The notes under the pieces are model-generated. The model did not search any database and had not been told where the DNA came from. It saw only the letters and a list, made by a program, of their open reading frames with translations. 64,000 nucleotides of DNA, from positions 690 through 64,689 of the forward strand of contig JBDHZD010000006.1 of the NCBI GenBank assembly GCA_039811705.1. The letters are read 5' to 3'. The stretch comes from Fimbriimonadaceae bacterium. Its GTDB lineage: Bacteria > Armatimonadota > Fimbriimonadia > Fimbriimonadales > Fimbriimonadaceae. This document shows, in pieces, positions 1 to 64,000 of the stretch; the first letter of the stretch is position 1, and every line of letters starts with the position of its first letter. A program made the position numbers and the translations under genes.

Positions 1-842
1 TCAGCGACGCAGCCAACGCCTTGCGTCTGCTCACCACCGAGAACGAACTCGAGGCCGCCATGCTGGCCTCTGCTATGGAAGAAGCCAATCAGGCGCGCCG
101 CGCAGCCCAGGAGCGCGCCATCGCCGAGGCCGCCGAGCGCATCGTCGAGCAGGGCCTGGACCAACGCAACGCCATCGTCGTTCTGGACCCGGACTGGCAC
201 GGCGGTGTGGTCGGCATCGTGGCGAGCAAGTTGGTGGAGATGTTCCGCCGCCCCGTTTTCGTCGGAACGGTCGACGAAGCGACCGGCAAGGCCAAGGCGT
301 CGGCCCGCAGCATCCCCGCGTTTCATCTGGCCGACGCCATTCACGCGTTGCACCCCCTGGTCTCGGGCGGGGGTCACGCGATGGCCGCGGGAGTCAGTTT
401 CGATCTCGACCGACTCGACGAGTTCGCCGATCGCATCCACACCTACGCCGGCGAGCGGCTTCAGCCAGAAGACTTCATGCTCCACACGCGGATCGACGCC
501 GTGGCCCAACACGGCGAACTCGACGTCGCCACCGTCGAAGCGCTTGGAGCCATGGAGCCGTGCGGCATGGGCAACCCAACGCCCGTCTTCGCCATGCAAG
601 GCGTCCGGCTGGCCGAGATCCGGACGACGAGGAACGATTCCGTCGTGCAACTCAAGTTCGACGACGGCTCGAGCCGGCCGGTGAGCGCCGTGACCTTCTC
701 TCAGGCCGAGGACTTCCTTTCGCTGAGTCCCGGGGCTTGCGTGGACGTTGCGTTCAAGCCCGAAGTCGACGCCTATTACGCCGACCGCCCGCAGGTGAAG
801 TGGACGGTGACCGACTTTCGTCTCTCCGACCAAGAATACTGA
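1..842 (+). CDS. recJ: RecJ single-stranded-DNA exonuclease, C-terminal portion (gene starts upstream of window)
   Basis: Frame open to window edge (track ORF 21..842). Motifs DPDWHGGVVGIVASKLVE, GGGHAMAAGVS and MEPCGMGNPTPVF are typical of the RecJ DHHA1/C-terminal region. Confidence 0.8.
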   Translation, partial: SDAANALRLLTTENELEAAMLASAMEEANQARRAAQERAIAEAAERIVEQGLDQRNAIVVLDPDWHGGVVGIVASKLVEMFRRPVFVGTVDEATGKAKASARSIPAFHLADAIHALHPLVSGGGHAMAAGVSFDLDRLDEFADRIHTYAGERLQPEDFMLHTRIDAVAQHGELDVATVEALGAMEPCGMGNPTPVFAMQGVRLAEIRTTRNDSVVQLKFDDGSSRPVSAVTFSQAEDFLSLSPGACVDVAFKPEVDAYYADRPQVKWTVTDFRLSDQEY

Positions 843-882
843 GAAGGAACCGCGTCCAGTCCGGCGAATCCAACCTGTTGGC

Positions 883-2205
883 ATGGCAGACCAAGAGTCC
901 TTCTCCCCCTCGCGTCGCGAGATTCTCAAGTTGACCGGCGCGGCAGCGCTCAGTACTGCGTTCGCAACCTCAGCGTCCGCATCCCGCGTCCCGCGTTCAC
1001 CGAACGAGCGCATCCGCTGGGCGATCGTGGGCTGCGGCGGCAAGGGCACCAGCAACATGGCGGACGCCGCTCGAAACGGCGACATCGTGGGCGTCTGCGA
1101 CGTGGACCTCGACATCCGCATGAAGGCCATGACCGACCATCCCCGGGCCTCGGCCTTCTCCGACTTCCGCCGGATGCTCGAAGCGTTGGAGAAGCACATC
1201 GATGCCGTCGTGGTCAGCACGCCCGACCACACGCACGCGCCCGCAGCAGCCATGGCCATGCGCATGGGCAAAGCCGTCTACTGCGAGAAGCCGCTCACCC
1301 GAACGCTCTGGGAGGCGCGAGAACTTACGAAGATCGCTCGTGCGACGCGCGTGGCCACCCAGATGGGCAACCAGGGCACCGCCTCGAACGAATTGCGCTG
1401 GGTCGCCGCCGTGGTCAAGTCGGGTGCGCTCGGCAGAGTCAAAGAAGTGCACTGTTGGACCGACCGTGCCGCTGGCTGGTGGCCGCAGGGCGTCGGGAGA
1501 CCGGAGTCCAAGATCCCGCCGCGAACGCTCGACTGGGATTGCTGGGTCGGGCCGTCACCCATGCGCCCATACGCCGATGGCTATCACCCCTTCGCTTGGC
1601 GCGGACGGTGGGATTTCGGCACCGGCTCGCTGGGCGACATGGGTTGCCACATCATCAACCTCCCGTTCATGGGCCTCGACCTGCGCGACCCGATCGCCGT
1701 CCAGGCGGAGACCTCTGGCAACAACAAGGAGACGTTCCCGACTTGGTCGCGAGTCAAGTACGAATTCGGCCAGCGCGGAAACCGAGACGCCCTCATGCTC
1801 TATTGGTACGACGGAGGGCAGAAGCCGCCCGCCGAGATCTCCAAGGGCGAGCCGATGGGCGGGAACGGCACGCTGATCGTCGCCGAGAAGGGCACGATCC
1901 ACCTTGGAGACGCCTACGGCGGCGCGCCGAAGATGGTCGGCGGCGGCGAGGTGCCGAAGGTGGACTTCGAGAAGTCGCCCGGCCACTTCCAGGAGCTTGT
2001 GGACGCGATCAACGGCGGCAAAGCGCCCCGCTCGAACATCGCGGACTACTCCGGCCCGCTCACCGAGACCGTGCTGCTGGGCAATCTGGCGATCTGGGCA
2101 GGCGGCGAGCGCGTGGTGTGGGACAGCCGACGGCTGGCCGTGGTCGGCAATAACGCCTTCGATCCCCTGATCCGACCGACCTACCGGGAAGGCTACAGCC
2201 TCTGA
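883..2205 (+). CDS. Gfo/Idh/MocA-family oxidoreductase with Tat-type signal peptide
   Basis: 440-aa ORF. N-terminus SRREILKLTGAAALSTAFATSASA (twin-Arg plus AXA), Rossmann start IRWAIVGCGGKG, and YCEKPLT (EKP motif of the family). Confidence 0.85.
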   Translation: MADQESFSPSRREILKLTGAAALSTAFATSASASRVPRSPNERIRWAIVGCGGKGTSNMADAARNGDIVGVCDVDLDIRMKAMTDHPRASAFSDFRRMLEALEKHIDAVVVSTPDHTHAPAAAMAMRMGKAVYCEKPLTRTLWEARELTKIARATRVATQMGNQGTASNELRWVAAVVKSGALGRVKEVHCWTDRAAGWWPQGVGRPESKIPPRTLDWDCWVGPSPMRPYADGYHPFAWRGRWDFGTGSLGDMGCHIINLPFMGLDLRDPIAVQAETSGNNKETFPTWSRVKYEFGQRGNRDALMLYWYDGGQKPPAEISKGEPMGGNGTLIVAEKGTIHLGDAYGGAPKMVGGGEVPKVDFEKSPGHFQELVDAINGGKAPRSNIADYSGPLTETVLLGNLAIWAGGERVVWDSRRLAVVGNNAFDPLIRPTYREGYSL

Positions 2206-2220
2206 GGCTGGGGTTTGGCT

Positions 2221-2252
2221 GGGTTCGGCTAGGGCCGCGCCCAGCCGAACCC
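2221..2252. terminator. GC-rich hairpin between convergent genes (terminator-like, no U-tract)
   Basis: GGGTTCGGCT(A)GGGC-CGC-GCCCAGCCGAACCC forms a 14-bp stem with one bulge. It sits between the stop of 883..2205 (+) and the stop of 2285..2893 (-). Confidence 0.4.
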
Positions 2253-2284
2253 ACCTGCAGGTCGCAGGGCGGACCCGTGACGAC

Positions 2285-2893
2285 CTACCTCTTCTTCTCG
2301 ATCAGCGGCTTGTCGTGTTTCTTCTGCGTCGCGACCATGAAGAGGTGATTGTCCCAGGTATCCACCACGCCGTCGAAGTTGAGGTCCGCGTCTGCCGGAA
2401 CACGGAACTTGAGGTCCGTGGCGGTGTACCAAAAATCGAAGTCCTTCTTGCGACCCATCTGGCTCATGATGTACGACTGGTCTTCCTTCGTCAGCTCGCC
2501 GTCGCGGTCCACATCGCCAAACTGAAGCTCCACCTTGGGCAAGACGAGAGCCTTGGCAGGATCGTAGTCGAAGACGACCCGCTTGTCTAGAGCGGTTCCC
2601 CACGACAAGATGACTTGATACCGACCTTTCGGAACTCGCACATCTTGCCCGGCGGTGGTTCGCAACACTTCGAAGGAAACGACGTTGCCTTCTTCCAGGT
2701 TGGTGTGAAAGTCCTCAAGGAGTTCTCCCGTCATCGTGTACGTTCGGAGCCGAATGCTGTCAGGCTCTAACGGTGGCTTCCCGTTGACCTCGAAGTAGAC
2801 GTATCCAGGCAACTTGGAGGGCTGCGCATTCGCTTGAACCTCCGAGTCAACGCCCGTCGCGAAGAGGGCCAATGCAAGGCTAAGGGTGATCAT
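2285..2893 (-). CDS. Secreted protein with C-terminal dockerin-like Ca-binding repeat pair
   Basis: Signal peptide MITLSLALALFATGVDS. Repeats GDVDRDGELTKEDQSYIM and ADLNFDGVVDTWDNHLF. A 2-nt gap to the upstream gene suggests co-transcription. Confidence 0.6.
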   Translation of the reverse strand: MITLSLALALFATGVDSEVQANAQPSKLPGYVYFEVNGKPPLEPDSIRLRTYTMTGELLEDFHTNLEEGNVVSFEVLRTTAGQDVRVPKGRYQVILSWGTALDKRVVFDYDPAKALVLPKVELQFGDVDRDGELTKEDQSYIMSQMGRKKDFDFWYTATDLKFRVPADADLNFDGVVDTWDNHLFMVATQKKHDKPLIEKKR

Positions 2894-2895
2894 GT

Positions 2896-4067
2896 TCAGT
2901 CTCCGTATTCTCCGTCGTTGGCGTCAGCGATGTCGTAGTCGTCGTGATCCACGTCGCCGTCGCGGTCCAAGTCGGCCATATAGGGGGCCACTCCGTTGCT
3001 GTCGGCAAAGTACCAGTCGTTGTCGGCGGAACTCTTGCCGTCAAAAAGGGTGATGATGTCTAGATCGTCCTGGTCCACGTCGTTGTCGTCGTCCACATCG
3101 CCGTACAGAAGAGTGAAACCGACGCCCGTCACGCCTGCCGTCGTGTACGCCACGTCCACACGCTTTCGCAGCGAGCCACGAGCTTTCAGATACACGCGAT
3201 AAGTCGCGTTGCTCAGATTGGACATGTCTACGTCCACGTTGCCGCTTCCATCCACACCCGTCGCATAGAGCAGTTGCGTGACGCCACCCGAGTTCGCCAC
3301 CTCGACATGAATCTCCTCGTTGTTCGCACCGTTGACTGTGCCGGCAATGTACTTCGTGTCAATGATTGGCGTGTTGAGCGTCCATTCCTGAGTCGCATCG
3401 GACGACGCAGTGGCCACCACCGAGTTGCCTCCCGTCGTTCCCCCGAAAGCTGCGGATGAGAACGCATCGATGGTCAAGAGAGGGACGTCCACAGTGGCTG
3501 TCCATGTGCCGTTGCCCATATCAGACCAAGTTGTTGTCGGCCGTCGTACGTACCCCTTGGCCGTACTCCATCCACCCCCGAGAAGCGGGTTCTCCTCATA
3601 GCCCCCAATGCCCGCCACGCTCGCTAGCTCCTCCAAGGTCATTTCACGGGTCACCTTGGCTATCGCCTGAGCCGAGGCTCCAGTTGCGCTGGTCGAGGCA
3701 ATGGCGACCACTTTGCCACGGCGGGTGTAGTCCAACTTGACTTTGCCTGCCGGTGGCGTCCCAGTGCAAGTCAGTGTGTATCGGATCACGGGCACCAAGC
3801 ACAGAGTCTTGTCGTTGACGATTCCCGTTGTCGCTTTCGACTTCGAAGCGCTGGACGAGACGCTCAAAGTGATTGTGGCACCGGAAACCGAGTGCTGGAA
3901 CTGGGCGGGATAGCCGGATGTGTAGACCGTGCTGTTACGCTTAACGGTGGCTGAAATCAGGCTAGGCGACGAAGCGGACACTTGAGCCCATGCCCCCCCC
4001 CCCCGAAAAATGGCAGGGCAAGAGACGGGATGAATGCCAAGGCTCTTAGCGGATGCACGAATCTCAC
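2896..4067 (-). CDS. Secreted dockerin-like protein, with its signal-peptide exon-like leader out of frame because of a G12 tract (tracked ORF is 2896..3981 only)
   Basis: The body ORF 2896..3981 has no RBS or signal peptide and ends in GDVDDDNDVDQDDLDII / ADLDRDGDVDHDDYDIA. Upstream, AAGGAG-N7-GTG (4067) encodes MRFVHPLRALAFIPSLALPFFGGGG and then runs into G12 (3993..4004). With 13 or 10 G the frames fuse to give ...FFGGGGAWA|QVSASSPS, an AXA signal-peptidase site. Confidence 0.6.
3993..4004 (-). repeat. Homopolymeric tract: C12 on plus strand, G12 on the coding strand
   Basis: Counted directly: 8 C in 3993-4000 plus 4 C in 4001-4004. It is the only long homopolymer I noticed in the window. 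Confidence 0.95.
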
Positions 4068-4081
4068 AATCTTTCTCCTTT

Positions 4082-4106
4082 GCGCATATGCGCTGATCCC
4101 ATTATA
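4082..4106 (-). promoter_or_regulatory. Putative -10 box (TATAAT) and 12-bp perfect palindrome GCGCATATGCGC upstream of the dockerin-like gene
   Basis: The minus strand reads TATAAT (4106..4101), then GGGATCA, GCGCATATGCGC (4093..4082), AAAGGAGAAAGATT and GTG. No convincing -35. Confidence 0.35.
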
Positions 4107-4198
4107 GTCGCGATGTTCCCAAACCGCACGGCGTTTTTCACTTTTTCTGGCACAGGGCCAGACCTTGGCGGCGCGAGAACTCGGTCAACCAGCCCGCG

Positions 4199-4543
4199 CT
4201 ACTTCGGAGTAAAGCTCGTCCCGCACCCGCAACCACGGGCGGCGTTCGGGTTCTCAAACTTGAACCCGCCGCCGATCAGGTTGCCGGTGTAATCCAGCGT
4301 CGAACCCTCAAGGAACCGGGCCGACTTCGGGTCGCAGAGAAACACGATGCCGTCGGCGACGAGGCGCAGGTCGGTGTCGCGAGCCTTGGTTTCCAGGGCC
4401 GTGACGTACTCCAGCCCAGAGCAACCGCCACCCTTGACGCCGAGTCGCACCATGGTGCCGGGGGGCTGCTTCTCCAGCAACCGCTTCATGCGGGCCAGTG
4501 CCGCCTCGGTGAGCGTGATCGGGAAAGCCATGCTACGTCCCAC
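4199..4543 (-). CDS. sufA: A-type Fe-S cluster carrier (HesB/IscA/SufA family)
   Basis: 114 aa with GVKGGGCSGLEY and C-terminal GCGCGTSF, the three conserved Cys of A-type carriers. Confidence 0.9.
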   Translation of the reverse strand: MGRSMAFPITLTEAALARMKRLLEKQPPGTMVRLGVKGGGCSGLEYVTALETKARDTDLRLVADGIVFLCDPKSARFLEGSTLDYTGNLIGGGFKFENPNAARGCGCGTSFTPK

Positions 4544-5009
4544 TCGCCACGGGGATCGAGAGCAACGATCCGTTCCGGGGTTTGTACAGATCGGCTTCCT
4601 TGTTGGCCTTTTCGATCAAGTCGGCCAAGGTGATGTGGGAAACGACTTGATCGACGGCCGACTGCACTTCGGTCCAGAGGCTCTTCACTGCGCACGAACC
4701 CGAATGCGCGCACGTCGAAAGCAAGCCCGAGTGGCGTTCGCAGAACTCCTCGTCGTACAACCGACCGCCCAACGCGGCCAGCACCTCGCCGACGATGATC
4801 TTCTCGGGTGCGCGGGCCAGCCGGTATCCACCGATATGACCCCGGGTCGAATTGAGAAACTTCTCCTTGCGAAGGATGCTCAGCAGTTTGGCCGTATGGT
4901 GCTCGGAGAGCCCCTCGTCGCGGCTGATTTCGGGAATCGTCGCCGACCCCTTGAGCCCGATCTGGATCAGGCATCGAAGGCCGTACTCTTCTTGGGCGCT
5001 GAACTTCAT
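4533..5009 (-). CDS. Rrf2-family transcriptional regulator with an Fe-S-type Cys triad
   Basis: MKFSAQEEYGLRCLIQIG winged-helix N-terminus. FCERHSGLLSTCAHSGSCAV has three spaced Cys, as in IscR-type Rrf2 proteins. Overlaps sufA by 11 nt. Confidence 0.9.
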   Translation of the reverse strand: MKFSAQEEYGLRCLIQIGLKGSATIPEISRDEGLSEHHTAKLLSILRKEKFLNSTRGHIGGYRLARAPEKIIVGEVLAALGGRLYDEEFCERHSGLLSTCAHSGSCAVKSLWTEVQSAVDQVVSHITLADLIEKANKEADLYKPRNGSLLSIPVASGT

Positions 5010-5329
5010 TACAGTAGTCCTAGTTCCAGTTTTACTTCATCCGGGATTCGGTCGATAGTAAACGGTGGGTCCCATGTCAGTTCGACTTCGACATCCGACA
5101 CCCCTGCCATCGTGCGAACCGCCTCTTCGACCTGGCCCGGCAGGATCTCTGCCACAGGGCACGCGGGCGAGGTCAGGGTCATCAGGACCTTCGCCTTTCG
5201 CTCGTCGTCGACCGACACATCGTAGATGAGACCGAGATCGTACACGTTGACCGGCAGTTCTGGGTCGTAGACCGTTCGGATCGCCTCGATGACCTCGCTT
5301 TCCAAGATCGACTTCTCGATGCTGGTCAC
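5009..5329 (-). CDS. sufT: DUF59/SufT-type Fe-S assembly protein
   Basis: I trimmed the tracked 211-aa ORF to GTG 5329, which forms a GTGA overlap with the sufU stop. Sequence includes VYDPELPVNVYDLGLIY and TLTSPACPVAE. Confidence 0.8.
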   Translation of the reverse strand: MTSIEKSILESEVIEAIRTVYDPELPVNVYDLGLIYDVSVDDERKAKVLMTLTSPACPVAEILPGQVEEAVRTMAGVSDVEVELTWDPPFTIDRIPDEVKLELGLL

Positions 5330-5754
5330 TTCCCCGCCACCTCGATGGCCTCTTTGAGCGTGTGCCAGGCCAGCGTGGCGCACTTGACGCGAGCCGGAAA
5401 CTCGCGCACGCCGCAGATCGCCGCCACTTCGCCCAGCATGGCCTCGTCGGGCTCGGCGGCACCCATGGCCGCATCGTGGACGTGCTTGAACAGAGCCAAC
5501 GCTTCGGCGACCGTCTTGCCCGCGACGGCTTCGGCCATCAGCGAGGCGGAGGCCGTCGAGATCGCACAGCCACTCCCCACGAACCGGATGTCCGCGATGC
5601 GGTCGTCCTCGGTTCGCACGAACACGGTCACCGAGTCGCCGCAAAGGGGGTTGGTGCCCTCCGCCGAGGCGTAGTTCTCGCCCGGCTGCCCGTACCTGCG
5701 GGGCCGCCGGTTGTGATCCAAGATCACGTCTTGATACAGTTCGCTCAGACTCAT
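5326..5754 (-). CDS. sufU: SufU (IscU-like) sulfur-transfer/scaffold protein
   Basis: MSLSELYQDVILDHNRRPRRYG, NPLCGDSVTV, GSGCAISTASASLM. Start ATG 5754 forms an ATGA overlap with the sufS stop. Confidence 0.9.
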   Translation of the reverse strand: MSLSELYQDVILDHNRRPRRYGQPGENYASAEGTNPLCGDSVTVFVRTEDDRIADIRFVGSGCAISTASASLMAEAVAGKTVAEALALFKHVHDAAMGAAEPDEAMLGEVAAICGVREFPARVKCATLAWHTLKEAIEVAGK

Positions 5755-6950
5755 GAGAATAGCCTCTGCGCCGCCTGGACGCCTTCGATCAACGCCTCCA
5801 CATCGGCCATTGTATTGTATAGGCCGAACGAAGCGCGGGCCGAACCAGGAACGCCATACCGATGCCACAGCGGTTGGCAGCAATGGTGTCCGGCCCGGAT
5901 GGCCACGCCCTGCTGGTCGAGCACCGTCGCCAGGTCGTGCGGATGCACTCCGGCCACGTTGAACGACACGATGCCCGACTGAACGTCTTCCGGCCCGTAG
6001 ACGGTCACGCCCTCAAGGCGCAGCAACCGGCCTCTGGCTTCTACGGCCAGCGCCTTCTCGTGCGCCTCGATTCTGTCCAGACCGGTTTCCTCCAGAAAAT
6101 CGAGGGCTCGCGCCAAACCCACGGCGCCTGCGATGTTTGGTGTTCCCGCCTCGAACCGCCCAGGTGGAAGCTTGTACGTGGTGCCCTCGAACGAAACCTT
6201 GGCGATCATGTCGCCGCCACCCTGATACGGCGGCATCTTGGGCAGCACATCGTTCCGCCCGACCAGCACGCCGATCCCCGTCGGTCCATACGTCTTGTGC
6301 CCAGAGAACACGAAGAAATCGGGATCGAGTTCGGCGAGATCCACCTTGCGCCCAGGGACGGACTGCGCGCCATCCACCAGCACCATCGCGCCGACCTGGC
6401 GCGCACGACACACGATCTCTTCGACGGGATTCAACGTTCCGAGCGCGTTGGAGACGTGGGCAACGGCCACCAGCCGTGTTCTGGGCCCGAGCATGGCGCC
6501 AAAGGCGTCCAAATCCAAGCGACCCTCGTCCGTCACGGGAACGACCCGCACCACGGCACCGGACCGTTGCGCGGCCAGTTGCCACGGCACGATGTTGGCG
6601 TGGTGCTCCATCTCGGTGAGCACGATCTCGTCGCCCTCGCGCCAGCCGCCCGGGAACGAGTGCGCGACAAGATTGATCGCCTCGGTCGCGCCGCGCACAA
6701 AGACGACCTCGCGCGGCGAGGCATTGAGGAATGCCGCGATCCGCGCCCGTGCGCCTTCGTAAGCGTCGGTGGCTTCGACGCTGAGGGCGTACGCGCCCCG
6801 GTGGATGTTGGCGTACCGCTCCGAGTAGAACTCGCGCTCGGCTTCCAGCACCATACGGGGCTTTTGTGCGCTCGCGGCGGTGTCGAGGAAGTGCAGTTCG
6901 GGCCGCGCGGCCAGCAGTGGAAACGCGTCGCGAAGGCCCAAGTCGCTCAT
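5751..6950 (-). CDS. sufS: Cysteine desulfurase SufS (class V aminotransferase)
   Basis: SGHKTYGPTGIGVL (PLP-Lys region) and RAGHHCCQPL (active-site Cys loop). Start ATG 6950 forms an ATGA overlap with the upstream ORF stop. Confidence 0.9.
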   Translation of the reverse strand: MSDLGLRDAFPLLAARPELHFLDTAASAQKPRMVLEAEREFYSERYANIHRGAYALSVEATDAYEGARARIAAFLNASPREVVFVRGATEAINLVAHSFPGGWREGDEIVLTEMEHHANIVPWQLAAQRSGAVVRVVPVTDEGRLDLDAFGAMLGPRTRLVAVAHVSNALGTLNPVEEIVCRARQVGAMVLVDGAQSVPGRKVDLAELDPDFFVFSGHKTYGPTGIGVLVGRNDVLPKMPPYQGGGDMIAKVSFEGTTYKLPPGRFEAGTPNIAGAVGLARALDFLEETGLDRIEAHEKALAVEARGRLLRLEGVTVYGPEDVQSGIVSFNVAGVHPHDLATVLDQQGVAIRAGHHCCQPLWHRYGVPGSARASFGLYNTMADVEALIEGVQAAQRLFS

Positions 6951-7405
6951 GGATGCGCCTCGCGCTGCACGCACCACTGGAACAGGCGAAGCCATTCCTC
7001 GCGCTGCCTTTGGAGGAGCGTACCGGGGTCCGAGCCCCGCTCTACCGCGTCCACGAATCGCGCTGGATCATAGCCACCCCAACTCGCGAAGGCCGGATGC
7101 GAACCAACCTGCCGCAGCCAGTACTTGCTGTTCCAGAAATCGCCTTCGCGCCGGTGCAAGATGGCGTGCCACATCGAACCCGTTGGGCTGGGGTCCGCCT
7201 GACAGATGGTGTGGCTGCGGTCCAAGTCGTCCGCATAGAGCCAGAGCCCAGCGGTCAGAGCGGGCGGAAGGTGGCCGCAAGCCTCGACGAGGGAAGCGAG
7301 CGCCGGGTTGGGCGTGGGCCGGACCAACTCGGGCATCGCGACGTCGAGCGGAACCGCTTCAAAGATCGGCCCGATCCACGGCGCGAGGCGGTCGGGAAGG
7401 TCCAT
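6947..7405 (-). CDS. Hypothetical 152-aa protein embedded in the suf operon
   Basis: I trimmed the tracked ORF to ATG 7405, which follows AGGAA 11 nt after the sufD stop. Trp/His-rich sequence (SMWHAILHRREGDFWNSKYWLRQVGSHPAF). I recognise no family. Confidence 0.6.
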   Translation of the reverse strand: MDLPDRLAPWIGPIFEAVPLDVAMPELVRPTPNPALASLVEACGHLPPALTAGLWLYADDLDRSHTICQADPSPTGSMWHAILHRREGDFWNSKYWLRQVGSHPAFASWGGYDPARFVDAVERGSDPGTLLQRQREEWLRLFQWCVQREAHP

Positions 7406-7416
7406 GCGCGTTCCTG

Positions 7417-8697
7417 CTAGACGGGAAAGCCTCCGCCGAGCTTCTCGTACAGGGCGCGCTCCACTTGGTCCCTCACCTGCTCGTGAGTGATGTGGTCCAG
7501 CACTTCGCTCGCGAACGCGTACGTGAGCAGACTGCGCGCCACGTCGAACGGGATGCCGCGCGCCCGGAGATAGAACAAGGCCTCCTCTTCCAACTGGCCG
7601 ACCGTCGCCCCGTGCGTGCACTTCACGTCGTCGGCGTAGATCTCCAACTGCGGCTTGGTGTCGATGGTCGCGGTGGGAGAAAGCAGGAGCGCTTGGTTCG
7701 TCTGCTTGGCGTCGGTCTTTTGGGCGTCCTGATGGACGAAGATCTTGCCGTTGAACACGCCGCTGGCCCTATCGCCGAGGATGCCCTTGTAGACCTCGAA
7801 GCTGTTGCAGTTGGGTTGCGCGTGGTCGAGCCGCGTGTGCTGGTCGCTGACCTGCTCGCCCATGCCCACATACGCCCCATAGAGCCGAGTCTCGACGTTC
7901 TGGCCGTTCAGGTACACGTTCCAATCGTTGCGGGAAAGCTGCGCACCGAAGCTGGCGCTCACCGTGTGATACACGCTGTTCGCTTCCTGATGCCCCTCGA
8001 TGGTGGCGATGTGGAAGGCCTCGTCCGATTCCTGTTGCACCTTGACGTGCTCCAGGTGGGCGTTCTCCTCGACCTTGACTTCGAATACGGGGTTGGCGAA
8101 GTAGACGCCCTCGCCGTAGTGGCTTTCCAGGATGAACGCCTCGCTGCCCCGCTCGGCCACGACGAGCACGCGGGGATTGGTGACGTAGGGCCGGTCGGCC
8201 GCACCGTTGACGAACCGGAGGTGGATCGGCTTTTCGACCTGGGCATCCTTCGCGATGCGCACGACCACGCCATGCTCGAACACAGCGGTGTTCAGGGCGA
8301 CGAAGGGGTGCTCGGTCGGGCGGGCGTACTGGCCGAGATGCTCGCGCACGCCGGGGCAGTCGTTGGCGATGCATGCGGCGATGGGCTCGATGGTCACTCC
8401 CTCCGCGCCCTGCCAGCGCACCAGGCGACCGTTCTCGAACGTGGCGCCCGCCTCGGACTCGGTGCCGTCCCAAGGGGAGGCCGGTGCGGCCTGCGGCGCA
8501 TCAACGAACTCAAGTTCGGCCAAGTCGCGCAGGTTGGTGTACTTCCATTCCTCATGCTTGGTCGTGGGAATGCCGATGCGCAAGAACGCGGCCCGTCCCT
8601 CGTCGCGCAACCGCTGCAGCCACTCCGGTCCGCCGGGGGCGGAATCGAGCAGGCGGGCGAGCTTCGGTCCTTCGGTGGTCATCAGGTTCGCCATCAT
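7417..8697 (-). CDS. sufD: SufD Fe-S assembly protein
   Basis: EEWKYTNLRDL N-terminal motif and PQLEIYADDVKCTHGATVGQLEEEALFYLRARGI C-terminal signature. This is SufD-like rather than SufB-like. Start ATG 8697 lies 2 nt after the sufC stop. Confidence 0.9.
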   Translation of the reverse strand: MMANLMTTEGPKLARLLDSAPGGPEWLQRLRDEGRAAFLRIGIPTTKHEEWKYTNLRDLAELEFVDAPQAAPASPWDGTESEAGATFENGRLVRWQGAEGVTIEPIAACIANDCPGVREHLGQYARPTEHPFVALNTAVFEHGVVVRIAKDAQVEKPIHLRFVNGAADRPYVTNPRVLVVAERGSEAFILESHYGEGVYFANPVFEVKVEENAHLEHVKVQQESDEAFHIATIEGHQEANSVYHTVSASFGAQLSRNDWNVYLNGQNVETRLYGAYVGMGEQVSDQHTRLDHAQPNCNSFEVYKGILGDRASGVFNGKIFVHQDAQKTDAKQTNQALLLSPTATIDTKPQLEIYADDVKCTHGATVGQLEEEALFYLRARGIPFDVARSLLTYAFASEVLDHITHEQVRDQVERALYEKLGGGFPV

Positions 8698-8699
8698 GC

Positions 8700-9458
<759 letters not shown>

Positions 9459-9514
9459 GGTGAACGTTTGGATTCTACGGGAGCCCCGCGAGATCGTCTG
9501 CGCCTGGTCCCGAG

Positions 9515-9538
9515 AATCATGACGATTATGTCATGAAT
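9515..9538. promoter_or_regulatory. Inverted repeat AATCATGAC-N6-GTCATGAAT in the sufC/dinB-like divergent promoter region (candidate operator)
   Basis: TCATGAC (9517-9523) and GTCATGA (9530-9536) form a perfect 7-bp inverted repeat, about 60-80 nt upstream of the sufC start. Confidence 0.4.
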
Positions 9539-9589
9539 GTCTGTCAGCCTGTCGGGGCTTCGGACTCGGAAGCGTTCATACTGGCAAGC

Positions 9590-10054
9590 ATGAACGCCGT
9601 CGAGTTGCTCGTCCGCCAGATCCAAAGGGGCCAGGAGGGATTCCTCCGCATGATCAACCTCGTGCCCGAAGACAAGCTCGATTGGCAGCCTGACCCGCAA
9701 CTCCGGTCCGCGCTCGACCAATACCAAGAGGTCGCCACCATCCTCGGCTTTACATGGGACGTGTTCGATCGTCGCGAGCTCAAGTTCGAGGCCGAGGACT
9801 TCCAGCGGTACAAGGCGCACAGCAAGACGTTCACGACGCGCGAGGAGTGCGAGGCCGAGTTCCGCCGGACCACGGACGAGCTGATCGCCCGAGTCCGCGC
9901 CCTGAGCGACGCCGACCTCGACGACGAGGTCAAAATGCCCTTCCCCGGCGAGTACCGGCTGTGCGACACCATCCAGTACCACGTTTGGAACATGGCCTAC
10001 CACGAGGGCCAAATCGCGGCCATCCTCCAACGATTGGGCATCGACCCCATGTGA
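9590..10054 (+). CDS. DinB-family (four-helix-bundle, metal-dependent) protein
   Basis: The tracked ORF starts at 9533, but that ATG lies inside the palindrome. MNAVELLVRQIQ at 9590 is the more plausible start. C-terminal WNMAYHEGQIAAIL is DinB-like. Confidence 0.7.
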   Translation: MNAVELLVRQIQRGQEGFLRMINLVPEDKLDWQPDPQLRSALDQYQEVATILGFTWDVFDRRELKFEAEDFQRYKAHSKTFTTREECEAEFRRTTDELIARVRALSDADLDDEVKMPFPGEYRLCDTIQYHVWNMAYHEGQIAAILQRLGIDPM

Positions 10055-10071
10055 TCGCCTAGAATGCGGAC

Positions 10072-11346
10072 ATGATGCGCGCGTTGCACCTCTTGTGGCT
10101 TCTCTGCGCGTCGGCGCTCGTCGCCGCCCAAAGCGAAGTCGCCGATGCCGTCCGGTCGTTGCCCGGAGTCAAAGAGGTCCGCGAGGCGGGCCAAGGAACG
10201 AGCGCCTATCTGGCCCTGACCTTCGAGCAACCCGTAGACCACGCCAACCCCACTGGGCCGAAGTTCACACAACGCGTCTATCTGATTCACACGGGGTTCG
10301 ACCAGCCCGTCATTCTGGGCACCGAAGGCTACTCCGCGGGCCGACCCTCGGGCGGCGAACTGCGGCGAATCCTCGGCACCCCCAACGTCCTCACGGTCGA
10401 ACACCGGTACTTCGGGGGTTCCATCCCTTCGCCCCTCGTCTGGAAGCACCTCACGGTCAAGAACTCGGCGGACGACTTGCACGCGGTCGTCACGTCGTTC
10501 AAGAAGCTGTACAAGGGCAAGTGGGTCTCAACCGGCGCGAGCAAGGGTGGACAGACCGCGTTGTTCCACAAGTGCTTTCACCCCGACGACGTCGATGCCG
10601 TGGTCGCCTACGTCGCGCCGATCAACGTCGCCCAGGAAGACCCGCGTATTCAGATCTTCATGGAACAGGTGGGCACGCCCGCCGAGCGTCAAGCCATCCT
10701 CGACTTCCAGATCGCGCTGCTCAAGCGGCGGGCAGAGGTGTTGCCCTTGCTGAACGTCCGGCCCGACGACTATTCGATGGGCGTGGACAAAGCATTCGAA
10801 TATGGCGTTTTGGAGTTCCCCTTCGCCTACTGGCAGTATGGCGGCAACGCGCGTGAGAACAGCATCCCGAAGCCCGATGCTCCGGCAAAGGAACTGGCGG
10901 ACGCCTACCGAGCCGTCAACCCCATGATCTACTATGGAGACGCAGGGATCAAGCAATTCGAGGCGTTTCAGTACCAAGCGTTCACCGAAGTCGGCTATTA
11001 CAACTACGACATCACCGCACTCAAGCCCTACTTGAACCACAAGAACCCGACCAACATGGACCTGTGCCCTCCCGGCACGAAGGACACGATCCGCTACGAC
11101 GCCAACACGATGGCGTTCGTGTTCCACACGCTCCAATACAAGGCGAACAACATCGTGTACATCTATGGAGAGACGGACCCATGGTCGGCCACGGCCATCC
11201 AGTTGTTGGGACGCACCAACGCCCTCAAGATCACCGTCAAGGGAGCTTGGCACAACGCAAACGTCCGACTGATGTCCGCTGAGCAGAAGCAATCGTTCTT
11301 CGACACTCTGGAATCGTGGCTCGGCATTCCATTGGTTCGATCCTAA
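10072..11346 (+). CDS. Secreted serine peptidase, S28/S37-like alpha/beta hydrolase
   Basis: Signal peptide MMRALHLLWLLCASALVAAQS, EHRYFG motif, nucleophile elbow GASKGG. Confidence 0.7.
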   Translation: MMRALHLLWLLCASALVAAQSEVADAVRSLPGVKEVREAGQGTSAYLALTFEQPVDHANPTGPKFTQRVYLIHTGFDQPVILGTEGYSAGRPSGGELRRILGTPNVLTVEHRYFGGSIPSPLVWKHLTVKNSADDLHAVVTSFKKLYKGKWVSTGASKGGQTALFHKCFHPDDVDAVVAYVAPINVAQEDPRIQIFMEQVGTPAERQAILDFQIALLKRRAEVLPLLNVRPDDYSMGVDKAFEYGVLEFPFAYWQYGGNARENSIPKPDAPAKELADAYRAVNPMIYYGDAGIKQFEAFQYQAFTEVGYYNYDITALKPYLNHKNPTNMDLCPPGTKDTIRYDANTMAFVFHTLQYKANNIVYIYGETDPWSATAIQLLGRTNALKITVKGAWHNANVRLMSAEQKQSFFDTLESWLGIPLVRS

Positions 11347-11364
11347 ACACCCTAAGGAAAATCC

Positions 11365-12297
11365 ATGCACTCTCTCCTTCGATCCACTGTCGCCCTGTGT
11401 CTTGCGGTTGTCGCCGTCCATGGGACAGCGCAGCCTATCGCGTTCTCCTCCGATGGTCTCAAGCTGTGCGAAGCACAGAACGACACGGTCTTGGTGTTCG
11501 ACGTCGCAAAAGGCACCGTTTTGAAAACTCTCGCTCACGCGGACGTGCAGTGCGTGGCCTACTCGCCTAACGGAAAAGCGATCGCGTCGGGCTCTTACGA
11601 CGGAACCGTGCGTATCTGGGACGCGACAACCGGAAAGTCGACCCGCGAAATCACGGTGCCCGGAGACGGCATCACCGATGCTAACGTCACGGCCCTGGCC
11701 TTCTCACCGGACGGCCAAACCTTGGCCACCGCATCGCTTGGCAGCGTGTTCCTCTGGGATGTCGCTGCTGGACGCAGGTTCCTCAAGTTGGATGGCCATG
11801 CCCTTCAGGTGTCCTCCACGTCGTTCTCTCCCGACGGCAAGAGGCTCGTATCTGCAGGAGCCGACGGAGTCGCGGTCGTTTGGGACGTTGAGACCGGAAG
11901 GGCCATGTTCAACGTGCAAGGCCAGAGGATGTGGTGTGCCAAGTTTTCTCCCGACAGCAAGCAGCTTTTGGTCGCAGCAGATGACGGTGCGAGACTCCAC
12001 GATGCCAAAACAGGCGAACTTGTGGCGAGCCTCCCATCCGAGGAAGTTGTTTCTGCAGTCTTCTCCCCTGACGGGAAGTCTATCGTCATAGCATCACGCA
12101 ACGGCTCATCCAGCCTTTGGGAAGTGTCAACAAGCAAGCAGACCGGCGCCCTCTCGAAGGCATCGAAGGATCAGTTCACAAACTATGCCGAGTTCGCACC
12201 CAAGGGTGGGCTGGTGGCCACGTTCGATGGTGCCCGTGTCACGCTCTGGAACGCATCGACGCGCAAACAAGTACGCAAGCTGGGGCCAAGCCGGTGA
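11365..12297 (+). CDS. Secreted WD40-repeat protein
   Basis: Signal peptide MHSLLRSTVALCLAVVAVHGTAQP. Repeated SPNGK/SPDGK...GTVRIWD-type blades. Confidence 0.85.
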   Translation: MHSLLRSTVALCLAVVAVHGTAQPIAFSSDGLKLCEAQNDTVLVFDVAKGTVLKTLAHADVQCVAYSPNGKAIASGSYDGTVRIWDATTGKSTREITVPGDGITDANVTALAFSPDGQTLATASLGSVFLWDVAAGRRFLKLDGHALQVSSTSFSPDGKRLVSAGADGVAVVWDVETGRAMFNVQGQRMWCAKFSPDSKQLLVAADDGARLHDAKTGELVASLPSEEVVSAVFSPDGKSIVIASRNGSSSLWEVSTSKQTGALSKASKDQFTNYAEFAPKGGLVATFDGARVTLWNASTRKQVRKLGPSR

Positions 12298-12731
12298 TTG
12301 TCCGCTCTCTGCCATCCTTCACGTGGGAAGGCGTTCCGGTACTCCCCTACAAGGAAGATGGGACGATCTTCAAGAGTGTCACCCGCCAGGTGCTGTTCGA
12401 TGGCACCGGCGACCTATCCGTCCAATTTCGCTACTTCGAAGTAGGGCCCGGGGGGCATTCGACCCTGGAACGGCACCAGCATCAGCATGCCGTGATGGTG
12501 ATCCGGGGCAGCGGGCGCGTGCTCGTGGGCGATACGGTGCACGAGATTGGGATGCATGACGTGGTCCACATCCCGCCGGTGACGTGGCACCAGTTCCGCG
12601 CGCCCGAAGATGGGCCACTGGGTTTCTTGTGCGTGGTCGCCGTCGACCGCGACCGCCCGCAACGACCCGATGAGTCCGTCTTGGCCGAACTGCGAACAAG
12701 GCCAGAGATTGCCGAGTTCATCCGAGTGTGA
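12294..12731 (+). CDS. Cupin-domain protein
   Basis: GTG 12294 forms a GTGA overlap with the WD40 stop. Sequence includes GGHSTLERHQHQHAVMVIRG and HIPPVTWHQF, the two cupin motifs. Confidence 0.8.
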   Translation: MIVRSLPSFTWEGVPVLPYKEDGTIFKSVTRQVLFDGTGDLSVQFRYFEVGPGGHSTLERHQHQHAVMVIRGSGRVLVGDTVHEIGMHDVVHIPPVTWHQFRAPEDGPLGFLCVVAVDRDRPQRPDESVLAELRTRPEIAEFIRV

Positions 12732-12794
12732 ACCCCCATACAGGCCTTGAGGCCGATGCCCGGCACCGCAGCCATGTCCCACTTGAGGCCGTGC

Positions 12795-12823
12795 TTGACA
12801 CTAAGCTGTTTCTTTGTTACACT
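12795..12823 (+). promoter_or_regulatory. Sigma70-type promoter TTGACA-N17-TACACT
   Basis: TTGACA at 12795-12800, 17-nt spacer, TACACT at 12818-12823. It lies about 65-80 nt upstream of the candidate starts 12886 and 12902. Confidence 0.45.
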
Positions 12824-12885
12824 CATGAGATGCTCTACTCAAGTCCATCTCTCACCGGCATCCGCAGACCTTACGATGGCGGCAA

Positions 12886-14112
12886 GTGGAAGAGGGTCGC
12901 GATGAAAGGGGCTGTTCTGTGTCTGGCAACGTGCCTTGCTGCAATCAGCCCGGGTCAGCCCGCCGGTCCCGAGTTGGACAAGCGTATAGCGCGTGGGAGA
13001 AGTACCTGGCCGAAGCCCTCGCAAATGCGAAGACCTCGATCATCGTGGACGTGGACACGCGAACGACGCCTCCGCCGGCGCTCCAAGGCTTAGAGGGGGT
13101 CCACGAGCGGAATCTGGTTGAAGGCCTGGCATCCGTCACAAACCGTGAGTTGGTCGAAGGAAGCCACGGGGTTGCGTTCAAGCGTGCGTGGCCGCCGGGC
13201 GTCAGGCCGTGGGACTCAACGACTGCGATTCTGGAATGGCTGACCGAAAAAGGTGCCCAGTATCTCGACCGATTGGGGGGAGACGGAATGGCCTTCTCTG
13301 AGCTGGATCCTGCGTCTCAGAAGCTGTTGTTGGCAAACGCGGGCAACTCTGGAGTGGTGTCCGCCATTCTCAGGCATGACTTTGTTCACGTCAAGGTTCG
13401 AGCGAACCCCCATGTCGAGTACACGGACACAACGGGCGCGCGAAGGATAGCGGGCATGTTCTATGACAACGACCATCCTCAACAACGCGCCAGACTTGAC
13501 GCCGTATACTCCAGCTACAAGCCACCAAGGCCTTCTGCACCGAAGAACTTGCCAACTCCTGTGGGCGAGATTCGCTTCAGCCCCGGGAAGTTGTTCACCG
13601 TCAACGAGTTGAGTTGGGAACTGCGAACAAAACACCAGGTGCGCATTCAGTACGATGCCCGGCTCGGCGAATCCCATCTCTTCGTGCAGGGGATATTCTC
13701 GGGCGAATCGATCATAGACGCGCTTCGGGCGGTGTTGGCGACCCAGGAGCCGAGCCTACTGAAGAGCCCGCCAGACGTCAACAAGATTCTTGGGGACCTG
13801 TTTAGCAACCCCGCGCTCGCAGGCCTGGCGCAGCATCGCTTCGGCGGCGATATGGAAGCCCTGGACCCCCATCTGTTTGTCAGGGGCGAGACAGCGAACC
13901 TCGGCGATTTGGCGCGGATGAGCCCTTGGATCAAGGGGTGGGCCCAGCAGGTTGGCCTTTCGCTGGACAGCTCCGTTCGGCTCAGGGCAGGCCTGAGCGT
14001 CAGCCTTTGGGCGGCGGGCTCAACGATCTTCCACATCGACGAGCAAGGAATCAAGCACACCATCCGCAACACAGGCGGCATCGGTATTCCACCAGCCCCG
14101 GGCGGCCAGTGA
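12886..14112 (+). CDS. Hypothetical protein. The probable true N-terminus is a signal peptide encoded in another frame from ATG 12902.
   Basis: The tracked frame starts at GTG 12886 with a non-signal N-terminus and a weak RBS. ATG 12902 is preceded by GGAAGAGGG and encodes MKGAVLCLATCLAAISPGQPAGPELDK, then goes out of frame with the protein-like body (...YSAWEKYLAEALANAK...). Confidence 0.55.
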   Translation: MEEGRDERGCSVSGNVPCCNQPGSARRSRVGQAYSAWEKYLAEALANAKTSIIVDVDTRTTPPPALQGLEGVHERNLVEGLASVTNRELVEGSHGVAFKRAWPPGVRPWDSTTAILEWLTEKGAQYLDRLGGDGMAFSELDPASQKLLLANAGNSGVVSAILRHDFVHVKVRANPHVEYTDTTGARRIAGMFYDNDHPQQRARLDAVYSSYKPPRPSAPKNLPTPVGEIRFSPGKLFTVNELSWELRTKHQVRIQYDARLGESHLFVQGIFSGESIIDALRAVLATQEPSLLKSPPDVNKILGDLFSNPALAGLAQHRFGGDMEALDPHLFVRGETANLGDLARMSPWIKGWAQQVGLSLDSSVRLRAGLSVSLWAAGSTIFHIDEQGIKHTIRNTGGIGIPPAPGGQ

Positions 14113-14182
14113 GGCCTCCCCACCATGGCCGTCAGCGCGAGGTCCCGTCAGGCAACCCAACCCTCTTGACATAATCAGGGGG

Positions 14183-15469
14183 ATGTCCAGGACTTTCGGC
14201 TTCGAGACCCGCATGTTGCACGCGGGACAGATTCCCGACCCGCACGTCGGCGCGCGCGCCACGCCCATCTATCAAACCACGTCCTACGTGTTCGACGACG
14301 TCGAGCACGCCGCCCATCTGTTCGAACTCAAGCAGTACGGCAACATCTACACGCGCATCAGCAACCCCACCACCGCCGTGTTCGAGGAGCGAGTCGCCTC
14401 GTTGGAAGGCGGGACGGGCGCCGTCGCACTCGCCAGCGGCATGGCCGCCGAGTTCGGCGCGATCATGACGCTCTGCTCCCCTGGCGACCACCTGGTCGCG
14501 TCGAGCCAGCTTTACGGTGGCAGCATGACCATGCTCGCGCACACGACCAAGAAGCTGGGTCTCGAAGTCACGTTCGTGGACCCTTCCGACCTCGATGCGT
14601 GGGAGGCGGCCGTGCGGCCCAACACGAAACTCCTGTTCGTCGAGACCATCGGCAACCCCTTGGGCGCCATCGCCGACCTTGAGGCGCTGGGCAAGCTCGC
14701 CGCAGCCAAGGGCGTGCCCCTGATGGTGGATTCCACGTTCGCCACGCCGTACCTCTGTCGCCCCATCGAGTGGGGTGCGACGCTGGTCGTCCATTCCGCC
14801 ACCAAGTTCATCGGCGGCCACGGCACAAGCATCGGGGGCGTCGTCGTGGACTCGGGCGAGTTCGACTTCTCGACGTTCCCCACCATCGCCGACCCCTCGC
14901 CGAGCTACCACGGCCTGCGTTTCTACGACACGTTCGGCCATTACGGGTTCTTGGTCAAGCTGCGCGCGGAGACGCTGCGCGACACGGGCGCGTGCCTTTC
15001 GCCCACCAACGCGTTCATGCTCCTGCAGGGTCTTGAGACGCTCTCGGTGCGCATGGATCGGCACGTGGCGAACGCCCAAGCCGTGGCCGAATTCCTCGAA
15101 GCCCACCCCAAGGTCTCGCAGGTCCATTACGCGGGCCTACCCAGCCACCCACACCACGCGCTGGCCAAGAAGTACCTGCCGAAGGGGCCAGGCGCTGTTC
15201 TCTCATTCGAGTTGGCGGCCCCTGCCGATCAAGCACGCGCCGCCGGGAAGGCGTTCATCGAGTCGCTTCAGGTGTTTTCGCATCTGGCCAACGTGGGCGA
15301 CGCGAAGAGCCTGGTCATCCACCCCGCTTCGACGACGCACCAGCAACTCTCGGACGATGAGTTGGCGCTCGGCGGCATCACTCCGGGGATGGTTCGGCTT
15401 TCGGTGGGCTTGGAAACAACCGACGACCTGCTCTGGGACCTGGACCAAGCGCTCGGCTCGATCCCATAG
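14183..15469 (+). CDS. metY: O-acetylhomoserine sulfhydrylase (PLP-dependent)
   Basis: FETRMLHAGQ N-terminus, HSATKFIGGHGTSIGG (PLP-Lys), 428 aa. Confidence 0.9.
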   Translation: MSRTFGFETRMLHAGQIPDPHVGARATPIYQTTSYVFDDVEHAAHLFELKQYGNIYTRISNPTTAVFEERVASLEGGTGAVALASGMAAEFGAIMTLCSPGDHLVASSQLYGGSMTMLAHTTKKLGLEVTFVDPSDLDAWEAAVRPNTKLLFVETIGNPLGAIADLEALGKLAAAKGVPLMVDSTFATPYLCRPIEWGATLVVHSATKFIGGHGTSIGGVVVDSGEFDFSTFPTIADPSPSYHGLRFYDTFGHYGFLVKLRAETLRDTGACLSPTNAFMLLQGLETLSVRMDRHVANAQAVAEFLEAHPKVSQVHYAGLPSHPHHALAKKYLPKGPGAVLSFELAAPADQARAAGKAFIESLQVFSHLANVGDAKSLVIHPASTTHQQLSDDELALGGITPGMVRLSVGLETTDDLLWDLDQALGSIP

Positions 15470-15516
15470 GGCGGGGCGAGGTCAAGGTCGCCGATGGATG
15501 GCCCGTGCCCCGCGTC

Positions 15517-16638
15517 CTATCCCATGTACGACGCGGGGTTCACGGGCTTTCCGTTCACGCGGACTTCGAAGTGCAGGTGCGGGCCCGTGGACAGCCCAGT
15601 GGATCCGACGAGCGCGATCCTCTGGCCCTGGCGCACCTCCTGCCCCGCGCTGACCAGCAGCCTCGAGCAATGCCCATAGAGCGTCGATATCTTGTCGCCG
15701 TGGTCGATGACGATGTAGTTGCCGTAGCCGCTGCCGTAGGCTGCAAAGATGACCTTGCCCGCGCCGGCGGCAAAGATCGGCGAACCTGACTTCGCGCCGA
15801 TGTCGATCCCGTTGTGCATCCGGCTCCTCTTGAGAATCGGGTGGTGCCGCATCCCGAACCCGCTCGTCTGTGGACCGGCGGCCGGCCGGATGAACCGACC
15901 GCTGAATCGCCTGTTGGAAGGGGCGCCCGACGAGTAGTAGGCGGCGATTTGGGCCTGAATGTTGGCGGACTCGCGCTCCATTTGTTGCAGGGCCCGTTCT
16001 AGTTCGCGCTCCTGCGAGCTCAACTGCGAAAGGACTCTCGACTTCTCCTGCCGAGCGGCACCAAGCTGGCGTTGTTGCTGCGCTTGCTGTTCCTGCAGAC
16101 CGGCGATCCGGGACACCAGAGCGTCGGCGCGCCGCTTGTCCTCGGTGGTCTTCTTGAGCAACGCCTCGTACTCGGAGAACAGCTTCCGGTCGTGCCGCGC
16201 AACGCGCTCGAACACGAATTTGCGCGAGGCCAATTCGCCGATGTCGCGCACGCCGACCAGTGCCGTCACGGGTTGGACGGAGCCTTGGCGATACATGCGC
16301 CCAAGTCGTTCCTTGACCTGAACCGTCAGTTCGTCCAGGCGCTCGTTGGCGGCTGCGAGCTCTCGTCCCAACGCCTTCTGTTCCGCTCGCGAGGCGGAAA
16401 GCTTGGAACGTGTGGCATTGAGTTCACGCTGGACCGTGGCGAGCTGGTTGTCGACTTGCCGAAGGTCCACGCGCACCTCGCGCTTCTCTTCGCGCGTCTC
16501 GGCCAGCTTGCGGTTGGTCTGCTGCCGCTGCCTAGCTAGCCGATTGAGTTGCTCCTGAAGGGCCTTGGCGTCGCCACCCGACTGCGGGACTCCGGTCGCC
16601 ACCGTGAACAACGCGAGGAGGATCGTCCATGGTTTCAT
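15517..16638 (-). CDS. Coiled-coil M23 peptidase (EnvC-like murein hydrolase activator)
   Basis: I trimmed the ORF to ATG 16638, which forms an ATGA overlap with the ftsX stop. Signal peptide MKPWTILLALFTVATG, a long Q/R/E/L coiled coil, and C-terminal HNGIDI...GSTGLSTGPHLHFEV. Confidence 0.85.
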   Translation of the reverse strand: MKPWTILLALFTVATGVPQSGGDAKALQEQLNRLARQRQQTNRKLAETREEKREVRVDLRQVDNQLATVQRELNATRSKLSASRAEQKALGRELAAANERLDELTVQVKERLGRMYRQGSVQPVTALVGVRDIGELASRKFVFERVARHDRKLFSEYEALLKKTTEDKRRADALVSRIAGLQEQQAQQQRQLGAARQEKSRVLSQLSSQERELERALQQMERESANIQAQIAAYYSSGAPSNRRFSGRFIRPAAGPQTSGFGMRHHPILKRSRMHNGIDIGAKSGSPIFAAGAGKVIFAAYGSGYGNYIVIDHGDKISTLYGHCSRLLVSAGQEVRQGQRIALVGSTGLSTGPHLHFEVRVNGKPVNPASYMG

Positions 16639-17510
16639 GTCAGTTTGAGCGGCCTCCGTGCCGCAAGGAACGAACACAACAAGCCGTACGACGCCCCAAT
16701 CAGCATGAGTCCGGCGATCACGCCCAAGGCAGGGAAAGGCGCGGGCTCGGACGTGGCGAACAGGCCCTGCACGGTCATCGAGAATAGGCGGTACACCGCA
16801 TAGAGCGCGGGCGTCGCCAACAGTCCGCCCAGAGCGCCTTGGACGCAACCCTCGATCAGGAACGGCACGGCGATCGTGGCGTTGGTCGCTCCGACCAACT
16901 GCATGATGCGGATCTCGCGCCGCCGTGCGTTCACCGCGTGCCGAATCGCGATGTAGATCAGGATGCCCGTCGTCGGGACCAGCGTCACGAACAGCCCCGT
17001 GCCCAGCCACCCCAACAGCCGAAGCGTCTGGCTGATGAACTCGTGTTCCTCACTCAAGTACTGTACGCCGCCTGGCTCCACGTGTTCGAGCTTCGACGCT
17101 TCTTCGGCGACCGCTTTGCTCTTGTCCAAGTCGGAAAGCGTGACCTTCATGGCGTCCGGAAGCGGGTTGCCGATGGCGGCCGGGGCATCCTGACCCAGAT
17201 CCTTCTGAAACTGCTCCCAAGCGCGGTCCCTCGGAATATGGACGACCACGGCCACGCCGTCGATCTTGCGGAGGGACTGCGCCGTCTCGCGGATACCCGC
17301 TTGATCCACGCCCTCTTTGAGGAACACGCGCATCTCCATCTTGCTGGGCAACGACCGCGCATAGGCGTCCACGCGCCAATAGGTGTAGGCCAGGCCACCC
17401 ACCAAGAACAATGCTACGGCGGACGTCGTGACGGCGGCGAAGGTCATCCACGTGTTCCTTCGCAACGACGCGAATGCCTCGCTCAGCAGGAATTCAAGCC
17501 GGTTGAGCAT
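16635..17510 (-). CDS. ftsX: Cell-division ABC permease-like protein FtsX
   Basis: [19 protein letters not shown] start, periplasmic loop, and three C-terminal TM segments. An alternative start is 17534. Confidence 0.85.
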   Translation of the reverse strand: MLNRLEFLLSEAFASLRRNTWMTFAAVTTSAVALFLVGGLAYTYWRVDAYARSLPSKMEMRVFLKEGVDQAGIRETAQSLRKIDGVAVVVHIPRDRAWEQFQKDLGQDAPAAIGNPLPDAMKVTLSDLDKSKAVAEEASKLEHVEPGGVQYLSEEHEFISQTLRLLGWLGTGLFVTLVPTTGILIYIAIRHAVNARRREIRIMQLVGATNATIAVPFLIEGCVQGALGGLLATPALYAVYRLFSMTVQGLFATSEPAPFPALGVIAGLMLIGASYGLLCSFLAARRPLKLT

Positions 17511-18213
17511 CCATGCAACTCCGGTCGGAAACAATCTGTCCCGATTCCAAGGTTACCACGCGCCGGTTGACACGCTTGATCACGGCTTCGTCATGGCTTG
17601 CAACCAGCACGGTGGTGCCGCGCAGGTTCAATTGCTGAAGCAACTCCATGATCTGCCAACTCTGTTCGGCGTCCAAGTTGCCTGTGGGCTCGTCGGCCAA
17701 GAGCAACGACGGATTGTTGATGAGAGCGCGCCCGATGGCCACACGCTGTTGTTCGCCGCCGCTGAGTTGGTGGGGAAACGAATCGGCGCGGTGGCCGATA
17801 TTCACACGCTCGAGAATCTCGGGCACTTTGCGCCGCACCTCGCGACGCGTCGCCCCAAGGGCGCGCATGGCGTAGGCCACGTTCTCCCACACCTTCTTCG
17901 TCGGCAACAACGCGAAGTCCTGCGGCACGATGCCCATTTCGCGGCGAAGAAACGGGATGTCCCGGGGCCGGAGCGTGCCCAGTTCGCGCCCCTGAAACCA
18001 TACATGTCCCGCCGTCTCTTGCACCTCGCGGCTCAGGAGCTTCAGCAAAGTGCTCTTTCCCGCCCCTGTCCGGCCCACGAAGAACACAAAATCGCCCCGG
18101 CTGATCGTCAGGTTGATGTCGCGCAGTCCGTAAACCCACTGGTTGAACTGCACCTCGACCTTGTCGTACACGATGTAGGGCGTGACTTTGCGATCCGGCA
18201 CGGGAGACCCCAT
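17494..18213 (-). CDS. ftsE: Cell-division ATPase FtsE
   Basis: GRTGAGKST Walker [16 protein letters not shown] signature, [12 protein letters not shown] Walker B. Confidence 0.9.
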
Positions 18214-18228
18214 CGTACCTGTGCCGGG

Positions 18229-19572
18229 TCACGCGCGAATCAGCGCGAGCAATTCCGCCGTCTTTTCGGCCACCAGCACCGCGTCGCCGCGTGCCTCGAC
18301 GTTCAAGCGGATCACGGGTTCCGTGTTGCTTGAACGCAGGTTGAAACGCCAGTCGGCGAACGCCACGCTAAGCCCGTCGAGTCGATCCACCTCGCCGTGC
18401 CCAAAGGCGGCCTCGACGCGCGCGATGGCAGCGGCAGGATCGGCCACTGTGGAGTTCACCTCTCCCGAGCAAGGGAACTTGGCGATCATCTCGCCCACCA
18501 GGTCGCCGAGCGTCCGCCCCGTTCGCGAAACCAGCCGCGCGATGAGCAGGAACGGGATCATGCCCGAATCGCAGTACCAGTGGTCGCGGAAATAGTGGTG
18601 TGCGCTCATTTCCCCGCCGTACGAGGCGTCCTCGGCTCGCATCTTCTCCTTGATGAACGCGTGACCGCTCTTGCACACCACGGCCCGCCCGCCCAGCCGC
18701 TCGACGATGTCCAACGTGTTCCACGTCAGGCGCGGATCGTACACGATGGTCTGATTCGGGTCTTCTTCAAGCAAGGCTTGCGACAGCAGCCCGACGATGT
18801 AGTAGCCCTCGATGAAGTTGCCGTGCTCGTCGAAGAAGAAGCAGCGGTCGTAATCGCCATCCCAGGCCACGCCGAAGTCGTACGTGCCGCTCTTCAGACG
18901 CGCCTCGGTCGCAGCGCGGGATTCCGCAAGGATGGGGTTGGGCACCCCGTTCGGGAACGTGCCGTCGGGTTCGCCCTGCATGACTTCTGCATCCAACGGC
19001 AGGTGCGGCAACAGGTGCTGGAGCGCGATGCCCGCTGCGCCATTGCCCGGGTCGAGGAGCACCTTCAGCGGCTTGAGCGCATCGCCCGGAACCAGCCGAC
19101 GCAGGTGGGCGGTGAAATCGGCGTACACGTCTCGATCGACGATCGTCCCCGCGCCCGCGCGCTCCCAGCGGCGATCGTGGGCACGCTTCTCGATGTCGTT
19201 CAGGCCCGAATCGGCGCTGATGGGTCGGCTCTCGCCACGCACCATTTTCATCCCGTTGTATTCGGGCGGGTTGTGGCTGGCCGTGATCATGCAGCCGCCG
19301 TCGTAGCCGTAGTGGGCGGTGGCGAAGTAGACCATCTCGGTGCCGATCATGCCGAGATGCACCACGTCCACCCCCGCGTCGTTGAGCCCCTTGGCCATGG
19401 CTTGGTAGAGCTCGGGGCCTGAGAGCCGGATGTCGTAGCCGATGCACACCCGCTTCGCGCCCATCTGGTCGGCGTACGCGCGCCCAATGGCATAGGCGAT
19501 GTCGGCGTTCAGTTCGCTCGGCACCTTGCCGCGCACATCGTAGGCTTTGAAGCAGGGGAGATACTGGCCCAT
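18229..19572 (-). CDS. Phosphomannomutase/phosphoglucomutase
   Basis: FKAYDVRG, TASHNPPEYNGMK (active-site Ser), GVAWDGDYDR (Mg site). I trimmed the start to MGQYLPCF. Confidence 0.9.
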   Translation of the reverse strand: MGQYLPCFKAYDVRGKVPSELNADIAYAIGRAYADQMGAKRVCIGYDIRLSGPELYQAMAKGLNDAGVDVVHLGMIGTEMVYFATAHYGYDGGCMITASHNPPEYNGMKMVRGESRPISADSGLNDIEKRAHDRRWERAGAGTIVDRDVYADFTAHLRRLVPGDALKPLKVLLDPGNGAAGIALQHLLPHLPLDAEVMQGEPDGTFPNGVPNPILAESRAATEARLKSGTYDFGVAWDGDYDRCFFFDEHGNFIEGYYIVGLLSQALLEEDPNQTIVYDPRLTWNTLDIVERLGGRAVVCKSGHAFIKEKMRAEDASYGGEMSAHHYFRDHWYCDSGMIPFLLIARLVSRTGRTLGDLVGEMIAKFPCSGEVNSTVADPAAAIARVEAAFGHGEVDRLDGLSVAFADWRFNLRSSNTEPVIRLNVEARGDAVLVAEKTAELLALIRA

Positions 19573-19630
19573 GCCCCGGTTGTACCTTGCGAGCGGGCCT
19601 GGTTCGGCTACCACCGCACCATTGCGGAGG

Positions 19631-20185
19631 CTAGAACTGCACTTTGACCGGCTCGCGCTCGGCAGCGACTTCGATCTCGAACAGCTCCTTGGGCTTGAAG
19701 CTGAACATGTTCGCGAAGATGTTCGAGGGGAACGCTTCGATCTTCGTGTTGTAGGCGGTCACGATGTCGTTGTAGTACTGCCGCGCGTAAGAAATCTTGT
19801 TCTCCGTGCTGCGCAGTTCTTCCTGAAGCTCGATCATGTTCGTGTTCGCCTTCAGGTCGGGATACGACTCGGCGAGCGCGAAGAAGCCCGTAAGCGCGGC
19901 GGCCACCTGGGTCTCGGCGGCGGCCTTGTCGTGGACCGAAGACGCCGACACCGCGCGGTTGCGCGCTTGGATGACCTTCTCTAGGGTGTCCTGCTCGTGC
20001 TTCATGTAGCCCTTGACCGTCTCAACCAAATTCGGGATCAGGTCGTAGCGGCGCTTGAGCTGCACGTCGATCTGCGCCCAGGCGTTGTTCGTCTGCTGGC
20101 GCAACGAAACCAGCCCGTTGTAGGCGCCGATGGCGACGACCACGAGGACGACGACGAGTCCGAGTGCGACGAGTAGGCCTGGCAT
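19631..20185 (-). CDS. lemA: LemA-family membrane protein
   Basis: N-terminal TM segment, then YNGLVSLRQQTNNAWAQIDVQLKRRYDLIPNLVETVKGY. Confidence 0.9.
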   Translation of the reverse strand: MPGLLVALGLVVVLVVVAIGAYNGLVSLRQQTNNAWAQIDVQLKRRYDLIPNLVETVKGYMKHEQDTLEKVIQARNRAVSASSVHDKAAAETQVAAALTGFFALAESYPDLKANTNMIELQEELRSTENKISYARQYYNDIVTAYNTKIEAFPSNIFANMFSFKPKELFEIEVAAEREPVKVQF

Positions 20186-20254
20186 GGTGGTTTCCTGAAG
20201 GCAAGCTTACCTTGCCATCCACTCATACGAAATCCTGCGCGCGGGGTTGCAGGG

Positions 20255-20743
20255 TCAGGACCCGGTGTCCGCAAGGTCGAGCGGTTGCAGCTGTCCTTCG
20301 CGGAACAAGAACACCTGCATGCCCGCCAATCGAAACAGCTCCTTGGAGAACTCGTCGGGATAGTCGCCCTCGTAGATCACGCGCCGGATGCCCGCGTTGA
20401 TCAGCATCTTGGCGCACGCGTTGCAGGGTTGACACGTCACATAGACGTCGGCGCCCTCGCAAGGCACGCCGATCATCGCCGCCTGCAGGAGCGCGTTCTG
20501 CTCGGCGTGGAGCGAGCGGATGCAATGCCCCGCGCGCATGCATCCGTCCGGCCAATCGTGGTCGGGTCCGCCTGGAGGGCAATGGGGCAATCCCCGAGGC
20601 GCTCCGTTGTAGCCCGTGGCCAGAATGCGTTTATCACGGACGATCAAAGCGCCGACCTGCCGCCGCGGGCATGTCGCCCGGGTCTTCACCAGATGGGCGA
20701 TCTGCATGAAGTAGGCGTCCCAGCTCGGGCGTTCCAGCGTCAC
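20255..20743 (-). CDS. dCMP/CMP deaminase (zinc-dependent)
   Basis: GTG 20743 forms a GTGA overlap with the upstream stop. HAEQNAL and TCQPCNACAKMLINAGI are the HAE / PCxxC zinc motifs. Confidence 0.85.
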   Translation of the reverse strand: MTLERPSWDAYFMQIAHLVKTRATCPRRQVGALIVRDKRILATGYNGAPRGLPHCPPGGPDHDWPDGCMRAGHCIRSLHAEQNALLQAAMIGVPCEGADVYVTCQPCNACAKMLINAGIRRVIYEGDYPDEFSKELFRLAGMQVFLFREGQLQPLDLADTGS

Positions 20744-21579
20744 GAGTTCGACGCCCCCATCGAAGCCGTGGCGATCATCATCCGCGCCGCGCGATGCGCT
20801 TCGTGGTACGAGGCTCCGATGAACTCGACCGTGAATGCGTCGTAGCGCGTGCAACCGACGCACTTCTCGGCGATATCGGCCTCCTCCGACCGGTTGAACT
20901 CGAGCCTCACCTGAACGGGCGGCGCAGGCATCCAAGGCGAAACCGCACCACGTTTGGCGAGTCCTTCGGCAGCCGCCGCCTCGATCCTTGGTCCGGTCAC
21001 GCTTGGATGGAACAGCTTGCCCATGTAGCGCCCATAGCCCTCCTTGACCACCGCTGTGGCGATACCGGGCACCAACGCAGAAGCCTCGGCGCAGCCCGCC
21101 GCGTCGGAACTCACCATCACCAGCGGCACGCCGTAGTGGCCCGCAAGCCCCGTGCTCATCGCGATCTCGCCGGCGGGCATCCCGTTCAGCCACATGCGGT
21201 GGACTTGGCCCGAAATCGTGTGCTCCATGATGCCGTGCAACGTCCCGGCCATGCCGTGGTAGCCGACCAGCATGCACGCGTCGAACGAGGCGTCGATGCC
21301 GGTCATCATGCCGTCCACGTGGCTGCCCGTCCCGCTGACCAGCGAGACGCCGTCCTCAAGGTCGGAGACAAGCAGGTTCTTGCTGTTGCCGTGGGAGTCC
21401 TTGACCACGATCTCGGTGGCCCCGGCGGCGCGGCAACCCCGGATGGCGGCGTTCACGTCGTGCGTCATCATCTCGCGCGCCCAACGGAAATCGAAGTGTT
21501 CGCTGCTCGGGCGTCCGCATTGCGACCAAGCGACCATGCCGGTGACGCCCTCGATGTCGGCGGAGATGAAGACCTTCAT
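20740..21579 (-). CDS. M55-family D-aminopeptidase (DppA-like)
   Basis: MKVFISADIEGVTGM N-terminus is typical of peptidase M55. 279 aa. Confidence 0.8.
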   Translation of the reverse strand: MKVFISADIEGVTGMVAWSQCGRPSSEHFDFRWAREMMTHDVNAAIRGCRAAGATEIVVKDSHGNSKNLLVSDLEDGVSLVSGTGSHVDGMMTGIDASFDACMLVGYHGMAGTLHGIMEHTISGQVHRMWLNGMPAGEIAMSTGLAGHYGVPLVMVSSDAAGCAEASALVPGIATAVVKEGYGRYMGKLFHPSVTGPRIEAAAAEGLAKRGAVSPWMPAPPVQVRLEFNRSEEADIAEKCVGCTRYDAFTVEFIGASYHEAHRAARMMIATASMGASNS

Positions 21580-21615
21580 GGGTCCATTCTACTGCGAGCG
21601 AGGGCCACAAACAGA

Positions 21616-21642
21616 ACGGGCCGATCATGAAGATCGGCCCGT
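21616..21642 (-). terminator. Rho-independent terminator downstream of 21668..23764
   Basis: 11-bp stem ACGGGCCGATC/GATCGGCCCGT with a 5-nt loop. On the minus strand it is followed by TTCTGTTTGT. Confidence 0.6.
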
Positions 21643-21667
21643 TTGGGTCAGCAACAGGGTCCGTAGG

Positions 21668-23764
21668 CTACGGTGTCGCGAAGCCGCCGCCCACGATCGC
21701 CTGGTCCACCTCGAGGGTGTACGGCGCGGGGAGGACGCGGCCCTGCTGGCGATACGGGCGCACCGCCCGAACCAGCACCTTGACGTCGCCCGCGCCGCTG
21801 ACGAAGCGGGAGAAGTCGGTCTTGTTCTGATAGATGACCTCGTTGTCGTCCGTCGGGCGCAACGGCGACGACTTGATGTGCACATACCGGTTGGCGTTGT
21901 AATCCCACAGGTACAGCATCATCGTCGTTCCAGTAGGGCCATTGGCTTCGACACGCACCTGCAGGGCTTGCAGACCCGCCAGGTCGTAGCCGTCGAACTT
22001 GTAGTCGAACTCGACCCCGGCCACCTGGCCCACGCGTCCGCCAGAGCGGGACGCGACCCGGACGAAGATGTCTTCGGCCGCCGCGGCATCGGCGACCGAG
22101 CCGTTGATGCCCCGTCCGAAGTACATGCCCATGTTGTACGGCGCGAAGTCCACGTAATCAAAGCCGGCCGCATCGGAGATCTTCCACGTGAAGATCTCGG
22201 TCGTCCAATCGCCGCTGGTCTTGCCAACCTGACCGACTCCCCAGAACACCTGATCGTCCTCCGGATCCGTGGTGATCATGAAGTAGTCGCCCCAGCGGTT
22301 GAAGCCCGGGAATCCGTAGGTGGCACCGGCTGAACTCTTGAGGACGATTGGGTCGGACATGGTGCCGAGCGGGTCGCTGGCGCGACGCCCAGCCAGCATC
22401 ATGTCGGCCACGATGCCCGCGTTGGAACGCGTGTAGATCACCGACAGGTCGCCGTTGCCCGAGACGCCGACGGCGGGCATGAAGTTGAACGAACCCGGAG
22501 TGCGGATATCCCCTGACTGCCACAGCGAGGGCGTACCGGTGACCGGCCAGTCGCTCGTGTCGATCGCGTACCACCGCACGTAGGTTTCCGACTCAGTGGC
22601 ATTCGTCGTCGTATGCGCGGCATAGAACTTTCCGTCGCGCCACACCGCGTTCTGCAGTTGACCGAAGAGGGTGTCGAGCAGGCGGCCGCCGGCCGATTCG
22701 GCCAAGAACCGCGTCGCATTGAAGTACGGCGGAACCGGAACATCGCGCGCCACCATCGAAATGGTGCTCGGCGTCGTCGAGAACGCGTACATCCGGACGA
22801 ACGAGTTCGGACTCTTGAAGTCGATGAGCGTCGTTCCGCCGTAGATCACGTTCGCGGTCGGCGACTGCATCTCCGCGATCTGCGCAGCCCACGACTGCTG
22901 GTCGTTGAACTTGAAGATGCTCGGCGAGCCGCCGCTCAGCATCTGTGCCTTGCTCATCGCGATGAACTGCTGACCCGCCATGGCGGAACCATCGTAGGCG
23001 ATCATGTCGCCGGCGCAGATGATGAAGTCCTTGTTGTATCCCCAGCCGGGATAGTCGAACCACATCTCGGTGCCGCCGACGTTCATCTCGTTGTCGATCT
23101 TCCACTTGTACCAAGTGCCCATGGGGTCTTGGTCGTCGGAAACGGCGATGAGCAGGTTGCTCGTCTTGGCACCCTCGTCAAGGTCGAGGAACACCATGAA
23201 GAACCGCTGGCTGACTTGATCGTAGAACACCTTCGGGTCGAACACGAAAGACCCAGCCCCAACAGAACCGAAAAAGCCCTGCGCACCTTCGGCACCCTGC
23301 TGGAACAGGCGCTGACCCGTCCGCTTGTTGTAAAAGGCCAACGAGGAGTTGACCGTGGCGACCACGTGGTTCGGACCGACGGCGATCGTGGGGTCGGGCG
23401 GATCGTAGCCCGTCATGTCGATGCCCGGAAACATGCTCTTCAGGTCGTCGATGCGCTTTACGGGCAACACGCCGCCGGCTCTGAGACCATTGTCAAGGAA
23501 ATTCGGGTTGGGCCTCTTGAAGCCGGGGTTCTTCGGCACGCGGCGGACCGGCGTGTACGTCTCGACGATCGGGGGCCAAAACTTGCTCGTCGACTCGGCC
23601 ACGGCGCGCGGACCGACGGTCTCGGACATCACCGGGAACTTGATCGTCTGATCGTCACGGCGGATGTCGGGCCGGCCCTGGGCCGCTGCGCTCGCCGCAA
23701 GAGCCGTCGCCAAGACGCTCCACGCGACGAAACGCGAAGAAACATGGATTGCTTTGAACATCAT
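21668..23764 (-). CDS. Large secreted hypothetical protein (698 aa), possibly beta-propeller/sialidase-like
   Basis: Signal peptide MMFKAIHVSSRFVAWSVLATALAASAAAQG. Recurrent strand-rich segments (DPTIAVGPNHVV, RWGDYFMITTDP). No family assigned with confidence. Confidence 0.7.
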   Translation of the reverse strand: MMFKAIHVSSRFVAWSVLATALAASAAAQGRPDIRRDDQTIKFPVMSETVGPRAVAESTSKFWPPIVETYTPVRRVPKNPGFKRPNPNFLDNGLRAGGVLPVKRIDDLKSMFPGIDMTGYDPPDPTIAVGPNHVVATVNSSLAFYNKRTGQRLFQQGAEGAQGFFGSVGAGSFVFDPKVFYDQVSQRFFMVFLDLDEGAKTSNLLIAVSDDQDPMGTWYKWKIDNEMNVGGTEMWFDYPGWGYNKDFIICAGDMIAYDGSAMAGQQFIAMSKAQMLSGGSPSIFKFNDQQSWAAQIAEMQSPTANVIYGGTTLIDFKSPNSFVRMYAFSTTPSTISMVARDVPVPPYFNATRFLAESAGGRLLDTLFGQLQNAVWRDGKFYAAHTTTNATESETYVRWYAIDTSDWPVTGTPSLWQSGDIRTPGSFNFMPAVGVSGNGDLSVIYTRSNAGIVADMMLAGRRASDPLGTMSDPIVLKSSAGATYGFPGFNRWGDYFMITTDPEDDQVFWGVGQVGKTSGDWTTEIFTWKISDAAGFDYVDFAPYNMGMYFGRGINGSVADAAAAEDIFVRVASRSGGRVGQVAGVEFDYKFDGYDLAGLQALQVRVEANGPTGTTMMLYLWDYNANRYVHIKSSPLRPTDDNEVIYQNKTDFSRFVSGAGDVKVLVRAVRPYRQQGRVLPAPYTLEVDQAIVGGGFATP

Positions 23765-23881
23765 GGTGCCTCAAACAGACAGGGCCAAGGGGTCCCTCAT
23801 GGCCATTATAACCCTTGGACGCCACCCGGCGGACTCAGGATACTGGAACTTCGCGGAGGGTAGAATCGGGATTCGAACGGC

Positions 23882-23957
23882 GGCGCCGTACCCAAGTGGC
23901 TAAGGGAAGGGTCTGCAAAACCCTCATTCAGCGGTTCGAATCCGCTCGGCGCCTCCA
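23882..23957 (+). tRNA. tRNA-Cys (anticodon GCA), CCA encoded
   Basis: Acceptor GGCGCCG/CGGCGCC, D arm CCC-AAGTGGCTAA-GGG, anticodon stem AGGGT/ACCCT with loop CTGCAAA, T arm CAGCGGTTCGAATCCGCTC, then T-CCA. 76 nt. Confidence 0.9.
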
Positions 23958-24964
23958 CCTTCGAATCTCCGCTTGATCTCCCGCTCTCCGGCAAAGCGCG
24001 CCCGCTCGATCCATGCCGCTCGTCCCGGGAACATGCACCAATTCGTCTTGAATTCCGTGTACGGTTGCCAGCGCCGCTTGTAACCCTCGTCGCCGCGCAG
24101 CATCTCGAACCGCGACAGCCCTTCCGAGATCGCTCGCTCGACCAGCGCCGCGATCAGCACCGTCCCGGGCGAAACCGACCGGTGGGTTGGATCGAATCCA
24201 GCCTGGTAGAACCAACACGCTCCCGAGGCGGCGAACGCATACACCGCACCGACCGGCTCGCCCTGACAGAGCAGCAGGGGCATCCAAACGCCCACACCTT
24301 GGGGGTCGCTCAGAAACCTGCGGTGGAAGCGCAAGGTCCGACCCCAAAACACACCGGGTTGTCCTCGCCGCCGCCAACGCATGCGATGGAGTCGGTGCAA
24401 AGCTTCGAACCCCTGCAGCAAGTCGCTCGCGAATTCGACCGTGTAGCCCTTGTCGCGAAAGGCTTTGCGACCTGGCGCCCGGGCATCGTAGCGGAGGCTC
24501 TTGCTCAGCCCGCTCAGAAATCCGTCAAACGAATGGGGAAGTGTAAGCGACAGGCACGTGGACTGTTGCTCGCAGACCCAAGTCCCTTGCGGCAGGGCAT
24601 CGACAAACGGACCAGAACGCACTTCCGGGACGACGACCGTGGTTCGCAGCCGGGCCAGTTCGCCAGCGAGCACACAACCCGCATCGGGTGAGTCGGAGTC
24701 CATCAGGGGGTCGAGGAAGTCCGAAACGCCGAAACCTGCGGCCCGAACCACGCCCAAGCCGAACCACAGCGGCAACCAAGCGCACAACCTGTCGCCCTCC
24801 CAAACGGAAAGAACCCGGACTCGCCCCCCGCGGGCGAACGTCTCCCACCAAGCGGTCTGCCAAACGCGGCTCTGAAACGGCGAGCCCGAGGCGCGAGCAT
24901 GCAGCGCGTCCCATTCGGGCGCGCACGCCAACGCGTCGCGCGACGAGAGCCACTTCGTTCGCAT
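23924..24964 (-). CDS. GNAT-fold acetyltransferase, FemAB/CelD(BcsL)-like
   Basis: 346 aa with HRLHRMRWRRRGQPGVF and GTVLIAALVERAISEGLSRFEMLRGDEGYKRRW, typical of this family. The last 34 nt overlap tRNA-Cys on the opposite strand. Confidence 0.7.
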   Translation of the reverse strand: MRTKWLSSRDALACAPEWDALHARASGSPFQSRVWQTAWWETFARGGRVRVLSVWEGDRLCAWLPLWFGLGVVRAAGFGVSDFLDPLMDSDSPDAGCVLAGELARLRTTVVVPEVRSGPFVDALPQGTWVCEQQSTCLSLTLPHSFDGFLSGLSKSLRYDARAPGRKAFRDKGYTVEFASDLLQGFEALHRLHRMRWRRRGQPGVFWGRTLRFHRRFLSDPQGVGVWMPLLLCQGEPVGAVYAFAASGACWFYQAGFDPTHRSVSPGTVLIAALVERAISEGLSRFEMLRGDEGYKRRWQPYTEFKTNWCMFPGRAAWIERARFAGEREIKRRFEGGGAERIRTAE

Positions 24965-24968
24965 CGCC

Positions 24969-26042
24969 TCATTGTGCGCTCGTCCGCCTGCCTGCCACCC
25001 GGGATTCGATTTCGGAAAGTCCAGCGACCATGGGTCGGTGATCAGCCTCGATCAGAACTAGGACCGGACTGTGCCGAATGCCCAACCGCCGCGCCCAGGC
25101 TGTTTCTTCCTTCACCACTGACTCGAGAGACGTGTCAAAAGGGATCCCCATCTCATCCAACAACCGCTGCGAACGGGTTGCGCCGACACCCTGCTCGGCG
25201 AGCACCCCCCTGAGCCATGGTTCAAGTTTCCCCCTGCGATGCGCGGACTCCAGGTGGACCGCGATGTCCAGGTCCTGTCGCCCAAGAGCCAACAGGTTGT
25301 GGCGAAACACGATCCTGAACCCAGCGCCAGAATCGCGCAGTTTGAACAGGCGGTCGAGAGCCTCCCTGCAGGCAGGACACGAGAGTTCGCCAACCACAAC
25401 AACGGTCCGGCCCGAGTCTTCTCCGCCCACCGAGGGGCGTTCGTGACCGACGATACTGTCCGGCGGCATCGAAGCGATCGTTTTCTCAAGTTCAAGGTGT
25501 GTATCCCATAGGCGCAAAGGATCGATGGCCAGGACCAACGACAAACCCACACCCGCCAACAGCGCCACCGGCTGCTGCCAAGGCCGTCGGACCTGTGGTT
25601 CGGGTTCACCCAGGCAACCCTCTATTCCGTGAGCCACCAACAGGAGGCACCAGGTCAGCGCCGACGCCAAGCACCATGCGCAGGTCGTCCGCAACGTACT
25701 CACCGAGTACAACGTCAGCAAGAAGCTGGCCAATGTACCGGTGCCAGACAAAACGTAAGAAGCCAAGCGACACGATTCGCATCGACCGCCCACGACGAGT
25801 CTGGCGTTCGTTGCGAACAGAGCGACGTAAGCCCCGAGTCCCCAGAAAGCGACAGGCACGCCCAGCACGGCACTCCACCGGCTTCGCAGAACTTGGAGAC
25901 AACCTTCTCCGGAACGGCAGACAACGGGAACCAGCCCGGCCGCGTGCAGACTCAAGTAGAGCGTCACGAACAAACCGACTGAACTCAACACCAACCTGAC
26001 CCAAGTCCAATCGACTCGCTTCCATAAAGAAAAACTGAACAA
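24969..26042 (-). CDS. VKOR-family membrane thiol oxidoreductase fused to a DsbA/thioredoxin-like domain
   Basis: Loop Cys pair VVCRSGEGC, TM CxxC (TCAWCL), and C-terminal domain with SCPACREAL. The likely start is TTG 26042, 9 nt after AAGGAGG. The tracked start is TTG 26063. Confidence 0.8.
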   Translation of the reverse strand: MFSFSLWKRVDWTWVRLVLSSVGLFVTLYLSLHAAGLVPVVCRSGEGCLQVLRSRWSAVLGVPVAFWGLGAYVALFATNARLVVGGRCESCRLASYVLSGTGTLASFLLTLYSVSTLRTTCAWCLASALTWCLLLVAHGIEGCLGEPEPQVRRPWQQPVALLAGVGLSLVLAIDPLRLWDTHLELEKTIASMPPDSIVGHERPSVGGEDSGRTVVVVGELSCPACREALDRLFKLRDSGAGFRIVFRHNLLALGRQDLDIAVHLESAHRRGKLEPWLRGVLAEQGVGATRSQRLLDEMGIPFDTSLESVVKEETAWARRLGIRHSPVLVLIEADHRPMVAGLSEIESRVAGRRTSAQ

Positions 26043-26056
26043 TTTTCGGATCCTCC

Positions 26057-26085
26057 TTGACAATGCGGAATAGACCTGATAGACT
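26057..26085 (+). promoter_or_regulatory. Sigma70-type promoter TTGACA-N17-TAGACT for the 26129-28101 operon
   Basis: TTGACA at 26057-26062, 17-nt spacer, TAGACT at 26080-26085. The RBS GAGGAG lies 8 nt before ATG 26129. Confidence 0.45.
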
Positions 26086-26128
26086 ACCGGAACTGGTCTC
26101 TACGAAAAGAGACATGAGGAGACGTCAT

Positions 26129-26257
26129 ATGAAAAAATGGTGGAACGCGATCGTCGCACTCTTGGCGGTCGGTCTTGGGGCTACGATGATCCTGTCATCG
26201 ACCGCATTCGCCTCGAACCCAGAGGAGCAGTGCGACGAGAATCCCGGCGGAAATTGA
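26129..26257 (+). CDS. Small exported peptide precursor (42 aa; predicted 14-aa mature part SNPEEQCDENPGGN)
   Basis: GAGGAG RBS. MKKWWNAIVALLAVGLGATMILSSTAFA|SNPEEQCDENPGGN has a classic n-h-c signal with an AFA cleavage site. Confidence 0.5.
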   Translation: MKKWWNAIVALLAVGLGATMILSSTAFASNPEEQCDENPGGN

Positions 26258-26261
26258 GGCC

Positions 26262-26681
26262 GTGTCCGGTTGGACTCGGCGACTTGCTGCGCTCTTGATC
26301 GCGATTGGTTCGGTGACATTTCTCTATGGGGCCGCCCTTGAGAGTTCCGAACATCCATTCGTCTTGAGCGGAGAACCAAGCGACCTAGGCGTGATCGATG
26401 GAGATCAACTTCTCGAAAGCACAGTGGACGTGTGGAATGTGCGTCATCGGCATCTGGAACTTGAAATCGTTCTGTCTGGATGCGGGTGCGATGACCGCAG
26501 CATACAGGTGATCGATGTGCCGCCCTTCAGCCGCCGTTCGTTCACTCTGGTCACCGATCCCAGCCGTTTGCCCGTCGGCAGGCAATCGTCCTCGATTCGC
26601 TTTCGCGGGCTCATCGGCAACGAACCCTTTGAAACGCATCACCAGTATTGGTTCACTGTCCAACGGCGCATCACCGATTGA
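26262..26681 (+). CDS. DUF1573-like membrane-anchored Ig-fold protein
   Basis: N-terminal TM segment (RRLAALLIAIGSVTFLYGAAL). DLGVIDG...LELEIVLSGCGC...FTLV pattern matches the DUF1573 SCGC motif. Confidence 0.65.
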   Translation: MSGWTRRLAALLIAIGSVTFLYGAALESSEHPFVLSGEPSDLGVIDGDQLLESTVDVWNVRHRHLELEIVLSGCGCDDRSIQVIDVPPFSRRSFTLVTDPSRLPVGRQSSSIRFRGLIGNEPFETHHQYWFTVQRRITD

Positions 26682-26707
26682 GCCAAGGTGAGCCCGCCAC
26701 AGAGATC

Positions 26708-27079
26708 ATGAAACAGAACAAACCTCTCTACGCTTCGGCCGTCATCGGTCTGCTGGCAACGTGTCTCGCCATGAGCGTCACGGAAACGTATGCCGGCATC
26801 TGTCAAAAGTGCAAGTATGGAACGAAGGTCGTGAAGACCTCGTGCCCCAGTGCGTGCACCAACCCAGTCATCTGCTACCAGGCTACGATCACCGACTACA
26901 CGTGTGAAACCGAACTCTGGAAGCGCTGCGACATCGCTGGCTCGTCGGGGATGTACTCGTCAGAACAGGGACAGTGCGCTCAAACCGGATCGGGTTGCGT
27001 ATGCAGTATGTACGGAAGCGGCATCTTCACAAATCTGCCATGGCCGGATGAAGTATGTGTAACAAGCAACATGCTCTAA
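26708..27079 (+). CDS. Cys-rich secreted protein (123 aa, about 14 Cys)
   Basis: I trimmed the ORF to MKQNKPLYASAVIGLLATCLAMSVTETYAG (signal or lipobox-like LATC). The mature part is ICQKCKYG...SCPSAC...VICY...YTCE...KRCD...GQCAQ...GCVCS...EVCV. Confidence 0.6.
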   Translation: MKQNKPLYASAVIGLLATCLAMSVTETYAGICQKCKYGTKVVKTSCPSACTNPVICYQATITDYTCETELWKRCDIAGSSGMYSSEQGQCAQTGSGCVCSMYGSGIFTNLPWPDEVCVTSNML

Positions 27080-28101
27080 TCTCTCTTCTCGCAGTTCTCG
27101 CGCTGGCAGAATCGGCGAAAGCAGACGCTTGGGTGTATCGGGTCACCTTCACGACGCCACCCGTCGAAGACCCCAGGTCTCCCGAAAAGGAAGCGAGCGA
27201 CACGTCCAGGGCCCTTCGGCTCGCCGGAGTGCGCAAGGACACCGTGGACAACAATCGCGCGTTTCTGGTTCGCGCCGCGCAAGAGGCCAGGAAGGGTCGA
27301 ACCATTGAGGGCAGGGCCATGGTCGCCGTCGGCGATGGATGGTTGGTTTCAGAGCATCCCGCTCCCGTCCTCGGCGCCGGTGAGTGCACCGAAAAGCAGG
27401 TCTACCGCAATGGTGCGTCCATGTTCTGGATCGAGGGCGAGAACATCGTGCGCGTGTTCCCCGATCAGCGTCTGTCCATTGTCGGCTCTATCGCAAGCCA
27501 GTATGTGCTCGGACGGCGGTTTGCCGAGAAGGCAGAGGTCGTGCAGAAAGTGTCGGGCGGACTCCCCGTGGACAGCTATTCAGTTGCCGTGAAGGCGTTC
27601 GAACTTGACCCGTACCAAGCCAGGATGGATGTTCATTACGCCGATGCTAAGCGCTCCAAGGTGTCCCGGGTCGAGTTCCACCGCGAGTTCATCGACAAAT
27701 CCTGGTTCTTGAACGAACGTTACGACCTGACCGACGGCGAGATCACGGATGGCAAGTTGTCCTTCGCCAAAGTTCGCTTGAGGCGCTTTCGTCCGGACGG
27801 CGCTTTGGCTCAGGAGTTAGTGTATACACCCGAATCGCGACTTGAAGACGGCGCCGTCGACATGAACCTCGGCATTCCCATGGGCACCCACGTTCTTGAC
27901 AAACGGCTGGGCGAGGAAGTCCCCTACGAGTGGAATGGCGAGTGGCTCGACCTCGACGCCCTGAGAGCCGTCCAACAAAGCGAAGCGCCGCAAGCCAAGA
28001 TCCACGCGAACACGTTCGCGCTCAAGCCGTGGCACTATGGTGTCGGGCTCGTCGCCTTTGGAGCGGGCGTGGCCTACCTTGGACGCCGCCGACGCGCCTG
28101 A
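27055..28101 (+). CDS. Secreted protein with C-terminal TM segment plus Arg-cluster tail
   Basis: Signal peptide MCNKQHALISLLAVLALAESAKADA. Extreme C-terminus LKPWHYGVGLVAFGAGVAYLGRRRRA. Confidence 0.7.
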   Translation: MCNKQHALISLLAVLALAESAKADAWVYRVTFTTPPVEDPRSPEKEASDTSRALRLAGVRKDTVDNNRAFLVRAAQEARKGRTIEGRAMVAVGDGWLVSEHPAPVLGAGECTEKQVYRNGASMFWIEGENIVRVFPDQRLSIVGSIASQYVLGRRFAEKAEVVQKVSGGLPVDSYSVAVKAFELDPYQARMDVHYADAKRSKVSRVEFHREFIDKSWFLNERYDLTDGEITDGKLSFAKVRLRRFRPDGALAQELVYTPESRLEDGAVDMNLGIPMGTHVLDKRLGEEVPYEWNGEWLDLDALRAVQQSEAPQAKIHANTFALKPWHYGVGLVAFGAGVAYLGRRRRA

Positions 28102-28134
28102 AGCATTTTGGTAACCTCGGTCGTGATCATGCCT

Positions 28135-28154
28135 GGGCGGCCCTCGGGCCGCCC
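28135..28154 (+). terminator. GC hairpin after 27055..28101 (terminator-like, no U-tract)
   Basis: GGGCGGCC-CTCG-GGCCGCCC forms an 8-bp stem. Confidence 0.4.
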
Positions 28155-28173
28155 GGCTCGGCTACAATGAGTC

Positions 28174-29883
28174 ATGCCCGTCGGCAGATTCCTGCTGTGC
28201 CTCCACTCGCACATGCCCTATGTGCTCTCGCACGGCAAGTCGCCGCACGGCACCGACTGGATCAACGAAAGCGCGGCCGAGTGCTACCTGCCCATCCTCC
28301 ACGCCCTCGATAGGCTGCTGCAACAGGACATCCGGCCGCGCTGGACGATCAACCTCACGCCAATCCTCGCCGAGCAACTCGACGATCCAGCGTTCAAGGA
28401 CGGCTTCGAAGACTACTGCCAGTCCAAGATCGACTTCGCCATCGCCGACCAAAGACGCTTCCAAATCGAGGGGCCTTTGTGGATGGAGGGCCTCGCCCAC
28501 ATGTGGCAGCGGTGGTACACGCGTCAGCTTGTCCAATTCAAACACCAGTGGGGCCGCTCGATCTGCGAGGGCTTCCGCTTCTTTCAGGAGCAAGGGAGCA
28601 TCGAGATCATCACGTGCGGCGCGACCCACGGCTATCTCCCCCTGTTGGCCACCGAAGAGTCCGTCCAGGCCCAAGTCAAGCTGGCCGTCTCCAGCCACAC
28701 CAAGCGCTTCGGCAAGCCCCCGCGCGGCATCTGGCTCCCAGAGTGCGCCTACCGCCCGGCCTATGCCTGGAAGTCGCCCGTCGCCGACGAGGAACCTTGG
28801 GCGCGCAAGGGCGTCGAGCATTTCCTCAAGGAGAACGGCCTCGAGTACTTCTTCGTGGATTCCCACATGATCCGTGGCGGCGCGCCGCTCGGCACCTACG
28901 CGGGCAAGTTCCCCCAGCTCGCCGAGCTGTTCGCCCGAAGCGCCAAGTACTTCACGCCGCCCCCCGAGGAGCGCAGCGAGTACGAACGCTACGCCCTGCC
29001 GAACGGCGTGCAACTCTACGCCCGCGACCCCGAGACCACGGTCAAGGTGTGGTCGGGAGACCACGGATACCCCGGCGACGCCCGCTACCTTGAGTTCCAC
29101 AAGCAGCTGTATCCGGGACGCTTGCGCTACTGGGCGATCAGCGAAGACAAACGAGACCTTGGCGCCAAGCGACCCTACAACCCCTGGGAAGCCTACGAGC
29201 AGATCCCGAACCACGCCGAGGACTTCGTCCAGACCCTGAAAGGCACGCTGGCCCACTACAAAGGCACCAAGGACAAGGTCGGGACGCTTGTCGCGATGTA
29301 CGACACCGAATTGTTCGGGCATTGGTGGTGGGAGGGACCCGAGTTCCTCTACGAATGCGCCCTCCGTATGCACAACGACCCCGACCTACAGTGTGTCACG
29401 GGAGGCGAACTACTCGACCTCGAGCCGCCCGCCGCGACGATCACCCTCCCCGAAGGCTCGTGGGGCGAAGGCGGCTATCACTTCGTATGGCTCAACGAGG
29501 ACAACGCATGGACGTGGCCCAAACTCCATGCGGCGCAAAAGTCCATGATCGGCATCGCCCAAGAATGCCGCACCGGCCTGGCCAAGCGCATCGCCGAACA
29601 ATGTGCCCGCGAACTCCTGTTGGCGGAAGCCTCCGACTGGCAGTTTCTCATCTCGACGCAATCCGCGCGCGACTACTCCGAGGTCCGATTCGACGACCAT
29701 ATCGAACGCTTCGGTCGGCTCGCCGACCTTGCCCGCCGCGTCTTGGACGGCGCGACGCTCACTCTGGGAGAACAGGCGTTCCTTGAGGATTGCGAGCAGA
29801 AAGATGCCCCATTTCCCGAGATCGACCTCGACTACTGGGCCCATCTGGACCAAACGCTAGGCAGCGAAATCCACCTCGGATAG
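28174..29883 (+). CDS. GH57-family 1,4-alpha-glucan branching enzyme
   Basis: CLHSHMPYV, HGTDWINESAAECYLPIL, and WLPECAY are typical GH57 motifs. 569 aa. TACAAT sits 5 nt upstream of the ATG. Confidence 0.9.
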   Translation: MPVGRFLLCLHSHMPYVLSHGKSPHGTDWINESAAECYLPILHALDRLLQQDIRPRWTINLTPILAEQLDDPAFKDGFEDYCQSKIDFAIADQRRFQIEGPLWMEGLAHMWQRWYTRQLVQFKHQWGRSICEGFRFFQEQGSIEIITCGATHGYLPLLATEESVQAQVKLAVSSHTKRFGKPPRGIWLPECAYRPAYAWKSPVADEEPWARKGVEHFLKENGLEYFFVDSHMIRGGAPLGTYAGKFPQLAELFARSAKYFTPPPEERSEYERYALPNGVQLYARDPETTVKVWSGDHGYPGDARYLEFHKQLYPGRLRYWAISEDKRDLGAKRPYNPWEAYEQIPNHAEDFVQTLKGTLAHYKGTKDKVGTLVAMYDTELFGHWWWEGPEFLYECALRMHNDPDLQCVTGGELLDLEPPAATITLPEGSWGEGGYHFVWLNEDNAWTWPKLHAAQKSMIGIAQECRTGLAKRIAEQCARELLLAEASDWQFLISTQSARDYSEVRFDDHIERFGRLADLARRVLDGATLTLGEQAFLEDCEQKDAPFPEIDLDYWAHLDQTLGSEIHLG

Positions 29884-29886
29884 CTC

Positions 29887-30273
29887 CTAGTGGATCGTTT
29901 CCACGGGCTCGCTCAGCAGCACGGCGTAGCCGTCCGGATCGGCAACCAAAAACGTGCGCTCTCCCCACAGGGCGTTCTGCAAGCCGCGCAACACGTGGAA
30001 TCGGCTGAGTTCGATGGTCTTTGCCAGTTCGGCCAAGCCACTCACCATCAGGTTGATGACCAGTCCACCGCTCCGGTCGAGGGCAGGGTTCTGCTCATGC
30101 TTGGGCTGTTGGAGCAAGAGAATCTCGGCCGTTCCCGCCACGAGGCGGGCGACGCGATGCCCATCCCAAGTGTCGGTAGACGCCACACGCAAGCCCAGGA
30201 CGCCGGAATAGAACTCCAGCGAGCGATCCAAATCCGCGACGTCCAAGATGAGTTTCGATAGAGTGCCGCCCAT
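29887..30273 (-). CDS. VOC/glyoxalase-family protein
   Basis: I trimmed the ORF to MGGTLSKLILDVADLDRSLEFYSGVLGL, the beta-alpha-beta-beta-beta module start. Confidence 0.8.
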   Translation of the reverse strand: MGGTLSKLILDVADLDRSLEFYSGVLGLRVASTDTWDGHRVARLVAGTAEILLLQQPKHEQNPALDRSGGLVINLMVSGLAELAKTIELSRFHVLRGLQNALWGERTFLVADPDGYAVLLSEPVETIH

Positions 30274-30322
30274 GGCGCAGTTTCCTATGGGCGATTGATT
30301 CGCCGCCTCCTGCGGCCCTCCT

Positions 30323-30961
30323 TTATCTTGGGTCGCTCCCGCCACGATCTTCTGGGCGTCCGGTTCGCCAAATGCGTTCCATGTCGTCCCATGTGGCGAG
30401 CGGTTCGTCCAGATCTTGTCTGGTCAGTCCCGTGATGCCAAGGGCCTCCAGAACGGGTCGATCCTGTCGCAGACCCGCCAGCCGGCCCTCAGCGGTCGGT
30501 TCGACGGGACCATGTGGCGCTGTCCGGCGCCAATCCAGATCCCAGGCGCGCACGACATGTTGCATGAGGCGGCACTTCGGACCATGGTCGGTCGGCTCGA
30601 CTGAAAACATGAGAACCGCTTCCATGCCATTGCCTTTCCAATGCACCCTCGCGACGCCTTGCGCTCCCAGAGCAAACACCTGGGTTTCTATCGTGGGATC
30701 GAGAGCGCTCCACGCCTTGGCGCGAGGCACAACCAGTTCGCGAATCAACCGCTCGGCGCCAGACGGTTCAAGACCCAGCCGCTTCAGTTCGTCCGGATCC
30801 GTGTACGCCGCAAGCGTCGCCGCATCTCCAGCGACGAAGGCCTCGGCGATTCGAAGCGCATGGTGGTCGAGCCCCGGGGGCCGCTGGATGGCCGCGACCC
30901 AGGTCGCGGCCAAACCGAGCACGGCCAAAGCGGCCCATCCGAACGGGATCAGCCTTCGCAA
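30323..30961 (-). CDS. Membrane-anchored hypothetical protein (212 aa), last gene of the 32335-30323 operon
   Basis: Candidate TTG start at 30961 gives MRRLIPFGWAALAVLGLAATWVAAIQ. It overlaps the upstream stop by 13 nt. The start call is uncertain. Confidence 0.5.
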   Translation of the reverse strand: MRRLIPFGWAALAVLGLAATWVAAIQRPPGLDHHALRIAEAFVAGDAATLAAYTDPDELKRLGLEPSGAERLIRELVVPRAKAWSALDPTIETQVFALGAQGVARVHWKGNGMEAVLMFSVEPTDHGPKCRLMQHVVRAWDLDWRRTAPHGPVEPTAEGRLAGLRQDRPVLEALGITGLTRQDLDEPLATWDDMERIWRTGRPEDRGGSDPR

Positions 30962-31230
30962 GTCCCACCGCTGCAGAAGAGTCCCGGGAAGTAGCGCTTG
31001 TAGCGGATCGTCACCGGATTGTTGCCGCAAAAGGCCGGCGTGCTCTCGCACATGCAACAGCCGCCAGCGGCCGGGTTGTAGCACGCGAACGAGGACGGCC
31101 CGTACTCGGTGGGCGAGCAGTTGTCCGTGCTCACGCATGCATCGGGTGCAAAGCCCCAGTTGCAGGGGTAGGGAGAGGCCAGTACGGCACAGCCGACGAG
31201 CGTGGCGAGGAGGAGTCTCTTCAGTTTCAT
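30949..31230 (-). CDS. Cys-rich lipoprotein (93 aa, 12 Cys)
   Basis: MKLKRLLLATLVGC has the lipobox LVGC. The mature part is PYPCNWGFAPDACVSTDNCSP...FACYNPAAGGCCMCE...AFCGNN...LFCSGGTCEG. The ATG forms an ATGA overlap with the upstream stop. Confidence 0.65.
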   Translation of the reverse strand: MKLKRLLLATLVGCAVLASPYPCNWGFAPDACVSTDNCSPTEYGPSSFACYNPAAGGCCMCESTPAFCGNNPVTIRYKRYFPGLFCSGGTCEG

Positions 31231-31793
31231 GGTTCTCCTTGTGCGCGCTCCCACCATCGCAGGTCGCCCCAGTCGCCGCGTTGGGTGCGCGTGACCAGAG
31301 AACCGCCGACGGTGACGCCGAACGCGTGTTTGGTCGTTTGGGGAGCGTGCAAATCGGTGGTGGCCGTCTTGTGGTTGATGTCGACGACTTCAATGGCGGC
31401 GGAATGGACGCGGGCCACGTGGGCGGCAAAGTCGGTCCGTGGTGTCGCCGGCTGCCGATCGACGGCCATCAGGATGTAGCCGATGGCTCCGGGGTTCTGG
31501 ATGTATTCGTTCGGTGTTCGCGGGCAATGCAGCAGTCGAGGGTCGAGCTTGTCGCGCACGGCAAACGTTAGGAACGGGGGATATCCCATCGCGACGGCCG
31601 AACCCTCGGTCGCCCCGCCGTGGTCCTCGCGGTAGATCGCCAGCGCCAAATGCACCTGGCGGAGGTTGTTGACGCAGTTGCTCTGCCGACCACGCTCCAC
31701 AACGCCAAGAAGGACGGGCGACAGGAGGGCGGCCAGCACTCCTACGATCGCCGCCACCGCAAGCAACTCGGCCAAAGTGGCCCCGCGCTTCAC
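31227..31793 (-). CDS. Prepilin-type N-terminal cleavage/methylation protein (DUF1559-like pseudopilin)
   Basis: MKRG|ATLAELLAVAAIVGVLAALL (G at -1, E at +5), followed by RGRQSNCVNNLRQVHLALAIYREDHGG. Confidence 0.8.
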   Translation of the reverse strand: MKRGATLAELLAVAAIVGVLAALLSPVLLGVVERGRQSNCVNNLRQVHLALAIYREDHGGATEGSAVAMGYPPFLTFAVRDKLDPRLLHCPRTPNEYIQNPGAIGYILMAVDRQPATPRTDFAAHVARVHSAAIEVVDINHKTATTDLHAPQTTKHAFGVTVGGSLVTRTQRGDWGDLRWWERAQGEP

Positions 31794-32335
31794 GAGCGAT
31801 CCCCCAGCGGCAGGTTGGGATCGTCGATAGGGGTCTGCTGGAACGCGGCGAGCCGCCCGTCTGCCTCAAGCAGGTGGCTCCGGGGCACGAACCGAGGAGC
31901 CAAAGATGCGGTCAACGACCCGTCTTCATCGGCGTAAAGGTGGGCGGGCTCGGGAACGCGGTCGCGCCAACGCGCCACTTCCCCTCGCGATCCTTGTACC
32001 ACCACGACGACTCGCGAGTACGACCTGGGGTCGATGCGCTCCAAGGGCCGAAGGGGCTCGGCGCTGCATGTCGAGCACGCGCCCGCCAGAACGACGAGCA
32101 ACGGGCCGGAAGGGCGATCCCCCAAATAGCGATCTGCCCGCAACTCGACCCGACCGCCGACTGCCGGGTCCGGCAAGACCGACGGACGCGCCTGCTCGAG
32201 ACGCCACGCCTCGGAACGCGCCGAAGCGATGTGCCCAAAGCCAAACACCAAACCCGCCGACAGAACGGCAGAGGCCGCCAACGCAACAGCTCCGGAGGTT
32301 GCACCACACTTCATCATGAGTACTATAGTACTCAC
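31790..32335 (-). CDS. Membrane-anchored TlpA/ResA-like thioredoxin-fold protein (CSTC)
   Basis: TM segment AVALAASAVLSAGLVFGFG. PLLVVLAGACSTCSAEPL is a CxxC motif in Trx context. The tracked start is GTG 32335. ATG 32317 or 32314 is likely if the transcript is leaderless. Confidence 0.6.
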   Translation of the reverse strand: MSTIVLMMKCGATSGAVALAASAVLSAGLVFGFGHIASARSEAWRLEQARPSVLPDPAVGGRVELRADRYLGDRPSGPLLVVLAGACSTCSAEPLRPLERIDPRSYSRVVVVVQGSRGEVARWRDRVPEPAHLYADEDGSLTASLAPRFVPRSHLLEADGRLAAFQQTPIDDPNLPLGDRS

Positions 32336-32351
32336 TACTTGCGTCTGTCAA
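32322..32351 (-). promoter_or_regulatory. Sigma70-type promoter TTGACA-N18-TATAGT placed 4 nt upstream of ATGATG (leaderless-type)
   Basis: The minus strand reads TTGACA (32351..32346), an 18-nt spacer, TATAGT (32327..32322), ACTC, then ATGATG (32317..32312). Confidence 0.4.
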
Positions 32352-32372
32352 GCCTCCGGAGGCTCTTTTTTT
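32351..32372 (+). terminator. Palindrome AGCCTCCGGAGGCT followed by CT7 (terminator geometry on the plus strand)
   Basis: 14-nt perfect palindrome at 32351-32364, then CTTTTTTT. It sits between the pntB stop (32385) and the module promoter. The U-tract is on the strand opposite to both flanking genes. Confidence 0.4.
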
Positions 32373-32384
32373 CGAATAGCCCTG

Positions 32385-33782
32385 CTAGTGCGCGTCCAAC
32401 GCGGCGGTGATCTTGCCGATCGTCGCCTTGGCGTTGCCAAACACCATCACGGTGTTGTCGTTCAGGAACAGGTCGTTCTCGACGCCTGCGAATCCCGCGC
32501 CCATGCCGCGCTTGCTCACGATGACCGTCTTGGCCTTGTCCACATCCAAAATCGGCATGCCGTAGATGGGACTCTGGGGGTCGGAACGGGCCGCCGGGTT
32601 GACCACGTCGTTCGCACCGATGACCAGCGCCACGTCCGTCTCAGGGAACAGCGGGTTGATCTGCTCGAGTTCGTACAGGTCCTCGTAGGGCACGTCGGCC
32701 TCGGCCAGCAACACGTTCATATGACCCGGCATGCGCCCCGCCACGGGGTGAACGGCGTACTTCACGTCGATGCCCATGGCCCGCAACTTGGCCGCCATCT
32801 CCTTCACCTGGTGCTGCGCTTGAGCGACAGCCATGCCGTATCCGGGCACCACCACCACCGACGACGCATTCTCCATCAGAATCGCCGCATCCTCGGGGGA
32901 GAACGACTTCGGCTGTTTGGCCACCTTGTTGGAAGATCCGCTCGACAGCACCATGCCGGTCGAGGAGAACAGCACGTGCCCCAGCGTCCGGTTCATGGCG
33001 ACGCACATCTGCAGCGTCAGGATGAGACCGCTCGCGCCGACCAGCGCACCGCCGATGAGCAGCGACGTGTTGAGCAACACGAAGCCCGCCAAGCCCGCAG
33101 CACAGCCCGTGAACGAGTTGAGCAACGAGATGACCACGGGCATGTCTGCACCGCCGATCGGTGAAACCGCCGAGATGCCGAGCACGAGCGAAAGCACCAT
33201 CAGCGTGATGAACGCCGCGGGAGTCACCAAACCGAAGAACAGGATCATGGCCGCCAGCGCCAGCGTGAACGCCGCCAACAGCAGGTTCACCGTCGAGTGG
33301 CCCTTGAAGGTCAACGGGCGGCCGGGCAACAGTTCCTGCAGCTTGCCATACGCGATCAAGCTGCCCGAGAAGCTGATCGTGCCGATGATGGCCGAAAGCA
33401 CCGTGGTCACGCGCTGGACGGTGTCGGGAGTTTGGTGGTGCCCGTTGACCGCGGCGAGAAACTCGAACAAGGCGACCAAGGCCACCGCGCCGCCACCCAG
33501 CCCGTTCAGCAATGCGACCATCTGCGGCATGGCCGTCATCTGCACGCGATAAGCCGCCATCAGGCCGCCGATGGTGCCCACCACGACCGCACCCGCGATC
33601 CAGACCAGGTTCTCCGGCTTGATGTCGGGGTTGAAGAACGTGGCGCCGATCGCGATGGCCATACCCAGCATCGCAAGCTGGTTGCCCTTGCGCGCCGTGC
33701 GCGGCGAGTTCATCAGCTTCATCGCGAGGATGAAGCACACCGCACCCGCCAAGTAGGCGATGTCGATGAATTCCTTGTTCAT
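32385..33782 (-). CDS. pntB: NAD(P) transhydrogenase subunit beta
   Basis: 465 aa, multi-TM N-terminus, and C-terminal dIII domain (PGYGMAVAQAQH, HPVAGRMPGHMNVLLAEA). Confidence 0.95.
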   Translation of the reverse strand: MNKEFIDIAYLAGAVCFILAMKLMNSPRTARKGNQLAMLGMAIAIGATFFNPDIKPENLVWIAGAVVVGTIGGLMAAYRVQMTAMPQMVALLNGLGGGAVALVALFEFLAAVNGHHQTPDTVQRVTTVLSAIIGTISFSGSLIAYGKLQELLPGRPLTFKGHSTVNLLLAAFTLALAAMILFFGLVTPAAFITLMVLSLVLGISAVSPIGGADMPVVISLLNSFTGCAAGLAGFVLLNTSLLIGGALVGASGLILTLQMCVAMNRTLGHVLFSSTGMVLSSGSSNKVAKQPKSFSPEDAAILMENASSVVVVPGYGMAVAQAQHQVKEMAAKLRAMGIDVKYAVHPVAGRMPGHMNVLLAEADVPYEDLYELEQINPLFPETDVALVIGANDVVNPAARSDPQSPIYGMPILDVDKAKTVIVSKRGMGAGFAGVENDLFLNDNTVMVFGNAKATIGKITAALDAH

Positions 33783-34072
33783 CGCCCGCCCTCCCGTTTG
33801 CGCGCCTTGAACATCTGCAACATGCGGTCGGTGACCGCGAAGCCGCCGACGACGTTGAGCGTTCCAAAGATCACAGCCGCCGTGCCGAGTGTCAGCATCA
33901 ACGGTCCGTCGGCCGTGCCAAGGACGATGATGCCGCCCACCAGGATGACCCCGTGGATCGCGTTCGTGGCGGACATCAGGGGCGTGTGGAGCGTTTGAGG
34001 CACCTTCGAGATAACCTCCAACCCCACGAAAACGGCGAGAATCAGGACCGTTGCAAGTTCGACGATGCTCAA
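33779..34072 (-). CDS. pntAB: NAD(P) transhydrogenase alpha subunit part 2 (membrane part)
   Basis: TTG 34072 follows GGAGG and forms a TTGA overlap with the pntAA stop. Sequence includes HTPLMSATNAIHGVILVG. The tracked 395-aa ORF is over-extended. Confidence 0.85.
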   Translation of the reverse strand: MSIVELATVLILAVFVGLEVISKVPQTLHTPLMSATNAIHGVILVGGIIVLGTADGPLMLTLGTAAVIFGTLNVVGGFAVTDRMLQMFKARKREGGR

Positions 34073-35223
34073 GAGCCCGCCTCCTTCTGCATCAGCAACC
34101 GCGTGGGCTCGTGAACGATGCGTCCCTCGTGGGTCACCATCGTGTCCCGAATGATTTGATCTTCCATGTCGAGTTTCAGCTGGCCCTCCGGAGCCAGATT
34201 CATCAGGAATTCGGCAACGTTCTTCGAATACATCATGCTGGCGTCGTGCGCCATCTCGGACAGCAGGTGGATCGGCCCGCAAACGGTCACGCCGTCCACC
34301 ACGACCTCTTCGCCCGGTACCGATGCCTCGCAGTTGCCGCCATTGGGAGCCGCGAGGTCGACGATCACGCCGCCACGCGGCATCTTGCCCACCATTTCGC
34401 GTGTGATGAGCACGGGCGCGGGCTTGCCGGGGATGAGCGCGGTGGTGATGACCACGTCGTTTTTGGCCAGCCTCGAGGCGATCAGGTCGAGTTCCTTGGC
34501 GTGCGTGTCGCCCGAAACTTCCTTGGCGTAGCCCGACGCGTCTTGAGCGTCGTCGAGGACGATGTCCATCGAAACGAACTTCGCGCCCAGGCTCTCGACT
34601 TGCTCCTTGACCGCTGGGCGGACGTCGAACGCTTCGACCGTCGCGCCAAGGCGCTTGCACGTGGCGATGGCCTGCAGCCCGGCCACGCCGGCGCCGATGA
34701 CGAGCACGCGGGCGGGAGGCACGGTACCCGCGGCCGTCATCAGCAAGGGAAAGAACTTGGGCAGACGGGACGCCGCCAGCAGAGAAGCCTTGTACCCCGC
34801 GATGGTGCTCATCGCGCTCAACGCGTCCATCCGCTGGGCGCGCGTGATGCGGGGAATCAAGTCCATCGAAAAGCCCGTGACCTGGTGCTTCACCAGACTG
34901 TCCACGACGCCCGGATTCGTTTGGGGCATCAGGAAGGAGAGGAACATCGAACCCGGCTTGCCCCATACGGGCGCGACGCCGTCCTTGTCCCAGGGGCCGC
35001 TGACCCGGACCAGGATGTCCGCATCGCCGGCGACCGCTTCGGCAGAAGGAAGAACGTCGCCACCGGCGTCGCGATAGCTTTGGTCTTGGAAGGAGGCCGC
35101 ATCGCCCGCGCCCGATTGAACGGCGACGGTGAATCCGTGCGACACGAGGTTCTTGACGGTTTCCGGAGTCAGCGCAACCCTGCGCTCGCCCGGCTGTGTT
35201 TCGGTCAGTACACCGACTCGCAA
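34069..35223 (-). CDS. pntAA: NAD(P) transhydrogenase alpha subunit part 1 (dI)
   Basis: TTG 35223 follows GAGGTG. MRVGVLTETQPGERRVALTPE start and VLVIGAGVAGLQAIA Rossmann motif. Confidence 0.9.
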   Translation of the reverse strand: MRVGVLTETQPGERRVALTPETVKNLVSHGFTVAVQSGAGDAASFQDQSYRDAGGDVLPSAEAVAGDADILVRVSGPWDKDGVAPVWGKPGSMFLSFLMPQTNPGVVDSLVKHQVTGFSMDLIPRITRAQRMDALSAMSTIAGYKASLLAASRLPKFFPLLMTAAGTVPPARVLVIGAGVAGLQAIATCKRLGATVEAFDVRPAVKEQVESLGAKFVSMDIVLDDAQDASGYAKEVSGDTHAKELDLIASRLAKNDVVITTALIPGKPAPVLITREMVGKMPRGGVIVDLAAPNGGNCEASVPGEEVVVDGVTVCGPIHLLSEMAHDASMMYSKNVAEFLMNLAPEGQLKLDMEDQIIRDTMVTHEGRIVHEPTRLLMQKEAGS

Positions 35224-35299
35224 ATAGGCACCTCTGACCCGCAGTGCTGATGCTCGCGAGTCTTGCCTAGCATTCCACGCCGGGGACCTCGAATCCTGC

Positions 35300-36853
35300 G
35301 TGTTGGGACCTTTTGATGCAACGCTTTCGCCCAAACAAGCGTATGGGAAGGTTTCGGACGTTCGTAGGCACCCTGCGGAGGATTGCCGGGACCACGACGT
35401 AGTCCATTCCAACGTGGCACGTTCTTCTTCCATCCGCAACGTCGTGGTCGTCGGTGCCGGCGTCGGCGGCCTGAGCGCAGCCATCCATGCCAGATTGCGC
35501 GGCTGGGATGTCATGGTGGTGGAACAAAGCGACCAATGCGGAGGCAAAGCCGCCGGCATCGAAATCGGTGGGTTCCACCTGGACCCCGGGCCGTCCATCA
35601 TCATCCTCCCCGAAGTCTATCGAGACGTGTTCCGCAGGGCTGGCCGGGAACCGGACGACTACCTGCGGTTCCACCGTCTGGAGACGCTTTCCCGCGTGTT
35701 CTTTGAAGGCCGCGACCCGCTCGACCTACCCGCAGACACGCTCGGATGCGAAGAAGTGGTCCGCCGAATCGCACCGAACGATCTCCCCGCATTCCGCACC
35801 CTGATGGCCAAACTCGAGCCGTGCGTCGCACCTCTGGAGCAGGCCGTATTCGCGTCCCCCATCCTTCGCTCGGCCGACCTGCTTCGTCCGGGCCTCTTGC
35901 GGTTTGGGCTGAAGTTCAATCCATTCGCGAATTACAAGCGCATGATCGATGGCTGGTTCGAATCGCCGATTCTGCGGGCGTTCTTCTACGGGTTCCCCAG
36001 CTACAGCGGCCAAACCTACCACGACCACGCCCCCGGCGCACTGCTGATTCCGTACTACATGCTCAGCCGAGGCGTTTTCTTTCCCGAAGGCGGCGTGCGC
36101 GCCATCCCCAGAGCCCTTGAGCGTCTCGCGCGCGAACTGGGCGTTGAATTCCGGTTCGGCGTCAAGTTCGAAGAGTTCGTCGGCCCATCGGCCTTTCGCA
36201 CCTCGAACGGCGACCGTGTCGATGCCGACGCGATCATCTGCAATGTGGACAAACTCACCGCCACACGCACCAAGGGATTGAAGCCCAGCTTGAGCTACTT
36301 CACCCTCCATTGGGGGCTGGACAAGACGCTCGCTGGCCTCGGCCACCACAATCTGGTCATCCCCAAGAACTTCGAGGCAGGGTTCGAATCGCTCTACCAA
36401 GACCGCTTCCCGCGTCCGCCGATCGTCTACTTGAACGCGACGGCCCGGCTGGACCCCGAGGCCGCCCCGGAAGGCTCGGCCAATCTCTTCGCTGTGGTCA
36501 CGGTGCCCGCCGACCTTCCGGAGTTGGAATGGTCCGCGCGGGGACCCGAGTACCGCGAGGCCGTTGTCAATGAAATCCGCAAGGCCGGTCTGTGGTGGCG
36601 CGACGACGAGGTCGTGTTCGAGCGCGTCCAAGACCCCGCCTACTTCGCACGAGCTCACGGCAACTACATGGGTTCGCTGTACGGACCCGAGCAGAAGCAA
36701 CGGCATCTGGGCCTGTTCCCGCTCACCAATTGGGACCCGGATCACCCGAGGCGCGCCTACGTCGGCGGGTCGGTCCAACCTGGAGCGGGCCTTCCGATGG
36801 TCACGCTGAGCGGTCGTTTCGCCGTCGAAGCCCTCGCCAAAGCCAACCCCTGA
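35300..36853 (+). CDS. Phytoene-desaturase-family FAD oxidoreductase (CrtI/CrtD-like)
   Basis: VVVVGAGVGGLSAAIHARLRGWDVMVVEQSDQCGGKA dinucleotide-binding start. C-terminal YVGGSVQPGAGLPMV. The start is uncertain (GTG 35300 or GTG 35414). Confidence 0.8.
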   Translation: MLGPFDATLSPKQAYGKVSDVRRHPAEDCRDHDVVHSNVARSSSIRNVVVVGAGVGGLSAAIHARLRGWDVMVVEQSDQCGGKAAGIEIGGFHLDPGPSIIILPEVYRDVFRRAGREPDDYLRFHRLETLSRVFFEGRDPLDLPADTLGCEEVVRRIAPNDLPAFRTLMAKLEPCVAPLEQAVFASPILRSADLLRPGLLRFGLKFNPFANYKRMIDGWFESPILRAFFYGFPSYSGQTYHDHAPGALLIPYYMLSRGVFFPEGGVRAIPRALERLARELGVEFRFGVKFEEFVGPSAFRTSNGDRVDADAIICNVDKLTATRTKGLKPSLSYFTLHWGLDKTLAGLGHHNLVIPKNFEAGFESLYQDRFPRPPIVYLNATARLDPEAAPEGSANLFAVVTVPADLPELEWSARGPEYREAVVNEIRKAGLWWRDDEVVFERVQDPAYFARAHGNYMGSLYGPEQKQRHLGLFPLTNWDPDHPRRAYVGGSVQPGAGLPMVTLSGRFAVEALAKANP

Positions 36854-36863
36854 ACATTGAAGC

Positions 36864-37832
36864 CTAGCCCCCGGAGGCAGACCACGTTCGGATCAGATCG
36901 CGCACGAAGCGCCCGGATTCGGTCAGTTCCTCGTCCTTCCAGCCGCCCTTGCCCGATGCGCCGGGCTTCAAGGCCGCCGCGCCTTCGACTTTGTCGGCGA
37001 TCGACCAGTTGCAGTGGCTCAGGCGGTTTTCCCGCATGAACGCGACCCACGCCGCCGTGCTCTCGCGGTCGATCGCGCCGTCGCCGTTCGCGTTCACCGT
37101 TCCCCATTCGGTGACCATCAGGGCCAGTCCCGCATCGAGCGCCTTCTGCGCCCGGTTCCGAAGCTCTTGCTTGTGGGTCCCGGCGTAAAAGTGCAACACG
37201 TAGGCGGTGTTCGGGTCGTCCAAGTGCGCCCCGATCACGTCGTCCACATTCTGCGACCACATCGGCGTGCCGGCCACGATCAGGTTGTGCTTGTCGTGGG
37301 CGCGAATGGCCCGGATCACGCGTTCGTGGTAGGGCTTCAACACGTCCTTCCAACTCACGCGCACGGGCTCGTTGTACGTTTCGTAGATGATGTTGGGCTT
37401 GTCGCCGTACTTCTTGGCCAGTTCCCCGAAAAACTCTTCGGCCGCCTCGGGGTACTTTTCGGCGTCGTGCGAGTGCCAGTCGACGATCACGTACAGCCCT
37501 TCCTTGATCGCCGCGTCCACCACGGTCTGGGCCTTCTTCATCTCGGCTTCGGGGTTGGTCAGGTAGCCACCCGAACTCACGGCGATGGCTGCCCGCACGA
37601 CCGTGGCGTTCCAATCCTTCTTCAGCCACGCCACGGTTTCCGCCGTGTAGTACTGGGGCATCCATTGGCTCCAAAACAGGCTCATCCCGGCCAAACTGAC
37701 CGGCCTTCCGTGCTGGCCCACGATGCGGTTGCCCTTGACCTGGAGCCGCCCGTGTTCGGCGACCGGCCCCTTGGCGTCTTGCATGGAACCCCAGGCGGTG
37801 GCGAGGATGACCAGAGCAGCGACGGTCGTCAT
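36864..37832 (-). CDS. GH5 endoglucanase (cellulase)
   Basis: Signal peptide MTTVAALVILATAWG. IYETYNEP (acid/base Glu) and VTEWGT (nucleophile Glu). Confidence 0.85.
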   Translation of the reverse strand: MTTVAALVILATAWGSMQDAKGPVAEHGRLQVKGNRIVGQHGRPVSLAGMSLFWSQWMPQYYTAETVAWLKKDWNATVVRAAIAVSSGGYLTNPEAEMKKAQTVVDAAIKEGLYVIVDWHSHDAEKYPEAAEEFFGELAKKYGDKPNIIYETYNEPVRVSWKDVLKPYHERVIRAIRAHDKHNLIVAGTPMWSQNVDDVIGAHLDDPNTAYVLHFYAGTHKQELRNRAQKALDAGLALMVTEWGTVNANGDGAIDRESTAAWVAFMRENRLSHCNWSIADKVEGAAALKPGASGKGGWKDEELTESGRFVRDLIRTWSASGG

Positions 37833-37882
37833 GCCCCGATCTTAGCCCAAGCCCGCCACCCCGTGCGGTAGGCTGTGCCCAC

Positions 37883-38299
37883 ATGGCTCGCAAGGCATCT
37901 TGGACGGGACTGCTCACGGCGGCGCTTCTGGCGTTCGCCACTCTGGGCACGTTCGCCAACCTGCAATACGCAGGCCCCGAGGGCGCGGTGCGCGAGTTCA
38001 TTCTGGGCGTTGGTCGACGCGACCGAACCGCCGTGGAATCGCACCTTGTTCAAGGCGTCGACGCCCCGACGTCGCAGTTCCTTATCGAACGCACCGGAAT
38101 GCTGCTGGCCAGCAACTACCGCTACGTGGCCGGCCGACGCACCACCATGCAGGGCAACAACACGCTCCTGGAAGGCGCGTTCATCTCTCCTCTGGGCCAG
38201 CCTGCGCCGCTGGTATGGGTTGTGCGACGCGAGGGCCGGAGGTGGCGCATCGACGCCGACGCCACTCTCCAAGTCGTCAGCGGCCGCCCGATGCGCTGA
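37883..38299 (+). CDS. Small secreted hypothetical protein
   Basis: Signal or anchor sequence MARKASWTGLLTAALLAFATLGTFA. 138 aa. Confidence 0.55.
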   Translation: MARKASWTGLLTAALLAFATLGTFANLQYAGPEGAVREFILGVGRRDRTAVESHLVQGVDAPTSQFLIERTGMLLASNYRYVAGRRTTMQGNNTLLEGAFISPLGQPAPLVWVVRREGRRWRIDADATLQVVSGRPMR

Positions 38300-38302
38300 C
38301 GC

Positions 38303-39190
38303 TCAGAACGCCTCGAACCGGACCTTGAAGTACACCGTGAATTGCACGACGGGCTCGACCACAACGGGGTCGATCACCACGTCGAAGATCGAAGCGTCCA
38401 TCGCATCGAAGAACGCCGTCCTCGGCTTGCGGGCCATCTGGACGTTGAAGTTCTGGCGCGAGGCAAGCATCTGCTGGGATTCCTGCGCCACGTACGAGGA
38501 GTACATCGCCGTGGGGTAGTACGTCCCGAACTCCTGAGCGTAGACCTGTTTCGCCTTGCCGAACCTGAGTCCGAGTCCGCTCTCCAACTGCGACACCTTC
38601 TGTTTCACGATCCGCGAGGCCTCCTTCATCAGCCTGGCGCGGACACCCTCGAGGTCGGTGACCACATAGTCCACCATCACTAGATCGAACACTCCCGCCT
38701 TGGACGCCGCCTCGGTGAGCGACTCCAACCGGTCGATCGCGTCGAACCTCACCGAAACCGTCTTCTTGAACTCGAACCCGACGACCACTTCCCTGGCCAG
38801 GTCGCCCGCGACCTCGAACCCATAGATGCGGTTCTGGGAGACGAAGTCGTCCTTCACGTCCTCGAGTCGAACACCCGCTTGGCGAAGATTGGAACGGAAC
38901 GCCTCCAGCGTCTCGGCCATCCGCGTACGCGCCTTCTCCAGATCCTCGCCCTCGACGCTGATGCCGAACACGGCCACGAACGAGTCCGCCTTCACGTTGA
39001 TCATCACGCCCGCGTCGACAAACACGCTCTTGGCGTTGGGAAGTTCGTGCGTCTTCCGCTTGGCCAATTCTTGAGCTCGAGCGGCATCCGAAGCCGTCTC
39101 CCTTCCAAACGTGGCCGCCCCACCTCCGACCTGAGCGATCGACGCGAGAGCGGAGCAAACAACGAGAAGCACGAGAAAGGCCTTCAGCAT
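38303..39190 (-). CDS. Secreted protein, SIMPL/DUF541-like
   Basis: Signal peptide MLKAFLVLLVVCSALASIAQV. The alternating strand/helix pattern is consistent with SIMPL proteins. Weak call. Confidence 0.55.
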   Translation of the reverse strand: MLKAFLVLLVVCSALASIAQVGGGAATFGRETASDAARAQELAKRKTHELPNAKSVFVDAGVMINVKADSFVAVFGISVEGEDLEKARTRMAETLEAFRSNLRQAGVRLEDVKDDFVSQNRIYGFEVAGDLAREVVVGFEFKKTVSVRFDAIDRLESLTEAASKAGVFDLVMVDYVVTDLEGVRARLMKEASRIVKQKVSQLESGLGLRFGKAKQVYAQEFGTYYPTAMYSSYVAQESQQMLASRQNFNVQMARKPRTAFFDAMDASIFDVVIDPVVVEPVVQFTVYFKVRFEAF

Positions 39191-39255
39191 GGGTTACCTC
39201 AGACCATCAGACGACGCGCCGCCGCAGTCAAGAAACAGGCCCGGCCAACAATGCC

Positions 39256-40707
39256 TCAGGCTTCCGCCGAAACGGGGTCCGGCGAAGCAATCCCGGACAA
39301 CAGCTGCTCCACCACGTCCTTGGCCGTATACGAGGTCTGACCGCGCGCGATGAAGCGGCTCAAGTTCGCCACGTCGTCGCCCGAAGTCAAGATCGGCACC
39401 TCTTCGTAGCCGCCCTTGCGGCGCTGACCCAGCCCGATGGTCGCCAGCAGGCCGTTGCACACACACTTGCGGCCCGCCGTCTCGGCAGGGTCGCCACCCT
39501 TGGCCAGAAAGTCCTCGATGGGTTCGGACGCGCACCGGTAGCCGATGGACCCGTCGTCCTTGCGATAGGCCTCGCGCAGGTAGCCCAAGTCGCAGATGCG
39601 CTCGCGCTGCTCGTAGACGGTGTTTTCCGACATCGTGCCCGCCATCTGAAGCACCTTGAATGGAAACCCCGTGGGCGAAGCCAAAGGGTCGGTGTGGACG
39701 CGGGCCGCGCCCTCCAGTGCCGCGCGGATGACCCGCGCCTTCAATTCGGGATCGATGCCGGACTCTTCGCTGAAGGCGAACGGTGTGCCCACCTGAACGC
39801 CCTGCGCACCCTCTTCGATGGCCTCGCGCAACTTGCCGCCGCTGCCATAGGAGCCAGCCAGCCAGAACGGCATGCCGAGTTCGCGGAACTGGGCCAAGTC
39901 GGGAATGTCGCGCGGGCCGTACACGGGCTCGCCTGTCTCGCTCAGGACCATCGTGCCCCGTGGAGGCGCGTTGTGTCCGCCCGCCGTCGCACCCTCGATC
40001 ACAAAGCCATCGGGCGGAACCGCCGACTTCTTGGCCAAATTGTTCGCCAGGATATGCGATGTGACGATGGCAAGGAACTGAGGACGTTTGGGAGCCTGCG
40101 CCCCGGGAGCCATGTATTCCTCAGGTACGAACCGGTTGGTGTACGTTTCGTTCGACGACGCGCCAGCAACGTAGATGGGCAGTTCGGTCGGCTCAAGCGC
40201 CGCCATGCGGTCCAGCGCTCCCGGAATCGCGCGGGGAATACCCGCACCCATCAAGACGAAGTCGACCCCCGCCAGCATCGCCCCGAACAACGAGGGCAAG
40301 GTGGGCAACTGGATCTTTTCGAGCAAGTTCACACCGACCAACCCGGAGTGGCCGCGCTTGGCCAGAAACACCTCGACGAAATTGGCCACGACAAGGAGTT
40401 CGACCAACGCTTTCGGAGGCACCAAAGCCGGCACCGGCTTCGACTTGAACGGCTTGTCGGGGTCCTTGCCCCCTTGGACGAAGTACCGCTCGTAGATGCG
40501 GGCCGCCATGTCCTTGATCGGAAAGTGCTCGAGCGCCTCGCGCATGTGGTTGCCGGGGTCGCCGATCTGGAGCCGACGAACAAGGACCGTGTCGATCCCC
40601 GTGCCGGAGACGACGCCCATTTGCCCCAACATGGAAACCGTTCGCGCCAGATTCCAGTTGGAGACGGCGACGCCCATGCCGCCTTGAATGATTCGGGGAT
40701 AGACCAT
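39256..40707 (-). CDS. Nitronate monooxygenase / FabK-like FMN oxidoreductase
   Basis: MVYPRIIQGGMGVAVSNWNLARTVS, IEGATAGGHN. I trimmed off the 25-aa extension. Confidence 0.85.
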   Translation of the reverse strand: MVYPRIIQGGMGVAVSNWNLARTVSMLGQMGVVSGTGIDTVLVRRLQIGDPGNHMREALEHFPIKDMAARIYERYFVQGGKDPDKPFKSKPVPALVPPKALVELLVVANFVEVFLAKRGHSGLVGVNLLEKIQLPTLPSLFGAMLAGVDFVLMGAGIPRAIPGALDRMAALEPTELPIYVAGASSNETYTNRFVPEEYMAPGAQAPKRPQFLAIVTSHILANNLAKKSAVPPDGFVIEGATAGGHNAPPRGTMVLSETGEPVYGPRDIPDLAQFRELGMPFWLAGSYGSGGKLREAIEEGAQGVQVGTPFAFSEESGIDPELKARVIRAALEGAARVHTDPLASPTGFPFKVLQMAGTMSENTVYEQRERICDLGYLREAYRKDDGSIGYRCASEPIEDFLAKGGDPAETAGRKCVCNGLLATIGLGQRRKGGYEEVPILTSGDDVANLSRFIARGQTSYTAKDVVEQLLSGIASPDPVSAEA

Positions 40708-40888
40708 GCTGAGAAAAAACGCCCAAGGGCGAAGCGTGCGACCGGGCGGTGCTTCACACGCACCTGACCCATCACACCCCATTATCTACGGATCAATGAG
40801 TCAGACGGTGCGTCTTGGCATGAAAATGCTTGGATTCTCGCGATTTCTGTACGTTTGAGGTCCCGACATCCGACACACGGCCGTTACA

Positions 40889-41578
40889 ATGGTCGCTGTG
40901 CTGCCCTTCCTGATCGCCGCCTCGCTCGTCGCCGCGACCTTCGTCGAAGACCGAGAATACACGTTCATGCACTTCCTGGTGCATCCCCAGCGCCCCCAAC
41001 TGCCCGCCGACAAAGCCCAGAAGGTGCAGGCCGAACACCTCGAGAACCTCGGCACGCTGGGACGCTCGGGCAAGCTGATCGCAGCCGGACCGATGGAGAA
41101 CGCCGGCCGCATCCGCGGCATCTGCATCCTGGTCGTCCCGCCTGACGAGGTGCGCACGCTCATGGCCAAAGACGCCACGGTCCGCGAAAACCTCCTCATC
41201 GTCGAAACCCTGCGCTGGAAGGCCCCGGTCGGCTTCACGGGCAAAGCCAAAGAGCCGATGGAACTCACCCAAGCGGGGCTGGCCTACTTCAACAAAGGCC
41301 CCCGATGGGAGACGCTGCTGCCCGCGGCGAGCGAAGCCCTTTGGAAAGAGCACGAGGCGTTCTGCGCCAGCCTGGCGTCCGAAGGCAAGGTCCTCGTCCG
41401 CGGCCCCGTTCTCGACGAGCACCACCGACGCGAGATCCTGATCTGCCGCAGCGACAACGCCGCCGAGGTGGAAGCAATGCTCGCGGCCAGTCCAGCCGTC
41501 AAAGGAGGGCTGCTTTCGGTCGAGGCGTACCGCTGGTGGTACGGCAAGGGCACGCTGCCCGCGAAAGACGGCGACTGA
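40889..41578 (+). CDS. Tandem YciI-like domain protein with N-terminal signal/anchor
   Basis: Two repeats: HLENLGTLGRSGKLIAAGP and HEAFCASLASEGKVLVRGP. Confidence 0.6.
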   Translation: MVAVLPFLIAASLVAATFVEDREYTFMHFLVHPQRPQLPADKAQKVQAEHLENLGTLGRSGKLIAAGPMENAGRIRGICILVVPPDEVRTLMAKDATVRENLLIVETLRWKAPVGFTGKAKEPMELTQAGLAYFNKGPRWETLLPAASEALWKEHEAFCASLASEGKVLVRGPVLDEHHRREILICRSDNAAEVEAMLAASPAVKGGLLSVEAYRWWYGKGTLPAKDGD

Positions 41579-41584
41579 CCCCCC

Positions 41585-42589
41585 TCAGAAGTCCTTCGAC
41601 CGCATCAGCAAGATCAGGGAGGGCGCACCCAGCAGGGCCGTCACTGCACCCACGGGCATGTCCACCACGGCCTTCACCTGCTGCGCCAGCACATCGGCCA
41701 GCAACAGCAGCGCGCCGCCCACAAGCCCCGAACCCAACAGCGAGTACCGCCAGTCCACACCCAGCAAACGGCGCGAGATATGGGGGGCCACCAAGCCCAG
41801 AAAGCCGATGATGCCCACGGAACCGACCGCCGCCGCGGTCATCACGCTCCCCGCGCCAAGGATCACCCGCTTTAGCCGGGCCGTATCCACACCCAGGCGC
41901 TGAGCCGTCTCCTCCCCGATGGCGAACGCGTTCAGCCGCCGAGTCTCGCGCGCCAGCGCCCAGCCCCCGAACACTAGGACCAAAGCGAGAACGGCGTTCT
42001 GAGGCCAGTACGCGGCCGACGTGCTCCCCAAAAGCCAACGCAACACCTGGTTGGTGTCCTTCCCAGCGGCCAACAGCATCAGCGTGGTCAGGGCCGAGAG
42101 CATCGCGCCCACCACCACGCCCGCCAGCAACAGCGTCCGTACGTCCACCACGCCGCGCCGCACCGAAAGCGCATACACCAAAGCGAGCGAGGCCGCCCCC
42201 GTCAGCGAAGCCGCCGCGACCATGCCCAACCCCCAAAACGCCGTCTGGAAACCGAGCAACACCGCCGCAACGCCGCCCACCGCGGCACCCGAGGACACGC
42301 CGACGATGTACGGTTCGGCCAAGGGGTTGCGGAACAAAGCCTGAAACGCCGACCCGACCAAGCCCAGAATCGCGCCCACGGTCAGGCACGCCACGGCGCG
42401 GGGCAGGCGAACGCGCCAGATCACGCTGTTGACGGCATCGTGCCCGCCGGCATCGCCCCGAAAGAGCTGCCGCACGACGTCGGCGAACGAAAGGTCGAAC
42501 GCGCTGCCCACCTTCACATGGACCACGAGGCACGCGAACACCAAGCACGCCAGGGCCAGCGTCAGAGTCTTCGCGGAGGAGCGGGGCAC
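41585..42589 (-). CDS. FecCD-family iron-chelate ABC permease
   Basis: 334 aa, about 9-10 TM segments, with ILGAGSVMTAAAVGSVGIIGFLGLVAPHISRRL signature. Confidence 0.9.
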   Translation of the reverse strand: MPRSSAKTLTLALACLVFACLVVHVKVGSAFDLSFADVVRQLFRGDAGGHDAVNSVIWRVRLPRAVACLTVGAILGLVGSAFQALFRNPLAEPYIVGVSSGAAVGGVAAVLLGFQTAFWGLGMVAAASLTGAASLALVYALSVRRGVVDVRTLLLAGVVVGAMLSALTTLMLLAAGKDTNQVLRWLLGSTSAAYWPQNAVLALVLVFGGWALARETRRLNAFAIGEETAQRLGVDTARLKRVILGAGSVMTAAAVGSVGIIGFLGLVAPHISRRLLGVDWRYSLLGSGLVGGALLLLADVLAQQVKAVVDMPVGAVTALLGAPSLILLMRSKDF

Positions 42590-42633
42590 GGGCTGATTAT
42601 GGATGAGGGACCGCGAAGTAAAATCCCCAGCCA

Positions 42634-43935
42634 GTGACCGCCTCCCCTGGACCTCGCCACGACGCCATCGGCATCGGGTTGCTCGGCTTCGGCACCGTCG
42701 GCGTCGGCGCGTACCGGATGCTCGCCGACAACCGGGACGCCATCGTCCGCAAGATCGGTCGGGAGTTCGAGGTCGTCAGGATCGGCATCCGCGACGCCGC
42801 CAAGCCCCGCATCGCCGACGCCTCCCTGCTCACCACCGAACTCGAACAAGTGGTGGACGACCCGCGCGTGTCCATCGTCGTCGAGGTCATGGGAGGCCTG
42901 GACCCCGCCGGTCCGCTCATCGAACGCGCGTTGCGCAACGGCAAGCACGTGGTCACGGCCAACAAAGAACTCCTGGCCAAACACGGAGCGGCGCTGATCA
43001 ACCTGGCCGCCCAGCAAGGCCTGGACCTCCACTTCGAAGCGGCCGTCGGCGGCGGCATCCCGCTCATCCAGCCGCTGCGCCACCAACTCTCGGGCAACGA
43101 CGTGCTGAAGATGATGGGCATCCTCAACGGCACGACCAACTTCATCCTCACCAAAATGGCCGAGGAGGGCCGCGACCTCGAGGACGTTCTGGCCGAAGCC
43201 CAACGCCTGGGCTACGCCGAAGCCGATCCGACCTCCGACGTGGACGGCTACGACGCGCAGTACAAACTCGCGATCCTGGCCTCGCTGGCCTATGCCAAGG
43301 AAGTGCCCGTCGAAGGCGTGTTCCGCGAAGGCATCCGGGGCGTCTCCAAGCGCGATATGCAGTTCGCCGACGTGCTCGGCTACCGCATCAAACTGGTCGG
43401 CGTGGTCGAGGCGTTGCCGGGAGAGCGCATCCTGGCCCGGGTCCACCCGACCCTGCTCAAGAAGGACCACCCCCTCGCCCGGGTGGACGACGTGTACAAC
43501 GCCCTTTGGCTGCGCGGCGACTTCGTCGGCGATGTGATGTTCACCGGTCGCGGCGCGGGCGCGGAAGCCACGGGCTCCGCCATCGTGGGCGACATCATGG
43601 ACGTGTGCCGCAACATCCACTTGGGAGGCGCGGGCAACAGCGTCCCGCTCGAAGGGGTGGCGCAACTGGCACCCATCGCAGAAACCAAAACGCGCTACTT
43701 CGTGAGGCTGGTCATCCAAGACCGGCCCAAAGCGCTGGGGTGCATCGCCACGGTGTTCGGCAACTGCAACGTCTCGCTGGCCGCGATGGAGATGCGCGGC
43801 CTTGAACGCGGACTGGGCGAAATCGTGTTCCTGACCCACGAATGCCGCGAATCCGCGATCCAGCTGGCGCTGAAAGCGATGCGCAACATCCACATCGTCG
43901 AGAACGTGTGCAGCGTGCTGCGGGTCGAGCACTAG
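42634..43935 (+). CDS. hom: Homoserine dehydrogenase
   Basis: IGIGLLGFGTVGVG, VTANKELLAKHG, C-terminal ACT domain. Confidence 0.9.
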   Translation: MTASPGPRHDAIGIGLLGFGTVGVGAYRMLADNRDAIVRKIGREFEVVRIGIRDAAKPRIADASLLTTELEQVVDDPRVSIVVEVMGGLDPAGPLIERALRNGKHVVTANKELLAKHGAALINLAAQQGLDLHFEAAVGGGIPLIQPLRHQLSGNDVLKMMGILNGTTNFILTKMAEEGRDLEDVLAEAQRLGYAEADPTSDVDGYDAQYKLAILASLAYAKEVPVEGVFREGIRGVSKRDMQFADVLGYRIKLVGVVEALPGERILARVHPTLLKKDHPLARVDDVYNALWLRGDFVGDVMFTGRGAGAEATGSAIVGDIMDVCRNIHLGGAGNSVPLEGVAQLAPIAETKTRYFVRLVIQDRPKALGCIATVFGNCNVSLAAMEMRGLERGLGEIVFLTHECRESAIQLALKAMRNIHIVENVCSVLRVEH

Positions 43936-44007
43936 GCTTTGGGGTAAGGGTTGTCTAGGCGAGCACGGTCTCCGTGTCCCCCTTGACATCCGCCATCATC
44001 CGACTCA

Positions 44008-44204
44008 GGGGTGCCACGGTCTGCGCGGGTCAGGGTCTGTCGTCCACCGTCGCCCCGGAACCCGCCAGACCGTGATCCGAGGAAGCCAAGCACGGCCTGC
44101 CGGTCATGCAAGGCGACATAGGGGCAGATCGATCGGGCCCGGACAGGCCGTGGCACCCCGGTCTTAGTCTCGCTACGGGGTGCCACCAGACCAGGTGGAG
44201 CACC
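44008..44204 (+). ncRNA. Candidate structured RNA or cis-regulatory leader (unclassified)
   Basis: A 16-bp closing helix pairs 44008-44023 with 44144-44159 and includes one G.U pair. At least four nested helices lie inside it. A third copy of GGGGTGCCAC at 44177 can pair alternatively with 44150-44159. The G.U pairs work only on the plus strand. Confidence 0.4.
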
Positions 44205-44260
44205 GGTTCGCCACATCCAAACTACTCCAAGGTGAAGGCCGCAAGCCATAATGAGCCCTC

Positions 44261-45226
44261 ATGGCCGTCCTCGAAGTCCGCGATCTCGAAGTGTCGTTCG
44301 GGCCGATCAAGATTCTGCGCGGCGTCTCGTTCGACCTCGAGGCGGGACGAACGCTCGGCATCGTCGGTGAATCCGGTTGCGGCAAGTCGATGACCGGATT
44401 CGCGGTCATGGGCATGCTCATCCCGCCGGGACGCGTGTCGGCGGGCTCGATCAAGCTGGCTGGCGAGGAACTCGTGGGCAAGTCGCCCAAGGCCATGGAA
44501 TCCGTGCGCGGCAAGCGCATCGCCCTCGTGATGCAGGACCCCTTCACCTCGCTCAACCCCATGATGCGCGTGGGCGACCAGATCGCCGAAGTGCTCATCC
44601 TGCATCAGAAGATGGCCCGAGACGCGGCGCGCAAGCGCGCCGTCGAACTGCTCGACCAAGTCGGCGTGCCCGCCCCCGAGTCCTCTGCGGGCAAGTATCC
44701 GCACCAGATGTCCGGCGGCCAGCGGCAGAGGGTGGTCATCGCGATGGCCTTCGCGTGCAAACCCGAGGTGCTTATCGCCGACGAGCCGACCACGGCGCTC
44801 GACGTCACGCTTCAAGCCCAGATCCTGCGTCTGATCCGCGAACTCAAGGAGAAGGAAGGGACGGCTGTGATGATGATTTCGCACGACATCGGCGTCATCG
44901 GCTCGCTGGCTTCGCGCATCGCCGTATTCTATGCAGGCAAGATCGTGGAGACCGGACCCTCGAAGGAAGTGCTGTTCAACCCGGTGCACCCGTACACGCG
45001 GGCGCTCTTGGAGGCCCTGCCGCGAGCAGGGGCCGAGCGGTTGGAGTCGATCCCCGGTCAGCCGCCCGACTTTGCGAAGTTGCCCCCTGGATGTGCCTTC
45101 GAACCCCGCTGCAAACACCGCATCGACCCATGCCTCCAAGACCCCGGTTTGGAGTCCGACGAAACCGGCCGGTCAGCGGCTTGCTGGCGACGAAACGACC
45201 TTTCCGCCAATCTGAAGGTCCTGTGA
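44261..45226 (+). CDS. Oligopeptide/dipeptide-type ABC transporter ATP-binding protein (OppD/DppD-like)
   Basis: GESGCGKS Walker A, MSGGQRQRV signature, C-terminal HPYTRALLEALP oligopeptide-type extension. Confidence 0.9.
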   Translation: MAVLEVRDLEVSFGPIKILRGVSFDLEAGRTLGIVGESGCGKSMTGFAVMGMLIPPGRVSAGSIKLAGEELVGKSPKAMESVRGKRIALVMQDPFTSLNPMMRVGDQIAEVLILHQKMARDAARKRAVELLDQVGVPAPESSAGKYPHQMSGGQRQRVVIAMAFACKPEVLIADEPTTALDVTLQAQILRLIRELKEKEGTAVMMISHDIGVIGSLASRIAVFYAGKIVETGPSKEVLFNPVHPYTRALLEALPRAGAERLESIPGQPPDFAKLPPGCAFEPRCKHRIDPCLQDPGLESDETGRSAACWRRNDLSANLKVL

Positions 45227-45239
45227 TACAATCCCGGAC

Positions 45240-45914
45240 GTGATCGCCGCCCTGCTCGGAACCGCACTCTTGGCCCAGACGGCGGGCCAACCCGTGCCCA
45301 CGGTAGACGTCGAGGCACGCGTGCCCGGCAAGGCCTCGGTCTGGCTCGCCGGAAGCAGTCCCTCGGCGATTGCGGGATGGTACTTGGACACGAGCGGCAC
45401 GCGCCGCTACGATCAGATGCCCAACTGCGGCCCGACGAAAGTCGCCCTGCGTCCGGGAATGACGTCTTTCACCGTGGTGTCCGCACGGGGCGAGGTGCGA
45501 ATCGCCGACGAAGTTGGCCTCGAGTCCTACGGCCCCGAAGGCGACCTCCGGCAGTCGGTCATGCGCAATCGGGACCAATCGTTCCGGGGTCCGATCGCCG
45601 AAGTCGCCGCGCCGATGGGCGGCCTGATGGGCGTCTACTTGCCCGAGGTCAGCGCCGACCACCCCGCCGACCAGTCGAACTGGCAAGTCGCCAGAGTCGC
45701 CATCGGCCAGAAGACCGTGGCGCCAAGGCTCTACGTTCCGTTCTACATCGGCATCGGTCGCACCTCGGACAACACGCCGGTCGTGTTCAACGTGCCCAAG
45801 GGCGCCGCCACGCTCTATCTGGGCGTGATGGGTCAGGTTGCGTGGGCCAAACACGAAGGGCAGTACGACGTGGTGCTGAAGTTCGAGACGCCCAAGCGTC
45901 CCCCGCGCGGGTGA
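45240..45914 (+). CDS. Hypothetical secreted protein (possibly PA-IL/LecA-like beta-sandwich)
   Basis: GTG start. Short hydrophobic N-terminus IAALLGTALLAQTAG. GLMGVYLPE...FYIGIG...ATLYLGVMG pattern. Weak family call. Confidence 0.5.
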   Translation: MIAALLGTALLAQTAGQPVPTVDVEARVPGKASVWLAGSSPSAIAGWYLDTSGTRRYDQMPNCGPTKVALRPGMTSFTVVSARGEVRIADEVGLESYGPEGDLRQSVMRNRDQSFRGPIAEVAAPMGGLMGVYLPEVSADHPADQSNWQVARVAIGQKTVAPRLYVPFYIGIGRTSDNTPVVFNVPKGAATLYLGVMGQVAWAKHEGQYDVVLKFETPKRPPRG

Positions 45915-45993
45915 CCCCACGAATTCGGGTTCGATTCAGGTTCGCGGGAACCAAGATGGTGGTATCCTTTAGGTCGCGCAACCGCGCGTCCTG

Positions 45994-47328
45994 ATGTCTG
46001 AAACCACGAACCGCCCCCCTTGCTTGGATACGTTGCTCGCCAAGATCGCCCACCGGCGTTGCACCGTCGGCGTCGTCGGCATGGGCCGCGTGGGTCTGCC
46101 GTTCGCGGTCGAAGCCGCCAAAGCCGGGTTCAACGTGGTCGGCGTGGACTCCGATCCCGAGCGTGTCGCCAGCCTCAAGCGCGGTGTCTCGTACGTCGAA
46201 GACGTCCCCTCCAGCGAGATCAAGGCCCTCGTCCTGAGCGGCAAGTTGCAGGTGTTCGGCGACATCGACGACGCGCCCGACTTCGACGTCCTGACCATCT
46301 CGATCGCGACCAAGCTCGACAAGAGCGCAACGCCCGACCTTTCCAGCATGATCTCCGTGGCGGAGGAAGCCAAGCGGAAGCTCCGGAACTGCCAACTGGT
46401 CAGCATCGAATCGACGGTCTATCCGGGCGCAACCGAAGAGATTTTCCAGAAGTCCTTCGAGTCCACCGGCCTCGTCCCGGACGAAGACTTCTTCCTGGCC
46501 CACTCGCCCGAGCGCGTGGACCCGGGCAACCGGGCTTACTCCGAGAAGACGATCACTCGAGTCGTCGGTGGCATCGGCCCCAACTCGGTGGAGGCGGCCA
46601 AGGCATTCTATGAGACGGTGCTCGACCGCGTCCACGTCGTCAGCAGCACGCGGGTCGCCGAACTCACCAAGCTGTACGAAAACACGTTCCGAGCTGTCAA
46701 CATCGGCCTGGTCAACGAGATGCTCCGCGTATGCGACCACATGGGACTCGACGTGTGGGAGATTCTGGACGCCGCCAACACCAAGCCGTTCGGCATCATG
46801 CGCTTCCTTCCGGGGCCGGGCGTCGGCGGCGACTGCGTGACGCTCGACCCGCACTTCCTGGAATGGAAGGCACGCGAATACAACTTCCCCACGCGGTTCG
46901 TCGGTCTGGCGACCGACATCAACCGCTCGATGCCGGCCTACGTCATCGAGCGCCTTTGGCGCATCCTCAACGACCGAGGGTTGCCAGTGAAAGGCTCGAA
47001 GGTGCTGGTCATCGGCGCCTCGTACAAACGCGACGTCGCCGACCTTCGCGAATCGCCCGCCGTCCGCATCATGGACCTGCTAGCCGAGCGAGGCGCCGTG
47101 CTGTCCTACCACGACCCGATGGTGCCCTCGCTGAAGACGGCCCATCTGGAACTCAGAAGCGTCCAATTGACGCCCGAAACCCTGTCTCACCACGACGTGG
47201 TGATGATCCTCACCGACCACAGCACTGTGGACTATGCGCTCATCGCCGAGCACTCCAATCTGGTCTTCGACACGCGCGACGCCATGCGCCAGGTTGCGAA
47301 CGGTCACGAGCGCGTGGTCCTGCTGTGA
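45994..47328 (+). CDS. Nucleotide-sugar dehydrogenase (UDP-ManNAc/GlcNAc dehydrogenase-like)
   Basis: VGVVGMGRVGLPFAV, GPGVGGDCV catalytic Cys region. 444 aa. Confidence 0.9.
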   Translation: MSETTNRPPCLDTLLAKIAHRRCTVGVVGMGRVGLPFAVEAAKAGFNVVGVDSDPERVASLKRGVSYVEDVPSSEIKALVLSGKLQVFGDIDDAPDFDVLTISIATKLDKSATPDLSSMISVAEEAKRKLRNCQLVSIESTVYPGATEEIFQKSFESTGLVPDEDFFLAHSPERVDPGNRAYSEKTITRVVGGIGPNSVEAAKAFYETVLDRVHVVSSTRVAELTKLYENTFRAVNIGLVNEMLRVCDHMGLDVWEILDAANTKPFGIMRFLPGPGVGGDCVTLDPHFLEWKAREYNFPTRFVGLATDINRSMPAYVIERLWRILNDRGLPVKGSKVLVIGASYKRDVADLRESPAVRIMDLLAERGAVLSYHDPMVPSLKTAHLELRSVQLTPETLSHHDVVMILTDHSTVDYALIAEHSNLVFDTRDAMRQVANGHERVVLL

Positions 47329-47386
47329 ACATTGCCCTGCCATTCCCCATGAAATCCACCCAAAACCCCTCGTCTTGGAGGCTCCG

Positions 47387-48367
47387 ATGAGAGCCCTTGT
47401 CACCGGAGGCGCCGGCTTTATCGGCTCCCATCTGGCCGACGCCCTCATCCCGCAAGGGTGGAGCATCGTGGCCGTGGACGACCTGTCGACCGGCTCGCTC
47501 GACAACATCGAGCATCTGCGAAACACGGGCAAGTTCGAATTCCACCACGACACCATCCTCAACGAGCCCCTGATCGACCGGCTGGTCTCGGAGTGCGACG
47601 TGGTGTACCACCTGGCCGCTGTGGTGGGCGTGTTCGAAGTGATGCGGAGCCCGGCGCGGACCCTGCGGGTCAACCTGAAGGGTGCGGAAGTCGTCCTTGA
47701 TGCCTGCCTCAAGCACAAGAAGCGGCTGCAGATGGCTTCGACTTCCGAGGTCTACGGCAAGCATCCGGTCAACGAGCCGCTGAACGAGGAGTCGGACCGC
47801 ATCTACGGCCCCACCACCAAGCACCGGTGGAGCTACGCGGGGACCAAGGCGATCGACGAACATCTCGCCCTTGCGATGCACATGGAAGAGGGCCTCGACG
47901 CGTTCTGCACGCGCTACTTCAACACGGTCGGCCCGCGCCAATCGCCCGCCTACGGCATGGTGCTCCCCGCCTTTGTGAAGGCCGCGTTGGCCAACCAGCC
48001 CATGACGGTCTACGGCACCGGTGAGCAAACCCGGTGTTTTACGCACGTTTCCGATGCCGTGCGTGCAACTATCGACCTCATGGCGAGCGACCAATCTGCA
48101 GGCGAAGTGTTCAACATCGGAAATCCTCAGGAAATTTCGATCCTTTCGCTGGCAAAGACAGTCAAAGAAAAGACGGGATCCAAGTCGGAAATCGTGATGG
48201 TTCCCTACGACAAGGCGTACGGCGAGGGATACGAGGATATGCAGTTCCGGACGCCCGACATCGGCAAAATCCGCCGAGTGACGGGCTACGAACCTCGATA
48301 CTCTCTCGACCAGATCGTTGATTCGGTGATCGACCACATGAGGGGTCGTACGGCAGTCGGTTCGTGA
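47387..48367 (+). CDS. SDR-family NAD-dependent epimerase/dehydratase (UDP-glucuronate decarboxylase-like)
   Basis: GGAGG RBS, MRALVTGGAGFIGSHL, YAGTK catalytic motif. Confidence 0.9.
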   Translation: MRALVTGGAGFIGSHLADALIPQGWSIVAVDDLSTGSLDNIEHLRNTGKFEFHHDTILNEPLIDRLVSECDVVYHLAAVVGVFEVMRSPARTLRVNLKGAEVVLDACLKHKKRLQMASTSEVYGKHPVNEPLNEESDRIYGPTTKHRWSYAGTKAIDEHLALAMHMEEGLDAFCTRYFNTVGPRQSPAYGMVLPAFVKAALANQPMTVYGTGEQTRCFTHVSDAVRATIDLMASDQSAGEVFNIGNPQEISILSLAKTVKEKTGSKSEIVMVPYDKAYGEGYEDMQFRTPDIGKIRRVTGYEPRYSLDQIVDSVIDHMRGRTAVGS

Positions 48368-49359
48368 CTGTCCAATTGGAGATGGCGACGATGACGGTTA
48401 GAGCAGAATCGAGGAACGGAATGGCGAAGTCCATCGCGGAACCGATCGGTCAACAACTGCTGGTGGATACACGGTTGCTGACCGTGCAACCCGAGGACGA
48501 CGAAGCGACACAGAACGACCTGACCATGGCGGCGGGGCCGCTGAGTCGCATCGTGACGTGGCGGCCCGGCAATCTGGACGTCGTCCACGAGGCGCTGGCC
48601 CAAACGCAAGGCGACGTCGAAATCGTGCTGGGGCACCGCTACAGTTTGGACGAACTCTTGCAGCTTTGCCACTTGCGCTCCAGCGAGCCGCGCCTCAAAA
48701 TCTCGTGCGTGATCCGCGAAGCCTACGGACCCCTTGGCGACGAACGGGCGCGCAAGACGGGCTACGTGGCGGCGTTGGCCAAAGAACGCCTCTACAAGCG
48801 CCTGTTCGATATGGGCGTGAGCGCCGTCGTCTTGCCCATCTCGGCACCTTTCCTGATCCTGGCGGGGCTCGCCGTCAAGATCGCTTCCCCTGGCCCGGCC
48901 ATCTTCACCCAAGAGCGCAAGGGCTACCACGGCAACATCATCCGCGTCCACAAACTGCGCTCGATGCACCATACCGCGGACCGCAGCAAAGAGCACGTCC
49001 TGCGCACCGAGACCGACAACCGCGTGTTTCGTCTGGGCGACATCCTGCGCAAGCTGAAGCTCGACGAAGTGCCGCAACTGTGGAACGTGTTCAAGGGCGA
49101 AATGAGCCTCGTCGGCCCGCGCCCCTCCCCGCTCAAGCTGATGGAGGAGTACGAGAAGACCGTGCCCGGCTATCAGGTGCGCTATTGCGTCCGCCCCGGC
49201 GTCACGGGCCCGGCGCAGATCTATCTCGGCTACCATGCCTCGGCGGAAGACAAGCTGCTGTTCGATCTGTGGTACGTGCGGAACAACTCGCTCCGCACCG
49301 ACCTGCGGATGATCCTTCTCACGGTCAAGAAGATCTTCTTCGGCGAGTACAAACTGTAA
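48364..49359 (+). CDS. Polyprenyl-phosphate sugar phosphotransferase (bacterial sugar transferase family) with about 130-aa N-terminal extension
   Basis: GTGA overlap with the upstream stop. KRLFDMGVSAVVL, RVHKLRSM, LDEVPQLWNVFKGEMSLVGPRP. Confidence 0.85.
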   Translation: MTVQLEMATMTVRAESRNGMAKSIAEPIGQQLLVDTRLLTVQPEDDEATQNDLTMAAGPLSRIVTWRPGNLDVVHEALAQTQGDVEIVLGHRYSLDELLQLCHLRSSEPRLKISCVIREAYGPLGDERARKTGYVAALAKERLYKRLFDMGVSAVVLPISAPFLILAGLAVKIASPGPAIFTQERKGYHGNIIRVHKLRSMHHTADRSKEHVLRTETDNRVFRLGDILRKLKLDEVPQLWNVFKGEMSLVGPRPSPLKLMEEYEKTVPGYQVRYCVRPGVTGPAQIYLGYHASAEDKLLFDLWYVRNNSLRTDLRMILLTVKKIFFGEYKL

Positions 49360-49363
49360 GGTT

Positions 49364-50566
49364 CTAATCTGTTTCCTGTTGCTGGCGCTGAATCGTGGTG
49401 GCTGCCACGGTGAGCGCCAGCACGAACCAGAACACATCCAGCAAGTAGATGCTGCTCGACAGCAATCCGTAGATCGTGTATTGCAGGAAGATAAACCCGA
49501 TCCAGCACCATGGGTCGTGAGAAAACACGAGCTTGAGGGCTTTGAACAAGCCGTAACCCAATAGAAAGACGAACAGCACGCCTCCCAGCACACCAAGACT
49601 CATGAAGGCTTCGAGGATGGAGTTGTGCGGGTACTGATAGGTCACCTGTTCCGAAAGCCCCGATCCCAGCAACGGATTCTTCCAGAACTCCTCGATGGAA
49701 GCCGGAATCAGATTGCCTCGCCCGACTTGTCGGGCGTTGATCACACTCGACAAGGCGATGCGCTTAGCCAACGGGGTGTTGGCCAGCAAAGGCGTCTCGA
49801 GAATCAATGGAATGGAAGCCAGGCCCACGAGCAAGGCGGGCCAGATAGGCGCCCATAGCCTTCCGCGAAGCACCAAGAAACGAATCCCGTACACAGCGGC
49901 CAGAATGCCAAGCGCCAGAAACGGGCCACGAGAACCAGACAAAGCGATCATCGCCACCGATAGACCCGACATCCCTGCCCGGAACACCCATCCCAACGGA
50001 TGTTTGATCGGCGTGAAAAGGCACAGGACGATACAGCTCACACCAAGGTGGCCCAGCAAGATCGGATTGATGTTCTCGGTCGAAGCGCGACCCTGGACCA
50101 TCGCCGAATAGCCTCGGGCCAGGACCAAGCCCGCCATGGCCGCGACGACGGTAGCGGCACACACCACCCACAAGGCTTTCTGACGAGATTCTTGGGCTTC
50201 GGGATCTGAGGTCGGAATCGCAGCAAACGCCCAGACGGGGAACACCACGGATCCAAAAAAGACCAGAACGACGCGAACCGGGTCCGCCTGCAACGGAAAG
50301 ATCGACCCTACGGCATACTCGCGCACCATGCGGACGCTCATCGCCGCCATGAACAGTGCGAGCAACCACCAGAAGTCGGTGCGAGCCAGCCGCATCCGCC
50401 CACTCCAAACGGACGCGATCACCGTCAAAGCCAGCAGAGCGACGACACCGCGGTGGGCGATGCCTCCCAGCGACCCGGCCGACGGGGCGACAATGGCCGC
50501 AGTTCCCGCCCAGATCGGATAGCCGAACAGGCCGAGTCCGATCAGCCAAGGGGCGGTCCGAGTCAC
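49364..50566 (-). CDS. O-antigen ligase/polymerase-like (Wzy_C) polytopic membrane protein
   Basis: 400 aa, at least 10 TM segments, periplasmic loop with SGSRGPFLAL. Confidence 0.75.
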   Translation of the reverse strand: MTRTAPWLIGLGLFGYPIWAGTAAIVAPSAGSLGGIAHRGVVALLALTVIASVWSGRMRLARTDFWWLLALFMAAMSVRMVREYAVGSIFPLQADPVRVVLVFFGSVVFPVWAFAAIPTSDPEAQESRQKALWVVCAATVVAAMAGLVLARGYSAMVQGRASTENINPILLGHLGVSCIVLCLFTPIKHPLGWVFRAGMSGLSVAMIALSGSRGPFLALGILAAVYGIRFLVLRGRLWAPIWPALLVGLASIPLILETPLLANTPLAKRIALSSVINARQVGRGNLIPASIEEFWKNPLLGSGLSEQVTYQYPHNSILEAFMSLGVLGGVLFVFLLGYGLFKALKLVFSHDPWCWIGFIFLQYTIYGLLSSSIYLLDVFWFVLALTVAATTIQRQQQETD

Positions 50567-50640
50567 GAGGACGAGGATACCTGCCGGAACCGGTCCAACC
50601 CGAAATCAACCTCTTACGAGGACGTCGGATGCCCCCGCCC

Positions 50641-52546
50641 TCAGCGGCCCAAACGCGTTTCCAGCCGAGACCGGATCTCCACGCCGACCCAGCGCGAGCC
50701 CTTCAGGGTCAAGTGTCCGAAGTCGTATTGCACGGGAGTTTCGCCCAGCATCTGCACACACCCAGGTCCCCCGCCACACACGATCTCGTAGAGCGAGACG
50801 TAGACGGCCCCGGCTCCCTCGCAGATCGACTTCATCTGCCGATCCAGCGGCAGTCGATCCGGCTTCTGGAATGCCTCCCCCACCTTCTCGCCACGACCCC
50901 AGGCCCGGATCATCAGTTTCGGCAGGTCGCCTTCGTACTCGTTCATCGGGCCAAGCACAACCACGCGGTCGGCGAACCGGCGAACGTAACGAATCGTCGA
51001 GGGCAGCCCGGCCAAGTCTGGCTGTTGCCACCTGCCGGCCAAGAACACCGTCTCGTACCGGCGGTTCGGCAGATGAACATCGAAGATGAAACGATAGAGT
51101 TCCCGACATGGAGTTCCCGCCCCACGGTGTTCGAGCAGCGGTCGATGTCCGACCGCAGTCGCCTGACCAACGGCACGTTCAGGATAAGCCTCGGAAAGGC
51201 CGCGCCACAAATGCCCCCCATAGCTGTCGCCGACCACCAGAAAGGGATCGGCCTCCGCCAGGTCGGGGAGGCACTGCGACGCATCGTAGTCAGAATACAC
51301 GTTCCTGGGCGCTAGTTGGCATACTCCCTCGCGAAACAAGAACTTGATCTCGGCCGACCTGTTGTAGTCGAGGTAAGGACTGAGCGATGCGAATTCAGCG
51401 GGCACCCGGCTCACGTTCTTGTGGCTTCTTCTCAGCACATAGCCGGATGCCGTCAACCCGACAAGGCAGGAGATTCCGGCGAACACGATGGGCAGCGCGC
51501 CCCGCCGACGGAACGGCTCGCTCCGAAACGGCCTCTCCACCCCAAAATACGATGCAACCGAAAGGACAAAGACCAATCCGAATCGCGCCCATCAGCACGA
51601 GAGCAGGCAGACGGTCTCCGTAGTGCAGCCTTGCGAAAACGAGGACCGGCCAATGCCATAGATAGAGTGAGTACGAAACGAGCCCGATGAACACGATGGG
51701 ACGCCAAGACAACACTCGGCCCACGATGGTCCGTTCAGCAAAGCCGATCAACAGGGCAGTACCCAAGCAAGTGGGAAGAGATTTCGGCCAGAGACTCCCG
51801 ACCGACTCCGCAGTCGCCTGGGCCATGGGAACTAGGAGCAGGACGACCCCTGCGACCGAACAAGCCGTCGAGACCGCCCGCGACGCGGTCGAATCGCGAC
51901 AAGTCGCCAGCACGCATCCGATGCCAAGTTCCCACGCCCTGGCGGGCAGGAGATAGAAGGCCGCCGTGGGCCATCGCTGATCCATGAACCAGCAGGCGGC
52001 AAGGGAGAGCAGGGTAAGAACGAGAACCGGACTCCTGAGCCTCCCTCGAAAGACGGTGTGGAATAGCCACAGCAACACGGGGTACAGGAGGTAGAACTGC
52101 TCCTCGATCGCGAGCGACCATGTGTGGAGGAGGGGCATATGCCAAGCTGCCCGGCCAAAATAGTCGATGGAGTGCCAGAAGTAGATGTTGGAAATCGACA
52201 GCGACGCATTGATCAAGCTTCGCGAGTAGTCCAGCAGCTCACCGGGAAGAAGCAGTGCCATTGCCGCAAGGGTCGTAGCGACGAGGACGACGGCCAGTGC
52301 GGGAACGATCCGAAGGATGCGCCTCTTGTAGAACTCCCACAAGGAGAACGAAGAAGCAGCGAAGTCCTTCAGCAGGATGCGCGTGATGAGAAAGCCCGAC
52401 ACCACGAAAAAGACATCGACGCCCAAGAACCCGCCGGGCAGCCAGGATGCACCGGCATGGTAGCTCAACACCGACAAGATGGCGACGGCACGGAGCCCAT
52501 CGATGTGGGGTCGATAGGTCGGCGAGTCGGATCGCATGGGAGTCAC
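50641..52546 (-). pseudogene. Acyltransferase-3 (OafA/YrhL-like) plus SGNH-domain gene split by a frameshift
   Basis: The AT3 part (52546..51395) includes HIDGLRAVAILSVLSYH, FFVVSGFLI and YLWHWPV. The SGNH part in another frame (51576..50641) includes SYFGVERPFR and VVGDSYGGHLW. The frames overlap at 51395-51576. The shift must lie near 51575-51594. Confidence 0.7.
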
Positions 52547-52590
52547 AGAAGTCGCGGGTGAAAGCCGTCTTACCCCACCGGACCGGGAGC

Positions 52591-53532
52591 ATGTCCGGCG
52601 GATCGGGTATGGATACGCTCTTGGAACCCATCGCTTGGACCGCCGCCGCCCTCAGCTCGATCTACTTCGGCGCCATCTGGTTGGTGGTGCGCGTCGGGTT
52701 GCGACCGCCACGCATGCCGCTCTTCCTCACCCCAGCCGCTCTGGATTGCCCTCAGGAGGACATCGCGTTCCATACCGCCGACGGATTGACGCTTCGCGGT
52801 TGGTGGCTCCCCGCGGATGTGCCGAAGGGCTGCGTGGTGATCGCCCACGGCTACCTGATGAACCGTTGCGAGTTGTCCATCGTGGGCTCCAAGCTGCGCC
52901 AAGCGGGATGGGACGTTTTGATGTTCGACCTCCGCGCCCATGGGGAAAGCCAAGGGCAGCGTTGCGGCATGGGGTGGCACGAAGCGCGCGACGTGGAGGC
53001 TGCGGCGAACTTGGCGCGTTCGCGTTCTGGCGATCGGCCTGTGGTCCTGTTGGGCAGCAGCATGGGCGGCGCGGCATCGGCGCTGGCACTGTCCAAGGCC
53101 CCGGGATTGGCCCAAGGAATGGTGATGGACAGCGTGTACTCCCAGCTTCCCGATGCAGCCATGGGGATCTTGCGCGTGTTCGTGGGCCGCTGGGCACCGA
53201 AGGCGTTCGCGCCGGGAATCGTGCTCGCGTGGCCGATGCTGGGGTTCAAGCCGTGGAAGGTCGACCTTGCCGACCACTTGCCGCGCGTCGATTGTCCCGT
53301 GCTGATGCTCCACGGCTCACGGGATGGCCTCATTCCGCCCGACCGCGCACGCCGGAACTTCGAAGCCCTGCCTCACCCGCAGGGGCCGATCTGGTTCGAA
53401 CGGGCTGGCCACTGCGAAGGGCGAATGCTCGAACCGAAGCGGTACGTCGAGGTGGTGTTGGCGTTCTGCAACAGCGTCGCAGGTTCGGGGCGCTCACTTG
53501 AGCGTGACCAACACCCCGGCCACGATCAATAG
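52591..53532 (+). CDS. Membrane-anchored alpha/beta hydrolase
   Basis: N-terminal TM segment, HGYLMNR, nucleophile elbow GSSMGG. The start is 52591 or 52609. Confidence 0.8.
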   Translation: MSGGSGMDTLLEPIAWTAAALSSIYFGAIWLVVRVGLRPPRMPLFLTPAALDCPQEDIAFHTADGLTLRGWWLPADVPKGCVVIAHGYLMNRCELSIVGSKLRQAGWDVLMFDLRAHGESQGQRCGMGWHEARDVEAAANLARSRSGDRPVVLLGSSMGGAASALALSKAPGLAQGMVMDSVYSQLPDAAMGILRVFVGRWAPKAFAPGIVLAWPMLGFKPWKVDLADHLPRVDCPVLMLHGSRDGLIPPDRARRNFEALPHPQGPIWFERAGHCEGRMLEPKRYVEVVLAFCNSVAGSGRSLERDQHPGHDQ

Positions 53533-53861
53533 GCACCCGACCGCCAGCCGCAGGTCCAGCTTCTCCTTGAGCACGACGATGCCCAAGACTACGGCAATCA
53601 CAAAGCTGAGCTTGTCGATCGGTGCGACACGCGCCACGTCGCCACAGCCGACAGACCCAAGAACACCCAGTGCGACCGAGTCAATCCTCCGACCTTCGCC
53701 TCCCCCGTCGAGAGTGCAAGAAGCAGCGAGAAGACCAACACGAACGCCACGCGAACCAGCAATGCCGTATTCGCCGGCACGTCCTTGACACCGAGTTTGG
53801 CGAGAATCGCCGTGGCTCCCGCGAAGAGCGCCGAAAGCAGAGCCCAACCGTTGGCGGACAT
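53494..53861 (-). pseudogene. Small EamA/DMT-type transporter gene, interrupted (two frames)
   Basis: Frame 1 (53861..53598) encodes MSANGWALLSALFAGATAILAKLGVK...SHWVFLGLSAV. Frame 2 continues with GDVARVAPIDKLSFVIAVVLGIVVLKEKL...VAGVLVTLK (to 53494). The junction is near 53640-53665, and about 15 residues seem to be missing relative to my recollection of family members. Confidence 0.55.
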
Positions 53862-53927
53862 GATCAGACGTTACCGCGATCCCGCCGATGACGTGCCGGA
53901 TAGAACGGGATATGCAAGAATGGTGGC

Positions 53928-54244
53928 GGAGTCGGCCAGACGGCGGCCTCGGCGCAAGCCGGGGAGGAAAGTCCGGACTTCACAGGGCGCGGCGCCCCGG
54001 GCAATCGGGGGCGAGGCGACTCGACGGAAAGTGCCACAGAAACAAACCGCCCCGACTCGTCGGGGTAAGGGTGAAATGGTGAGGTAAGAGCTCACCGGCG
54101 TCCCGGGCAACCGGACGGCCGGGCAAACCCCGCCGGAAGCAAGGCCAAATAGGGAGGGGCTGACGCGGCCCGCCGACCCTCCGGGTTGGCCGCATAGACA
54201 AATCGCCGTCCAAGACAGAATCCGGCTTATCGGCCGACTCCACC
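53928..54244 (+). ncRNA. rnpB: RNase P RNA, bacterial type A
   Basis: P1 pairs GGAGTCGGCC with GGCCGACTCC. Conserved regions GAGGAAAGTCCGGAC, GAAAGTGCCACAGAAA, GGTAAGGGTGAAA, GGTAAGAGCTCACC and ACAGAATCCGGCTTATCGGCC are present. Compact, about 317 nt. Confidence 0.9.
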
Positions 54245-54337
54245 TCCAAAACCCTGTAGGATTGCCGGGTTTCCGCCGATACCTGCCTTGGCGGAACTCG
54301 GAAACGAGCGCCGCCACCAACAGGAAAACCGAGAAGC

Positions 54338-54601
54338 ATGGCCCGAATGCGCTCCACGTCCCAAGCCGTCTCCATCAGCGTCGCCAGTACGATCACCGGC
54401 GTCGAAGTCCATACCCTGCGCTATTGGGAAAAGGAGTTCGACGCGTTCTTGAACCCCGAGCGAACCCGCGGCGGCCAACGGCGCTACCGGCCCGAAGACA
54501 TCCAGACCGTCTTCGCCATCAAACAGCTTCTCCGCGACGAGATGTTCTCCATCGCCGGGGCGCGCAAGCATCTGGAGCGCACCCACCGGCACGCCGCGTG
54601 A
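54338..54601 (+). CDS. Small MerR-family HTH regulator
   Basis: ITGVEVHTLRYWEKEFD...GGQRRYRPEDI is a MerR-type HTH plus wing. 87 aa. Confidence 0.8.
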   Translation: MARMRSTSQAVSISVASTITGVEVHTLRYWEKEFDAFLNPERTRGGQRRYRPEDIQTVFAIKQLLRDEMFSIAGARKHLERTHRHAA

Positions 54602-54606
54602 CCCCC

Positions 54607-56637
54607 ATGTCCCCCCAATCCCAACTGGCTCTCGAGCAGTTCCGCGACGGTCGCTATCAGGAAGCCGAACGCACCGCCCTCCAATGCCCTCCGGACGAAC
54701 CCGGTCGTTGCGTCGCGCTGGGCATGGTCTACCTGCACACGCAGCGTGAAGCCGAAGCCCTCAGCTGTTTGGAGTCCGCGCCGGACGCCACGGTCGCAGC
54801 CTTGCTGGGCGAGCACCTCGCCGCCCGCCAAGCGATGGCCGCCAAGCTGAACCGTAAAGACCCCGAAGGCGAACGCATGACCGCCAGGTTCCAGTCGCTG
54901 GGCTACGCATTGCCTAAGCAAGGCGTCCGCCTGAGCGCATGCCTCATCGTCAAGGACGAAGCCGCCACGATCGACGCGTGCCTCAAGAGCCTGAGGGATG
55001 TCGTCGACGAGATCGTGGTGGTGGACACCGGCTCCACGGACGACACGATCGCTCGGGCCAAGAAGCACGGTGCGAAGGTCTACCATGCCGAGTGGACCGA
55101 CGACTTCGCCGCGGCGCGCAACGTCTCCCTGCAGCACGCTTCCGGCGATTGGGCGCTGTGGATCGACGCGGACGAAACGCTCGACCCTTCGAGCGCCGAC
55201 GCCATCCGCGAAGCCCTGATGCGGCCCCAGTTCGGCGGCTTCTTCGTGCGCATCGTGAACTATCTGGCCGACACGGGTCAAGCCGCACAATACGTCCACC
55301 GACCGATCCGTCTGTTTCGGCTGGCCGAGGGCGTGAAGTTCGTGGGCCGCATCCACGAGCAGGTTTCGCCGTCGATTCAGGCCACGGGAAGACCATGCGC
55401 CAACCTCGACGGCGTGGTGCTGCACCACTCGGGCTATCGCCCACAGGCGATGCGCGACAAGAACAAACTCGAGCGCACGATCTCGATGCTCGAGCGCGAG
55501 GTGGCCGAGCGGCCCGAGGACGGTTTCCAGTGGTTCAACCTGGCCAACGTGCTGAGCGTCGCTGGCCGGTATGCGGACGCCGAACACGCTGCGGTCCAAG
55601 CCAGCCGAAACTTTCCGCCCAAGGCTTCGTTTGTCGCGCCGGTCTACCACCTGATGGCGGTCAGCCGCATCGAGTTGGGCCGCCCGCAAGATGCCCTCGC
55701 GGCGTGCGACGAGGTGGAGCGATTGGGCCTGCACAACATCGTCAACCAGTTCAACCGTGCCCATGCTCTGATGCGGCTGCGAAGGCTCGATGAAGCGCTT
55801 GAAGCCGTCCGCGCGTGCGACGGCATGGAGTGGAACCCCGACATCCCCGGCGACTACGGCATAGTCACCCACAAGAAGCACGTTCTGGAAGGGCAAATTC
55901 TCGCGCAATCGGGTCGTTTGGACGAGGCGCTTGTCGCATTCGACGCTGCATTGGCCGTGGATCCGGATTACGACGTAGTGCTGTACTCCAAGGCGGCCAC
56001 ACTGGAACAGAAAGGCGACAAGGAACAGGCCAAGGCCGCCTATGAACGAGTGGTTGGCAGCGAAGCCCTCGACCTGCCCGCGCGCAAGGGCGCGATGCGC
56101 ATGCAACTCGCCTTAGGCGAATACGAACACGCCATCGCGATGGGCCGAGAGACTTGGGTGCGTTACATGGACGAGGACGCCTGGCTCCTTTGGGCGGGCG
56201 CCGCGGAACAGGCCAACAACCCCGTCGCCCTCGATGTGTGCTATCAGGCCTACGCGCAAGCCAACACGCCTACTCCGCAGATGTGGATCAATTGGGGACG
56301 CGTCCAAGAAGCCTTGGACAAACCTCAAAGCGCGTACGACTGCTATGCCGAAGCCATGAAGGCCGCACCACACGATCCGAACGCGTGCTTCAACGCGGCC
56401 GACCTGCTATACCGGTTGGGCTTGCACCACGAGGCCGCCGTTCTCTATCAAAACGGCCTGCAACTGGATTCGATGAAACCCGAAGGCTGGTTCTGCTTGG
56501 GCAACTGTCTGGCGCAGCTCGGCTTGGCCGATGGGGCTCGGCTGGCCTATGGCAAGACGCTCGAGCTCGACCCGCAACACGCTGGGGCGCAGCACAACCT
56601 GTCGCTGTTCGACGCGAGCCAACCCAAGGCTGCCTAG
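54607..56637 (+). CDS. TPR-repeat / family-2 glycosyltransferase fusion protein
   Basis: I trimmed the ORF to ATG 54607. The GT2 core is LSACLIVKDEAATIDACL...VVVDTGSTDDT...WIDADE, flanked by TPR repeats. Confidence 0.85.
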   Translation: MSPQSQLALEQFRDGRYQEAERTALQCPPDEPGRCVALGMVYLHTQREAEALSCLESAPDATVAALLGEHLAARQAMAAKLNRKDPEGERMTARFQSLGYALPKQGVRLSACLIVKDEAATIDACLKSLRDVVDEIVVVDTGSTDDTIARAKKHGAKVYHAEWTDDFAAARNVSLQHASGDWALWIDADETLDPSSADAIREALMRPQFGGFFVRIVNYLADTGQAAQYVHRPIRLFRLAEGVKFVGRIHEQVSPSIQATGRPCANLDGVVLHHSGYRPQAMRDKNKLERTISMLEREVAERPEDGFQWFNLANVLSVAGRYADAEHAAVQASRNFPPKASFVAPVYHLMAVSRIELGRPQDALAACDEVERLGLHNIVNQFNRAHALMRLRRLDEALEAVRACDGMEWNPDIPGDYGIVTHKKHVLEGQILAQSGRLDEALVAFDAALAVDPDYDVVLYSKAATLEQKGDKEQAKAAYERVVGSEALDLPARKGAMRMQLALGEYEHAIAMGRETWVRYMDEDAWLLWAGAAEQANNPVALDVCYQAYAQANTPTPQMWINWGRVQEALDKPQSAYDCYAEAMKAAPHDPNACFNAADLLYRLGLHHEAAVLYQNGLQLDSMKPEGWFCLGNCLAQLGLADGARLAYGKTLELDPQHAGAQHNLSLFDASQPKAA

Positions 56638-56700
56638 CTGAGAGCCGCAGCCAGCGTGCTCCCAGCGATCGCAGAATAGTCAAAAAAACCGATCTGGGCA

Positions 56701-56730
56701 TTGACATGACCCTCATAATCGTGATATCGT
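56701..56730 (+). promoter_or_regulatory. Sigma70-type promoter TTGACA-N18-TATCGT, 9 nt upstream of GTG 56740
   Basis: TTGACA at 56701-56706, 18-nt spacer, TATCGT at 56725-56730. No SD sequence before GTG 56740, so the transcript would be leaderless or near-leaderless. Confidence 0.35.
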
Positions 56731-56739
56731 TCATGCATT

Positions 56740-57141
56740 GTGAGACTCAAGCTGGAAGCCGTTGTCGTCTTCGGTGGGGTTTTGGCGAGCTTTGCGCTGG
56801 CGATTCCACCAAGTCCTTGTGTGCCGCCAAATCTATGTCCGGAGTGAGTGTGGTCCCAGAATGGACAAGGTTGCGGGCCGACCTCAGTCATCGAAACGGT
56901 GAACACCAACCAGAATGTGAACCTGAAGTACTGCACGAAGCGCAACCCAGAGTTCCACGGGTGTCCGGTTCCCGTAGGCCAATGCAACGAAGAAGAGTGG
57001 TGGTACTACACCAAGGCTGAGATTCGATGCGTGAACCAAACCACGGGCGCGTATACCGTGGTTGGAACGTGTGCTTGGGCCGTGTTGAGTAGAACGAAGT
57101 CCGGCCACATGTGTCCGGCGTGCTTGGAACCCGTGGAGTAA
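56740..57141 (+). CDS. Cys-rich secreted protein whose signal peptide (56740-56844) is separated from the mature domain (tracked ORF 56848..57141) by an in-frame TGA
   Basis: The same frame reads GTG-MRLKLEAVVVFGGVLASFALAIPPSPCVPPNLCPE-TGA(56845-56847)-VWSQNGQGCGPTS... The downstream part has 10 Cys and no signal peptide of its own. Confidence 0.5.
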
Positions 57142-57145
57142 ATGG

Positions 57146-57727
57146 ATGCGCAGAACGGTCATAATACGCGGGTGGACTTTGGTCGAGGTTCTTGGTGTCG
57201 CCATGATCTTGGCTGTCTTGGCGGGCATCGTTGCGCTCGTCGCTGGGCCCCGCATGAAGCGGTCGGCAACCGTCGCCGAGGCTGGCAACCACCTTCGCCA
57301 GCTTTCGTTCGCGCTCAACCTCTACATGAACGAGCACGACGGATTGCCGCCGAGGACGATCGAGCCGTTGCTGAGCGGCCTCCCGGCTCGGGACCCGCTT
57401 GGAGGTTCGTGGCTCTACTCCTGGGTTCGGTTCACTCCCGACCGTGAAGGAATTGACTTCGCCGACTATGGCTTCGAAATCGGCAAAGACGCTGTCTTTC
57501 GCTGCTCCCGAGTCCACAACCATCGAGGCAAGGTCGAAACCCTGGTAATGCGCGTTGACGGACATCCGCCGATCGTGCAACATGTGCCCATCCTGGATGC
57601 GGGCCAGAAACTTGGCCTGCTTGGGTCTCGTTTGGATGGCAGTGTCGGCTGGTTCCCCTCGCCTCCCAATTGGGAACTGGCCCTGCCCCAAGGCCAAGAC
57701 GACCCGAACAATCCCGGACGGCGCTGA
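57146..57727 (+). CDS. Prepilin-type N-terminal cleavage/methylation protein (DUF1559-like pseudopilin)
   Basis: MRRTVIIRG|WTLVEVLGVAMILAVLAGIV (G at -1, E at +5), then AEAGNHLRQLSFALNLYMNEHDG. It starts 4 nt after the upstream stop. Confidence 0.8.
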   Translation: MRRTVIIRGWTLVEVLGVAMILAVLAGIVALVAGPRMKRSATVAEAGNHLRQLSFALNLYMNEHDGLPPRTIEPLLSGLPARDPLGGSWLYSWVRFTPDREGIDFADYGFEIGKDAVFRCSRVHNHRGKVETLVMRVDGHPPIVQHVPILDAGQKLGLLGSRLDGSVGWFPSPPNWELALPQGQDDPNNPGRR

Positions 57728-58536
57728 TGATTGCGACCTGGCGTTGGCGGGGCGTTGGCATCTTTGCGATGCTGGCAAGTGCCTTGTGGCTCGCAGTCGG
57801 GAACTGCTCCGAGTGCGCAAGGCATGGATCGCTCGCAGTTGGACTGGCATGGGCGGGATTCGCATATGCGTTGCTAATTTCGTTCACGATCGCAAAGTGG
57901 GCACCGGGTTGGATTCAATCTGTCGCTTGGGTGGCGGGCTTAGGTGCCAGCGTGGTTGGCCTTTGGATGATCAGCTTGCTGACCACCCGCTCCGGACCCT
58001 GCCCGTGGTGCCTGACGTTTTGGGCAGGCCATTACGGGTGGGTACTGCATCAAGATGCCTGGAACAAGCGACAAAGAGTTCTGTTCGTTGCCGCAATGGC
58101 AGCTTCCCTATTGGGCCTCACTGCCGTCCGGATCGATCGAGACGCTGCCTTGGAAGTCGAGACGTTTGCTTTGGCGTACCTGCCTGCGTCCTCACCTGCG
58201 CCCCAGTGGATCGCGCCAGGCCGATCCATCCATCCGGACATCGTCTTGGACGATGGAGAAACCGCACTCATTGTTTGGACCGAATGCGCCCCGTGCGGCA
58301 GGGCGGCTGCGAAGTCGGGCCTCGCCGCATTCGAGCGGGCGTATCCGAAACGAAAGGTGTGGACTTGGCCCGGAGGCGTTGCGACTCTGCCCCAATCCCT
58401 CGGCACGGACTACCTGATACCGCCCTTGACGTTCTTCGACGACTTCGGGATGAGGCCCGACGACCCTCCAGCGTTCGTCGTTTTGCGGGGTCACAAAGTC
58501 GAACGAATCGGCAGACTCGCCGACTTCCGGCAGTAG
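57727..58536 (+). CDS. VKOR/DsbB-like polytopic membrane protein fused to a thioredoxin-like domain
   Basis: ATG 57727 overlaps the upstream TGA (TGATG). There are 4-5 TM segments with CSEC and CPWC, and the C-terminal domain has WTECAPCGRAA. Confidence 0.65.
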   Translation: MIATWRWRGVGIFAMLASALWLAVGNCSECARHGSLAVGLAWAGFAYALLISFTIAKWAPGWIQSVAWVAGLGASVVGLWMISLLTTRSGPCPWCLTFWAGHYGWVLHQDAWNKRQRVLFVAAMAASLLGLTAVRIDRDAALEVETFALAYLPASSPAPQWIAPGRSIHPDIVLDDGETALIVWTECAPCGRAAAKSGLAAFERAYPKRKVWTWPGGVATLPQSLGTDYLIPPLTFFDDFGMRPDDPPAFVVLRGHKVERIGRLADFRQ

Positions 58537-58591
58537 CTCGGCCCGACTTCGGGCGACGTCAGCCGCCCAGCGGCAAGGTATCTTCGGGGGC

Positions 58592-59179
58592 GTGAACGTG
58601 CTCCCGATCCTGCTCGCCGTCGCCATGGCCGCGCCCCAAAGCACGACCTACGTCCCCGCTCAAACCAAGGTCGCCCTGCTGCCGACGGTCAACACGTCGT
58701 CCGAGAAGTGGCAGGAACTGAAGGATCAGCAGTGCCAGCGCGGCGATGGCACGCTCAGGACGCTGTTCGAATCGTACGGTTTCCACGTGCTTTCGGCGGC
58801 TGCGGTCAAGACCTATCTCGACAAGGAGTCCATTGATCTGACCGACGAGGAGAACTGGAACCGCCGCACCCTGGCCGACATCGGCAAGGGCCTCGGCGTG
58901 CGCCTGATCGCCTTCGCGCCCGTGATCGACACGCTCCAGAAGAAGGACGAGAAGCTGTTCGTGACCAGCCAGGTCGGCATCGCCAAGCTCCGCGTGTGGC
59001 TGCTCGATACCGAAACCGGCACGGCTCACCTCACGGGCAAGCCGCTCGAGGGCAAGTCGCAGAACGACTTTGGCGGCAAGGGCAGCGACCGGCAAATCCG
59101 GGCCGTGGACCTTGCCTTGGAGGCTGCGCTCAAGGAGTTCTTCAAGCCCTACAAGAAGGTCAAGACCGCCGCGAGGTAG
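58592..59179 (+). CDS. Secreted hypothetical protein
   Basis: Signal peptide MNVLPILLAVAMAAPQS. 195 aa. No family recognised. Confidence 0.55.
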   Translation: MNVLPILLAVAMAAPQSTTYVPAQTKVALLPTVNTSSEKWQELKDQQCQRGDGTLRTLFESYGFHVLSAAAVKTYLDKESIDLTDEENWNRRTLADIGKGLGVRLIAFAPVIDTLQKKDEKLFVTSQVGIAKLRVWLLDTETGTAHLTGKPLEGKSQNDFGGKGSDRQIRAVDLALEAALKEFFKPYKKVKTAAR

Positions 59180-59191
59180 ACTGGACGGACT

Positions 59192-59641
59192 ATGGCGCGG
59201 CGCAAGCCGGAGGAATGGATCTGGCAGGTCGGCACCGAGCTGCAGCGGCTCGGCCACGAGATGATTCGCATGGGCCCGACTCTGGCGCGGAAGCTTTGGG
59301 AACCCCGGATCGACGTTCTTGAATCCGCACACGGCTTCCACATCCGGTGCGAGGTGGCTGGGGTCCGTGGCGACGACATCTCGGTGACCTTCAATGCCGA
59401 GCAACAAGTGATGACGATTCGAGGCCACCGGCGCGAGGAAGACCCCGATACCGGAGACCAGGTCGCTTGTCACCAACTTGAAATCTTCTACGGCGAGTTC
59501 GAGCGAGACGTGCCTCTGCCGCTCGACTACCTTGAACTCGCCGAAACGCGAGCCCAGTACCGCAACGGCGTTCTCACCATCTGCGTACCGAAGAAGGTTG
59601 GAATCTCTCGGAAGCGCGCGGTTGCAGTGCGCGGTGCGTAG
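59192..59641 (+). CDS. Hsp20/alpha-crystallin small heat-shock protein
   Basis: ACD core FHIRCEVAGVRGDDISVTF...FERDVPLP...AQYRNGVLTICVPKK. Confidence 0.9.
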   Translation: MARRKPEEWIWQVGTELQRLGHEMIRMGPTLARKLWEPRIDVLESAHGFHIRCEVAGVRGDDISVTFNAEQQVMTIRGHRREEDPDTGDQVACHQLEIFYGEFERDVPLPLDYLELAETRAQYRNGVLTICVPKKVGISRKRAVAVRGA

Positions 59642-59731
59642 ACACACACACGTTTGCTCAGGACGATCGGCCCATGCAGGAGGTTGGCTCCATGCGTCGA
59701 AACGTCATCATGAACGAAGCAACATATCCCC

Positions 59732-62161
59732 ATGTCCGATGTCAAGCCCCTTACCCTAGACGAACTCGACGACCTCGAACTCGAGGTGGAGTCAACGGGC
59801 GGGGAGGCGTCGGACGAGGGACGCAAGCCCGAAGTCCCGAACGAACTCAACATCCTCCCTCTCCGGGATTCGGTGATCTACCCGATGCTCATCGCGCCGC
59901 TCAGCGTTGGGCGAGAGTCGGGAGTGCAACTCATCGACGAGTCGGTCGTGGGCAACAATCGCGTCATCGGCGTGGTCGCCCAGCGTGCACCACAGATCGA
60001 CAGACCTGACTTCGACGACGTGTTCGACCACGGTTGCGCCGTGATCGTGCGAACGTTGGTCAAGCTCCCGGACGGGGTTCGATTGATCGTTCAGGGCGTG
60101 TCCCGCTTCCGCATCGTGGAGCGGTTGCAGGAGCACCCCTACCTGCGCGCAAAGGTCGAAGTGCTCGAAGAGCCCGACACACCCGAGGACAAGAGCGAGG
60201 AAATCGAGGCCCTGCGCCGCTCGATCTCGTCCCTGTTCGAACAGGCCATCCGCCTCTCGCCCACGCTGCCCGAAGAGTTGCGCAGCCTGACGCAAACCGT
60301 CCAAGAAACGAACGTCATGGCCGACCTCGTCGCGGCGCACATGACACTGACCGTCGAAGAAAAGCAAGCGATCCTCGAAGAAGTCAATCTCGAAAAGCGC
60401 CTTCGCAAACTGCTGGAGTTCCTCAGCAAGGAAGTCCGCGTACTCGAACTCACGTCGAAGGTTCAAAGCGAAGTCAACACCGAGCTCAGCAAGAGCCAGC
60501 GAGACTACTACCTGCGCGAACAACTGCGAGCCATCCAGCGCGAGCTCGGCGAAACCGACGACCGCGCGGAAGATCTGGAAGAACTCCAGGAGAAGATCGA
60601 TGCCGCCCAAATGCCCGAGGAGGCGCTGAAGGAAGTCCACCGCGAGTTCGAGCGGCTAAAGCGAATGTCGCCCGGCGCGCCGGAATACACAGTCGCGCGC
60701 ACCTACGTGGACTGGATGGTCAGCATCCCTTGGTCGAAGTTCACCGAAGACATTCTCGAGTTGTCCCGGGTCAAAGACGTTCTGGACGCCGACCACTACG
60801 GCCTGGAGAAAATCAAAGACCGCATCCTCGAGTTCTTGGCCGTTCGCAAAGTCAAGACCGACGGCAAGATCCGCCAGCCCATCCTGTGCTTCTCGGGCCC
60901 TCCGGGAGTCGGCAAAACATCGCTGGGCCGGTCGATCGCCCATGCCATGGGCCGCAAATTCATCCGTATCTCCCTCGGCGGAATGCGGGACGAAGCCGAA
61001 ATCCGCGGTCACCGTAGAACGTACATCGGGGCTCTCCCGGGCCAGATCGTTCAGGGTCTGCGAAGGTGCGAGAGCCGCAACCCTGTCTTCATGCTCGACG
61101 AAATCGACAAGCTGGGCAACGACTTCCGTGGCGACCCCTCGTCTGCTCTGCTCGAAGTGCTCGACCCCGAACAGAACAGCGCCTTCCGAGACCACTACAT
61201 CGACGCGCCGCTCGATCTGAGCAATGTCTTCTTCATCACGACGGCCAACCGCCTGGACACCATCCCGCCGCCACTGCGCGACCGCATGGAGATCATCGAG
61301 CTCGGCGGCTACACCGAGGAGGAGAAGACCCAGATCGCCATCCGACACCTGATTCCAAAACAGATTGCCGAGCACGGGTTGAAGAAGTCCCAGATCGCGT
61401 TCAAAGAAGACGCGATCCACGCCTTGGTGCGTTTCTACACTCGCGAGGCGGGCGTTCGGAACTTGGAGCGCGAGATCGCCAGCGTGGTCCGCAAGGTGAC
61501 CAGGCAAGTCGCCGAGGGACGAACGTCGAAGCTGACCGTGACCAAGAAGTTCCTCGAAACCGCCTTGGGTGCGCCGCGCCATCAGTACGAGGAAGTGCTT
61601 GAGCGCGATATGAAGCCGGGCACGTCCGTCGGCCTGGTGTGGACCCCCGTGGGCGGCGACATCGTGTTCATCGAGACCGCCCTGCTTCCCGGCTCGAAGG
61701 GGCTGATCCTGACCGGCCAACTGGGCGACGTGATGAAGGAGTCGGCCATGGCCGCGCTCTCCTACCTGCGCAGCAGAGCCGCCAAGTTGGGCGTGGACCC
61801 GAAGGTCTTCGTGGACAACGAACTCCATATCCACGTGCCCGCCGGCGCCGTGCCGAAAGACGGGCCGAGCGCGGGCATCACGATCATGGTGGCTCTCGCC
61901 TCCTTGCTTACGGGTCGGGCCGTGGCGCCGCGGCTGGCAATGACCGGCGAGATGACCTTGCAAGGCCAAGTGTTGCCCGTCGGAGGCATCAAGGAGAAGG
62001 TGCTGGCCGCTCACCGTGCGGGCGTGACCACGCTGCTCCTCCCCGATCGCAACCAGAAGGACTTTCTTGAGGACGTGCCCAAGGAAGTGCGCGACCAACT
62101 GACGGTGCACTTCGTCAAGGACGCCGATCAGGTGCTGCGGTTGGCTCTGCCGAAGGGCTAG
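59732..62161 (+). CDS. lon: ATP-dependent Lon protease
   Basis: LON N-domain (LPLRDSVIYP), Walker A GPPGVGKTS, protease Ser site PKDGPSAGIT. 809 aa. Confidence 0.95.
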   Translation: MSDVKPLTLDELDDLELEVESTGGEASDEGRKPEVPNELNILPLRDSVIYPMLIAPLSVGRESGVQLIDESVVGNNRVIGVVAQRAPQIDRPDFDDVFDHGCAVIVRTLVKLPDGVRLIVQGVSRFRIVERLQEHPYLRAKVEVLEEPDTPEDKSEEIEALRRSISSLFEQAIRLSPTLPEELRSLTQTVQETNVMADLVAAHMTLTVEEKQAILEEVNLEKRLRKLLEFLSKEVRVLELTSKVQSEVNTELSKSQRDYYLREQLRAIQRELGETDDRAEDLEELQEKIDAAQMPEEALKEVHREFERLKRMSPGAPEYTVARTYVDWMVSIPWSKFTEDILELSRVKDVLDADHYGLEKIKDRILEFLAVRKVKTDGKIRQPILCFSGPPGVGKTSLGRSIAHAMGRKFIRISLGGMRDEAEIRGHRRTYIGALPGQIVQGLRRCESRNPVFMLDEIDKLGNDFRGDPSSALLEVLDPEQNSAFRDHYIDAPLDLSNVFFITTANRLDTIPPPLRDRMEIIELGGYTEEEKTQIAIRHLIPKQIAEHGLKKSQIAFKEDAIHALVRFYTREAGVRNLEREIASVVRKVTRQVAEGRTSKLTVTKKFLETALGAPRHQYEEVLERDMKPGTSVGLVWTPVGGDIVFIETALLPGSKGLILTGQLGDVMKESAMAALSYLRSRAAKLGVDPKVFVDNELHIHVPAGAVPKDGPSAGITIMVALASLLTGRAVAPRLAMTGEMTLQGQVLPVGGIKEKVLAAHRAGVTTLLLPDRNQKDFLEDVPKEVRDQLTVHFVKDADQVLRLALPKG

Positions 62162-62499
62162 AGCCCGAGCAACACGCGCAGCCGATCTTCAAGCAGGCCC
62201 ATCGTCGTGCCGGAGAGAGTGCCAACGTACCGGCCGAGCCGCATCACAGAAACCGACCGAACATCTTCTGGCTTCGCAAAACTGACTACTGAAAGACCTC
62301 CGTCAGGCGGCTCGATCCGAACATTGAGGGGCATGCGGCGGTCGCTCTTGGTCAATGGAACCACAACAACCCGGCGCATTGGACCGCTGTTGAACTCGTC
62401 AACTGAAACGACGATCGCCGGCCGGAACCCGGCCTGCTCGTGACCAATGACCGGATCGAGAGTCACGTACCACACTTGCCCTCGTTCGGGCAGGCTCAC
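62158..62499 (-). CDS. mazF: MazF/PemK-family type II toxin (mRNA interferase)
   Basis: RGQVWYVTLDPVIGHEQAGFRPAIVVS...VVVPLT. The GTG start forms a GTGA overlap with the antitoxin stop. Confidence 0.85.
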   Translation of the reverse strand: MSLPERGQVWYVTLDPVIGHEQAGFRPAIVVSVDEFNSGPMRRVVVVPLTKSDRRMPLNVRIEPPDGGLSVVSFAKPEDVRSVSVMRLGRYVGTLSGTTMGLLEDRLRVLLGL

Positions 62500-62756
62500 G
62501 GAGACTCGTCCTCATCGAGCCCGTCCATCAGGGTGGCTTCCCAAGCTCTCATCTCTTCTAGCTCGTCCTCTCGGTTCGTCAGGTCGGCGTAGGCTTGATT
62601 GCTCTGCTCGATCAGGACCTTGCGGCGGAACTGCTCCACGGCCTCTCCGACGATGTCGGTAATAGGGCGTCCCAAGGTGTCTGCCAGAAACCGAAGGCTA
62701 CGTCCGGCCTCCGGACTGACGCGGACTTGCGTGGGCGCTTTGACGGCCTTTTCCAT
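62496..62756 (-). CDS. Cognate antitoxin (86 aa, acidic C-terminus)
   Basis: I trimmed the ORF to MEKAVKAPTQVRVSPEAGRSLRFLADTLGRPITDIV (RHH-like). Acidic tail EATLMDGLDEDESP. It lies immediately upstream of the toxin and overlaps it. Confidence 0.7.
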   Translation of the reverse strand: MEKAVKAPTQVRVSPEAGRSLRFLADTLGRPITDIVGEAVEQFRRKVLIEQSNQAYADLTNREDELEEMRAWEATLMDGLDEDESP

Positions 62757-62895
62757 ACTGAATTGTGACGCTGGCGTCGCTTGTTTTGTCACCACAGTTG
62801 CTGACGTGGCGAAACGGCGGCTTTGGCCCGACACGGTCCTGCTCTCAAGCGACGCCACTGGCGCACACTGTCGAGTACACTCGCCGTAGCATCTC

Positions 62896-63354
62896 ATGCC
62901 GACCCTCGACGACTACGCGCCGTTTGCCCCGTTCACCCTTGACGAACTGGTCACGGCCGCCAACCGCTTGCTGGCCGGGTCCGCGACCGAAGAGATTCGG
63001 GAGCGCACGGTGCGCTACTACATCGCTGAAAGACTGTTGCCCCCGCCCATCTCCGGTGGCAAGAACGCTCGGTACGGTCTCGAGCACCTGCGCAGGCTTG
63101 TCGCAATCCGAACCTGGCTCGGCGAGGGAATCGGTTTGGCGGAGGCCAAGGCACGCTTGGGCGTCGCCCAAGATGCCGCGTTTCGAGGCTTGGCGGCCCC
63201 ACACCTGGGAGATCAGGCGACTGTGGTCCACAGGATCCGCCTCACCGACCGGAGCACTCTGGAGATCGATGGAGATCGGATTCAGGCGTCAGACCTAGAC
63301 CAGGCGATTGAAGCCCTCCGGGATCTTCGTCGCAATTTTCGCGACAGCCATTGA
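62896..63354 (+). CDS. MerR-like HTH protein
   Basis: ERTVRYYIAERLLPPP...YGLEHLRRLVAIRTWL resembles a MerR HTH plus dimerisation helix. 152 aa. Confidence 0.55.
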   Translation: MPTLDDYAPFAPFTLDELVTAANRLLAGSATEEIRERTVRYYIAERLLPPPISGGKNARYGLEHLRRLVAIRTWLGEGIGLAEAKARLGVAQDAAFRGLAAPHLGDQATVVHRIRLTDRSTLEIDGDRIQASDLDQAIEALRDLRRNFRDSH

Positions 63355-63386
63355 CACTGTCTACTACTGGTGTATACTGTCGCATC

Positions 63387-64000
63387 ATGAGTGTTGCGAT
63401 CACCCGACTCCCGAACCTCGACGTCAACGCGACCGCCCACGAAGACCCCGCCCAGCGGCTTCTTCTGTTGCGCTTCACCGCTGCACAAGCACCCGACACG
63501 TGGCGCGAAAAGCCCATGAAGGTCGCCCTCGTCATCGATCGCAGCGGCTCGATGGATGGCGAGAAGATCGAGATTGCCCGCGCCGCGGCGGGCCGATTCA
63601 TCCGCTCACTCGGACCCGACGACCTCGTCTCGTTGGTCGCATACGACAGCCATGTGGACTCCCTCGCCCCGCTCGCTCCTCCTTCCGAGGCGGTTGCACT
63701 CCTCGCCGAGCGCATCCACGCTCGAGGTTCGACCGATCTCTACGCGGGTTGGCTCGCCGGCGCCAAGTCCGTCGGGCGAGGCGGTCGAGTCATCCTCCTC
63801 TCCGATGGCCAAGCGAACCAGGGCCGATTCCAAGACGCTGGGAGCCTGATGCAACAGGCGGCCCGCTCCTACCAAGAGTTCGGCGTGACCACGAGCACGA
63901 TCGGCGTCGGTGCGGACTACGACGAGGGCATCATGGCCGGCATGGCGAAAGCCGGAGCCGGGGCCCACTACTTCGCCCGTGATGCGGGCGCGATCATGGA
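63387..64000 (+). CDS. von Willebrand factor A (VWA) domain protein, 3' end outside window (not in the ORF track)
   Basis: I translated it manually from ATG 63387. It reads MSVAITRLPNLD...KVALVIDRSGSMDG (MIDAS DxSxS)...LVAYDS...GSTDLYAG...ILLSDGQAN, and the frame stays open to 64000. Confidence 0.8.
   Translation, partial: MSVAITRLPNLDVNATAHEDPAQRLLLLRFTAAQAPDTWREKPMKVALVIDRSGSMDGEKIEIARAAAGRFIRSLGPDDLVSLVAYDSHVDSLAPLAPPSEAVALLAERIHARGSTDLYAGWLAGAKSVGRGGRVILLSDGQANQGRFQDAGSLMQQAARSYQEFGVTTSTIGVGADYDEGIMAGMAKAGAGAHYFARDAGAIM

Follow-up and report, generated by a model that had tools for sequence, protein, structure and literature searches.

A rare cassette encoding a cysteine-rich protein, a pilin-like protein and a predicted VKOR-like membrane protein in a Fimbriimonadaceae genome

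In bacterial envelopes, de novo formation of disulfides is to our knowledge the work of only two known protein families, DsbB and VKOR. E. coli DsbB has a four-helix membrane core with a CxxC motif in the first, short periplasmic loop and two distant cysteines in the long second loop, and together with its thioredoxin-fold partner DsbA it delivers electrons to quinone. In the VKOR-Trx protein of Synechococcus (3KP9, 4NV2, 4NV5, 4NV6; PF07884), five transmembrane (TM) helices are followed by an extracytoplasmic thioredoxin-like domain with a CxxC motif; the outer end of TM4 bears another CxxC, and the loop between TM1 and TM2 holds a second cysteine pair. In VKOR this loop is long and its pair is spaced Cx6C; a half-helix cap and a conserved Ser or Thr are also typical. 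The dedicated paralogues DsbL/DsbI and BdbA/BdbB (sublancin operon of B. subtilis SPbeta) demonstrate that a disulfide system can be encoded beside its cysteine-rich substrate. For secreted proteins that ride on minor pilins there are likewise precedents, namely CofJ on CofB and TcpF on TcpB.

The locus described here is contained in the window, by which we mean the whole stretch of 64,000 nucleotides that was analysed, and consists of three genes, designated C, P and M.

56592..59055, no strand: low-divergence tract of 2.46 kb, attributed to recent recombination or transfer
56701..56730, plus strand: sigma-70-like promoter (TTGACA 56701-56706, 18-nt spacer, TATCGT 56725-56730)
56740..57141, plus strand: gene C, Sec signal peptide and a mature protein of ~105 aa with 10 invariant cysteines; disrupted in the window
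56845..56847, plus strand: in-frame TGA at codon 36 of gene C; GGA (Gly) in near-identical relatives
57146..57727, plus strand: gene P, type IV pilin-like (pseudopilin-like) protein of 193 aa
57727..58536, plus strand: gene M, 269 aa; five TM helices predicted, then a thioredoxin-like domain at the C-terminus
57805-57816, 58000-58011 and 58285-58296, plus strand: CxxC motifs of M, i.e. C27/C30 (CSEC), C92/C95 (CPWC) and C187/C190 (CAPC)

A preliminary description of the locus had proposed a promoter-like TTGACA-N18-TATCGT element, a GTG start at 56740 located 9 nt past the -10 hexamer and lacking an SD sequence, and genes separated by a 4-nt gap and a 1-nt TGATG overlap. All of these features were recovered at their coordinates. 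The -10 hexamer is of the extended type, with a TG one base 5' of TATCGT, and the promoter is the sole sigma-70-like site in the 3.5 kb between 56300 and 59800, where shuffled sequences yielded 0.7 +/- 0.8 such sites. With the start codon only 9 nt past the -10 hexamer, the cassette mRNA is probably leaderless or nearly leaderless. In locus L015, where MRFKVEL aligns with VRLKLEA of the window, the corresponding start codon is 8 nt past the -10 hexamer. The TAA of gene C (57139-57141) is followed after 4 nt by the ATG of gene P at 57146, which is preceded by a GGAG at 57135-57138, and the TGA of gene P (57725-57727) overlaps the ATG of gene M (57727-57729). No terminator was found on the plus strand inside the cassette, nor did 56000-59800 contain a riboswitch or sRNA with an Rfam match at E <= 1. 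Equivalent promoters, with a perfect TTGACA, an N17/18 spacer and TAxxxT, are located ahead of the first gene of the cassette in three further lineages (L015, L007, L008). This recurrence and the tight coupling support the earlier view of an autonomous expression unit, i.e. a self-contained three-gene module with its own promoter.

The three CxxC motifs that had been noted in the last gene are all present in M. In alignment A1, C92, C95, C187 and C190 are invariant, and C27/C30 occur in all full-length members. AlphaFold2 models of full-length M and of its TM domain had pLDDT values of 89.0 and 89.7, respectively. In both AlphaFold2 models, C92xxC95 opens a helix (residues 93-107) at the outer end of TM4 in a four-helix core. 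The TM1-TM2 loop, approximately residues 24-33, comprises only about 10 residues and carries C27/C30 in a one-turn helix (28-31). Lys and Arg residues number 54 in the N-terminus plus loops 2-3 and 4-5, against 13 in the two CxxC loops. According to this positive-inside count, all three CxxC motifs and the thioredoxin-like domain are predicted to lie outside the cytoplasm, contrary to the cytoplasmic location that the preliminary description had named as the outcome that would speak against its reading. The C-terminal domain displays the hallmarks of a thioredoxin fold: strand 178-184, C187APC190 and helix 188-197, with the CxxC at the N-terminus of the helix. In the predicted model, a nearly invariant P247-P248 directly precedes strand 249-254, similar to the cis-Pro loop of thioredoxin. 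The best Foldseek matches of this domain were the thioredoxin-like oxidoreductases 2b5x, FetE, DsbF and CcmG, at E = 0.04-0.3. In searches of Pfam and NCBIfam, M fell into no family, including those of the thioredoxins.

The designation of M as a VKOR protein did not withstand the sequence comparisons. Against the Pfam family VKOR (PF07884), M of the window had no match at E <= 1, and of 11 family members one matched, at E = 0.23. A profile search of the PDB with M yielded nothing, and hhalign against human VKORC1 returned a probability of 0.7% and aligned the CxxC segment only. DsbB (PF02600) fared no better, with no Pfam match and an hhalign probability of 1.1%, and no DsbB structure was among the best 50 Foldseek matches of the TM domain. 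The best matches of the TM domain in the PDB were five chains of Synechococcus VKOR-Trx (TMq 0.45-0.55, probability up to 0.91). The match to 4nv5_B had E = 0.43, probability 0.91 and TMq 0.55, that to 3kp9 a TMq of 0.45, and none reached E <= 1e-3; with all Foldseek E-values at or above 0.04, M has no significant structural match. The model of full-length M aligned with Synechococcus VKOR-Trx over 278-300 columns. Both proteins have five TM helices ahead of an extracytoplasmic thioredoxin-like CxxC domain, and in both a CxxC marks the outer end of TM4 while the TM1-TM2 loop holds the other cysteine pair. However, M is ~40 residues shorter, has no detectable sequence homology to the Synechococcus protein, and its short TM1-TM2 loop contains a CxxC and lacks the VKOR cap and half-helix. 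Because this closest structural match is marginal, at a TM of 0.50-0.55 and an E of about 0.4, M as modelled is VKOR-like in architecture but not a demonstrable member of the VKOR family. With a CxxC in its first loop, M also resembles the DsbB/DsbA pair; it departs from that pair in that its other two membrane cysteines form a CxxC where TM4 begins, not two distant positions of a long loop, and in that its thioredoxin-like partner is fused.

M could act in the reducing or isomerising direction, as CcdA/DsbD does with ResA/CcmG, and thereby keep C or another envelope protein reduced, or shuffle disulfides. The Foldseek matches include the reductases CcmG (1kng), the ResA-like 2b5x and SdbA/TlpA-like proteins; the thioredoxin-like domain has a CxPC motif, of which the dipeptide is common in reducing thioredoxin-like proteins; and a protein with ten cysteines may need isomerisation. 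Arguing against this possibility is the location of the cysteines. In CcdA/DsbD the catalytic cysteines reside in the TM core and can be reached from the cytoplasm, whereas the conserved cysteines of M are all in outward loops or in the outward domain. With no conserved cysteine in a cytoplasmic loop or in the middle of the membrane, M offers no route for electrons from cytoplasmic thioredoxin. Moreover, the ranking of Foldseek matches of the membrane domain favours VKOR over CcdA/DsbD. A reducing or isomerising M is thus improbable.

We prefer the oxidising direction, in which M would be a quinone-coupled, disulfide-generating enzyme fused to a thioredoxin-like carrier, with C as its dedicated substrate and P anchoring or displaying C. 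For this proposal as a whole we see about an even chance. The mode of action of M would be that of VKOR-Trx fusions in bacteria or of DsbB together with DsbA. Electrons would pass from the cysteines of the secreted substrate to the periplasmic CxPC (C187/C190) of the thioredoxin-like domain, from there to C27/C30 in the short TM1-TM2 loop, then to C92/C95 at the outer TM4 end, with a membrane quinone as the last acceptor. The sequences themselves reveal the gene structure, the conserved triad, the motifs and the recombination tract, and fold and topology are predicted from them; the direction of electron flow, the use of quinone, the role of C as substrate and that of P are inferred.

C would be the dedicated substrate of M, its 10 conserved cysteines forming five disulfides. 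In alignment A6, nine of the ten conserved cysteine columns hold in every member, whereas one member, which has four extra cysteines, is out of register at the tenth. The irregular spacing of the cysteines resembles that of a disulfide-rich fold and not that of metallothionein. C had no match in Pfam, NCBIfam or the PDB. Homologues of C are encoded in the cassettes of L015, L013, L014, L008, L017 and L019. The intact protein of 133 aa (P0002) was found in L002, L004 and L005, where the gene had been overlooked by gene callers.

In the genome as assembled, C is knocked out by a nonsense codon. The preliminary description had assumed an intact gene starting at GTG 56740, but missed the in-frame TGA at 56845-56847, which breaks the reading frame 56740-57141 and leaves a mechanical ORF of only 56848-57141 (97 aa) without the signal peptide. 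Four near-identical metagenome contigs (L002, L004, L005 and L006, the last a fragment that starts at window position 56826) contain GGA (Gly) at this position. Selenocysteine incorporation or another recoding at the TGA was considered and rejected, since the relatives have a glycine codon and not one for Cys or Sec. The unremarkable fold of the downstream RNA (z = -1.0), with no SECIS-like structure 3' of the TGA, and a 64-kb window with a tRNA-Cys as its sole tRNA and no tRNA-Sec also make selenocysteine unlikely. C is disrupted in L003 as well, there by a deletion.

The cassette belongs to a rare family. M is represented by 12 cluster representatives among 1.84 billion proteins; a GTDB scan for M identified one locus, L015, a word-indexed profile search retrieved only 2 members, both already known, and a pattern scan of JGI metagenomes for M found none. 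The P motif retrieved a single relative from the JGI metagenomes, likewise adjoining M and C. The three genes are adjacent in the window and in L002-L006, L015, L013, L014, L008-L010, L017 and L019. The triad is conserved in about nine lineages in permuted order (C-P-M or M-P-C) but always with the genes side by side, with M identities down to 17-25%, and in each lineage the cassette is flanked by different neighbours. The only relative of the cassette that carries a taxon name is a Chthonomonas MAG (Armatimonadota). No paper on the C-P-M module was found in the literature. A phage or defence origin was rejected, as PADLOC, tblastn against phage genomes and IMG/VR returned nothing. PHROGs gave only a weak match to phrog_781, of unknown function, and a BFVD fold search nothing meaningful.

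P resembles the type IV pilins and the pseudopilins of type II secretion systems (TIGR02532, PF07963, GspG), with which it shares the class III signal peptide, the Glu at +5 and the alpha-1 helix. After the class III signal (RG/WTLVE), in which the Glu at +5 is invariant, come a hydrophobic alpha-1 helix and then a C-terminal domain of a unique kind, closing with the motif GxRLDGSxGW, which is likewise invariant. P of the window, which has Trp at +1, remains by itself below the cut-off of the pilin families (N_methyl 13.6 bits versus 21.2; GspG E = 1.6e-4), but the profile of the P family matched the N-termini of solved pilins and of GspG at E = 1e-9 to 1e-5, and its members were recognised by N_methyl (PF07963) in 8/8 cases and by TIGR02532 in 7/8. 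DUF1559 matched one of 8 members, at E = 0.04. Unlike in known pilin families, the C-terminal domain with its GxRLDGSxGW motif has no family match, and unlike in pilin systems, no assembly ATPase, platform or secretin, nor any other pilus-assembly gene, adjoins P. As in the minor-pilin pairs CofB-CofJ and TcpB-TcpF, P is encoded beside a small Sec-secreted protein. P, of the prepilin-peptidase-type, might anchor folded C, or display it, on a type IV filament or pseudopilus, the machinery for which would be encoded elsewhere; a contact between P and C is purely conjectural.

P as a substrate for disulfide formation was rejected, because it contains no conserved cysteine; P of L015 and of L007 is entirely devoid of cysteine. 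This also bears on a reading in which M serves P or the envelope in general, for example as a housekeeping oxidase, and C is an unrelated passenger for which adjacency has no functional meaning. L007 has kept P and M and has no C, which its ~92%-identical relative L015 possesses, and the window and L003 each carry an inactivated C. The persistence of P and M without an adjacent intact C in these three loci weakens the proposal that C is the only substrate. In addition, pilins of other bacteria need Dsb enzymes. Yet the cysteine content of P does not fit a service to P, C adjoins the other two genes in 7 independent lineages despite the shuffled order, and M is too rare for a housekeeping enzyme, which would not be expected in a recently exchanged accessory tract. 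C as a passenger is accordingly unlikely.

The strongest evidence that the cassette is mobile comes from the low-divergence tract. It extends from 56592, ~45 nt before the end of the TPR-glycosyltransferase gene that precedes the cassette, through the promoter and all three cassette genes to 59055, ~460 nt into the 195-aa gene that follows. Over its length, the window differs from L002, L004 and L005 at 6 positions (~99.7% identical); pairwise divergence over 56592-58800 is 0.27%, as opposed to 10-11% in the upstream and 14% in the downstream flank. The contigs among themselves differ by 5-6% in the flanks and, within the tract, by 0-0.14%. L003 shares the tract up to a point near 58816. The preliminary description had suspected an accessory, horizontally acquired cassette. 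The rarity of the family and the differing neighbours agree with this suggestion, and the contrast between a tract diverged by ~0.3% and flanks diverged by 10-14% is decisive for it. Comparison of the sequences thus strongly supports an accessory module that has moved recently between diverged strains by homologous recombination. The near-invariance and the sharp boundaries of the tract show that the cassette is under current selection.

Base composition had been the original argument for acquisition. The 60-nt lines starting at 56701 and 56881 indeed contain 45.0% and 48.3% G+C, compared with 63.3% at 8701, but they are extremes, as just 1.7% of the 60-nt lines have <=48%. The locus as a whole has 59.7% G+C, compared with an average of 63.1% across the window (sd 2.1% among stretches of equal length), which corresponds to the 7th percentile, and gene C, with 56.5%, to the 3rd. 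Stretches as low or lower occur in 500-nt windows at 26001 (0.53) and 48001 (0.55). GC3 of the three genes is 0.66, 0.71 and 0.68 versus 0.794 +/- 0.063 for 47 ORFs that served as proxies for the genes of the window, i.e. 1.3 to 2.1 sd low yet inside the range of the other genes. The dip (GC 0.597 versus 0.631) therefore exists but is mild, and by itself is weak evidence of horizontal acquisition.

The low GC3, the premature stop in C and the oversight of intact C by gene callers in L002, L004 and L005 would also fit a locus that in this genome is decaying, non-functional DNA, a pseudogenised remnant. However, P and M are intact and only C is affected; the tract is almost invariant across genomic backgrounds, the five differences besides the TGA being 2 synonymous and 3 conservative changes; over deep divergence the catalytic motifs are all conserved; and the promoter is conserved. 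There is little to be said for decay of the locus as a whole.

Since CxxC is a common metal-binding motif, the module might also handle a thiophilic metal (Cu, Zn, Hg or Cd), with metal ions being bound or passed on by M through its three CxxC motifs and by C through its cysteines. The C-terminus of C is CPxC in 4 of 6 members, and MerR-family regulators are encoded nearby, at 54338-54601 (recognised by eye in the ORF translation) and downstream of lon (Pfam MerR_1, L001-L004). In other lineages, though, the MerR genes are outside the conserved module, metal-transport domains are absent according to Pfam and NCBIfam, and neither the un-metallothionein-like cysteine spacing of C nor the soluble domain of M, with its CxxC at a helix N-terminus and its PP before a beta strand, suits such a role. 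Metal handling is very improbable, and we return to disulfide formation.

A more far-reaching version of disulfide formation by M, which we regard as rather doubtful, is that M represents the first member of a third class, beside DsbB and VKOR, of membrane enzymes that generate disulfides. M would be a minimal, five-helix enzyme with two outward CxxC motifs and an unclassified thioredoxin-like domain fused to it, evolved as an oxidase for the private use of one surface protein that is disulfide-knotted and associated with a pilin. The module would then be a contingency locus, which is switched off by nonsense mutation, frameshift or deletion in C and by upstream homopolymer tracts, and which is swept between strains by recombination.

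A compact protein with VKOR/DsbB logic but no detectable homology to either would lengthen the list of two families. With 269 aa, a confident model and a probable substrate encoded next door, M is a small and tractable model protein. The sharply bounded, near-invariant tract within genomes diverged by 10-14% represents a clean natural case of a gene-specific sweep or transfer. Armatimonadota have, as far as we know, been subject to almost no experimental genetics and contain many unexplained pilin-like paralogues. That M is so strictly paired with a pilin-like protein points to a function at the surface or in secretion, as yet unstudied, in this phylum.

The cassette occupies 56740-58536 and is preceded by a promoter:

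56701-56730, + strand: sigma-70-like promoter TTGACA-N18-TATCGT with an upstream TG (sequence scan)
56740-57141, + strand: gene 1 (C), Cys-rich secreted protein
57146-57727, + strand: gene 2 (P), pilin-like protein
57727-58536, + strand: gene 3 (M), membrane protein with a thioredoxin-like domain

As in the preliminary description, GTG 56740 lies 9 nt 3' of the -10 hexamer and lacks a Shine-Dalgarno sequence; the promoter is the only sigma-70-like match between 56300 and 59800. The tight gene spacing and the CSEC, CPWC and CAPC motifs of the M product were also read correctly: gene C ends with TAA at 57141, gene P starts with ATG at 57146, preceded by GGAG 7 nt upstream, and the TGA of P overlaps the ATG of M at 57727. 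The layout thus stands, but gene 1 is not an open frame, an in-frame TGA (56845-56847) having been overlooked. No Rfam elements were found at the locus.

Translation from GTG 56740 ends at this TGA. The first 35 codons (VRLKLEAVVVFGGVLASFALA, followed by IPPSPC...) specify a typical Sec signal peptide, from which the Cys-rich body is severed; the latter persists as a 97-aa ORF (56848-57141). A nearly identical gene 3 (P0001, 99% identity) occurs in six metagenome contigs. Of these, L002, L004, L005 and L006 contain GGA (Gly) at this position and encode an intact 133-aa protein (P0002). Gene C of L003 is frameshifted by a second, independent lesion, a 1-nt deletion (GGGCC-ACC, near window position 56880) 33 nt downstream of the TGA site. 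Selenocysteine insertion was rejected because relatives have GGA, the RNA fold 3' of the TGA is no better than that of shuffled sequence (z = -1.0), and tRNA-Cys is the only tRNA in the 64-kb window. The TGA is a variant (fixed, polymorphic or possibly an assembly error) rather than a recoding signal. Decay is a rival reading of the locus.

The window and contigs L001-L005 share the gene order MerR, TPR-glycosyltransferase, cassette, 195-aa gene, hsp20 and lon.

Divergence along the shared region (window versus contigs; contigs versus each other)
Upstream flank: 10-11%; 5-6% (L002 versus L003, 1.7%)
Low-divergence tract, measured over 56592-58800: 0.27-0.32%; 0-0.14%
Downstream flank: 14%; 0-6% (L001, L002 and L004 identical; 6.3% to L003)

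Between 56592 and 59055, only six sites separate the window from L002, L004 and L005. One is TGA/GGA, two are synonymous, and three replace amino acids (W5R and D176N in M, T18A in the downstream gene). The L003 tract stops short of this, near 58816. Purifying selection does not explain the identity, since synonymous sites are conserved to the same degree as the remainder. The pattern indicates a recent spread of the tract, through homologous recombination, to three or more diverged backgrounds. The proposal of an accessory, horizontally acquired cassette is thereby supported far better than by composition. The two 60-nt lines on which an AT-richer patch had been based were counted correctly but are extremes; the G+C content of the whole locus is 0.597 versus 0.631 (7th percentile of equal-length windows) and that of gene C is 0.565 (3rd percentile). 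GC3 of the three genes (0.66, 0.71 and 0.68) is low yet overlaps that of 47 ORFs used as stand-ins for the window's genes (0.794 +/- 0.063). Composition by itself is weak evidence of foreign origin. The downstream 195-aa gene (58592-59179) encodes a signal peptide, has a very high GC3 (0.90) and matches no family; its first ~460 nt belong to the tract, which places a recombination breakpoint inside the gene. Upstream, a small MerR-like ORF (54338-54601) directly precedes the TPR and glycosyltransferase-2 gene, whose mechanical 791-aa ORF (54262-56637) is probably an overestimate; gene calls in L002-L004 give 676 aa.

M matches no Pfam or NCBIfam family at E <= 1, and an exhaustive phmmer search of 1.84 billion cluster representatives yielded 12 proteins at E <= 1e-3. 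In the family alignment (A1), the first CxxC (GxCxxC, C27/C30) occurs in every full-length member, the second (CxxCLxFW, C92/C95) and WTxCxPC (C187/C190) are invariant, and PP247-248 is nearly so. From A1, AlphaFold2 predicted (pLDDT 89) an alpha/beta domain C-terminal to helices at 2-23, 34-54, 61-88, 93-107 and 114-136. In the model this soluble domain displays thioredoxin-fold hallmarks, with the CxxC at the start of the helix following a strand and the PP pair before a strand. A cytoplasmic location of the CxxC motifs, which would refute the preliminary description, is contradicted by family-wide charge counts: Lys and Arg total 54 for the N-terminus plus loops 2-3 and 4-5 but 13 for the two CxxC loops, and the positive-inside rule therefore predicts that the soluble domain and the two membrane motifs are periplasmic.

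The full model had no Foldseek match at E <= 1e-3; the best were thioredoxin-like oxidoreductases (E = 0.04-0.3), and Synechococcus VKOR-Trx aligned over 278-300 columns with TM 0.32-0.33. With a separate model of the TM domain (pLDDT 89.7), Synechococcus VKOR chains ranked first (4nv5_B: E = 0.43, probability 0.91, TMq 0.55) and DsbB was absent from the top 50. Neither a PDB profile search nor hhalign against VKORC1 and DsbB sequences found anything past the CxxC tetrads. M shares the architecture and cysteine logic of VKOR-Trx fusions but cannot be assigned to that family, because the family profile does not match it and its TM1-TM2 loop is not of the long, capped kind. Residues 92-145 (CxxC-TM4-TM5) weakly resemble the 152-position profile of phrog_781, a phage protein family of unknown function (E = 0.0022 for the window's M; 4 of 11 members of the M family at E <= 1); tblastn found no match in phage genomes.

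The same two partners recur beside M homologues of 17-43% identity, and the flanking genes differ in each lineage.

Gene order at loci with M homologues
L015, MAG Chthonomonas sp. AMX-MBFR-81, Armatimonadota: C-P-M
L013 (protein P0006): M-P-C
L014 (P0007): M-P-C
L008-L010 (P0014): M-P-C-P2; C uncalled by the gene finder
L017 (P0010): M-P-C
L019, JGI contig: M-P-C; M split over two frames
L016 (P0009) and L018 (P0012): P-M and M-P, respectively, up to the contig ends

The split homologue in L019 (2428-3173) lies in two overlapping frames, 2428-2811 and 2715-3173, owing to a frameshift or else to an error in sequencing. C proteins have 10 conserved cysteines behind the signal peptide and match nothing in family and structure searches. 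In P proteins the signal peptide is of class III and its Glu at +5 is invariant, as is GxRLDGSxGW in the C-terminal part. Their alpha-1 helix gives matches to solved pilins and to GspG (E = 1e-9 to 1e-5), and no cysteine is conserved in the family alignment.

L015, L007 and L008 have a perfect TTGACA -35, an N17 spacer and TAxxxT 5' of the first cassette gene. The L015 start codon (MRFKVEL, aligned with VRLKLEA of the window) follows the -10 hexamer by 8 nt, versus 9 nt in the window, which suggests that a transcript with little or no leader has been conserved. An A7 run (56681-56687) lies just 5' of the window's -35 box, and one additional A in L003 constitutes a small length polymorphism beside the promoter. 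Homopolymers of at least 8 nt number only four across the window and all retrieved loci; three precede the first gene of a cassette by 25-52 nt:

L013, 5963-5976: G14
L018, 1468-1477: C10
L016, 1-17: C17, at the contig end
Window, 3993-4004: C12, intergenic between minus-strand ORFs 2896-3981 and 4533-5009

Those upstream of cassettes could point to phase-variable promoters; the L016 tract could instead be a sequencing or assembly artefact.

By analogy with the Synechococcus VKOR and DsbB/DsbA systems, the best-supported reading of the cassette is a private system for forming disulfides. In it, electrons would pass from C to the thioredoxin-like CxPC of M, then to the loop CxxC, the TM4 CxxC and finally quinone, while folded C would be carried or anchored by the pilin-like P. 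It is this analogy that suggests the redox direction, the use of quinone, the identity of the substrate and the part played by P; as rivals, M may act in a reductive pathway or the module in metal handling. L007 retains P-M without C, unlike the ~92%-identical L015, which counts against C as the sole client of M; in a further rival M would serve P or the envelope generally. In L007, a 157-nt segment (5296-5452) with a different promoter and P leader peptide replaces the promoter, gene C and 5' end of P found at L015 3646-4380. Gene C is also broken in the window and L003, and its recurrent loss could instead reflect occasional counter-selection against a product exposed at the cell surface. 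A private disulfide-forming system, its function putative, would be a variant of the known dedicated Dsb or VKOR systems and not a new principle. The cassette is real and more structured than first described: its three genes form a module that is rare, conserved and mobile, and its M protein belongs to no described family.

Follow-up and report, generated by a model that had tools for sequence, protein, structure and literature searches.

In E. coli fdhF, selenocysteine is encoded by a UGA codon together with a SelB-binding SECIS hairpin, and bacterial selenoproteins are known in which this residue forms a CxxU or UxxC motif. We analysed a 64,000-nucleotide stretch of DNA (hereafter the window) in which an in-frame TGA interrupts a gene for a small Cys-rich protein, gene 1. 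Like bacterial selenoprotein genes, gene 1 has an in-frame UGA within a conserved open reading frame (ORF), a Cys at position −3 and, downstream, a sequence that can be drawn as a stem-loop. Unlike them, it has homologues with Gly and not Cys or selenocysteine at this position, its hairpin lacks conservation and does not rise above background, the TGA occurs only in one very young lineage, and no selenocysteine machinery was seen in the available 64 kb.

The locus also resembles an ordinary nonsense pseudogene, or a segregating loss-of-function allele, in having a stop created by one base, intact alleles in the closest relatives, inheritance within one lineage and no decay in the rest of the gene. 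Nothing essential sets it apart from ordinary nonsense alleles; the TGA sits exactly between the signal peptide and the mature domain, and this placement, together with the Cys three residues upstream, mimics the CxxU selenoprotein motif. The phenomenon at the TGA is of an ordinary kind. What looked like a textbook candidate, with a CxxU motif and a hairpin, is very probably nothing more than a nonsense allele, and the comparison of near-identical contigs settled what reasoning from motifs could not.

Layout of gene 1 and the in-frame TGA

Gene 1, as read in the window, occupies 56740-57141 on the forward strand. From the start codon GTG 56740, a signal-peptide-like ORF of 35 codons is translated as MRLKLEAVVVFGGVLASFALAIPPSPCVPPNLCPE and is closed by the TGA at 56845-56847. 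In this 5′ part (56740-56844, +), a Sec-type signal peptide, MRLKLEAVVVFGGVLASFALA, is followed by the initial 14 residues of the mature protein, which include the conserved C27 and C33. The part aligns with the N-terminal ends of P0001 and L003, both of which are full-length homologues. Directly after the TGA, GTG 56848 stands in the same frame, and from it a Cys-rich ORF of 97 aa, beginning VWSQNGQGCGPTS and ending CPACLEPVE, extends to TAA 57139-57141. This 3′ part (56848-57141, +; 97 codons) corresponds to the Cys-rich mature domain and holds eight of the ten conserved Cys. Full-length homologues align across the codon, and the frame is therefore coding on both sides of the TGA. At the level of the reading frame, the Cys-rich domain is severed from its signal peptide in the lineage of the window.

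This layout agrees with the preliminary description of the locus, which had also held that the 97-aa ORF has neither a signal peptide nor a ribosome-binding site of its own. The product would indeed lack a signal peptide, but a GGAG lies at 56841-56844, 3 nt ahead of GTG 56848, and the second half of that statement does not hold. In a database look-up, no called gene with this 97-aa product was found.

Upstream of gene 1, a sigma-70-like promoter match was found at 56701-56730 (+), with TTGACA, an 18-nt spacer, TATCGT and a TG before the second hexamer. It fits the consensus at 10 of 12 positions, where 0.2 matches are expected in shuffled sequences, and it is unchanged in most of the related contigs; the segment is a putative promoter. 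Because the match ends 9 nt 5′ of GTG 56740, the leader of gene 1 would be very short or absent, and the mRNA may be leaderless or nearly leaderless. The start codon itself is polymorphic: at 56737-56742 most contigs read ATT GTG, with the GTG as start, and L006 and L008 read ATG GTG, owing to a T-to-G change at 56739 that creates an ATG one codon upstream. The latter form agrees with the M-V-K/R start of the orthologue in Chthonomonas.

The product of intact gene 1 matched no Pfam or NCBIfam family. Its AF2 model (pLDDT 75) contains three long beta-strands, and a PDB fold search with this model matched none of the known folds (best E 0.25, TM<0.25).

In the window, which has a G+C content of ~63%, TGA is the stop codon of 31 of the 47 long ORFs, including gene 2 and ORFs with high GC3, and the genetic code is therefore the standard one. 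A code with reassigned UGA (table 4 or 25) was considered and rejected, as TGA is the usual stop in the window.

The codon in close and distant relatives

When the conceptual read-through product of gene 1 was used as the query of a protein search, an uninterrupted protein of 133 aa (P0001) was retrieved, the sole difference of which was a Gly at the position of the TGA (...NLCPE-G-VWSQ...). A frameshifted version of 96 aa (P0002) was also retrieved. The DNA of the corresponding contigs, L001 and L002, reads GGA where the window has TGA; decoding of UGA as Gly (code 25) as the origin of the Gly in P0001 was accordingly rejected. The gene 2 protein is identical on 20 public contigs, 10 of which were fetched, and one more contig was obtained by a look-up with the gene 3 protein. 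Among these contigs, ~500 nt around the codon were almost invariant except for the base at 56845. This base is G in nine near-identical contigs (L001, L002, L004, L006, L007, L008, L009, L010 and L013), which have GGA (Gly) at the codon and a protein of 133 or 134 aa that is uninterrupted, apart from the frameshifts described below. L008 is the NCBI MAG GCA_048499975.1, in which a gene of 134 aa was called. The intact ORFs of the closest relatives (P0001, 133 aa; L008, 134 aa) differ from the window by one base at the stop. The base is T in the window and in contigs from four other sequencing runs, L005/L016 (SRR30849500), L011 (SRR28740823), L012 (DRR438460) and L017 (SRR19427039). The TGA at 56845-56847 (+) is thus a G-to-T transversion of the GGA codon for Gly36, which is the state of the sister lineage or the ancestral one.

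In a table of 6.5-kb haplotypes, all carriers of T shared one flanking haplotype, which we call lineage A. The T is fixed in lineage A, to which the window belongs, and is absent from the sister lineage B. Over the compared stretch, the number of substitutions relative to the window was 128 in L005, 69 in L011 and 5 in L012. Because the same T occurs in distinct strains of one haplotype group, it was inherited and is not an artefact of assembly.

Only one other coding change was seen in gene 1 across all contigs. This change, Y89C (57005 A-to-G; L005 and L011), is confined to the TGA background, where it would bring the Cys to eleven and leave one unpaired. It is suggestive of lost constraint, with substitutions far too few for a test. 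The cassette divergence of 0.23% (see below) is too small for decay of the downstream part to show. Single-nucleotide homopolymer deletions were present in L002 (aligned to 56979) and in L004 (at 56880 and 56682). Two of them, at 56979 in L002 and at 56880 in L004, shift the frame of gene 1 in contigs with the G allele, and the chimeric-frame protein P0002 results from such a deletion. These deletions could be further independent inactivations or assembly errors.

More distant relatives were few. A scan of GTDB genomes gave one orthologue, L003, in a MAG of Chthonomonas sp. AMX-MBFR-81, with 55% identity over residues 1-131, the same three-gene order as in the window and GGC (Gly) at the site of the TGA. 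When 1.84 billion cluster representatives were searched exhaustively with HMMER, no more than seven additional relatives (P0003-P0009) were obtained, and a scan of JGI metagenomes with the family alignment gave no confirmed relative. In the alignment of the nine members (P0003-P0009, P0001 and L003), the site of the TGA is Gly in seven, a gap in one and Cys in one (P0008). Glycine is the residue of the family at this site, and the ten conserved Cys of the family, which is the exact number in most members, do not include it. The preliminary description had proposed to inspect orthologues for Cys or TGA at this codon, and had named a sense codon unrelated to Cys as an outcome that would refute its proposal; the nine near-identical contigs carry GGA and L003 carries GGC, which contradicts selenocysteine by that criterion.

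P0008, which is ~35-39% identical, has a C-A-G-C motif at the aligned position. This Cys superficially resembles the pairing of selenocysteine and Cys among selenoprotein homologues, and it is the sole observation that leans in that direction. Every relative closer than P0008 has Gly, and P0008 carries extra Cys elsewhere. Its gene (L015, 1637-2038) encodes 13 Cys after the signal region, and one Cys of the signal peptide is possibly lipobox-like.

We conclude that the TGA at 56845-56847 is very probably a lineage-specific premature stop, that is, an ordinary nonsense mutation that made gene 1 a recent pseudogene or loss-of-function allele. Among the four alternatives of the preliminary description, this one is well supported by the intact GGA ORFs of the relatives and by the inheritance of T in one lineage. 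Intact gene 1 encodes a predicted exported protein of 133 aa with a signal peptide and ten conserved Cys. The single substitution from GGA to TGA puts a stop in place of Gly36, and translation from GTG 56740 would end after the signal peptide and 14 residues, leaving a precursor of 35 residues. The Cys-rich domain would then no longer be produced as an exported protein in the TGA lineage. An accidental restart at GTG 56848 would yield a fragment that has no signal peptide and stays in the reducing cytoplasm, and full-length protein could arise, in trace amounts, solely by rare near-cognate read-through of the UGA. The other two genes of the cassette, 2 and 3, retain start signals of their own and are intact. 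As the TGA allele persists in several samples, the truncation appears to be at least tolerated, and some function might conceivably be retained.

Rival readings of the TGA

The preliminary description had pointed to a SECIS-like hairpin (GGTTGCGGGCCGACC, 56869-56883, +) that starts 21 nt after the TGA, with the arms GGTTG and CGACC and the loop CGGGC. The fold can be drawn, with a 5-bp stem and a 5-nt loop (−3.2 kcal/mol for the hairpin alone), but it lies within chance expectation, as a hairpin of at least 5 bp starts 10-30 nt downstream of 75% of the 1479 TGA trinucleotides in the window. The minimum free energy of the TGA and the following 60 nt was −18.8 kcal/mol, close to the mean of −18.15 (sd 5.06) over all 1479 sites, 45% of which fold at least as stably. 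Compared with shuffled controls, the 90-nt region folded no better (z-score +0.62), and a permissive Rfam scan (E ≤ 10) of 56650-57150 returned nothing. The likeness of six bases to the fdhF element, which the preliminary description had pointed out, is uninformative because GGTTGC occurs 64 times in the window. The 5′ arm, GGTTGCGG, is made up of the codons of the conserved Q-G-C-G; in Chthonomonas L003, GCAAAT stands in place of the 3′ arm. The hairpin at 56869-56883 was judged, from these comparisons, to be a chance feature of the coding sequence.

An Rfam scan of the window at gathering thresholds detected RNase P RNA and tRNA-Cys only. ARAGORN and Rfam found no tRNA-Sec in the 64-kb window, and SelA, SelB and SelD domains were absent among the 40 long ORFs scanned there, a span of 64 kb that cannot speak for the whole genome. 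A literature search on the use of selenocysteine in Armatimonadetes found nothing specific.

Decoding of the UGA by SelB and tRNA-Sec with the downstream hairpin, which would create a C-P-E-U redox motif, would be favoured by the conserved coding frame before and after the TGA, by the Cys at the third residue ahead of it, by the small hairpin and by the C-A-G-C of the distant P0008. We nevertheless regard it as extremely improbable. The 99.8% identical cassette of the sister lineage has GGA, the 55%-identical orthologue has GGC and Gly occupies the site in most of the family; a one-step change from Gly to selenocysteine would require a SECIS element that was already working by accident. The hairpin is short, weak and made of the conserved Q-G-C-G codons, its 3′ arm is not kept in L003, the folding is no better than that of the median TGA context, and the 64 kb contain neither tRNA-Sec nor sel genes. 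In addition, the ten conserved Cys are already even in number. An error of sequencing or assembly, with G as the true base at 56845 and gene 1 intact, is just as hard to credit. It would explain a single-base difference from nine other contigs, and the homopolymer deletions in L002 and L004 may themselves be errors; but the same T was obtained in four other runs, from contigs that have the flanking haplotype of the window but between 5 and 128 further differences from it, and substitution errors would not recur along a lineage.

Somewhat less remote, and still very improbable, is a functional split gene in which termination at the UGA is followed by reinitiation at GUG 56848, and in which the resulting 97-aa protein is useful although it has no signal peptide. 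The stop and the start adjoin (TGAGTG), the GGAG precedes the GTG and the downstream ORF is intact. However, the junction is not conserved, since relatives read GGAGTG or GGCGTC within a continuous ORF that has a signal peptide; GGAG and the start codon are only 3 nt apart, too close to favour initiation, no gene caller recorded the 97-aa ORF, and a disulfide-type domain with eight of the ten Cys would be left in the cytoplasm, away from the putative membrane oxidoreductase described below. A restart at TGAGTG is physically possible, but because the ORF of the relatives is continuous there, it would be an accidental by-product and not the evolved arrangement that had been considered. UGA is generally the leakiest stop codon, and we also weighed a leaky stop or adaptive attenuation, in which low read-through (e.g., by insertion of Trp) keeps a reduced dose of the protein or the loss itself was selected, for instance because it lets cells evade a phage or predator that recognises the protein. 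Fixation of the allele in a repeatedly sampled lineage speaks for this reading, and the very recent spread of the cassette across lineages suggests selection on the cassette. Yet no sequence feature that promotes read-through was found, substitution-type knock-outs did not recur independently, the two frameshifts may be errors, and drift of a dispensable gene accounts for the data equally well; we consider this reading improbable. We give slightly more room, although we still think it unlikely, to the proposition that the TGA is an adaptive or leaky knock-down of gene 1 within an undescribed cassette that was recently swept or exchanged between lineages. If this were true, the stop codon would be a sign not of neutral decay but of selection that still acts on a new secretion or surface system, for example because cells without the Cys-rich protein evade a phage or predator by which it is recognised.

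An ordinary nonsense mutation is thus the reading that we prefer. It carries a caution for selenoprotein calls made from a single genome in G+C-rich DNA, where, as in the window, three quarters of the TGAs precede a small hairpin.

The three-gene cassette and its surroundings

Gene 1 is followed by two genes on the same strand. Gene 2 (57146-57727, +) starts 4 nt past the stop of gene 1, with a GGAG at 57134-57137, 8 nt before its ATG, and encodes a pseudopilin- or prepilin-like protein of 193 aa with an N-terminal hydrophobic segment of the methylation type. It matched NCBIfam GspG with E 1.6e-4 and Pfam N_methyl with E 0.05, both below the curated cut-offs. Gene 3 (57727-58536, +), the start of which shares 1 nt with the TGA that closes gene 2, encodes a predicted polytopic membrane protein of 269 aa. 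Three CxxC motifs, C27xxC30, C92xxC95 and C187xPC190, are invariant in its alignment, and the last of them forms a W-T-x-C-x-P-C motif ahead of a helix. Gene 3 matched no Pfam or NCBIfam family and, with a profile of four sequences, no PDB sequence; a word-indexed protein search returned its own cluster only. A single-sequence AF2 model of gene 3 was poor (pLDDT 47). For gene 4, Pfam and NCBIfam gave no match.

Two described kinds of system come closest to this arrangement. The prepilin-type N-terminal segment and the weak GspG and N_methyl matches of gene 2 are reminiscent of the GspG-like pseudopilins of type II secretion and type IV pili. Gene 3, as a multi-helix membrane protein with CxxC pairs and a thioredoxin-like W-T-x-C-x-P-C motif at the C-terminus, is reminiscent of dedicated disulfide-forming membrane proteins such as DsbB and VKOR-thioredoxin fusions, and its neighbour is a secreted protein with ten Cys. 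Unlike in those systems, the family matches are below the cut-offs or absent, and the resemblance is one of working principle only and not of membership. Assignment of gene 3 as a VKOR-thioredoxin fusion was rejected, as it had no Pfam VKOR match, no PDB match and an hhalign probability of 1% against the VKOR protein of the window; a relation to DsbB was not detectable. From its motifs, gene 3 is probably a thiol-disulfide oxidoreductase, and it may represent a new family of disulfide-handling membrane proteins.

The trio occurs at 56740-58536 in the window and at 10001-11844 in Chthonomonas L003, where the three genes are likewise adjacent. In two distant metagenome contigs, L014 (2615-4423) and L015 (167-2038), the genes stand in the permuted order 3-2-1, and BLASTP confirmed the homology of all three. 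Judged from gene content and order, the trio is a conserved, unannotated and uncharacterised cassette of Chthonomonas-like (Armatimonadota) bacteria. Motifs and co-occurrence make it plausible that the secreted, disulfide-rich gene 1 protein would be oxidised by the dedicated membrane oxidoreductase of gene 3, with a pilin-like partner.

Segment comparison of lineage A (the window) with lineage B (e.g., L008) showed that the cassette has a history different from that of its flanks. The divergence was 8-13% in the flanking TPR-glycosyltransferase gene (54262-56637) and ~15% in the flanking Lon protease gene (59732-62161), whereas the core of the cassette (56592-58800) differed at 5 of 2209 positions (0.23%). 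In comparison with L004-L013, the block of low divergence spans ~56546-59145 and includes the trio and the start of the next gene. The contrast between 0.23% in the cassette and 8-15% in the flanks points to a very recent recombination, transfer or gene-specific sweep between the lineages. Inside the block, A and B are separated by only about four differences, to which the nonsense mutation belongs. The uncharacterised cassette and its near-identity across lineages are the only parts of the locus that merit further attention.

Several other features of the window were noted. A bacterial class A RNase P RNA (53928-54245, +; 247.7 bits) lies directly upstream of the TPR-glycosyltransferase gene, for which the mechanical ORF from 54262 has 791 aa and the gene called in related contigs 676 aa. 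A VKOR-family gene (24972-26063, −; Pfam E 2.6e-16) is located near tRNA-Cys(GCA) at 23882-23957 (+), the single tRNA gene of the window, and VKOR presumably serves the organism in the general formation of disulfides. WD40 domains are relatively uncommon in bacteria, and a WD40 beta-propeller protein of 310 aa is encoded at 11365-12294 (+; WD40 E 3.8e-37).
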